In this document: positions 1 to 32,000 of the stretch, in pieces
Layout of the letters: the number at the start of each line of letters is the position of its first letter
Numbering within the stretch: the stretch's first letter is position 1
Assembly: GCF_000148385.1 (NCBI RefSeq)
Contig: NC_014537.1
Location: 1,740,001 to 1,772,000, forward strand
Origin: Vulcanisaeta distributa DSM 14429
GTDB lineage: Archaea > Thermoproteota > Thermoprotei > Thermoproteales > Thermocladiaceae
Direction of reading: 5' to 3'
DNA length: 32,000 nucleotides
Notes under the pieces: generated by a model
The model's input: the letters and a program-made list of their open reading frames with translations, nothing else
Databases searched by the model: none
What the model was told of the DNA's origin: nothing
Program-made: the position numbers and the translations under genes

Positions 1-584
1 AGGATTTAATGCCTAGGTTGGTCATATCGAAGCCTGATGGGACGTTCATGGTTCATGAATCTAATAAGGAGAAACCCAGGCTTTGGAATCCACCACCATC
101 TACGCTATATGCCTCAATAAATCTCGGCGTACTAACACTCAGGAGTGTTAGGGCAAGCCCTAGGGAGGTGGTTATGGTGGAGATACCTGTGATTAGGTTC
201 GTTAGCGCTGTGAGGCTTGGTATTACGTTGAATTACAGGGTCTTTGGTACTGAGGAGGACTTAGTAAATGCCATAGTAAGTAACCCAAGTATTGTTGAGG
301 ATGGACTACAAATAATCGCCAGGGAGTACCATACGATTGTTGGCGATATAGACCTACTGGGTAAGGACTCCAAGGGCAACCTTGTGGTTATTGAATGCAA
401 GAGGAGCCAGGCAGGTCCAGAGGCTGTTAATCAACTTAAGCGTTACGTAGAGCACTTAAGTCAAAAGGAGAGCAAAAACGTTAGGGGTATACTCGTTGCA
501 CCCTCAATATCGTCCGCAGCCTACCACTACTTAAGGCAGTACGGACTTGAGTTTAGGCGTGTTGAACCAAAGAGCTTAATTTAG
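1..584 (+). CDS. nucS: NucS/EndoMS-type endonuclease, 5' end cut by the window edge
   Basis: The reading frame stays open back to position 1, upstream of the ATG at 9. The translation shows the NucS pattern KPRLWNPPPS in the N-terminal half. The C-terminal half has a RecB-like nuclease core (GDIDLLGKD...LVVIECKR...QLKRYVEHL...GILVAP). About 190 aa are visible, which is short for this family (from memory roughly 250 aa), so the N-terminus probably lies outside the window. Confidence 0.8.
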   Translation, partial: DLMPRLVISKPDGTFMVHESNKEKPRLWNPPPSTLYASINLGVLTLRSVRASPREVVMVEIPVIRFVSAVRLGITLNYRVFGTEEDLVNAIVSNPSIVEDGLQIIAREYHTIVGDIDLLGKDSKGNLVVIECKRSQAGPEAVNQLKRYVEHLSQKESKNVRGILVAPSISSAAYHYLRQYGLEFRRVEPKSLI

Positions 585-585
585 A

Positions 586-1137
586 TCATGGTATTGCTGA
601 GAATAGTACTAGGAATACTACGGCGAGGATAACGGACATTATATACCAGCGCAGGGAAAGTATCGTTAGGTCCCTAAATTCCCTATTTCTTCCGTAATTA
701 ATCAGCAACAGCGTTAAAAGCAGACCATCTGTTGAGGGTATCGCGATTATGATCGATAGCAATATTGTCTCGGCCATTATTGACACGGCAGTACTGCTTG
801 ACACGGCATTCGTGGCAATACCAGCATAGACCCACTGCTCGGCCGTATTCCAAATACCAAAGAGCGGTATTAATGATGGACCTAACGACATCATTAGGTT
901 AGTTAGCTTGTAAGAGAAGGCTGCGACCTGGGACACTGATGATAACTTATTAATCATTGACTCCTCCTGATTAATTTCCTGGTTTACCTGGGATGCGAAT
1001 TGCTGGCCGGGCTTTACAGCATATCCAAGGAAGTAAGCCGCCAGATAAAGCAACAGTAGTACTAGGAATAGGTATATCCTGAACCTCCCCAACTTGCCTA
1101 CTATGGAAATCCTTATCCTTTCCTCCTGTGTTAGCAT
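586..1137 (-). CDS. polytopic membrane protein of unknown function, possibly SpoIIM/DUF95-like
   Basis: A 183-aa ORF with four to five long hydrophobic segments and a polar loop (QVNQEINQEESMINK). Its stop lies 2 nt from the nucS stop, in convergent orientation. The family guess comes only from overall layout. Confidence 0.5.
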   Translation of the reverse strand: MLTQEERIRISIVGKLGRFRIYLFLVLLLLYLAAYFLGYAVKPGQQFASQVNQEINQEESMINKLSSVSQVAAFSYKLTNLMMSLGPSLIPLFGIWNTAEQWVYAGIATNAVSSSTAVSIMAETILLSIIIAIPSTDGLLLTLLLINYGRNREFRDLTILSLRWYIMSVILAVVFLVLFSAIP

Positions 1138-1190
1138 TCATTACTCATTAATCGTGGGCTTTAAAAATGATTACTCTCTCACTTGGTTAA

Positions 1191-1886
1191 TCACGCCTTA
1201 AGCACTATGTGCTCAACACTATCCTTATAAGTCCTAGTGATTATACCCTGCTTCTCCAGATTCCTCAGTGCCAGGTCTATGTAGGTGACCTTAACCTTGA
1301 GGATCTCATCGCCATACCAATCAACCAACTTATTAATTATCTCATTCAAAGTCCACTCCCTCTTACCACCCTTAGACTCCTCGGTAAGTACCCTCCTTAT
1401 GAAGTTCGTAGTGTCTTCGGTGATATTCCACGGATAGACAAACCACGTCCAATCCCTAACCTCAATAGCCCAATAATCAGGCTTAAACTTGGCAACCGTC
1501 GATATCCACTGAAGGGCTGCTGTCCTTACCTCTACGTTTTTGTTATTACGTTCTATGTGCTCCTTAGCTAATTGTATAGAGTCCCCAGTATCAACTATGT
1601 CATCTATCACAAGAACCTTCTTACCGCTTAGATCAACGGATAAGGGGTACTTAATGTATGCCTTCTCAGCGACCTGGGCTGTTGATGGCCAATGAACAAC
1701 CTGGAGACTTATTAAGTCGGTAATGCCTAAGTAATCGCAGACGAGCCTGGCCGGTGCATAACCACCCCTGGCTATTGCAACTACGATATCCGGTAACCAA
1801 CCTGAATCCTTTATTTTCATTGATAATACCCTAGCCCACTCGGCTATTTCATCCCAACTAACAAGCCTTATTGGTACCTTAACCAC
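1191..1886 (-). CDS. purine (6-oxopurine/xanthine-guanine type) phosphoribosyltransferase with a C-terminal extension
   Basis: Contains the PRPP-binding motif KKVLVIDDIVDTGDS, and an N-terminal segment VVAIARGGYAPARLVCDYLG typical of type I PRTases. It has a GTG start. The C-terminal roughly 80 aa are additional and might form a winged helix. Confidence 0.7.
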   Translation of the reverse strand: MVKVPIRLVSWDEIAEWARVLSMKIKDSGWLPDIVVAIARGGYAPARLVCDYLGITDLISLQVVHWPSTAQVAEKAYIKYPLSVDLSGKKVLVIDDIVDTGDSIQLAKEHIERNNKNVEVRTAALQWISTVAKFKPDYWAIEVRDWTWFVYPWNITEDTTNFIRRVLTEESKGGKREWTLNEIINKLVDWYGDEILKVKVTYIDLALRNLEKQGIITRTYKDSVEHIVLKA

Positions 1887-1992
1887 GTTTTTTGATAATT
1901 CTCATGACTGATTTATAAATTTCATGCTCACGCTGAGATAATGCATTATTAATGCATTTAAACTTTGATGTTTGCTAATTCGGAAGTGCTTT

Positions 1993-2862
1993 ATGGCAAT
2001 TAGGTACTACATAATACTTGCGGTGGCGGTGACGGCAATATCCTGGGCATCAATATTAATACTACTGTCTGGCGCCCAACCAATAGCCGTGGCCTTTTGG
2101 AGGACTGCGATAGCTGCAGCAGTATTATCGCCACTACTTATAATTGAAAGAAAGAATAACGCCTATGCGCCATCAATTAATGAACTGACACTAATGGTAG
2201 TTAGCGGTATTGCATTGGCGACGCACTTCATGACCTGGATTGAGAGCCTATACCTAACCACGGTAGCCGCAAGCACCACGCTGGTCTCAACATACCCAAT
2301 ATTCACATTGGCAATGGGTAGATTAATAGGTGAGAGGGTTGGCAAGCGATCAATAATAGGCACCTTAACCGCCTTCCTAGGCATTGTATTAATTACAGTA
2401 CCTGAATTTTACGTGAACACAAAGGCCCTAATCGGTGATCTACTCGCGTTGGCTGGTGCCGTGTCTGGTGCTGTGTATTTCCTAATCGGTAGGTTCATCA
2501 GGGTTAAAGCATCTTTGGCGACATATACCGTGCCTGTTTACAGCGTTTCAGCAGTAACGACGTTAATTGTTGGCTTAATAATGCACACTAGGTTCTGGCC
2601 CTATCCACTGTATACCTGGTTCTACATATCAATGATCGTACTTGGCCCAATGCTACTTGGTCATACATTATTGAATTACTCCCTTAGGTATTCAAGGGCC
2701 ATAACCGTAACCACATCGACATTGGGAGAGCCAATTGGTGCCTCATTACTTGCATTCGCGATATTTCACCAGGTTCCTCAGGCATTAACCATAGTTGGTA
2801 TTGTCATCACACTACTTGGTATTTACATGGTTGTTTCTGAGGAGGTTCATGGAGGGACTTAA
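1993..2862 (+). CDS. DMT-superfamily (EamA-like) permease
   Basis: About 10 hydrophobic helices arranged as two similar halves, rich in Gly/Ala/Leu. The ORF track starts at a TTG (1972). I prefer the ATG at 1993 because a TATA-like catttaaac sits about 30-35 nt upstream of it. Confidence 0.75.
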   Translation: MAIRYYIILAVAVTAISWASILILLSGAQPIAVAFWRTAIAAAVLSPLLIIERKNNAYAPSINELTLMVVSGIALATHFMTWIESLYLTTVAASTTLVSTYPIFTLAMGRLIGERVGKRSIIGTLTAFLGIVLITVPEFYVNTKALIGDLLALAGAVSGAVYFLIGRFIRVKASLATYTVPVYSVSAVTTLIVGLIMHTRFWPYPLYTWFYISMIVLGPMLLGHTLLNYSLRYSRAITVTTSTLGEPIGASLLAFAIFHQVPQALTIVGIVITLLGIYMVVSEEVHGGT

Positions 2863-2918
2863 GTGTGGATTAGGTAAATTAATTAGTTCTTTTCTTTCCT
2901 CCTTTAAGTGGGAATTCT

Positions 2919-3707
2919 GTGGATTGCGTTGTAATAGTCGATTCGCGTGAGTACGAAACAGCTGAGGAGGTCGTTAAATGGATTAAGAGGTTAGGCTGTA
3001 ATGTCATTCCTCGTAAACTCGACATTGGCGATTACGTATTACCTAATAATGTTGGTGTTGAGCGTAAGAGGGCCATGGACTTCATATCGTCAATAGTTGA
3101 TGGCAGATTATTTGAGCAGAGCAGGGAATTACTCCGTGCATTCGATAGGGCCTACATAATTATTGAGGGCGATTTATGGAGGGCCATTAATAGGAGGGAT
3201 GTACATAGGCACTCAGTACTTGGCGCATTGAGTACGTTAATTGACATGGGTATTAGGATCCTGTACACGCCTGATGAGGAGGGTACGGCTTATGTCCTGA
3301 AGTCCTTGGCAGAGAAGGCGGGAAGTAGGGGTATCAAGACAATACCTATTAAGAGAAGCGAAACGATTAGGGATGCTCAGATTCAATTCCTATCATCATT
3401 GCCTGGCATAGGTCCAAAGAGGGCTGAGGCATTATTGAAAGCCTTTGGAACTCCACTCGACGCACTGAATAATTTAGGGCAGTGGACCAGGAGGGTTGAT
3501 AATATTAATGAGGGCATAGTTAGCATTGTTAGGAAGGTATTAACTACGAAGTATGGTGACGAAGAAAATGGCACAGTCATTCCAATAGACGAGGCCATTA
3601 AGGAAATGAGTGAGGGTAAAAGCGATACCGATAATAGAGAGAATAAAAAGGTTGGAGATAGTATTAATAATAGGCGCAATATAACGGATTTCCTCGGTGA
3701 TAAATAA
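2919..3707 (+). CDS. xpf: short-form XPF/ERCC4 structure-specific nuclease with a tandem helix-hairpin-helix domain
   Basis: The ERCC4 nuclease core is visible (VIVDSRE...GDYVL...VERKRAMDFISSIVDGRLFEQ...IIIEGD). It is followed by the HhH2 segment LSSLPGIGPKRAEALLKAFGTPLDAL. The start codon is GTG. Confidence 0.8.
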   Translation: MDCVVIVDSREYETAEEVVKWIKRLGCNVIPRKLDIGDYVLPNNVGVERKRAMDFISSIVDGRLFEQSRELLRAFDRAYIIIEGDLWRAINRRDVHRHSVLGALSTLIDMGIRILYTPDEEGTAYVLKSLAEKAGSRGIKTIPIKRSETIRDAQIQFLSSLPGIGPKRAEALLKAFGTPLDALNNLGQWTRRVDNINEGIVSIVRKVLTTKYGDEENGTVIPIDEAIKEMSEGKSDTDNRENKKVGDSINNRRNITDFLGDK

Positions 3708-3886
3708 TGGTAATCACATGCCCATACTGCGGCATGAATAACTGGGCAATGGTGCAATTCCTAAGTAGAAGGGGTAGTGAGAACTTCATAATTGCATGCC
3801 GCTGTAATAACTGCGGCAAGATTTTTTATTTATATAAGACGAAATTCGCAACATTAACCTATAAATTAGAAGATATAGGTCTTTAA
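3707..3886 (+). CDS. 59-aa zinc-ribbon miniprotein (not in the supplied ORF track)
   Basis: The ATG at 3707 overlaps the xpf stop codon (TAATG). My own translation is MVITCPYCGMNNWAMVQFLSRRGSENFIIACRCNNCGKIFYLYKTKFATLTYKLEDIGL. Two CxxC pairs (CPYC and CNNC) are spaced about 25 residues apart, as in a 4-Cys zinc ribbon. Confidence 0.45.
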   Translation: MVITCPYCGMNNWAMVQFLSRRGSENFIIACRCNNCGKIFYLYKTKFATLTYKLEDIGL

Positions 3887-3926
3887 AACACATGTAATTC
3901 CTTACATGTAAAAAGAGGAAAAATCC

Positions 3927-3935
3927 TTAAATATT
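3927..3935 (+). promoter_or_regulatory. TATA-like box of the histone gene
   Basis: The sequence ttaaatatt is centred about 26 nt upstream of the ATG at 3957. That is the spacing expected for a leaderless archaeal mRNA. Confidence 0.45.
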
Positions 3936-3956
3936 AATCCCTAAAGAAGATCATTA

Positions 3957-4187
3957 ATGCCGGAATTACCACTGGCACCAATAGATAGAATTTTCCATAA
4001 GGCGGGTGCTGAAAGGGTTGGTGAAGATGCAATACAAGCATTGAGAGATATCCTTGAGTATATTGCGTTTGATATAGCATCAAAGAGCATAGAATTAGCG
4101 AGACATGCTGGAAGAAAGACAGTAACAGCTGACGATGTTAAAACAGCAATTAGAATTCTCAGATGTATACCTGCGCCAACATCATAA
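3957..4187 (+). CDS. archaeal histone (HMf-type histone fold)
   Basis: The 76-aa product aligns by eye along its whole length with the HMfB pattern (ELPLAPIDRI..KAGAERV..DA...L...LE.....IA..SIELARHAGRKTVTADDVKTAI). It carries a short extra C-terminal tail, RCIPAPTS. Confidence 0.85.
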   Translation: MPELPLAPIDRIFHKAGAERVGEDAIQALRDILEYIAFDIASKSIELARHAGRKTVTADDVKTAIRILRCIPAPTS

Positions 4188-4239
4188 TGCCACTATTTAA
4201 ATATGAAATATAATTAAATTTATTTATTTTAATTATTCA

Positions 4240-4632
4240 TTACTCGCTTGATCTATCTGCATAATTAACAATGTACCTCCTCGGCTTAAGGACACTAACG
4301 ATGTAATTAAATGCCTTATCGGGCATGCTGTGATCACCACACGTGTATACGTCAACCGTGGCAAACCTATAGACTGGCCATGTGTGTATTGCTATGTGGC
4401 TCTCCACAACTAACGCCAACACGCTCACCCCCTCCTTATCACCATTTATGAACTTCCATGACTTGACTTCGACTAAGTGGACATTGGCTATCTCGGCAGC
4501 CTTTATTACCAATGACCGTAGGAATTTCTCATCACTTAGAATGTTCGGGTCAACCCCGTATAAATTACCATACACGTGCTTACCGATCACCCCATTTAAC
4601 CTTTCGTACTCCAATTGGGATGTTGTAGACAT
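4240..4632 (-). CDS. speH: small pyruvoyl-dependent AdoMet-decarboxylase-family proenzyme (AdoMetDC, or the crenarchaeal arginine-decarboxylase paralogue)
   Basis: The length (130 aa) and the self-cleavage/active-site block LVVESHIAIHTWP, with its Glu-Ser processing site, match class 1 AdoMetDC. Substrate cannot be decided from sequence alone. Confidence 0.75.
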   Translation of the reverse strand: MSTTSQLEYERLNGVIGKHVYGNLYGVDPNILSDEKFLRSLVIKAAEIANVHLVEVKSWKFINGDKEGVSVLALVVESHIAIHTWPVYRFATVDVYTCGDHSMPDKAFNYIVSVLKPRRYIVNYADRSSE

Positions 4633-4702
4633 GGCTTTGGGTTCTAAGACCTCGGTATAGGCATGCCTTTAAATTCTTTTCCTTTAAATAAAAGAGGGAG
4701 AT

Positions 4703-5167
4703 ATGAATGCGTCCGTGCCCTATGTGCCTACACCACGTGACGTTGCCATTGAAATGCTTAAGTTAGCAAATGTGAGGCCTGGGGAGGTCGTTGTAGACCC
4801 AGGCGCTGGTGAATGCGGTATCATTATATTGGCGGTTACGATGTTCAATGCCGTTGGAATAGGTATTGAGATTAACCCAGCCCTGGTCAGGTCCTGCATT
4901 GAGTCCTTTGAGAGAATGGGATTGAGGGGTAAGGCATATATCGTATGGGGTGACCTATTTGACTTTGATTATTCAATAGCCGACGTCGTGACATTGTACT
5001 TAGGCAGTGATGTTAATGAGAAGTTAAGGCCTAAATTAAGTAGGGAGCTTAAGCGTGGATCCCGTGTAGTTAGCCATGATTTTGAGGTGCCTGGCTGGCG
5101 GCCTATAAGTACTATCGATGTTAATGGACCATTTAGAACACACAGAATTTATTTATATATCATTTAA
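4703..5167 (+). CDS. small class I SAM-dependent methyltransferase resembling crenarchaeal protein lysine methyltransferase aKMT
   Basis: Shows the N-terminal VPYVPTP motif, SAM motif I VVDPGAGECG, and a C-terminal block VVSHDFEVPGWRP...HRIYLYI. Both the size (154 aa) and these blocks match my memory of Sulfolobus aKMT. No search was run to confirm this. Confidence 0.55.
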   Translation: MNASVPYVPTPRDVAIEMLKLANVRPGEVVVDPGAGECGIIILAVTMFNAVGIGIEINPALVRSCIESFERMGLRGKAYIVWGDLFDFDYSIADVVTLYLGSDVNEKLRPKLSRELKRGSRVVSHDFEVPGWRPISTIDVNGPFRTHRIYLYII

Positions 5168-5180
5168 ATGATGAAACCCC

Positions 5181-6215
5181 GTGGATTATAGCAATGATTT
5201 AACGGAATTATTAGGTGCATACTTAGTACCACTTAAGGGAATTGAGGAAATATTAAGTAAGGGTGATAAGGGCAGTAAGTTACTGGTCGAAACTCCCCTT
5301 GGATTTAAGAATGTTGGGCTAGAGGTTGTACGGTATCTAAATAATAAGGGCTATAGGGCATATTTAAGCGGTCAGAATGTTTGGGGAGCCTGTGATTTCT
5401 CGGTGGTGGGTGATTATCAATACGTAATTCACCTAGGCCATGCCTTACCACCCAATATTTTTCGTATAATAAGTAGTAATTTTAGGTTAAGGAGGAGTGA
5501 ATTTAATGATGTTATTATCGTTGAAATTGAGAATGGACCCACGGTGCTATTCTCGGCTATTTACTACGAACCAAAGCCTGAATTATTAAGTAAGGCTAAG
5601 GATGCCCTTAGTAATTTCATTAGGTCAGGCATTAATCCTTTCATAGCATATTCATTACCGTATAAGTTATATGCCCATGAAATTGCTAAGATACTTAACG
5701 CACCAATAGCGCCTGGCCCCATAACTGGTTGCTTCATACAATTTCCAATACCGAACACGATCCTATTCATAGGCTCTGGGTACTTTTACCCATTAACGTT
5801 TAAGTTACTAAGGCCTCAAACCACCGTATACCTATTCGACGTTTTTAGGAGTGTGATTGAGAATGTAGATAATGTATACCGCAGGTACTTGGCTATGAAG
5901 GTTAAGGCAATTCAGGATTTCGATAATGCGAGGTCCGTGGGTATCATCATCTCAAGAAAGCCTGGCCAATATAGGCCTGACTTAATTGAGGCGTTGATTA
6001 ATAGGTTAAGGAGGTTGGGTAAGGAATTCGTAATTATTGATTTGAATGAGGTCTCGCCTGACTATGTTAATAACTTGCCTGCGGATGCCGTGGTAAATAC
6101 GGCATGTCCGAGGATTGGCATTGACGATCTTGATAGGTTTACGAAGCCTGTCGTTAATGCTGGTGATGTCCTTAAGGTGAATTCACGTGATTTGAGTAAT
6201 TTATTGGTGTGGTGA
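5181..6215 (+). CDS. dph2: diphthamide biosynthesis enzyme Dph2 (2-(3-amino-3-carboxypropyl)histidine synthase)
   Basis: A 344-aa product with a GTG start. The characteristic C-terminal motif NTACPRIGIDD is present, with additional Cys at GACDF and TGCF. These are spaced as in the three-domain archaeal Dph2. Confidence 0.8.
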   Translation: MDYSNDLTELLGAYLVPLKGIEEILSKGDKGSKLLVETPLGFKNVGLEVVRYLNNKGYRAYLSGQNVWGACDFSVVGDYQYVIHLGHALPPNIFRIISSNFRLRRSEFNDVIIVEIENGPTVLFSAIYYEPKPELLSKAKDALSNFIRSGINPFIAYSLPYKLYAHEIAKILNAPIAPGPITGCFIQFPIPNTILFIGSGYFYPLTFKLLRPQTTVYLFDVFRSVIENVDNVYRRYLAMKVKAIQDFDNARSVGIIISRKPGQYRPDLIEALINRLRRLGKEFVIIDLNEVSPDYVNNLPADAVVNTACPRIGIDDLDRFTKPVVNAGDVLKVNSRDLSNLLVW

Positions 6216-6246
6216 TGCAGTGTTTAATCTTCATGGGAAAGAAAGG

Positions 6247-6254
6247 TTTTTATA
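6247..6254 (+). promoter_or_regulatory. TATA-like box of the thermosome gene
   Basis: The sequence tttttata is centred about 26 nt upstream of the ATG at 6277. Confidence 0.45.
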
Positions 6255-6276
6255 GAAGTGCTTTACGGAGTCGCCG

Positions 6277-7962
6277 ATGAGCAGCGGTACACAGGCATAT
6301 CTAGCACAGATCGGCGGTGTGCCAGTACTGGTATTGAAAGAGGGAACTCAAAGGGCCTTTGGTAAGGAGGCAATGAGAATAAACATAATGGTTGCCAAGG
6401 CTGTCGCTGAGGTTATGAAGTCGACACTCGGTCCTAAGGGCATGGATAAGATGCTCATTGACAGCCTTGGTGACATAACAATAACAAATGATGGAGCAAC
6501 AATACTTGATGAGATGGATGTACAGCACCCAATTGGTAAGTTACTTGTTGAGATTGCTAAGACTCAGGATGATGAGGTTGGTGATGGAACAACAACAGCC
6601 GTAATACTAGCCGGCGCATTACTTGAGGAGGCGGAGAAATTGCTTGATAAGAATATACACCCAACAGTCGTTGTTTCAGGATTTAAGAAGGCACTTGATG
6701 TTGCAACGGAGCACTTAAGGAAGATCGCAGTCCCTGTGAAGAGGGATGATGTTGCAACGCTTAAGAAGGTAGCATCCACGGCAATGCACGGAAAGATTAG
6801 TGAGACGGTTAAGGACTACTTCGCCGAGCTCGCCGTTAAGGCCATGTTACAGGTAGCTGAGGAGAGGAATGGAAAGTGGATTGCCGACCTGGATAATGTG
6901 CAGATTGTTAAGAAGCACGGTGGCGCCCTTGAGGATACGCAGCTGGTCTATGGTATTGTGATTGATAAGGAGGTTGTCCACGCAGCCATGCCCAAGAGGG
7001 TTGTTAATGCAAAGATCGCCTTACTTGATGCACCGCTTGAGGTTGAGAAGCCAGAGATCGATGCGGAGATTAGGATTAACGACCCCAACCAAATAAGGGC
7101 GTTCCTTGAGGAGGAGGAGAACATACTGAAGTCCTACGTTGACAAATTCAAGGCACTTGGGGTAAATGCCGTCTTCACGACGAAGGGCATTGACGACATG
7201 GCTCAGTACTACCTGGCAAAGGCTGGCATCCTAGCTGTTAGGAGGGTTAAGAGGAGTGACATTGAGAAGTTAGTAAGAGCAACCGGTGGTAGGCTAGTGA
7301 CTAATATTGAGGATATGACGGAGGCAGACCTAGGCTTTGCAGGTCTTGTTGAGGAGAGGAGGGTTGGAGATGAGAAGATGGTCTTTGTTGAGCAGTGCAA
7401 GAACCCGAAGGCAGTAAGTATATTGATTAGGGGTGGCTTCGAGAGACTCGTTGACGAGGCCGAGAGGAACCTAACCGATGCGCTCAGCGTGGTTTCTGAC
7501 GTCATTGAGGAGCCCTATGTACTACCTGGCGGTGGAGCACCGGAGATGGAGGTTGCCAAGGTCGTTAGGCAATTCGCGGCTAAGGTTGGCGGCAGGGAAC
7601 AGTACGCGGTGGAGGCCTTTGCAAATGCTGTTGAGGTAATACCAAAGACACTAGCCGAGAATGCAGGTCTTGACGCAGTTGACGTATTAACAGAGCTAAG
7701 GCACATACATGAGAGTAAGGAGGATGGCTGGAAGTACGGTATTAACGCCTTCACGGGCAAGGTTGCCGATATGTGGTCCATTGACGTAATAGAACCATTA
7801 ACCGTTAAGTTACAGGCATTGAAGGCTGCCGTTGAGGCCGCCACAATGGTACTGAGGATTGATGAGATAATTGCCGCTAGCAAGATTGAGAGTGAGAAGA
7901 AGGAGGAGAAGAAAGAGGGCGAGGAGAGCAAGAGCGAGAGTTCCTCAAGTTCACTTGATTAA
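6277..7962 (+). CDS. ths: thermosome subunit (group II chaperonin)
   Basis: Canonical motifs are present: LGPKGMDKML, ITNDGATIL and the ATP-binding motif DDEVGDGTTT. It is 561 aa long and has a Glu/Lys/Ser-rich C-terminal tail. Confidence 0.95.
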   Translation: MSSGTQAYLAQIGGVPVLVLKEGTQRAFGKEAMRINIMVAKAVAEVMKSTLGPKGMDKMLIDSLGDITITNDGATILDEMDVQHPIGKLLVEIAKTQDDEVGDGTTTAVILAGALLEEAEKLLDKNIHPTVVVSGFKKALDVATEHLRKIAVPVKRDDVATLKKVASTAMHGKISETVKDYFAELAVKAMLQVAEERNGKWIADLDNVQIVKKHGGALEDTQLVYGIVIDKEVVHAAMPKRVVNAKIALLDAPLEVEKPEIDAEIRINDPNQIRAFLEEEENILKSYVDKFKALGVNAVFTTKGIDDMAQYYLAKAGILAVRRVKRSDIEKLVRATGGRLVTNIEDMTEADLGFAGLVEERRVGDEKMVFVEQCKNPKAVSILIRGGFERLVDEAERNLTDALSVVSDVIEEPYVLPGGGAPEMEVAKVVRQFAAKVGGREQYAVEAFANAVEVIPKTLAENAGLDAVDVLTELRHIHESKEDGWKYGINAFTGKVADMWSIDVIEPLTVKLQALKAAVEAATMVLRIDEIIAASKIESEKKEEKKEGEESKSESSSSSLD

Positions 7963-8730
7963 TATTAAAAGTACGAAGCTCAATAAAACGCTTAAAATCA
8001 TCATTGCAAAAATTACGTACGTATTAACATTAATATTAAATTCCCTCCTTATCATTCTCACGAATATCATAATCACTACTGATATTATTACCTGTATCGA
8101 GATTATGAAGGTAATATTCCAATGAATCCCAAGGTATTGAAGCGACTTCGCTACCGCGGGTATCGCGAAAAGAAGAACGTAATAACTAAGCATTGCTGTT
8201 CTTAAACCCCTACTCAATGCACTAATTACTACCTTATCACTTGCGTATCTAAGCGCTAATACGTACCTGGCAAGGCTCGCTTCACTCATTGAGAGATTAC
8301 CCTGTAATTCCCTGGATAGTAGAGAATCGAGGATATCACCGCTAGCATCATATAAAGACCTAAGTAGATAGATCCACCTACGTGAATCATCAGCCCCAAG
8401 AACGCTCATAATCAACGACCCATCACCACTTAATAATTCGCTAATGAAACCATCCCTAGCATTCATGGAATTCAGCAACTCATTATTGAGTCTCCCCTTA
8501 AACCTAAGGAATAATCTCCTAATAATGAGGGTCATGAATGTTACAAAGATTGGTATGAGAAGTGAGAGGTATGGGTTTACCAACGTGGAGAATATGAATA
8601 GGGCTATGGGGCCTATCGATGTGATACCAACAATTATTGTTAGGGACTTATCAAGTGAATCGATTATTTCCTGAGCCCTTGCCCTGGCGCTGCCCAGTAA
8701 GTATTCATTTAGGCTCATTGCCACCACCAT
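7951..8730 (-). CDS. polytopic membrane protein, candidate single-repeat GspF/TadB/TadC-like platform protein
   Basis: The 259-aa product has 2 TM helices, then about 110 aa of soluble helical sequence, then 3 TM helices. Its start overlaps the upstream secretion-ATPase gene by 26 nt. The family call rests on topology and gene context only. Confidence 0.5.
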   Translation of the reverse strand: MVVAMSLNEYLLGSARARAQEIIDSLDKSLTIIVGITSIGPIALFIFSTLVNPYLSLLIPIFVTFMTLIIRRLFLRFKGRLNNELLNSMNARDGFISELLSGDGSLIMSVLGADDSRRWIYLLRSLYDASGDILDSLLSRELQGNLSMSEASLARYVLALRYASDKVVISALSRGLRTAMLSYYVLLFAIPAVAKSLQYLGIHWNITFIISIQVIISVVIMIFVRMIRREFNINVNTYVIFAMMILSVLLSFVLLILIK

Positions 8731-10282
8731 TACTCAATAATTTGTTTAATTGAATTGAATACTCAACATAGTCGTCATTAATAACGCGGTTCAACCTCGT
8801 TATTACACTAACTACGGCACTGACTTCCTGCTGTCCTGGATTGAAGCTCTTCGGATAAGTAATGGACTTAACCCTACGTACCGAACCAACCCTTTCCATG
8901 GATACCAACACGAATTTACTAAGGTCGATTAATTCACTTAATGAGAAGGCCCTTAACCTATTCATCAGCGCCTCACTACTATCTGCATGTGTAGTGCCTA
9001 ATACCTGGAGACCTGCATTAACACCGTGAATTAAAGCCTCGAAATGGTCCCTATCCCTCAATTCACCAATGATTAATACACCATAACCCCTATGTAGTGA
9101 CTTAAGTACCTCCTCAGTCTTGCCAATTATTGACTTAATTTTAATACTTGGTGTCGGTAGTTCCAGGGATTCATCCGTCTCATCAATGTAGATCCTCCTC
9201 AAGTTCAGAGGTAGCGCCATATCCAGTGCATTTAATAGTGTTGTTTTGCCGCTTGATGGTGGACCCATTATTAAGATGCTAAACCCATTGCGTAATGCCA
9301 CGATTAATTTACCTGCTTCTTCAGTACTTATCGAGCCTGAATTTATTAATTCATTAATTGTGAACGGCTTTTTATGAAGCCTAACATGCACGGACAAACC
9401 CTCAACCAAGGGCCACCTATCCACAGAAATTCTAAGTCTCTTGTTACTTATCATAATCGAGAACTTACCACTTGGGTTGTCCACAGAAACCCTAACACCA
9501 CTTATGTTCGCAATCTTAAGAAACTGCTTCGCAATTGCTTGAGCGTCAGCATTAACAACCCTGCAGATACCATGCTTGCTGTGGTTAATGTATATGGAGT
9601 CCTGGGTTATGAATATATCCTCAACCTCCTGATCCAGGATTACCGGCGCTAAGTCACCCAAGCCTAAACTAGCTAATACTAATGATGACCTAAGCATGGG
9701 ATCTTTAATGAATAGGGATAGGAATTTCTCCCTCGATAATAGCAACGATGATAGGGAATACTCATTATTAGGAACAACCCTACTCACTAATTCAATTAGG
9801 TAATCTAAATAATCATTGCTGACCTTATGAAGTTCCACCGTGCATTCGCTATCCTTGATTATGAGATTGAAAGATAGGGCAATGGATTTATTAATCATTG
9901 ATTTAGCATTATCAACTACTAATGAGAAATCGTCCATTGTAATGACAGAGCCCTCCTTAAGCAATTCTATTCTTAAATGAGACTTAACACTACCCTTAAT
10001 TAGTAAGTTAAGGAGTCTATTTATGAACTCCTTATTATCGCCTGACTTACGTATGGCATTAAGCAGAGATCTTAAATTTGCCAGCTCGCAGGTACTTAAT
10101 GCTTCGATTGCGTCAACATCAACCCTACCCTCCATGGCCATGTTTGAAAGATTCCTCGTGAAATCGCACTTACCAATTAATGGGCATTTAATGCAGTTCA
10201 GGACTTGATGAGAGATCACTAATCTAGTCAATAGTGATTCCTTGCCATCAGTTATGCTTAGTGAGGATGTGAGGATTCTCAT
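8705..10282 (-). CDS. FlaI/VirB11/GspE-family secretion or pilus-assembly ATPase
   Basis: Contains Walker A IMGPPSSGKTTLLNAL, the acidic box RRIYIDETDE, and LIIGELRD followed by the His-box LQVLGTTHA. At 525 aa it is the size of archaeal FlaI-like ATPases. The N-terminal region has a CIKCPLIGKC cysteine cluster. Confidence 0.8.
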   Translation of the reverse strand: MRILTSSLSITDGKESLLTRLVISHQVLNCIKCPLIGKCDFTRNLSNMAMEGRVDVDAIEALSTCELANLRSLLNAIRKSGDNKEFINRLLNLLIKGSVKSHLRIELLKEGSVITMDDFSLVVDNAKSMINKSIALSFNLIIKDSECTVELHKVSNDYLDYLIELVSRVVPNNEYSLSSLLLSREKFLSLFIKDPMLRSSLVLASLGLGDLAPVILDQEVEDIFITQDSIYINHSKHGICRVVNADAQAIAKQFLKIANISGVRVSVDNPSGKFSIMISNKRLRISVDRWPLVEGLSVHVRLHKKPFTINELINSGSISTEEAGKLIVALRNGFSILIMGPPSSGKTTLLNALDMALPLNLRRIYIDETDESLELPTPSIKIKSIIGKTEEVLKSLHRGYGVLIIGELRDRDHFEALIHGVNAGLQVLGTTHADSSEALMNRLRAFSLSELIDLSKFVLVSMERVGSVRRVKSITYPKSFNPGQQEVSAVVSVITRLNRVINDDYVEYSIQLNKLLSNGGGNEPK

Positions 10283-10309
10283 GATTTCACCAATTATGAA
10301 GAATGCATT

Positions 10310-11137
10310 CTAATTAGGGCATAACTTACGTGCGTAATCCCTCAGGGTATATGGGCTAACCTGTACGGCCTTAGCCACATCCTCAACCCTAAACCTATGA
10401 CCAAGCCTCTTACTCACGCAATAAATAATGGCAGCGGCAAGTATAGGTGGGCTTCTTGACTGAATAATGGATTTCTTCAATGAGTTCAGGAATTTTTCAG
10501 CCTCAGGGTAGATCGTGACCCAGGAATCACCAAATAATTTAATAAGTCCTGACTTTATATGCGATAAAATCCTATCCTTCAGGCTATACCTGACTCCAAC
10601 AATGGCTAGGGAATCCCTTATCGCTTCAAAGGTTAGTTTATGGCCATTTGACCTACACGTGTTTATCACTTGCTTAGTACTTATGGGCAGGTTATGTGAT
10701 AATATCACATGTAGTATTGCGGCAATTGCTGCCTCGTAATATGTTGCCGATGAAAGATCCTTATTTGCCAGGATCTTCTTAAAAATGAGCTTAGCCTCCT
10801 CAATATACTCATCACTAATGCCGAAGGTTCTTGCTATGAACAACATACAGTCATAAGCCCTATACATTGAATAACTCTCACGTCTTACCCTGAACAACTC
10901 ATTTATCGCCCTCAACCTCCTATAGACACTAAGTTTCACCTCGCCACTTTTTCTCACGCTCTTCTCAATGGATTTCCATATTGGTGTTAAGTCAATCTCT
11001 TCTCCATCTATTAAGGGTGATGATTGTGTATACGTATCGTAAACGTACACAGAACCAGCCACAGTGCCGCAATCCATACATACATATTGTCCATCCCTCT
11101 CAATTATTCTTGAACTTCCACAGTAGGGGCATTGCAT
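10310..11137 (-). CDS. tfb: divergent transcription factor B (TFIIB-like) paralogue
   Basis: Has an N-terminal zinc ribbon (CPYCG-x14-CMDCG) and two cyclin-like repeats. The second repeat ends in a typical TFB block: SRSPPILAAAIIYCVSKRLG...VEDVAKAVQVSPYTLRDYARKL. It is short (275 aa), and the region between ribbon and core is unlike canonical TFB. Confidence 0.7.
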   Translation of the reverse strand: MQCPYCGSSRIIERDGQYVCMDCGTVAGSVYVYDTYTQSSPLIDGEEIDLTPIWKSIEKSVRKSGEVKLSVYRRLRAINELFRVRRESYSMYRAYDCMLFIARTFGISDEYIEEAKLIFKKILANKDLSSATYYEAAIAAILHVILSHNLPISTKQVINTCRSNGHKLTFEAIRDSLAIVGVRYSLKDRILSHIKSGLIKLFGDSWVTIYPEAEKFLNSLKKSIIQSRSPPILAAAIIYCVSKRLGHRFRVEDVAKAVQVSPYTLRDYARKLCPN

Positions 11138-11245
11138 GGCGTAGTGATTTCCATTCTCGTTATTAATAAGTCCAGTGCTTATATGCTAAATAGCTCAGGA
11201 TTATTAAACTCCGGTGGGGTGTGAGAGTTTACTGAAACTTTTAGC

Positions 11246-11596
11246 CTACTTTAACACCTTCAAACCAATATAGACCTTCTCGCCAACCTTAACATCATTT
11301 TTAAAATTATTAACGTCCATTATCAAGCCCCCTATCGATATCTTAATAATGTTTCCACCCACGTAATATACAACACCATTCATGTAGACATCCCAATTCG
11401 AGGCATAGTTTGGGTCCTTTTCATTACTAATACTAACCTTAACGTTATCTCCCTGCTTAATATCAACACCAATGACATCCCTCGGATATTCAAGGGCTAG
11501 GGATACGCCAGACTCACTACTCATTTCAAGCCTTACAATGCCCTTATAATCCGTACCCTTAACATTCATTACCCTGAAATCACCACTTAACTGCAT
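11246..11596 (-). CDS. rpo8: probable RNA polymerase subunit Rpo8 (RpoG, Rpb8-like)
   Basis: A 116-aa, all-beta-looking protein. Its C-terminal pattern YMNGVVYYVGGN...IKISIGGLIMDV resembles the Rpb8/Rpo8 signature (Y.GkVy......vS.GGLLM). It sits among information-processing genes. The call is by memory of the motif only. Confidence 0.5.
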   Translation of the reverse strand: MQLSGDFRVMNVKGTDYKGIVRLEMSSESGVSLALEYPRDVIGVDIKQGDNVKVSISNEKDPNYASNWDVYMNGVVYYVGGNIIKISIGGLIMDVNNFKNDVKVGEKVYIGLKVLK

Positions 11597-11653
11597 CGTT
11601 CTACGGTAAGGAAAAATACTAAAAAAGCTTATCTTATGTAATCCTGATTAATT

Positions 11654-12076
11654 ATGTCGTTACTCGCTGATGCAGCCAGGAGGTTTAATGCGGAATTACT
11701 TAACATGGTTAATAAGGAGGTTAGGGTGACCACGAGCACGGGCACGACATATCAGGGAATGCTCGTCGGCATTGACAGCTCGTTAAATATAATGCTTGTG
11801 GATGCCGTCAACAATAAGAATGAGAGGTTCTCACGGGTCTTAATAATGAGCCACGCCATAGTAGATATAGTGCTTGTCCAGGAGTTTGTGGATCTTAGGG
11901 AGTTCGCTAGATATATAGATAAGTATTTCCCCGGCATGGTTAAGTACATTGAGGAGGCAAACGTGGTTCAGGTTGGTAATGTTAAGGTGACCACAGCCGG
12001 TGTTGAGGGTTCAGGACCATTGGCTAAGCGTGTTAAGGAGTTATTTGATGAGTTTATGTCTAAACGAAGGGCCTAA
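11654..12076 (+). CDS. Sm-like (LSm) archaeal protein with an extra C-terminal domain (SmAP3-like layout)
   Basis: Sm1/Sm2 pattern: VNKEVRVTTSTGTTYQGMLVGIDSSLNIMLVDA...RVLIMSHAIVDIVL. A further roughly 60 aa follow it. Confidence 0.7.
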   Translation: MSLLADAARRFNAELLNMVNKEVRVTTSTGTTYQGMLVGIDSSLNIMLVDAVNNKNERFSRVLIMSHAIVDIVLVQEFVDLREFARYIDKYFPGMVKYIEEANVVQVGNVKVTTAGVEGSGPLAKRVKELFDEFMSKRRA

Positions 12077-12150
12077 TTAATGGGTATGAGCGTAAAATCA
12101 CGTGATGAATATATTTTTAGAGTGATTCTATCCTTTGTAGTAGTCCCTGA

Positions 12151-13797
12151 ATGTCCTTTGAAATACTTGATAAGGATTTGGCAGGGAGGATTGGTAGGTT
12201 GAGGACTAGGTCCGGCGTTATCGAGACCCCAGCCCTATTCCCAGTGATAAATCCCGTGAAGCAGGTGGTGCCGTTAAGCGATATTGCGGACATAGGCTTC
12301 AACCAGGTAATAACCAATGCTTACCTACTCAAGAGACACTATGGCGACTTAGTTAGGGAGGTTGGCGTGCATAAACTTCTTAATTGGGATAAACCCATTA
12401 TGACTGATTCAGGCGCATACCAATTACTCATGTATGGTAGGGTTGAGGTATCACCAGACGAAATTCTCAAGTACGAGATTGACATAGGCACAGACATAGG
12501 CGTTATACTCGACATACCAACCCAATGGGGTAGGCCTAAGGAGGCCGTGGTTCTTGAGGTTGAGGAGACCCTAAGGAGAGCCAGGGCAGCCCTTACGAAG
12601 GCTAGGATATGGGACCCCGAACATAGGATGCTGATAGTGGGTCCGGTACAGGGCGGTGATAAGCTCGACATACTCAGCTACTCAGCTACTAAAATGAGTG
12701 AACTAAACTTTGATATCTATGCCATTGGAAGCCCAACAACACTCCTTGAGGAGTATGAATTCTCAACAATAATGAGGATGATAGCAGTGGTGAAGGAGAA
12801 ATTACCGCCAGGCAAGCCCGTGCACCTCTTCGGGGCTGGGCACCCGTTGATACTGCCCTTTGCCGTTGCCATGGGCATTGACCTATTTGACTCGGCCAGT
12901 TACGTGCTTTATGCCCGTGATGATAGGCTAATCCTCAGGGACAGGACTGTGAGACTTAGTGAGGTTAAGGTTGATAAGATACCCTGTAATTGCCCCGTGT
13001 GTAGGAAGTACACGGTTAAGGAGTTAATGAGCATGAATAAGGCTGAGCGTGAGAGGTTATTGGCGATTCACAACCTATATGTGCTTTGGGAGGAGATTCA
13101 GGAAATTAAGGCTAGGATTAAGGAGGGAACCCTTTGGGAGTACCTCGAGGAAAAGGCTGGTGGTGATGCAAGGGTTAAGTCGGCATTATTGGCCCTGAGG
13201 AGGGGGTTAAGGGCTTTATTAAAGGTAATACCAGACGAGTCAGGACGTGTTAGGGCATTGCACATAACATCTGTGGAATCACTACATAGACCTGAGGTCA
13301 TTAGGCATGTTGAGAGGCTCCTTAATAATTATGAGCCGCCCCAAGGATGCGTGGTCATGGTATTACCGGGTGAGCTCCTTGATAGGCCATACATAAGGGA
13401 TTCACTAGTTTACTGGCTAATAGACCAATTATCAACTAGTAACCTACTTGGTAAGGTTCATGTGGTGATAAACAACCCAGTCCTGGGTCCAATACCCTAT
13501 GAAATAAGTGAGATATATCCATTATCACAACATGAGTACCCAGAACCAACCCCAAACCACATGCGCTCACTATCTCATTACCTACTGCGTAAATACCTAT
13601 CGAAACTACGGAATAGGGGGTTCACGGACATAATAATCATAGTGAAGGAAAGCCGTGGAAAAATAATGAACGAGTTAGTAAACCTGGGCTTTAGAGGTGT
13701 GACGGTACTCGAGGCTGGATCAAGGCAGGAATTATACTCATTAATGCCCTGGGTCATTAAGGAGGTAAGCGGTATTCAATGTGGCAATCAGATGTAG
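12151..13797 (+). CDS. tgtA: archaeosine tRNA-guanine transglycosylase (ArcTGT)
   Basis: Shows the N-terminal motif GRIGRLRTRSGVIETPALFPVINP, catalytic segments MTDSGAYQ and LFGAGHP...GIDLFDSASY, and the zinc site CNCPVCRKY...IHN. Confidence 0.9.
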   Translation: MSFEILDKDLAGRIGRLRTRSGVIETPALFPVINPVKQVVPLSDIADIGFNQVITNAYLLKRHYGDLVREVGVHKLLNWDKPIMTDSGAYQLLMYGRVEVSPDEILKYEIDIGTDIGVILDIPTQWGRPKEAVVLEVEETLRRARAALTKARIWDPEHRMLIVGPVQGGDKLDILSYSATKMSELNFDIYAIGSPTTLLEEYEFSTIMRMIAVVKEKLPPGKPVHLFGAGHPLILPFAVAMGIDLFDSASYVLYARDDRLILRDRTVRLSEVKVDKIPCNCPVCRKYTVKELMSMNKAERERLLAIHNLYVLWEEIQEIKARIKEGTLWEYLEEKAGGDARVKSALLALRRGLRALLKVIPDESGRVRALHITSVESLHRPEVIRHVERLLNNYEPPQGCVVMVLPGELLDRPYIRDSLVYWLIDQLSTSNLLGKVHVVINNPVLGPIPYEISEIYPLSQHEYPEPTPNHMRSLSHYLLRKYLSKLRNRGFTDIIIIVKESRGKIMNELVNLGFRGVTVLEAGSRQELYSLMPWVIKEVSGIQCGNQM

Positions 13798-14492
13798 TGG
13801 GGAGGGCCTTCCCTACGCTTCATACTCTCCTGTAACTCCTTAATCTCCCTATCAATCATGTCAGCTAGCTCTTTCAGCCTACTGACGTCAACTTCAACGC
13901 CGGTTAATTCCTTTAGGAACTGAATGGCAACAATAGCCGCATTAGGATCTGCACGGAACGGCTCGGCATATGGTAATATGGAGATCGCCGGTATGCCCAA
14001 CCTCTCAAACTCATTCATTAACAAAGCCAGTGGCCCCACCATTGCGTAATTAAGCTCCATAAGCTTAACCCCACCCAGGGAATGCCTATTCCTGTACTCC
14101 GTGGTTACGGCAACCCTTAACTGATCCGAATCTTCACCCCTCAACCTATTATCAAGCCCACCAAATAATATGGCCTCCTTAAAACCGTTAATATACACCC
14201 AACGGGCGAGTGTCCTAACCACATCATGGGCATACTTAGTCATGAAATCACCATCCCAATGAATTATGGAAATTGTAAAGTCAGTACCTGGGCAGTAATA
14301 AATCTCGCCAGGTGTTGAGAGTATATTCGTACTAATGATGTATGCACTCAATGGCGGTTCCCTGGGCATCTCTATAAACCCAACTCTACGGCAGTTAAGG
14401 GCGTTTGATAGGTGTTGGACGACTAAGTAACCAACCATGCCTATACCTGCGAATCCCGTTAGGAAGTATATGGGCCTCAGTATTGGTTCCAT
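13788..14492 (-). CDS. PAC2-family protein (PbaA/PbaB-type proteasome assembly chaperone, COG1938)
   Basis: Has the N-terminal FLTGFAGIGMVGYLVVQHL motif and a C-terminal coiled segment ending in ...GPPHYI. The ORF track starts at 14636, which overlaps the divergent eS17 start and adds an atypical hydrophobic leader. The ATG at 14492 (MEPILRP) gives a family-typical N-terminus and leaves a 115-nt divergent promoter region. Confidence 0.65.
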   Translation of the reverse strand: MEPILRPIYFLTGFAGIGMVGYLVVQHLSNALNCRRVGFIEMPREPPLSAYIISTNILSTPGEIYYCPGTDFTISIIHWDGDFMTKYAHDVVRTLARWVYINGFKEAILFGGLDNRLRGEDSDQLRVAVTTEYRNRHSLGGVKLMELNYAMVGPLALLMNEFERLGIPAISILPYAEPFRADPNAAIVAIQFLKELTGVEVDVSRLKELADMIDREIKELQESMKRREGPPHYI

Positions 14493-14607
14493 TACATTAA
14501 TCCTTACATTGCTCACGGCAATAATAATGCCTAAACCAGTTATTAAAAGCATTAGCATTACGTACATAACATAAGATTTTAAAGGGGGTTTAGAATACGG
14601 CTTATCA

Positions 14608-14838
14608 ATGGGACGAGTAAGACCAAGGTATATCAAGAGCCTTGCCAGGAGATTGCTTGAGGTTTACCCAGATAGGTTTAGTGATGATTTTGAGACGAAT
14701 AAGAAGGTGGTTGCTGAGTTGGCGGATATACCGAGTAAGACAGTTCGCAATAGGGTTGCTGGCGAGATAACGAGGATGATAAAGAGAATGAAGGCTAGTG
14801 CTGAGGAGAAACCCGAGGTTGAGCTGGAAGGGCAATAA
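14608..14838 (+). CDS. rps17e: ribosomal protein eS17 (S17e)
   Basis: [35 protein letters not shown] is the canonical eS17 N-terminus. The product is 76 aa. Confidence 0.9.
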
Positions 14839-14841
14839 AGG

Positions 14842-14849
14842 TTTATTAA
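14842..14849 (+). promoter_or_regulatory. TATA-like box of the hsp20 gene
   Basis: The sequence tttattaa is centred about 27 nt upstream of the ATG at 14873. Confidence 0.4.
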
Positions 14850-14872
14850 GACCATACTATCTTTGTTCTTGT

Positions 14873-15412
14873 ATGTCGTGGTTCGAGGATATTGATAATT
14901 GGTTCAAGAGGATCCAGAAGTACTTTGAGGAGCTTGAGCGTGAGATGGAGGAAGAAATGGAGAGGATGATGAGAGGTGTCACGCCAGAGGAGGAGAAGCG
15001 TGGGGGCAGGGCGAGGCCTAAGTACTATTACTATGGCTTTGAAATATCCATAGGCCCGGATGGTAAGCCGAGGATTAAGGAGTTCGGTAATGTTAGGCCT
15101 AGGGGCGAGAGACCGATTATTGAGGAGGATATTGAGCCGTTGACCGACGTTATTGAGGAGGAGGACTCAATAAAGGTTATAATGGATATGCCGGGTGTTG
15201 ATAAGGATAAGATAAGTATTAGGGTTACTGAGGATGGTAGGAAATTAATCATAAGTGCCAGGGACAGTGACAGGAAGTATTACAAGGAGGTTGACCTGCC
15301 TGCCGAGGTTGATCCAAGCCAGTCAAAGGCTACGTATAGGAATGGGGTATTAACTGTGGAGTTGAAGAAGAAGAGCACCAGGAAGAGTGGGTTCGAAATT
15401 AAGGTTGAGTAA
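14873..15412 (+). CDS. hsp20: small heat shock protein (Hsp20/alpha-crystallin family)
   Basis: Contains an alpha-crystallin domain ([19 protein letters not shown]...[32 protein letters not shown]). The ORF-track start at 14798 overlaps eS17. The ATG at 14873 (MSWFEDID) has a correctly spaced TATA box. Confidence 0.85.
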
Positions 15413-15456
15413 TCTCTCTTAGTAAATCCTTAAAACTTAAATTTCCGGACTACGTT

Positions 15457-17211
15457 GTGCCATTTGGTGGTGAGGGTGACCAACCTGGAAATGCTAGGAG
15501 AAGGTGGGTCATAGGCTCTGCGTGGCCGTACATCTACGCAGTACCTCACTTAGGTAATTTAATTGGTTCCGTATTATCCGCCGACGTCTTCACTAGATAC
15601 CTCAGGCTCAGGGGGGATGACGTTGTTTTTGTGTCGGGCTCTGATGAGCATGGTACACCAATTGAGGTTGAGGCGTTGCAGTTGGGTGTGAAGCCGAGGG
15701 AATTGACCGATAGGATGCACGAGATTGTGAAGAGGCTGTTCGAATTATGGGAGATTAGTTTCGATAATTACACGAGGACTGAGTCACCAGTGCATAGGGA
15801 GTTCGTTAAGGAGTTCTTCCTGAAGCTTTACAGGAATGGCTATGTATTCACTAGGGAGGATGAAGTGCCCTACTGCCCGAAGGACAGGATTTACCTGCCT
15901 GACAGGTTTATAATTGGCACATGCCCATATTGTGGTTATGATAAGGCCCGCGGTGATCAATGTGAGAATTGTGGTAGGTTACTCGAACCGAGGCTCTTGA
16001 TAAACCCGAGGTGCGCAATATGCGGTTCTAAGCCCATTTGGGTTAAGACCAGGCATTGGTATTTGGACTTAACGAAGCTTGAGGATAGGGTTAGGAAGTA
16101 CGTGGAGGGGAATACCGCGTTACCTGAGAATGCCAAGCAGATGAGCCTTGGGATGCTTAAGGAGGGTTTGAGGCCGAGGGCTATCACTAGGGATAATAAG
16201 TGGGGTATTGAGGCTCCATTTCCAGGTGCTGATAATAAGACGATATACGTGTGGTTTGAGGCGGTGCTTGGCTACATATCGGCGACTATTGAGTACTTCA
16301 GGGGTAAGGGTAATGAGGATGAGTGGAAGAGGTATTGGTTTGATCCGAATACGCGGGTCGTATTCTTCGTGGGTAAGGACAACATACCATTCCACGTAAT
16401 ACTACTACCCGCAATGCTCATAGCCTCTGGGGACCCATATGTAATGCCCTACACCACCGCATCAACTGAGTACTTACTATTTGAGGGTAAGAAGTTCTCC
16501 AAGAGCCAGAGGATTGGCATTTGGATTGATGAGGCATTGGCGCTAATGCCAGTTGATTATTGGAGATTCGTATTAATTTACCAGAGACCCGAGGGCAGGG
16601 ATACGAGCTTCGCATGGCACCAGGCACTTGAGGTCATAAACTCCATATTGAATGACGTAATCGGCAACTTCATACATAGGGTACTCACATTCATAAGCAC
16701 CAGGTTCAATGGCGAGGTACCAAGTGGCTCGCTTAGGGATGTCGATGTTAAGTATAGGGATGAGGCCCTTAGTCACTTCAGGAGTTCTGAGGAGCATTAC
16801 GAGAAAATCGAGCTTAAGGACGCGTTAATGGAGGTCGTGGAGATCGCCAGGGTTGGTAATAGGTACTTGAATGAGAGACAGCCCTGGGAATTAATAAAGA
16901 GTAATAGAGATGAGGCGGGCGCCGTCATACTCAACGCCCTACACATGGTTAAGGCCCTATCAATTGGTCTATGGCCTGTAATGCCTAGGTCAATGGAGGA
17001 CCTGTGGTCGATGGCTGGTTTCGGTAAATTAACGTGGAGTGACGCCTACGAACCACCGAGACCGGGCACCAGGGTCAGTAATGTGAGGCCTCTTTTCAGG
17101 AAGATTAGTTATGATGAGTTTAAGGCAATGATGAGGAGACTGGATGAGATAAGGGATTCGAAGGATAAGGGCAGGTACCCATGGGAGCAGGTATACCTTC
17201 CCAACCAGTGA
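15457..17211 (+). CDS. metG: methionyl-tRNA synthetase
   Basis: Has the HIGH-type motif PHLGNLIGS, a KMSKS-type motif KFSKSQ, and the zinc knuckle insertion [18 protein letters not shown]. The start is GTG. No C-terminal Trbp111-like domain is visible. Confidence 0.95.
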
Positions 17212-17285
17212 GGAGGTAATACGTGGGGAATACCTGTGGGGTTTCATGGTAATAAAAATAAGTTGCGGGACTCGCTGATAAGTTA

Positions 17286-17825
17286 ATGGCCGTACTAACG
17301 AGGGATGAAATACTAAAACTCGTCAAGAGCGGGGTCCTATCAATCGAGCCCTTCACCGAGGATGTTGTTAGGGAGAATGGGCTTGACCTTAGGGTTGGGA
17401 CTGAGTACGCCATATACGCCTTTGATGGGCAGGTAATAGACCCATGCGAACTGGAGAGTGCGAGGCACCTATTTAGTATTGTTGAGGCTAAGGATGGCAG
17501 GATAGTCATACCGCCAAGGAGCTTCGCGCTACTAACCACCATGGAGTACGTGAAGTTCCCAAGGGATGTGGTCGGCTTCTGCAACCTACGCTCAACCCTG
17601 GCTAGGTACGGCTTAAGCGTACCACCAACAATAATAGACGCGGGCTTTGAGGGCAACGTAACAATCGAGGTAATAAACAACAGCGGCAACTACATGGTCC
17701 TTAGGCCAGGCATGAGATTCCTACACGTGGTTTTAGTCAAGGCAATCGGTGAGGCGAAGTACCTGGGCAGGTACCTGGGGCAGAGGGGAGTCACACCGCC
17801 GAAGGGCATGAAGGGTGAGTGCTGA
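17286..17825 (+). CDS. dcd: dCTP deaminase (dUTPase superfamily)
   Basis: At 179 aa it shows an N-terminal ILTRDEILKLV-like segment, then ENGLDLRVG, SFALLTTMEYVKFP and GFCNLRSTLARYGL, which are typical of Dcd. Confidence 0.9.
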   Translation: MAVLTRDEILKLVKSGVLSIEPFTEDVVRENGLDLRVGTEYAIYAFDGQVIDPCELESARHLFSIVEAKDGRIVIPPRSFALLTTMEYVKFPRDVVGFCNLRSTLARYGLSVPPTIIDAGFEGNVTIEVINNSGNYMVLRPGMRFLHVVLVKAIGEAKYLGRYLGQRGVTPPKGMKGEC

Positions 17826-17826
17826 G

Positions 17827-19026
17827 TTATGGCGTGTATTTAACGACTTCCATACCAAAGACGCCAGCTATGGTCTCCAACTCCCTAACTACATTCCCAG
17901 GTATTATGACGTGGTGGTTATACGGCGCCAGCCTAAGGATTACCGATGAGTTAATACCGAGGTCGAGTATTGCCTGTGTCCTGCACATCCTATCGCTCAG
18001 TAGACCTGACTCAACAACCCTGGCGCTGAATATGCCCATCCTCCTGAAATCGCTTGAGACCGAAACCCCAGTCACATCATTAAACAGCAACCTGCCAGTC
18101 AAGCCATAGTTAAACCCAGACTCAAAGTGGGTTACGACACTGGCATCCCTGATCATGTTAAGGGCTATGGTGCAATGAGCCATTGTGACCCTACTGCCCT
18201 CAATGTGGTTCGTATTCGCAATCCAACCACTATAGCCAGTCAACTCCCGAGCAATGACCATCGAGAACAAAGCCCTCAGGTCAGCCTCGCATGCCGCTAT
18301 CAACCCCTCCTCATTAAGCCTAGCCAACGCCAAACATGGCGTGACCCCATGCTTAATTAGGTATGGGAAGCAGTTAATGGCGAAGGCATCGTACTTACCG
18401 TAGAGACTACGCATGGCAGCATAAATCTTACCAACATCCCTAAGCCTCTCATCACTGACCTCAAACCTAGCCCTACCTTTAATGTAATTCATGAACTCTA
18501 CGGCCAATTTCTCATCAGCATTATTAATCATGTCCTCAAGGCTCTCCATAGGTACGGCATCAACCCTAGCCTCAAACCTATCCTCAAAGGTCCTAGCCAC
18601 ACTATCCTTAGCCCCAACACCAAGCAAGGCAACCCTAATACCGAGTATGGAGGCTATGGCCCTGGCAATCCTAAGTGCATGGTCAATACGACCCAAGTCC
18701 TTAAGATGAAGTATCCCCGAGTCAATCCCAACCTCACTAAGTAGAGCCCTTGCGTCAAGGGCCGAGGCAAGGCTATTAAGACCTGGATGAGAAACAAGCA
18801 GTAACCTACGTAGACCATAATCCTCAGCGAACTCCCTAACAAGGCGACTAACACCACCTGACAGTATTAAGGCGACGACGAATGTATTACTAATGTTCAA
18901 TCCCCTTAACTCATCAGTACTTGATACGATCCTATCAACACCCTCAATAGCGGGTAGCCTGTTCCTATGTAGTGGTGAGACGAAGCCCAGTACAACGATC
19001 CTCCTCATACACCTAATAATTCTCAA
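17827..19026 (-). CDS. L-fucose/L-arabinose-isomerase-superfamily protein (COG2407-like), function unknown
   Basis: The central block PCLALARLNEEGLIAACEADLRALFSMVIARELTG...MAHCT matches the conserved C..a...L...G...aCEaD...a..m segment of FucI-like proteins. Its start overlaps the upstream PLP-enzyme gene by 14 nt. Confidence 0.5.
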   Translation of the reverse strand: MRIIRCMRRIVVLGFVSPLHRNRLPAIEGVDRIVSSTDELRGLNISNTFVVALILSGGVSRLVREFAEDYGLRRLLLVSHPGLNSLASALDARALLSEVGIDSGILHLKDLGRIDHALRIARAIASILGIRVALLGVGAKDSVARTFEDRFEARVDAVPMESLEDMINNADEKLAVEFMNYIKGRARFEVSDERLRDVGKIYAAMRSLYGKYDAFAINCFPYLIKHGVTPCLALARLNEEGLIAACEADLRALFSMVIARELTGYSGWIANTNHIEGSRVTMAHCTIALNMIRDASVVTHFESGFNYGLTGRLLFNDVTGVSVSSDFRRMGIFSARVVESGLLSDRMCRTQAILDLGINSSVILRLAPYNHHVIIPGNVVRELETIAGVFGMEVVKYTP

Positions 19027-19969
19027 GGGCCTTCATAAACAGTTCTGGGTCAATATTGCCGCCGGTAACCATTACAACGACCTTCTTACCCACCAACTGA
19101 TTCCTCAACTTCATGGCAGCAGCCAACGCAGCAGCACCCGCAGGCTCCGCAACCTGCCCAGCGTTAAGGGCTAATTCCTTAATGGCCCTGAGCATCTCAT
19201 CATCACTAACAAGAACCACATCATCAATCCTACCCCTCAATATGCTGAACGGCAACTCATAAGCCCTAGCCGTGGCCAAGCCCTCGGCAATAGTCCTAGC
19301 GTAACCCGTGGAGACCAACCTACCCTCCTTAAGCGATAGGTAAACGCTCGGCGCGCCCTCCGCCTGTACGCCTATGACCTTAATTGATGGGTTAACAGAC
19401 TTATAAACAATCACGGCACTCGAAGCCCCCGAGCCACCGCCTATTGGGTTAATCACCACATCAACGTCGGGCAGGTCCTCAATAACCTCTAGATGCATTG
19501 TACCAACCCCCGGGTAGAGTAGCGGCTCATTGGTACTATGCACGAATAGCAAGCCCTCCCTATTGGCAAGGCTCATTGCGTAGTCCAAGGCCTCATCAAA
19601 CACCTTACCGTGAAATACTATCTCGGCGCCCAGGTCCTTCAAAGCCTCAACCTTAACCCTAGACACGCCCTCAGGCATTACAATCACGACCCTAGCACCG
19701 ATTAACTTACCGGCGTAGGCAACGGACTGCGCATGATTACCCGTGGACGCCGCAATTAATCCCTTCCTCTGCGCCTCATCCCTCCTAACCATCGCGAAAT
19801 ACACACCACCCCTAACCTTAAACGCCCTGGTTGGCTGAAGATTCTCAAGCTTCAGGTAAACATCAAAGCCAAGCAACCTAGATAACTGACGTGAATAGAC
19901 GAGGGGAGTTCTCGGCAAGTACCTAATAATCACCTGCCTAGCTCTATAAACGTCCGACAACGAAAACAT
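19013..19969 (-). CDS. PLP-dependent threonine/serine dehydratase (fold type II, threonine ammonia-lyase-like)
   Basis: Shows the PLP-lysine motif KLENLQPTRAFKVRGG, then STGNHAQSVAYA and the glycine loop IGGGSGAS. The ORF track starts at 20044. The ATG at 19969 (MFSLSDVYRARQ) matches the family N-terminus and has a TATA-like ttattaag centred about 25 nt upstream. Confidence 0.8.
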   Translation of the reverse strand: MFSLSDVYRARQVIIRYLPRTPLVYSRQLSRLLGFDVYLKLENLQPTRAFKVRGGVYFAMVRRDEAQRKGLIAASTGNHAQSVAYAGKLIGARVVIVMPEGVSRVKVEALKDLGAEIVFHGKVFDEALDYAMSLANREGLLFVHSTNEPLLYPGVGTMHLEVIEDLPDVDVVINPIGGGSGASSAVIVYKSVNPSIKVIGVQAEGAPSVYLSLKEGRLVSTGYARTIAEGLATARAYELPFSILRGRIDDVVLVSDDEMLRAIKELALNAGQVAEPAGAAALAAAMKLRNQLVGKKVVVMVTGGNIDPELFMKALENY

Positions 19970-20131
19970 TAGAAGCATTAACGCTACGCCCTTAATAAGC
20001 CTTACAACCCGCGGTGAAGCCCTGTTGAAATTTAAACAGAACATTAGGTAACGTTACAATGCATCACTCTATTTGGTTCCTACTTAATCATGAAGCCAAA
20101 AACCGAACCTACCCGATTCATTTTCTCTGAG

Positions 20132-20150
20132 CACCCGAAGTTAAAAAAAG
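20132..20150 (+). promoter_or_regulatory. conserved promoter cassette copy 1 (upstream box plus TATA) of surface-protein gene 1
   Basis: The sequence is cacccgaag-ttaaaaaaag, followed by tcccgc. The TATA centre lies about 28 nt upstream of the ATG at 20173. Near-identical strings precede the two neighbouring genes. Confidence 0.6.
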
Positions 20151-20172
20151 TCCCGCGAGATAGAAGATTCTG

Positions 20173-21753
20173 ATGGTTATGGGTTTAAGAAGGAGGTGGT
20201 TGTTGGTGGTTTTGGTTGTTGCTGTTGCTGTCTTCTCCTCAGTCCTTGCTTTCCATGTGGTTAATAGGTTGGGGAGTAAAGCCGTTGGTCAGGTGGATCA
20301 GGCAGGCCTTAATACCGTAAATAAGCCAGCACTAATAGGCATTAACGTGACTATCTACGTCATCGGACCAACAACACTCACCCAAGAGTTAGCCAGCATG
20401 GGCATTAACCCATCACTAATCAAACCAATAACCATAAACCAAATAACAAACACGCAAAATAATAGTGTTGTTGTTATTGATTGGGATTCTTTATTGAGTT
20501 ATTCGGGTGGTAATTACTCAGTGATCATCGGCGTCCTGAGTACGTTATTTAAGAGGGGTGACTTGGTGATTATTCATGTATCAAGTACTGAGGAAAGCCC
20601 ACTGGTAATATGGGCCTTAGCTCGGTCATGGGCCAGGGCCTACGGCAGTAAAATAACGACCTACCCAATCATCGCCGGGCAATACCTCTCAGCCTTCGGC
20701 AGTAAAAACGCACTGGTATTCGGCAGTAGCTACAAAACTAAAGACATAATAGGCATAATAACCAACTACCAACGAATAATCAGTACATGGGGTCATGAAG
20801 TAGGGTCAAACCAGGTATCGCTTCTTAATATTTACGAACCATATGAGTTACGGAGTACGACATTAACGAATGTTGATCCTTGTCAGAAGTATGTTCAAAA
20901 TGCGAATAGCCTAGGCGGTGTCGTCTTTGATTATCAACCTTATTATAATGGCGTTGATACCGAGGCTTATAATGATGGCAATGGCACCCTCTACTACGAT
21001 ACGTGCATATTCGTTTACAACGGCAATGGGGAGCCATATATACCCGCTGGCGCTGCGCCGTATTACCCCGTGGTAACTGCTGCATGGATTGCCTATTCAC
21101 CGTCAAGCACCATGATCGGTAACAATGGCTACATAAACTACTTCATAGGCACCATGGACCATGAGCTGGGGTGGGATTATTACCAAAGCAGCACCACTGA
21201 TTCATACCTAGAGTATGAGAGTGGTGCGAACCCAATATCAACGTCATCAAATTACGTCGTGACATTCACAGTCGAGTTTGGAACTGGTGATGTGAATATC
21301 GCATTCGAGGTTGAGTATAGTGAATCACCATCATCCGTCAATATTCAGAGTGAGAATACAGCACCAACTACGAACACGGCGGCTGTTAATAACACCTGGT
21401 GGTTCTACATGGGTAGTAATCAACAGGCTAATCAGAAGTACATGGTGGCATTCGCCGAGGATGCCGATGAGTGGGTACTACCGCAGGGGCTCAATACTTA
21501 TCAAACCGCCACCTTTAACAATGAACTAGGCGTTAATCTAGTCACGTCGGTGCAGGACATACCGTGCACTGCCTGGGTCTATAACTACGAGGTTATATGG
21601 ACTCAAATCCAGTGGGTACTACAGTACAATCCAGGTTCATCACCACCAACAGGCTTCAGCGCCCAGATAGTAAATCAACAAAGCCCGTACGACATAACCG
21701 GAGTAACATCATACAGTGAATCCATACCATACATCTGCGGCGACATAACATAG
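20173..21753 (+). CDS. N-terminally anchored extracellular protein of unknown family (paralogue 1)
   Basis: A 526-aa product. MVMGLRRRW is followed by a hydrophobic helix of about 20 residues. The remainder is Asn/Ser/Thr/Tyr/Gly-rich with several N-x-S/T sequons and 4 Cys. It is clearly paralogous to the next gene. Confidence 0.8.
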   Translation: MVMGLRRRWLLVVLVVAVAVFSSVLAFHVVNRLGSKAVGQVDQAGLNTVNKPALIGINVTIYVIGPTTLTQELASMGINPSLIKPITINQITNTQNNSVVVIDWDSLLSYSGGNYSVIIGVLSTLFKRGDLVIIHVSSTEESPLVIWALARSWARAYGSKITTYPIIAGQYLSAFGSKNALVFGSSYKTKDIIGIITNYQRIISTWGHEVGSNQVSLLNIYEPYELRSTTLTNVDPCQKYVQNANSLGGVVFDYQPYYNGVDTEAYNDGNGTLYYDTCIFVYNGNGEPYIPAGAAPYYPVVTAAWIAYSPSSTMIGNNGYINYFIGTMDHELGWDYYQSSTTDSYLEYESGANPISTSSNYVVTFTVEFGTGDVNIAFEVEYSESPSSVNIQSENTAPTTNTAAVNNTWWFYMGSNQQANQKYMVAFAEDADEWVLPQGLNTYQTATFNNELGVNLVTSVQDIPCTAWVYNYEVIWTQIQWVLQYNPGSSPPTGFSAQIVNQQSPYDITGVTSYSESIPYICGDIT

Positions 21754-21784
21754 TAGCAAGCAATGCCTCATCTTCTCCTCTAAA

Positions 21785-21801
21785 TACCCAAAATTAAAAA
21801 G
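21785..21801 (+). promoter_or_regulatory. conserved promoter cassette copy 2
   Basis: The sequence is tacccaaaa-ttaaaaag, followed by tcccgc. It aligns base for base with copy 1. Confidence 0.6.
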
Positions 21802-21822
21802 TCCCGCAGAATGAAAATCCTA

Positions 21823-23490
21823 GTGGTAGTCATGGGATTAAGAATGGGACGGTTATTTGTGGTGGTTATTTCAGTAATAGTTGCCGTCGTCCTTCTCTCA
21901 GTTCTTACCTTTCATGCAGTTAATGGGTTAGGGTATAAAGTCGTTGGTCGGGTGGGTCAGGCAAGTCCTAATGCCGTAGGTGGGTCGGCATTGGTAGGTA
22001 TTAACGTGCCTATTTACGTTATTGGGCCGGCAACACTCATTCAGGGATTAATCAACGCAGGCATAAACCAATCAACAGTCAAACTAACAACCACAAACCA
22101 ACTAACAACCCTACCAAACAACAGCATGATAATCATCGACTGGTCAGCAATAAAGCCGGACATTATAATAAACGACTCAGGTGGCAAGGTCGAGGTTAAC
22201 TTAACAAGCCCAGTGATTCACGAGCTGGCTAACGCAATTGCCAGGGGTGATATTGTTGGCATATACGCAAACGCAAGCGATGAGAGCATTGTCGAATTCG
22301 TACTAGCCTATTCATGGGCTAAGGCAGTTAATAATGGGCTGATTTTAAACGGTGCAATGCTCAGGGAGGAAGTCCCAGACTATTTAATTGCTTACCCAGT
22401 AATCCCAGTGAGCGATAAAGAGCCAGTGGTGTTCGTTGCAAAGTGGGTTAGACCAAGAGGCCTGATCATAGGCCCAATATACCTAAATCAACTACCGCAG
22501 TTCATAGCAGGTATTATGAAGCCTATCCTTAGGTTGAAAGATCCATGCTATGCTGGGTATGAGCAATACATTGGCGGTTCTCAATTAAGCCCTGCACTTA
22601 GCATTTACTCAGTAGGCGACAGTACCCTCATATGGACAGCACCAATGTGGGTTGGCATATCTGATAGTGGTGTAGAGGGGTATATCGACGGCAATGGAAC
22701 GTTCTATTGGGATACATGCCTCGCCGTGGCTAATTCGATTAATGAAGAGCAGTTAGGTGGATATAGCCCAACTTATTATCTAGCGGTTCAGGTTCTTGGC
22801 TATGAGAATTATTATGAATCCTCAACTATGTATGGTAATAATGGTTATGTTGTTTCACAGCTAGGGGCTATTGATTATTATTACGGATATCAACAATACA
22901 GCGCCGGCGTAACAAACGCATTCGTTGGTGATCAAGGTGGTGGTACGTTCAGTCCTAGTTCGTGGAATCCACGAGCAATAAGTAATACGGCTAGCTATAC
23001 CGTGTCGTTTGGTGTAACCGTTACGGGAATTCCAAGCGTTAGTGTTAGCATATCATTACCCACCGGTACTAGTGAGAGTATTGGTGGTTCACTTAGCCCT
23101 GCCGAGACGACAAGTTTTAATGGCTGGACTGTGGAGGTGGCTAACATTACGTGGACCTTCAACATAGGTTATGGTGCTAACCAGCGGGATTTCCCAAATT
23201 CCTTTGAAGACCTAACACCGGCTAATATGTACTTATCAGGTTTAACATCGCAGAGCATGGCTGTGTTTAATGTTGATTTTGAGAATAATGTGGTCACGGC
23301 ACAATACCCATGCGCCTATGAGGTTCATCAAACTACCTGGGCCGATATTGAGTGGGTGGTCATTGTTACCCCGCAATCAAGCACCATAGCCAACATATCA
23401 GGTAAACCATACATATACTCACAATCTCCACCGTATTCTTACGTAACCGGTACAACAACATATGCAGTGCCCATAATATGTCCACCCTGA
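21823..23490 (+). CDS. N-terminally anchored extracellular protein of unknown family (paralogue 2)
   Basis: The product is about 555 aa. It shares with paralogue 1 the blocks INV.IYVIGP.TL, NNS..IIDW, DGNGT.Y.DTC and SSTM.GNNGY, four aligned Cys, and a Cys-containing C-terminus. The ORF-track ATG at 21811 sits only about 14 nt from the TATA centre. The GTG at 21823 (or the ATG at 21832) aligns with the start of paralogue 1. Confidence 0.8.
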   Translation: MVVMGLRMGRLFVVVISVIVAVVLLSVLTFHAVNGLGYKVVGRVGQASPNAVGGSALVGINVPIYVIGPATLIQGLINAGINQSTVKLTTTNQLTTLPNNSMIIIDWSAIKPDIIINDSGGKVEVNLTSPVIHELANAIARGDIVGIYANASDESIVEFVLAYSWAKAVNNGLILNGAMLREEVPDYLIAYPVIPVSDKEPVVFVAKWVRPRGLIIGPIYLNQLPQFIAGIMKPILRLKDPCYAGYEQYIGGSQLSPALSIYSVGDSTLIWTAPMWVGISDSGVEGYIDGNGTFYWDTCLAVANSINEEQLGGYSPTYYLAVQVLGYENYYESSTMYGNNGYVVSQLGAIDYYYGYQQYSAGVTNAFVGDQGGGTFSPSSWNPRAISNTASYTVSFGVTVTGIPSVSVSISLPTGTSESIGGSLSPAETTSFNGWTVEVANITWTFNIGYGANQRDFPNSFEDLTPANMYLSGLTSQSMAVFNVDFENNVVTAQYPCAYEVHQTTWADIEWVVIVTPQSSTIANISGKPYIYSQSPPYSYVTGTTTYAVPIICPP

Positions 23491-23566
23491 GTAAATAAAT
23501 TAGCGACATGAAGGAAAACACCAAACAGAGTAATGCAATTTTGAGGTAGCCCTTGGATTTATGGGG

Positions 23567-25231
23567 TTATGAGCATGGGCCTGCGTTGAAGTCTGCGTAA
23601 AACGTTGGTGCTGGGTAGTAATTGCTTAGGTTACTTACGTAGACCTGGTAATTAAACTCATAAACAATAGGGTTACCGTTACATGCGCCAGTTAAGGGTT
23701 CAGACGTAATACTTATTGATGATGAAATAGTGCTGATTGTCTCTGCATTGAAGGATATGCCCATTAATAGGTAGTTTAAAAATGGGTCTAACTCTGGGGG
23801 TATTGATATGCCCATGGCCTCGAGGATTGAGCCCATATCACCCGCAAGGGCAAAGAGGGGTGACGCACCCACCTGGGTGTCAATATCCCCTGCGGTAATA
23901 TATCCTGTACCGCTTGGGAATGTTACCGTGTTGAATGCCTCATTATTGAGTAGTGTTTGTATGTAGTTCATCATCACCGTTGGATCCAGCGGCTCCGCCT
24001 CAAACTCATTAACGCTAGTATTGTTATAGGCTGCGAACCAAGTCACTATCACCCACCGCACAGCCTCAACAGTGCCAATGCAGGGATCACCCAATGGCCC
24101 TATACACTCATACTCCGTATAATTAGCAATCTCAAGATAACCAACTATGGCAATGCCATAAGCACCGGCGCTGGAAATACTGGGCGCTGAGACGGCATAA
24201 TTTGCGCTCACATTTGCATATTCGCATAAAGGCGTTATTGGTACCAATGGATTTGTGAAGTAGCATTCATAATTTAATAGCGTATAGTTATTTTGGTTAC
24301 TTTGTAGTTGTAGTGTGTAGCCTGTTCCGGGTATTTCTATATTGACTCCGGTGTTTGTTGGTATTGCCAGTGATAGGGTGAAGCCAGCCCCGGTGTAGGT
24401 GGATTGACTAAGCTCAATGCCCACCCGAACATCACTCTCACCCACGTAGTCCACCTCCGACGACCGTATTACCTGAGCCACCACTGGGAATGGTGCGTCA
24501 TCCTGAGTCAGTAGTACCGTGTTAAGTTGCCAATACCAACACTCCTCCCCACCCCTGTAGGTACCACCACCAACGAATACACAACCAGCGGATGCTGTGC
24601 TTGGTGGTTGTGTTGATGGGTCTTGGAAGGATAAGGCACCCGTGGCATTCACGGTCAACCCGACCTTCACAACCCTCGTATAATTAATTACAACATCAAC
24701 AACCGAGCCCCTAGCAAGCACTGGTATTATTGGTACAGTGACAAACCCAGTGACCACGGAGGGGCCCTTGCTCGTATTCGTTATTGTGCTTATGAAGAGG
24801 ATTATTGACGGGCCAGCCATGTCCGGGGTCATCCTTAGGTAATTATCAAGTTCGAGTGCATACGCCGTGTAATTGCCCACGTCTATCACGAAATCCGTTG
24901 AATTACTCAGGTAATGCCCAACATCAACAAAACCACCAACGGAGGGGCCCGTGGCGTATATGAAGAACCTGGCGTTGGTGTGGGGGTACGGTGTGGGGGC
25001 GTTGGTGATGGCAATGTTTATGAGTGGGTACTCATTCGGTGGGCCAAAGGTAAGTATGTTTAGGGGCCAGGGTAATTCGGGATACCTAACGTACTCAACC
25101 ACATAGCCAGGTCCGACGTACTTAAGGACGGTACGGCCCATATGCGCGTAGGTGAATAATGAGGCGTAGGCAATCACCATCACGAGTAACACTATGAACA
25201 ACCACCTACGGTGTTTAAACCCCATAACCAT
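23567..25231 (-). CDS. N-terminally anchored, Cys-rich extracellular protein of unknown family (divergent third member)
   Basis: A 554-aa product. MVMGFKHRRW plus a hydrophobic helix are homologous to paralogue 1 at nucleotide level. The mature part is Asn/Thr/Tyr/Gly/Val-rich with many sequons and about 11 Cys, and shows only weak echoes of paralogues 1 and 2 (FIYATGP, NST..VID). Confidence 0.8.
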   Translation of the reverse strand: MVMGFKHRRWLFIVLLVMVIAYASLFTYAHMGRTVLKYVGPGYVVEYVRYPELPWPLNILTFGPPNEYPLINIAITNAPTPYPHTNARFFIYATGPSVGGFVDVGHYLSNSTDFVIDVGNYTAYALELDNYLRMTPDMAGPSIILFISTITNTSKGPSVVTGFVTVPIIPVLARGSVVDVVINYTRVVKVGLTVNATGALSFQDPSTQPPSTASAGCVFVGGGTYRGGEECWYWQLNTVLLTQDDAPFPVVAQVIRSSEVDYVGESDVRVGIELSQSTYTGAGFTLSLAIPTNTGVNIEIPGTGYTLQLQSNQNNYTLLNYECYFTNPLVPITPLCEYANVSANYAVSAPSISSAGAYGIAIVGYLEIANYTEYECIGPLGDPCIGTVEAVRWVIVTWFAAYNNTSVNEFEAEPLDPTVMMNYIQTLLNNEAFNTVTFPSGTGYITAGDIDTQVGASPLFALAGDMGSILEAMGISIPPELDPFLNYLLMGISFNAETISTISSSISITSEPLTGACNGNPIVYEFNYQVYVSNLSNYYPAPTFYADFNAGPCS

Positions 25232-25254
25232 ATAAAATCCCTCACTTCATGGGG

Positions 25255-25271
25255 CTTTTTTACTTTGGGTG
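25255..25271 (-). promoter_or_regulatory. conserved promoter cassette copy 3
   Basis: The minus strand reads cacccaaag-taaaaaag, followed by cccc. The TATA centre lies about 28 nt upstream of the ATG at 25231. Confidence 0.6.
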
Positions 25272-25436
25272 TTCAGTTAAAGTGAGTCGAGCATTTATTG
25301 CTTGGTTCTGCTTCATGTGATTGAGCACCTGTTGATTCGCCCTTAAAACATACACGGCAATGAACTAAGCAAACACAAAGACAACAAGGCATAAATCAAG
25401 GAAAGGAAACACGTCAAGCAAGACCATGAAACACCA

Positions 25437-25456
25437 TAAAACAAAGAAACGAAAAC
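25437..25456 (-). terminator. oligo-T tract immediately 3' of tRNA-Ala
   Basis: The minus strand reads gttttcgtttctttgtttta directly after the encoded CCA. Archaeal polymerases terminate at T-runs. Confidence 0.35.
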
Positions 25457-25533
25457 TGGTGGACCGGCCGGGATTTGAACCCGGGATCTCCCGCGTGCGA
25501 GGCGGGCATCCTTCCAGGCTAGACTACCGGCCC
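25457..25533 (-). tRNA. tRNA-Ala (anticodon CGC), with CCA encoded
   Basis: The minus strand reads GGGCCGGTAGTCTAGCCTGGAAGGATGCCCGCCTCGCACGCGGGAGATCCCGGGTTCAAATCCCGGCCGGTCCACCA. This folds by hand into a cloverleaf with a 7-bp acceptor stem containing the G3:U70 alanine identity pair, a 5-bp anticodon stem CCCGC/GCGGG with loop CT-CGC-AC, T arm CCGGG-TTCAAAT-CCCGG, and discriminator A73. No intron is present. Confidence 0.95.
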
Positions 25534-25552
25534 GGGAAGAACCGGGAGCCAA

Positions 25553-25567
25553 GGAATTTAAGTTTTT
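25553..25567 (-). promoter_or_regulatory. TATA-like box of the tRNA-Ala gene
   Basis: The minus strand reads aaaaacttaaattcc, with its TATA-like core centred about 26 nt upstream of the tRNA 5' end at 25533. Confidence 0.4.
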
Positions 25568-25635
25568 AGCCTTGGGCTGTTGCAGTGATGACTTTATTGT
25601 TTTTGAGTGGGTTATTGGCTTATGTGTGCCTCGAA

Positions 25636-26118
25636 TTATGTGGAGTATTTCTTGTTTAATTCATCAACTATGCGTATTACCTCTTCGTAGGGTGGTTCAA
25701 CACCCGGGTTATCACTGACCCACTTGTAAACCACAATGCCTTTAGGATCAAGTATGAACACGGCCCTTTTGGCGACGCCTTTAAGGCCGAGTAAGTTTTC
25801 GTGGATGACCCCATACTTCGTAATCATCTCCTTATTGAAGTCGCTCAATAATGTGAAGTTTAGCCTATTCGCTTCCTTAAATGCCTTGAGTGTGAATGGC
25901 GTGTCCACGCTTATAGCTATAACCTCAGCGTTGGCTTTGTTTAGCAGCGCCATCCTATCCCTGAATGTGCATAACTCCTTTGTGCATACTGGCGAGAAGG
26001 CCGCTGGGAAGGTTAATATGACCACGAACCTCTTACCGAGGAATTCAGATAACCTCCTTAGTTTCAACTCAGTGTCCAGGAGCTCAAAGTCCGGGGCCCT
26101 TTCCCCAACCTCAACCAT
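25636..26118 (-). CDS. bcp: peroxiredoxin (Bcp/AhpC-TSA family thiol peroxidase)
   Basis: VGERAPDFEL...VVILTFPAAFSPVCTKELC carries the peroxidatic Cys motif. The ORF track starts at 26172, which adds 18 atypical residues. The ATG at 26118 (MVEVGERAPDF) is family-typical and has ttatttaa about 33 nt upstream. Confidence 0.85.
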   Translation of the reverse strand: MVEVGERAPDFELLDTELKLRRLSEFLGKRFVVILTFPAAFSPVCTKELCTFRDRMALLNKANAEVIAISVDTPFTLKAFKEANRLNFTLLSDFNKEMITKYGVIHENLLGLKGVAKRAVFILDPKGIVVYKWVSDNPGVEPPYEEVIRIVDELNKKYST

Positions 26119-26305
26119 GATGATCAGGTAACCATGGCGTCCCAACCTTAAATAATTGAGGTTATAATTCATAAATTAGTAATAGGCATTGGGGTTGTTA
26201 CAAAATTAAGAATTAATTAATGGATTAGGGTGTACGGGAATTAGTAATAAGTTTGTAAGGGATTCTGAATAAGCATTATTTAACGGCCCAACCACGCACT
26301 CACCA

Positions 26306-27211
26306 ATGACAAGTGACGCCAAAGGTAAAAGACCGAGTAATGCGGGCATAAGTGGTAGGAGGAGGTTCCTGACCATGCTACTAACCGCCGGTGCTGCTGC
26401 AATGCTCGCAAGCATGTTACCCAATGTAATAACTAATAACGGCAAAAACACTGAAAGTACCTTCGCCAATAACTCCGTAACCTCTTCTGCAGTTAATGAA
26501 TCCAGGTTAAATCAATCAATCACTAATGAGTCCGCGGTCAACATAACCGTACCAACCACATCACACATATCGGCCATTAAGACCTTCCCCACAAACAGGA
26601 CGCAGCAGGTAAACGTCAGTTCAGTTTCTGTAGGCAATGCCGTAAATAACACGGGTAGTACCAGTAATGTTACTAACGTAAGTCTAACGCCACTGGATGA
26701 CTGGTATATCGTACAAATAGGGCCCACACCTCAGGTAAATGTCGGCAGTTATACGCTGGTAATTGATGGGCTTGTGAATAATCCATTGAGCCTGACCTAC
26801 CCTGAGTTAACGAGTATGCCTACTAAAACGATCCTAGACACAATACAGTGCGTTTCAGATCCGTACTTCCTAAGGGCAGTAGTTGAGTGGACTGGCGTGC
26901 CATTGAAGTACGTGTTGAATCTTGCAGGTATCCAATCAAGTGCGACTAAGGTAATACTCTATGGGGCTGATGAGTACACAAGTGATTTACCGTTGTGGAA
27001 GGCAATGGAGGATGACACACTGATCGCATTCATGGCTAATGGACAACCACTATTAAGGACCCACGGTTATCCCGTAAGATTGGTCGTACCTAGGTGGTGG
27101 GGCTATAAATACGTGAAATGGCTGGTTAAGATCACGGTGACTAACGAGAATTACCTGGGCTATTGGGAGTCGAGGGGTTACCCAGACGTTGCTAAGAAGA
27201 ACGGTGATTAA
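26306..27211 (+). CDS. Tat-signal molybdopterin-binding oxidoreductase domain protein (sulfite oxidase / YedY-MsrP superfamily)
   Basis: Has the twin-arginine motif SGRRRFLTMLLTAGAAAM and then about 85 aa of Asn/Ser/Thr-rich linker. The Mo-domain blocks follow: TIQCVSDPY...VEWTGVPLKYVL and GYPVRLVVPRWWGYKYVKWLVKI. Confidence 0.75.
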   Translation: MTSDAKGKRPSNAGISGRRRFLTMLLTAGAAAMLASMLPNVITNNGKNTESTFANNSVTSSAVNESRLNQSITNESAVNITVPTTSHISAIKTFPTNRTQQVNVSSVSVGNAVNNTGSTSNVTNVSLTPLDDWYIVQIGPTPQVNVGSYTLVIDGLVNNPLSLTYPELTSMPTKTILDTIQCVSDPYFLRAVVEWTGVPLKYVLNLAGIQSSATKVILYGADEYTSDLPLWKAMEDDTLIAFMANGQPLLRTHGYPVRLVVPRWWGYKYVKWLVKITVTNENYLGYWESRGYPDVAKKNGD

Positions 27212-27213
27212 TA

Positions 27214-27717
27214 ATGCAGTCCCTACGTATTGGCGATCTACGCATCAATAAGACCGCACTGATATACCCTGGTATTCTAACGATGGTCTTAGCGATGTAT
27301 CTCAAGTCATGGATCATCGCAGTACCCGGTATTGCAATGGCGGTTTACCCAGCCCTTAGCATCAATATTTCCGACTCAATATACTCACCGAGTTTTCAAA
27401 GGAGGACTGCATGGATATTACTTGCGCTATCCATTGCCGAGGCAATTACGGGGTTTGGCGCTGGGCCCACGACTTCGTCCATAGTGTACTCCCTAACGTT
27501 CGGCACCTTGACGAGAGGGCTAGCTCTTCAATTGCACATACTATTAATCGCACCGCTATCGCTCTTCTTCATACTACATATAGCCAGTGGCATTGGTCTC
27601 GCATTAATAAGGAGGAGGATTACCTGGAAACCACTTTACACCTACGTCATACTCTCAATGCTCATAGCACTCTTCACAATCACCATGTACCTCTACAGCT
27701 TATTAGTAATTATTTAA
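27214..27717 (+). CDS. small polytopic membrane protein, candidate haem-b/electron-transfer partner of the Mo enzyme
   Basis: The 167-aa product starts 2 nt after the upstream stop and has about 5 TM helices. Its only two His lie in one helix with H-x13-H spacing (LHILLIAPLSLFFILHI). The function is inferred. Confidence 0.55.
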   Translation: MQSLRIGDLRINKTALIYPGILTMVLAMYLKSWIIAVPGIAMAVYPALSINISDSIYSPSFQRRTAWILLALSIAEAITGFGAGPTTSSIVYSLTFGTLTRGLALQLHILLIAPLSLFFILHIASGIGLALIRRRITWKPLYTYVILSMLIALFTITMYLYSLLVII

Positions 27718-27784
27718 TTAAGCACGGCATCGACGTTACCTCGCATTTTTGCTTAGGGTAATAGGTTTTTAACCCATTGATTTA

Positions 27785-28096
27785 ATGAGTATGTTGATGA
27801 GTAATGATAAGCAGCCGGTGCAAGCAGGGCAGGTTATTAATCAGGAAATGCTCGTGACCGGGATACTAACGTCAGTCAAGCCACTGATACAGGTGGTGCT
27901 GGCGGACCTAGTTAATGACCCAAACCTAAGGAAGATAGTTATAGCGTCAATGCTCTCGGTAATTAACGACAAGGAGTTCAGGTCGTCGCTCAAGGCATTA
28001 ATAATCGAGATCCTGCGTGATGAGAATGTTAGGCGTGAACTCCGCGACTTCCTGAGGGATGTTGGCAATCCACTACGTCTTCTACTGCCTCCGTAA
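27785..28096 (+). CDS. hypothetical helical protein with three 17-residue repeats
   Basis: A 103-aa ORF with an AT-rich TATA-like stretch upstream. It contains the repeats NDPNLRKIVIASMLSVI / NDKEFRSSLKALIIEIL / RDENVRRELRDFLRDVG. Confidence 0.55.
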   Translation: MSMLMSNDKQPVQAGQVINQEMLVTGILTSVKPLIQVVLADLVNDPNLRKIVIASMLSVINDKEFRSSLKALIIEILRDENVRRELRDFLRDVGNPLRLLLPP

Positions 28097-28177
28097 AACC
28101 TGGATTAATTTGGGATTTTGTTATTTTTACTGGTGTGCCGGGATTCATTTATTTTAGCAATACATTAACAGTGATCA

Positions 28178-28546
28178 ATGAGTTCGCAGGTAGACCCAAT
28201 ACAGATAGCTCGATTACCTGAGAATCAGCGTGAGCAGCAAATAAGGTCAATACTACAAATGCTATTCACACTAAAGGAGGACCAGGCATTCCAGGCACTA
28301 CGTGGAGTCATTGAGACCCTCGCCAGTAGGGCCACTGATGATGAGTACATTAATTGGTGCAAAACCACGATGAAGATCCTGGCCTCGTACCCAGACGAGG
28401 TTGTTAAGGCAGGGCTGGCATTAAGAAGTAGGGTGGTCTCCAGCCTGGATAAGAACCTTCAGAGTAGGGATCAGGCTATTGTGGGTAGGGTTTTGCAACT
28501 TCTTGATGAGAATACGCGGCAGAAGTTGATTAGGAATATGAAGTGA
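28178..28546 (+). CDS. hypothetical all-helical protein
   Basis: A 122-aa ORF with protein-like composition. The TATA-like catttattttagc is centred about 26 nt upstream of its ATG. I recognise no motif. Confidence 0.55.
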   Translation: MSSQVDPIQIARLPENQREQQIRSILQMLFTLKEDQAFQALRGVIETLASRATDDEYINWCKTTMKILASYPDEVVKAGLALRSRVVSSLDKNLQSRDQAIVGRVLQLLDENTRQKLIRNMK

Positions 28547-28606
28547 GTGTCTTCGGCTTCGTCAAAAGAATTAAATTTATCTTCCTTATCCTTAAACCCG
28601 CGGTAA

Positions 28607-30442
28607 ATGCCCTCAGTGATTTATTGGTGTGATGACTTAAACGTGCCAGTACTTAGTAAGGACTTGGGGGCTAGGCGCTGCTCATCGATGAGTATCACCA
28701 GGATTACCAAACCTGGTGATGTTAGGCCTGCCTTTCCCGCAGATGTCGAGATTACGAGGAGGGCCGTGATTAATGAGTTTGGGAGTGAGGAATTGGCTAA
28801 ATTATTAATACCCGATAATGAGGTCATCCTCCTCAATAAGATACCTGGTTATGCCGATCAGGCTGATGAGGTTATTGTGAGGGGTAGGGTGGTTGGTCAT
28901 AGGTTTTATGATATAGAAAGAAGGATGTGGAGGTTCAGGCCGTTGTACGAGGGCATTACTGAGATGATCAATAGGGGCCTTGGTTACTGGGCAATAATTA
29001 AGATGGATAGGTTACCCGGGAAATACGATGTTCATAGAGAATCAATAATTAGGGGTAATTTACCCAGCGAGAAGTACGTGCATGTCGCGGTGTCCACGGA
29101 GGACGGTAGGTACCACGGCGTTGCCAAGTCAATGAGGGGTGGTAGGCTCAGGATAATTAAGAGCTGGATAGCGAAGGGGCCATTACCAAGCCCCAAACCT
29201 AGCACATTAAAGGACTTCATTGAGTTGAATAGGGAGTATATAGAGCATAAGGCGGGAAAGGCCGTGAATTTCCTGAGGAAGGTCTTCGATGAGTATAAGA
29301 GGCCTGTCGTGGTTTCATACTCAGGCGGTAAGGACTCCCTGGTAGCCCTTGACCTAGTGGCGAGGACTGGCGTTAAATTCTATATATTATTTAACGACAC
29401 AGGTCTTGAACCACTGGAGTCCTATGACAATGTTAAGGAGGTTGCGAAGTTCTACAATGCTGAGTTAATCATAGCCTCGGCAGGGGATAAGTACTGGAGG
29501 GCTATTAGGGAGTTCGGGCCACCGGCCAGGGATTACCGCTGGTGCTGCAAGGTGATAAAGCTTGGGCCAATAACCGATGAGATGCTGCGCAGGTTTCCAA
29601 TGGGTTTCATAAGCGTTGTTGGTCAGAGGGCCTTCGAGTCATTCCAAAGGGCTAAGATGCCCAGGGTTTCAGTTAGTAGGTGGGTTACTAAGGATATCGT
29701 TGTTGCACCGATACAGGACTGGACGGCACTGGAGGTTTGGGGTTACATACTGCTGAGGAACCTGCCCTACAACAAGGCCTATGAGTATGGCTTTGACAGG
29801 CTTGGCTGTGTCATATGCCCAGCCAATGAGTTGGGCGAGTTCGAGATCGTGCGTAGGAGATACCCCGGTATTTACATGAGACTTCGTGAGGTCCTCAAGG
29901 AGTTCTCGACGAGTCAGGAATTGCCGGGGGAATTCATTGATTACGGTCTCTGGCGCTGGAGAAGGGGCTTACCAGGCGATATCCGTAGTCGGGTTAAGGT
30001 GAGTCTCAGGGTTAAGTACCCAGTTAGGCTTAGTGGTGATGGTGAGTCGTTGATTATTGATGTTGATAAACCCATCAACACGAGCACCTTCACGGAGTTC
30101 TTAAAGATGCTCGGTTCAGTGGAGGGCACTGACGGATCATACATTGTGAGGGGAAAGTTTGGAGAGGCTGAGGTCAGGGTTGGGCAGGGTAACAAGGTGC
30201 TTATTTCCTCGGCCAGTAAGGAGTTGAGGATTCATATTGCAGGCTTTGTGGCTAGGGCATCAATATGCGGTGAGTGCAATCTATGCATTAACTGGTGCCC
30301 AACAAAGGCCCTGAGGCGCGTTGGTTCCGGCCCATCATTCATTGTTGATGAGAGTAAATGCATAAACTGCCTGCTTTGTTCCAAGGCATGCCCATCAGCT
30401 CAATACCTAGTATACCGTAACCCTGAAATTCACGGAACCTGA
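28607..30442 (+). CDS. PAPS-reductase/PP-loop family protein fused to a C-terminal 2x[4Fe-4S] ferredoxin domain, with an N-terminal extension of about 230 aa
   Basis: Shows the PP-loop motif VVSYSGGKDSLVAL and the PAPS-reductase block DYRWCCKVIKLGP. At the C-terminus there are two CxxCxxCxxxCP clusters (CGECNLCINWCP, CINCLLCSKACP). The N-terminus carries a WC..LNVP segment and a PGDVRPAF segment. Confidence 0.7.
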   Translation: MPSVIYWCDDLNVPVLSKDLGARRCSSMSITRITKPGDVRPAFPADVEITRRAVINEFGSEELAKLLIPDNEVILLNKIPGYADQADEVIVRGRVVGHRFYDIERRMWRFRPLYEGITEMINRGLGYWAIIKMDRLPGKYDVHRESIIRGNLPSEKYVHVAVSTEDGRYHGVAKSMRGGRLRIIKSWIAKGPLPSPKPSTLKDFIELNREYIEHKAGKAVNFLRKVFDEYKRPVVVSYSGGKDSLVALDLVARTGVKFYILFNDTGLEPLESYDNVKEVAKFYNAELIIASAGDKYWRAIREFGPPARDYRWCCKVIKLGPITDEMLRRFPMGFISVVGQRAFESFQRAKMPRVSVSRWVTKDIVVAPIQDWTALEVWGYILLRNLPYNKAYEYGFDRLGCVICPANELGEFEIVRRRYPGIYMRLREVLKEFSTSQELPGEFIDYGLWRWRRGLPGDIRSRVKVSLRVKYPVRLSGDGESLIIDVDKPINTSTFTEFLKMLGSVEGTDGSYIVRGKFGEAEVRVGQGNKVLISSASKELRIHIAGFVARASICGECNLCINWCPTKALRRVGSGPSFIVDESKCINCLLCSKACPSAQYLVYRNPEIHGT

Positions 30443-30481
30443 GTTTATTACCTTATTAATTATTTAGTGAGTGTTTTATTG

Positions 30482-30694
30482 ATGGATAAGGAGGAGGCCG
30501 TTAGGGCCATTTACCACCTAGTTAATTGGTTAGTGAACCCAAATGAGGAGTTTAGTACAGTGCTTCAGTACTTGAATGAGTTGTGTATGGAGTTTGGCAC
30601 CTGCGTTAAGGTTGATGAACCGACGAGGGTATCAGTCATGAAGGCAATTATAGAGGTTGTGATGGAGTTACTTAGTAAATGCGATAAAAATTAA
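30482..30694 (+). CDS. hypothetical small helical protein
   Basis: The product is 70 aa from the ATG at 30482 (ORF track: GTG at 30467). An AT-rich ttattaattattta sits about 25 nt upstream of the ATG. No motif recognised. Confidence 0.45.
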   Translation: MDKEEAVRAIYHLVNWLVNPNEEFSTVLQYLNELCMEFGTCVKVDEPTRVSVMKAIIEVVMELLSKCDKN

Positions 30695-30771
30695 TTCCAG
30701 CAATACTCGCTTAATCAATGGGTTGGTTAGAAGAGCTTAGGGGTAGAATAGAAATAACACGGAAAAAGGTA

Positions 30772-31232
30772 TCAGTCCTCATTGACGTATAGCCATAATG
30801 CCGTCGCTACACTATCGAGGACGCCCCTGAAAAACCTCTCCTCAAGCTCCTTTAAGTCGCCCTCAAACCTATTACCCAAATACTCACCATCCAACAATGC
30901 CTTAAGTCTCTTGAAATCAACTATCCCAGCAAACACCAACTCACCATTAATGAAAATACTCGGTACAGACCTAACATCTCTAACTTATTGATTAATCTAT
31001 AGTCAATGTGTGTCATTGTGGGTGAGACCCTCGATGATTGGTAGTTGTTCCTCAGTAATTCATGGGTGGCTAGGTCCACGTCACCCGTGACCATTAGGTC
31101 GTAGTGCCGCTGAAACCCACTCCTTGGTACTGCTGCTGTATATGCAGTAATGCCGAGCAGCAGCTTTAGGCGGTGCATAGATTTAACAAGCCCAACGCAC
31201 CTCCTTAATTCCTTGATTAGTGCCTTGGGCAT
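30772..31232 (-). pseudogene. candidate frameshifted thioredoxin-fold gene
   Basis: The 103-aa ORF (31232..30921) overlaps a 70-codon stop-free stretch in another minus-strand frame (30984..30772). That stretch has no usable start codon and encodes VRDVRSVPSIFINGELVFAGIVDFKRLKALLDG..., the cis-Pro/beta-strand C-terminal signature of thioredoxin/glutaredoxin-like proteins. No CxxC is visible in the upstream part. Confidence 0.4.
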
Positions 31233-31294
31233 TATCTTTGCGGTTGTTGTTTTGTGTCCTCTAATTTTAAGTTGGTGTTTTGTTGTTTTGTTTG

Positions 31295-31864
31295 ATGGGC
31301 CTCGCCAGGTTTTTAATTGCCGGCTTCGTCGGTGCTTTGCTTTTCCTATCCCTTTACTTCCTCGTTATTTGGCTTCAGTCTAGCTTGATCGCAAACCCAA
31401 TGTTCATGGGTAGCCTCGGTTTGGGTTCACCGTTTATAATTCATGTTGGTTGTGTTGGGATTAACCCAGTGCCAATAATCATCGACGCCGTTGTCTTAGC
31501 CGTACTCGCTCTGAACCTCGACTCAGTGGGTGGGTTAATTAGGGCTTTAAAGCTGACGATGACCTCCTCAGTAATCATAGCCTCAATAGCCTCATTTGCC
31601 TACTCAATCGTGATTCATAGCCTAAGCGGCTTGGTCATTTACGAGGTCAACTCACTCACCATGCTCGCGGCTTTGATGATCGGCGTGATTGCAATGATGG
31701 CAATCTGCATTATGGCCAAAGCCACTGAGTGCCTTAGGCCCAGTGCGCTGGCTTTAATCACCTACGCCAATGCATTGATCATAGACTACCTAGTCGATGC
31801 CCTGAACTCAGTGACTATAGCCATCGCGAAGGGGCTATTCCGAATTCGCTGGCGTATTCCCTGA
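31295..31864 (+). CDS. polytopic membrane protein of unknown function
   Basis: A very hydrophobic product of about 189 aa with 5-6 predicted helices. The ATG at 31295 is about 28 nt downstream of the TATA-like ctaattttaag. The ORF track uses a TTG at 31280. Confidence 0.55.
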   Translation: MGLARFLIAGFVGALLFLSLYFLVIWLQSSLIANPMFMGSLGLGSPFIIHVGCVGINPVPIIIDAVVLAVLALNLDSVGGLIRALKLTMTSSVIIASIASFAYSIVIHSLSGLVIYEVNSLTMLAALMIGVIAMMAICIMAKATECLRPSALALITYANALIIDYLVDALNSVTIAIAKGLFRIRWRIP

Positions 31865-32000
31865 GTGAGGAGTCCAGCATGAGCGCGTACCTAAGCCCAA
31901 CCCTCCTCCTCACTGCCTCCAGCCAGTTCCTGACCATAGACCCGCTTATTGGCACGCCCTGGAGGGTCTGGTTCACCCACGTCATGCATAGCCCCAACGC
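31815..32000 (-). CDS. 3' end of an unidentified gene running in from beyond the window
   Basis: The minus-strand frame is open to the window edge. The track start is a TTG at 31997 with no stop upstream. Composition is protein-like but no motif is recognised. It overlaps the 3' end of the membrane-protein gene by 50 nt. Confidence 0.3.
   Translation of the reverse strand, partial: ALGLCMTWVNQTLQGVPISGSMVRNWLEAVRRRVGLRYALMLDSSLREYASEFGIAPSRWL

Follow-up and report, generated by a model that had tools for sequence, protein, structure and literature searches.

Background

The Vlp, Vsp and VlhA lipoproteins of Mycoplasma have extracellular bodies that are divergent or unrelated, although the promoter, 5' region and signal sequence in front of these are strongly conserved; they are multi-copy, clustered or dispersed, their paralogues are mosaics made by recombination, and a homopolymeric A tract in the promoter varies in length. 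The membrane-anchored sugar-binding proteins of Sulfolobus, which are bindosome substrates, have class III signals, match substrate-binding protein (SBP) families and adjoin ABC transporter genes. In Thermoproteales, the S-layer protein of the PySLP family has about 2,600 amino acids (aa) and stands 37 nm above the membrane; it has Ig-like domains in tandem, its signal peptide is cleaved, it is anchored at the C terminus and carries a basic tail with a final Lys, and it is kept as one conserved copy (bioRxiv 10.64898/2026.08.21.746120). Here we analyzed a 32,000-nucleotide stretch of Vulcanisaeta distributa DNA (the window), which carries three neighboring genes for putative surface proteins. 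Their products probably belong to the same organisms and compartment as PySLP and, like it, appear to be exported, Cys-rich, probably glycosylated envelope proteins. By its description, PySLP is nevertheless set apart from them, as they have only 526-555 aa, are anchored at the N terminus, are multi-copy and patchily distributed, and have neither an Ig model nor a C-terminal helix.

Three intact genes belong to two families

Three intact open reading frames lie side by side, two on the plus strand and one on the minus strand, with sizes (526, 552-555 and 554 aa) that agree with the original prediction of 526, about 555 and 554 aa:

20173..21753, plus strand: gene 1 (g1), family A, 526 aa
21823..23490, plus strand: gene 2 (g2), family A, 555 aa from GTG 21823 or 552 aa from ATG 21832
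23567..25231, minus strand: gene 3 (g3), family B, 554 aa

The g2 frame was listed as 21811..23490 (plus strand, 559 aa). Because an A-rich promoter box, described below, reaches the listed ATG at 21811, the true start of g2 is probably GTG 21823 or ATG 21832. GC content across the cluster is unremarkable, and a tRNA-Ala(CGC) gene is located at 25457..25533 (minus strand), 225 nt from the start of g3.

The proposed paralogy of g1 and g2 was borne out by 33% identity over the full length (E=1e-52) and by all four of the quoted motif blocks, which were found in both. g2 shares the architecture of g1 and represents a second, Vdis_1037-like subfamily. Of the four Cys thought to align between them, three do; the first belongs to a DPC motif in g1 and g2 alike but falls at different alignment positions. 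The predicted Cys near the C terminus lies 5 residues before the end of g1 and is kept 2-10 residues from the end of every full-length family A member checked. Both pairwise and hhalign comparisons showed that g3 resembles g1 and g2 over just the first ~40 residues; g3 belongs to a separate family, B, which had been missed.

Conservation within families A and B

The layout of g1 is as follows:

about aa 9-29: N-terminal signal anchor
aa 30-56: variable linker
aa 57-157 (20341..20643, plus strand): small alpha/beta domain with a beta-alpha repeat, by AlphaFold2
beyond aa 157: beta-rich, Cys-containing body
aa 268-278: DGNGTLYYDTC loop within the beta-rich body

The AlphaFold2 model of g1 reached a pLDDT of 70-87 in residues 57-157 and was below 50 elsewhere; its N-terminal helix spans residues 2-30. 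No confident model was obtained by AlphaFold2 outside this small domain of family A. Residues 57-157 contain the conserved blocks IYV[IV]GP, S[VI][VI][VI]IDW, GD[LI]V.I and LA..WA[RK]A, and the invariant family A columns of this region run from I61 to A156. Invariant polar residues of the family include D103, D130, D268, D276, S98 and S116 as well as Asn and Thr; no invariant His or Glu was found in the alignment. Members of family A were found in Vulcanisaeta, in Caldivirga, where strain MU80 has at least four copies, in Thermocladium, and in single MAGs of Thermoproteus and Caldisphaera; g2 has its best relatives in other Vulcanisaeta, Thermocladium and a Thermoproteus MAG.

In g3, the signal anchor is followed by an ectodomain that is mostly beta, has 8 Cys and ends in PCS. 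C217, C231, C323 and C336 are invariant in a deep family B alignment, in which only P, G, C, Y, W and A are conserved at 85% or more; therefore, family B has no catalytic constellation. Its members were found in Vulcanisaeta, Pyrobaculum and Desulfurococcales MAGs.

As had been claimed, no known family was recognized. Searches of Pfam, NCBIfam, PHROGs, PADLOC and PDB sequences with single sequences or profiles, covering all members of families A and B, gave no match, including to thermopsin, S-layer, solute-binding or pilin models, and no full-length match to a characterized family was found. Homologues of the same length and architecture (VMUT_0442 and Vdis_1037 in family A, PAE1478 and Pogu_1189 of Pyrobaculum in family B) are annotated as hypothetical only, and no publication naming any of the four was found in the library searched.

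Predicted N-terminal anchors and glycoprotein-like composition

The N termini read MVMGLRRRW in g1, (MVV)MGLRMGR in g2 and MVMGFKHRRW in g3, and after each basic segment comes the most hydrophobic stretch of that protein on the Kyte-Doolittle scale, placing the signal anchor at about aa 9-29 in g1 and about aa 10-28 in g3. The predicted single hydrophobic helix was thus seen in all three proteins as the dominant segment; a few weaker 19-residue windows also exceeded the cut-off (g2, residue 55; g3, about residues 160-164). The hydrophobicity scan detected no hydrophobic segment near the C termini, which read ...ICGDIT, ...IICPP and ...AGPCS. No lipobox Cys occurs within or just past the hydrophobic segment, the first Cys being residue 237, 242 and 217 in g1, g2 and g3, respectively. 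A twin-arginine motif (RR-x-hydrophobic-hydrophobic) was present in only 4 of 30 members and absent from g2 and most orthologues, and Tat substrates were rejected on this ground.

The bodies proved charge-poor and Asn/Ser/Thr/Tyr-rich, as predicted: Asp, Glu, Lys and Arg make up 11.2, 10.5 and 10.6% of g1, g2 and g3 versus 24.0% in 13 other window ORFs, whereas N+S+T+Y is strongly enriched. The numbers of Cys are all even (4, 4 and 8). Such a charge-poor, N/S/T/Y-rich ectodomain with an even Cys count is typical of secreted crenarchaeal glycoproteins, and together with the N-terminal anchor this supports the original reading of anchored extracellular proteins of glycoprotein type. The repeated N-x-S/T sequons are present (5, 8 and 11; background, 0.27 per 100 aa), but compared with shuffles of each protein's own composition (7.2 expected for g1 and 5.3 for g2), only g3 was enriched (11 versus 5.5, P=0.014), so that sequon density is mostly driven by composition.

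A shared 5' module

At the 5' end of all three genes we found a homologous module, consisting of about 90 nt of promoter and the first codons, which encode MVMG[LF][RK]..RW. Its upstream parts are as follows:

20083..20172, plus strand: g1 module, defined by motif search, alignment with the sequences upstream of g2 and g3, and box-to-start spacing
21770..21822, plus strand: g2 module, with the box CCCAAAATTAAAAAGTCCC at 21787-21805, from an exact motif match and alignment
25232..25321, minus strand: g3 module, with the box CCCAAAGTAAAAAAGCCCC at 25251-25269 (minus strand)

In g1, the A-rich TATA-like box AAGTTAAAAAAAG begins at 20138, ends 25 nt before the ATG and is preceded by TTCA-N7-TGAG and CACCCGAAG; the g3 box ends 24 nt before its ATG. 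A motif search of the 32-kb window returned three independent sites, all 5' of these genes, against 0.39 expected, and in about 200 kb of Vulcanisaeta DNA, five of seven box matches lay 21-27 nt before family A or B starts. The modules of g1 and g3 are 60-71% identical at the nucleotide level from -90 to +30, whereas their gene bodies are at the random level (about 42%). The shared N terminus is the coding end of a similarity that continues into a shared promoter, a feature new here and missed by the original prediction.

In a second Vulcanisaeta genome (L004), a comparison of family B with family A genes gave 98% identity across the start and no relationship beyond it, whereas orthologous modules of different species are only 60-70% identical. 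The module thus seems more alike within one genome than between orthologues, clearly so only for the adjacent L004 genes, whose identity could have arisen from a single recent local duplication instead of ongoing conversion. A third unrelated body of 285 aa (family C) carries the same module at L023/L024 and L008. The A run of the box varies from 5 to 8 A among copies, and is 7 versus 6 in two near-identical metagenome alleles, a difference that does not in itself show heritable on/off switching of expression.

Shifting neighborhoods, mosaicism and selection

Clusters of these genes recur, as A-A-B in the window, B-A at L004 and C-A...A at L008. In every genome examined, the homologues lay in differing, unrelated neighborhoods with no constant neighbors, and the g3 ortholog is disrupted in V. 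souniana. It is for these two reasons, and not because of the tRNA, that the accessory status suggested earlier can be upheld; the tRNA-Ala gene is indeed adjacent, but with neither an att-like repeat nor an integrase it lends no support.

Caldivirga MU80 paralogues are mosaic at synonymous sites: within the same gene pair, 40-codon blocks with a pS of 0.00-0.07 stand against blocks with 0.85-0.98. No mosaicism was seen between g1 and g2 of the window, whose pS is 0.48-0.91 throughout. The window copies are under purifying selection, with dN/dS values of 0.14 for g1 versus VMUT_0442 (at saturated dS), and 0.27 and 0.17 for g3 versus V. souniana and L015, respectively; with dN/dS at 0.14-0.27 and intact reading frames, there is no sign of gene decay.

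Alternative explanations

Novel membrane-tethered extracellular hydrolases of the acid protease or glycosidase type, digesting polymers for heterotrophs of hot acidic springs, would suit the compact alpha/beta domain of family A and its invariant Asp, Ser, Asn and Thr, which could be catalytic or metal-binding. The genera on which family A is centered (Vulcanisaeta, Caldivirga and Thermocladium, plus the Caldisphaera MAG) are all acidophilic heterotrophs, and crenarchaeal extracellular enzymes are often orphan in sequence. However, no peptidase model, thermopsin A5 included, and no glycosidase model was matched at E<=1 by the three proteins or by any of the 11 family A and 22 family B members; an invariant His or Glu is missing from family A, as is any conserved polar or charged residue from family B, and mosaic, multi-copy, position-shifting genes that are lost in a sister species are atypical of nutritional enzymes. 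We consider hydrolases unlikely. The N-anchored, glycoprotein-like ectodomains of about 500 aa would also be expected of substrate-binding receptors feeding ABC transporters, as in Sulfolobus, and the family A alpha/beta domain might form one of the lobes of a binding protein. Yet no SBP Pfam model was matched, the class III signal characteristic of the Sulfolobus proteins occurs in 3 of 30 members only, and no permease or ATPase gene adjoins these genes in the window or at about 20 homologous loci; with genomic context counting so heavily against it, this explanation is very improbable and largely refuted.

Type IV pilus-associated adhesins or minor pilins come to mind as the pilus loci of Thermoproteales contain genes for fast-evolving proteins that are rich in Cys and hydrophobic at the N terminus, large putative adhesins among them (PMC4858521). 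But the class III cleavage motif ([KRHDE][GA][ALIFQMVED][ILMVTAS]x3) is not conserved and is absent from g1-g3, no pilus ATPase, TadC or pilin genes were found near the window genes or the homologous loci, and the lone Arch_flagellin match came from a single member at E=0.27, leaving the pilus explanation a slim prospect. The composition would equally befit S-layer components or S-layer anchors. This is hardly tenable, however: the Thermoproteales S-layer protein is a different, Ig-rich protein of ~2,600 aa with its own C-terminal anchor and a Vulcanisaeta homologue, V. distributa E1QP79, whereas g1-g3 and their family members match no Ig-type Pfam model, and genes of the window type are patchy, multi-copy, anchored at the opposite end and disrupted in V. 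souniana. Just as poor are the chances that the genes are cargo of a virus or mobile element integrated beside tRNA-Ala; proximity to that gene and the differing positions in differing genomes would be explained, but no att-like repeat of the tRNA was found, no integrase or mobile-element gene was present among the ten flanking ORFs scanned, GC is unremarkable, and no relatives were detected in IMG/VR contigs, phage records, PHROGs or BFVD.

Proposed interpretation and comparison with known systems

The reading that we favor, at a probability of about 55%, is that three separately promoted genes encode single-pass, N-anchored (type II, N-in/C-out) exported proteins of two unrelated, uncharacterized, lineage-restricted families, an accessory set that is co-regulated and evolves by recombination. 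The proteins would be inserted by the Sec/YidC route and remain tethered by an uncleaved anchor, although the segment could instead act as a signal peptide that has a long h-region and is cleaved; they would be N-glycosylated and disulfide-bonded, and reside in the gap that separates the membrane from the tall S-layer canopy. The common promoter would make them one co-regulated set, probably with leaderless mRNAs, and recombination between copies would homogenize the 5' module and shuffle body segments.

As for function, we tentatively suggest non-enzymatic binding or recognition at the cell envelope, possibly in adhesion or in interaction with viruses, ectosymbionts or neighboring cells; a core structural, transport or catalytic role is unlikely. 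More speculative, and rather doubtful, is an archaeal counterpart of bacterial variable-surface-protein systems. As one regulon, the unrelated ectodomain families A, B, C and possibly more would be linked to a single promoter/signal-anchor cassette kept uniform by recombination, dispersed paralogues would swap body segments, the A tract might modulate expression, and the diversified surface would face viruses or Nanoarchaeota-type ectosymbionts, whose proposed hosts include Vulcanisaeta, Caldivirga and Thermocladium (PMC6142677).

Structural descriptions of the membrane-to-S-layer space in Thermoproteales are very recent, and the genes studied here supply at least two candidate families of residents, and probably three, none with a known fold. 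The A-rich box after a TTCA-N7-TGAA-like element offers a testable cis-element by which all members of the co-regulated set should be recognizable in any Vulcanisaeta genome. If recombination-driven diversification is true, it would be an archaeal version of a surface-variation strategy so far known mainly from host-associated bacteria and parasites, and would indicate which surface molecules of these archaea their viruses or ectosymbionts come into contact with; if not, the proteins would be ordinary lineage-specific hypothetical envelope proteins.

Like the Sulfolobus sugar-binding proteins, the window proteins appear to be N-tethered extracellular glycoproteins of Crenarchaeota, of similar size and with related N termini on otherwise different proteins; unlike them, they have no class III signal, SBP match or ABC transporter neighbors. 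From the Mycoplasma systems they differ in being archaeal, in having a signal anchor and no lipobox, and in the lack of any invertible element or recombinase near the window genes. The host is, moreover, a free-living hot-spring organism, and any selective agent would therefore be viruses, ectosymbionts or neighbors, not an immune system. The likeness to the Mycoplasma families is one of gene-family architecture and not of membership: a conserved promoter and signal sequence on divergent bodies (families A and B and the 285-aa proteins), mosaic paralogues, here in Caldivirga MU80 and not in g1 and g2 of the window, and an A run whose length varies among copies, here from 5 to 8.

Three ORFs beside a tRNA gene

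The original prediction placed three large ORFs side by side next to a tRNA gene, and these ORFs and the tRNA gene were borne out at the following positions:

20173..21753, plus strand: gene 1, ORF of 526 aa
21811..23490, plus strand: gene 2, ORF of 559 aa as listed
23567..25231, minus strand: gene 3, ORF of 554 aa
25457..25533, minus strand: tRNA-Ala(CGC) gene

The conserved A-rich box (a TATA-like element) of gene 2, at 21787-21805, reaches the listed ATG at 21811, which makes a start at GTG 21823 (MVVMGLRMGR, 555 aa) or ATG 21832 (552 aa) likelier. The cluster is flanked by ordinary housekeeping genes, those for tRNA-guanine transglycosylase, PAC2, Hsp20, MetRS, dCTP deaminase, a PLP-dependent enzyme, peroxiredoxin, a molybdopterin oxidoreductase, and a PAPS reductase-like protein, and its GC content does not stand out. 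A 399-aa ORF (17827-19026, minus strand) with no Pfam match at E<=0.001 lies between the genes for dCTP deaminase and the PLP-dependent enzyme. The molybdopterin oxidoreductase (26306-27211, plus strand; sulfite-oxidase type domain) has a twin-arginine-like N terminus (RRRFL) and a linker of ~100 aa dense in N-x-S/T sequons, about ten, and is probably another exported glycoprotein in the window; the next gene (27214-27717, plus strand) encodes a multi-helix membrane protein.

Anchored, charge-poor proteins of uncharacterised families

Hydropathy analysis determined a short basic N-terminal stretch followed by the dominant hydrophobic segment in each of the three proteins, in agreement with the predicted basic start and hydrophobic helix; a few weaker windows above the cut-off occurred in the gene 2 and gene 3 products. 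The remainder is abundant in N, S, T, Y, G, and V and, as had been claimed, poor in charge (DEKR 10.5-11.2% versus 24.0% for 13 other window ORFs), with 4, 4, and 8 Cys in the products of genes 1, 2, and 3, respectively. The repeated sequons were present (5, 8, and 11, against a background of 0.27 per 100 aa), but enrichment over shuffles of each protein's own composition was found in gene 3 only (P=0.014). Genes 1 and 2 are paralogous over their full length (33% identity, E=1e-52) and contain the motif blocks quoted in support of their paralogy, whereas the similarity of gene 3 to them is confined to the first ~40 residues. When family A (genes 1 and 2) and family B (gene 3) were compared profile to profile, nothing past the anchor aligned, and the anchor itself scored probabilities of 37% and 12%.

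The three proteins had no significant or consistent match in Pfam, NCBIfam, PHROGs, or PADLOC, nor did anything consistent emerge when all members of the two families were scanned with Pfam and those of family B with NCBIfam. Searches of PDB sequences, by single sequence or by profile, were empty. The AlphaFold2 model of gene 3 was unusable (pLDDT 29), while that of gene 1 (pLDDT 42 overall) was confident only for residues 57-157, a small beta-alpha repeat domain containing most of the invariant N-terminal motifs. Foldseek yielded generic alpha/beta folds in PDB (best E = 0.13) and noise in BFVD (TM <= 0.17). The claim that the proteins match no recognisable family stands after these searches. 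A search by locus tags, PAE1478 and Pogu_1189 of Pyrobaculum included, found no paper naming them in the literature library searched. By homology, the three proteins belong to families that already exist as hypothetical proteins but are wholly uncharacterised. We place high confidence in this structural description.

Family B has invariant Cys pairs. Charged or nucleophilic residues are not conserved in it, which speaks for a structural or binding role, a criterion applicable to family B and not to family A. In family A, residues 30-56 form a variable linker of low conservation, and the DGNGT.YYD.C loop presumably resembles acidic Ca-binding loops.

Distribution and genomic neighbourhoods

The closest homologues, at 87-89% identity, are from Vulcanisaeta souniana, which identifies the window as Vulcanisaeta DNA. 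A search of 5.8 billion proteins with sequence and profile queries retrieved few family A members. The phyletic distribution was mapped by genome scan, as the original prediction had proposed, and family A occurred in Vulcanisaeta species, Caldivirga sp. MU80 (four loci), and Thermocladium (two loci), as well as in one Thermoproteus MAG and one Caldisphaera MAG, MAG assignments that need caution. Close relatives of family B were found in Vulcanisaeta only; an exhaustive HMMER search collected 34 cluster representatives, some of them full-length proteins (500-577 aa) that share the N-terminal anchor. Pyrobaculum PAE1478 and Pogu_1189 are among these relatives, as are several proteins from Desulfurococcales MAGs, and each is annotated as hypothetical. 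The neighbourhoods of the homologues differed in each genome examined:

VMUT_0442 (family A): alone, with alcohol dehydrogenase and NDK either side
V. souniana gene 3 ortholog: flanked by aldehyde dehydrogenase genes rather than family A genes
Metagenomic gene 3 ortholog: pyruvate:ferredoxin oxidoreductase genes on one side, a PaREP1 gene on the other
PAE1478 and Pogu_1189 (family B): stand-alone

All-against-all ORF clustering of 14 loci and the window detected no recurrent neighbours beyond these families. In Pyrobaculum and on a metagenome contig of Vulcanisaeta type, PaREP1/PaRep2a genes lie near those of family B (loci L015 11824-12060, L016 2046-2282, L017 1909-2145, L022 630-1118, and L021 15792-15935), a proximity consistent with variable genome regions; in L015 and L016, a MoxR-DUF58 cluster comes next.

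A 5' module common to unrelated genes

The N-terminal likeness of the three proteins extends into the upstream DNA. The sequence CCCRAARTWAAAAARNCCC has three independent sites in the 32-kb window, one directly upstream of each gene, versus 0.39 expected, a count that no shuffle matched. Genes 1 and 3 share 60-71% DNA identity from about -90 to +30, whereas their bodies show ~42%, the level of unrelated sequences. The new point is that the N-terminal similarity continues upstream as a shared 5' module, comprising ~90 nt of promoter and the first codons.

The end of the A-rich box lies 21-27 nt from the start codon. In crenarchaeal promoters, the TATA box of a leaderless mRNA is expected at such spacing, and we infer that the A-rich box is one. 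The strict 10-mer occurred seven times in ~200 kb of Vulcanisaeta sequence, and five of these were 21-27 nt before family A or B starts; therefore, the box is not a generic promoter. Just upstream of it, most module copies have a TTCA-N7-TGAA-like inverted repeat (20110-20135 and, on the minus strand, 25272-25295 in the window; also upstream in L004, L015, and L023), which may be a regulator site. Module copies differ in the length of the A-run inside the box (5 to 8 A), with 7 versus 6 A in the alleles L023 and L024, whose proteins are 98.9% identical.

One family A gene of Vulcanisaeta sp. JCM 16159 (L004) has a family B gene directly upstream. The two modules show 98% identity across the start codon and 71% over the 60 nt ahead of it, while the bodies are unrelated to each other. 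Modules of the window orthologues were only 60-70% identical to those of L004. Furthermore, a metagenome scan with the module as pattern detected a third unrelated family, C, a 285-aa anchored N/S/T-rich protein with no Pfam match:

L023 87-974 and L024 62-948 (metagenome ERZ1669250/ERZ1669251): family C genes, protein MVMGLKVRWLILVV..., N-terminal anchor
L008 about 8893-9590 (Vulcanisaeta sp. JCM 14467): family C gene with the same promoter/anchor module, directly upstream of a family A gene

In these loci, one promoter/anchor module is joined to the unrelated ectodomains A, B, and C. Module-carrying genes tend to cluster, in the order A-A-B in the window, B-A in L004, and C-A...A in L008. 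Family A/B genes at L004 8131-9879 and 10001-11462 and at L008 9856-10969 are each split in two ORFs; in these draft assemblies, either sequencing indels or true pseudogenes could account for the splits.

Recombination and selection

Caldivirga sp. MU80 carries three mosaic family A paralogues on separate contigs:

L003 9908-11680: family A paralogue
L005 241-1905: family A paralogue
L006 9932-11515: family A paralogue

In a single gene pair, pS (synonymous differences per site) was 0.00-0.07 in some 40-codon blocks and 0.85-0.98 in others, so that blocks at 93-96% nucleotide identity alternate with saturated blocks, and each partner shares a different set of blocks. This pS contrast and the differing partners point to segmental gene conversion, not uneven constraint. 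Genes 1 and 2 of the window showed no such mosaic blocks (pS 0.48-0.91).

That the window genes are decaying, or are pseudogenes, was rejected on dN/dS values of 0.14-0.27 versus relatives: 0.27 for gene 3 versus V. souniana (dS 0.23), 0.17 for gene 3 versus L015, and 0.14 for gene 1 versus VMUT_0442 (dS saturated). The V. souniana gene 3 copy (L018 9975-11641, GCA_014646555.1; likewise L019) lacks 5 nt shortly past the start, following about codon 7, and is interrupted in frame by a stop near codon 452 (DIDT*VGASP), with identical gene models in the NCBI assembly and a Logan read-run assembly. The frame is kept downstream, suggesting that the disruption is recent.

Possible role in the cell envelope

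According to a 2026 preprint (bioRxiv 10.64898/2026.08.21.746120), the Thermoproteales S-layer protein is ~2,600 aa long and Ig-rich, its signal peptide is cleaved, and its anchor is C-terminal; the lattice it forms is raised 37 nm above the membrane, and homologues of the protein occur in Vulcanisaeta, Caldivirga, and Thermocladium. Size, anchoring end, copy number, and conservation rule out that the three proteins are this S-layer protein. As pilins, they would carry the class III cleavage motif, which is absent from genes 1, 2, and 3 and found in 3 of 30 family members, and no pilus genes are linked. An RR motif would suit Tat substrates but is not conserved. Solute-binding proteins or transporter receptors were rejected since no SBP model matched and ~20 loci had no neighbouring permease or ATPase gene. 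Cargo of a virus or island was likewise dismissed: viral contig scans and phage tblastn were empty, and a search around the cluster found no att-like repeats of the tRNA.

We propose that the basic N terminus would remain cytoplasmic, the ~20-residue helix would serve as an uncleaved membrane anchor, and the variable linker of family A would hold the ectodomain off the membrane. The ectodomains would be N-glycosylated and, given the even Cys counts and the invariant Cys pairs of family B, disulfide-bonded, and the proteins would sit in the wide space beneath the S-layer. The common promoter could unite the genes as one regulon. For multi-copy, mosaic, position-shifting, and lineage-restricted genes with loss in a sister species, an accessory role of the proteins in binding or recognition at the envelope would be the best fit, a tentative reading to which we assign a probability of about 0.3-0.35. 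The genera with family A are proposed Nanoarchaeota hosts (PMC6142677). Contact of these proteins with Nanoarchaeota, or with viruses as the other obvious partner, is speculative.

Orphan envelope proteins are frequent among Crenarchaeota; what is unusual and testable here is that three unrelated families share a homogenised promoter/anchor module, together with the mosaic structure of paralogues. In gene-family architecture, they come closest to the variable surface proteins of Mycoplasma with a conserved 5' cassette. Those families differ in being anchored as lipoproteins and in having a demonstrated switch.
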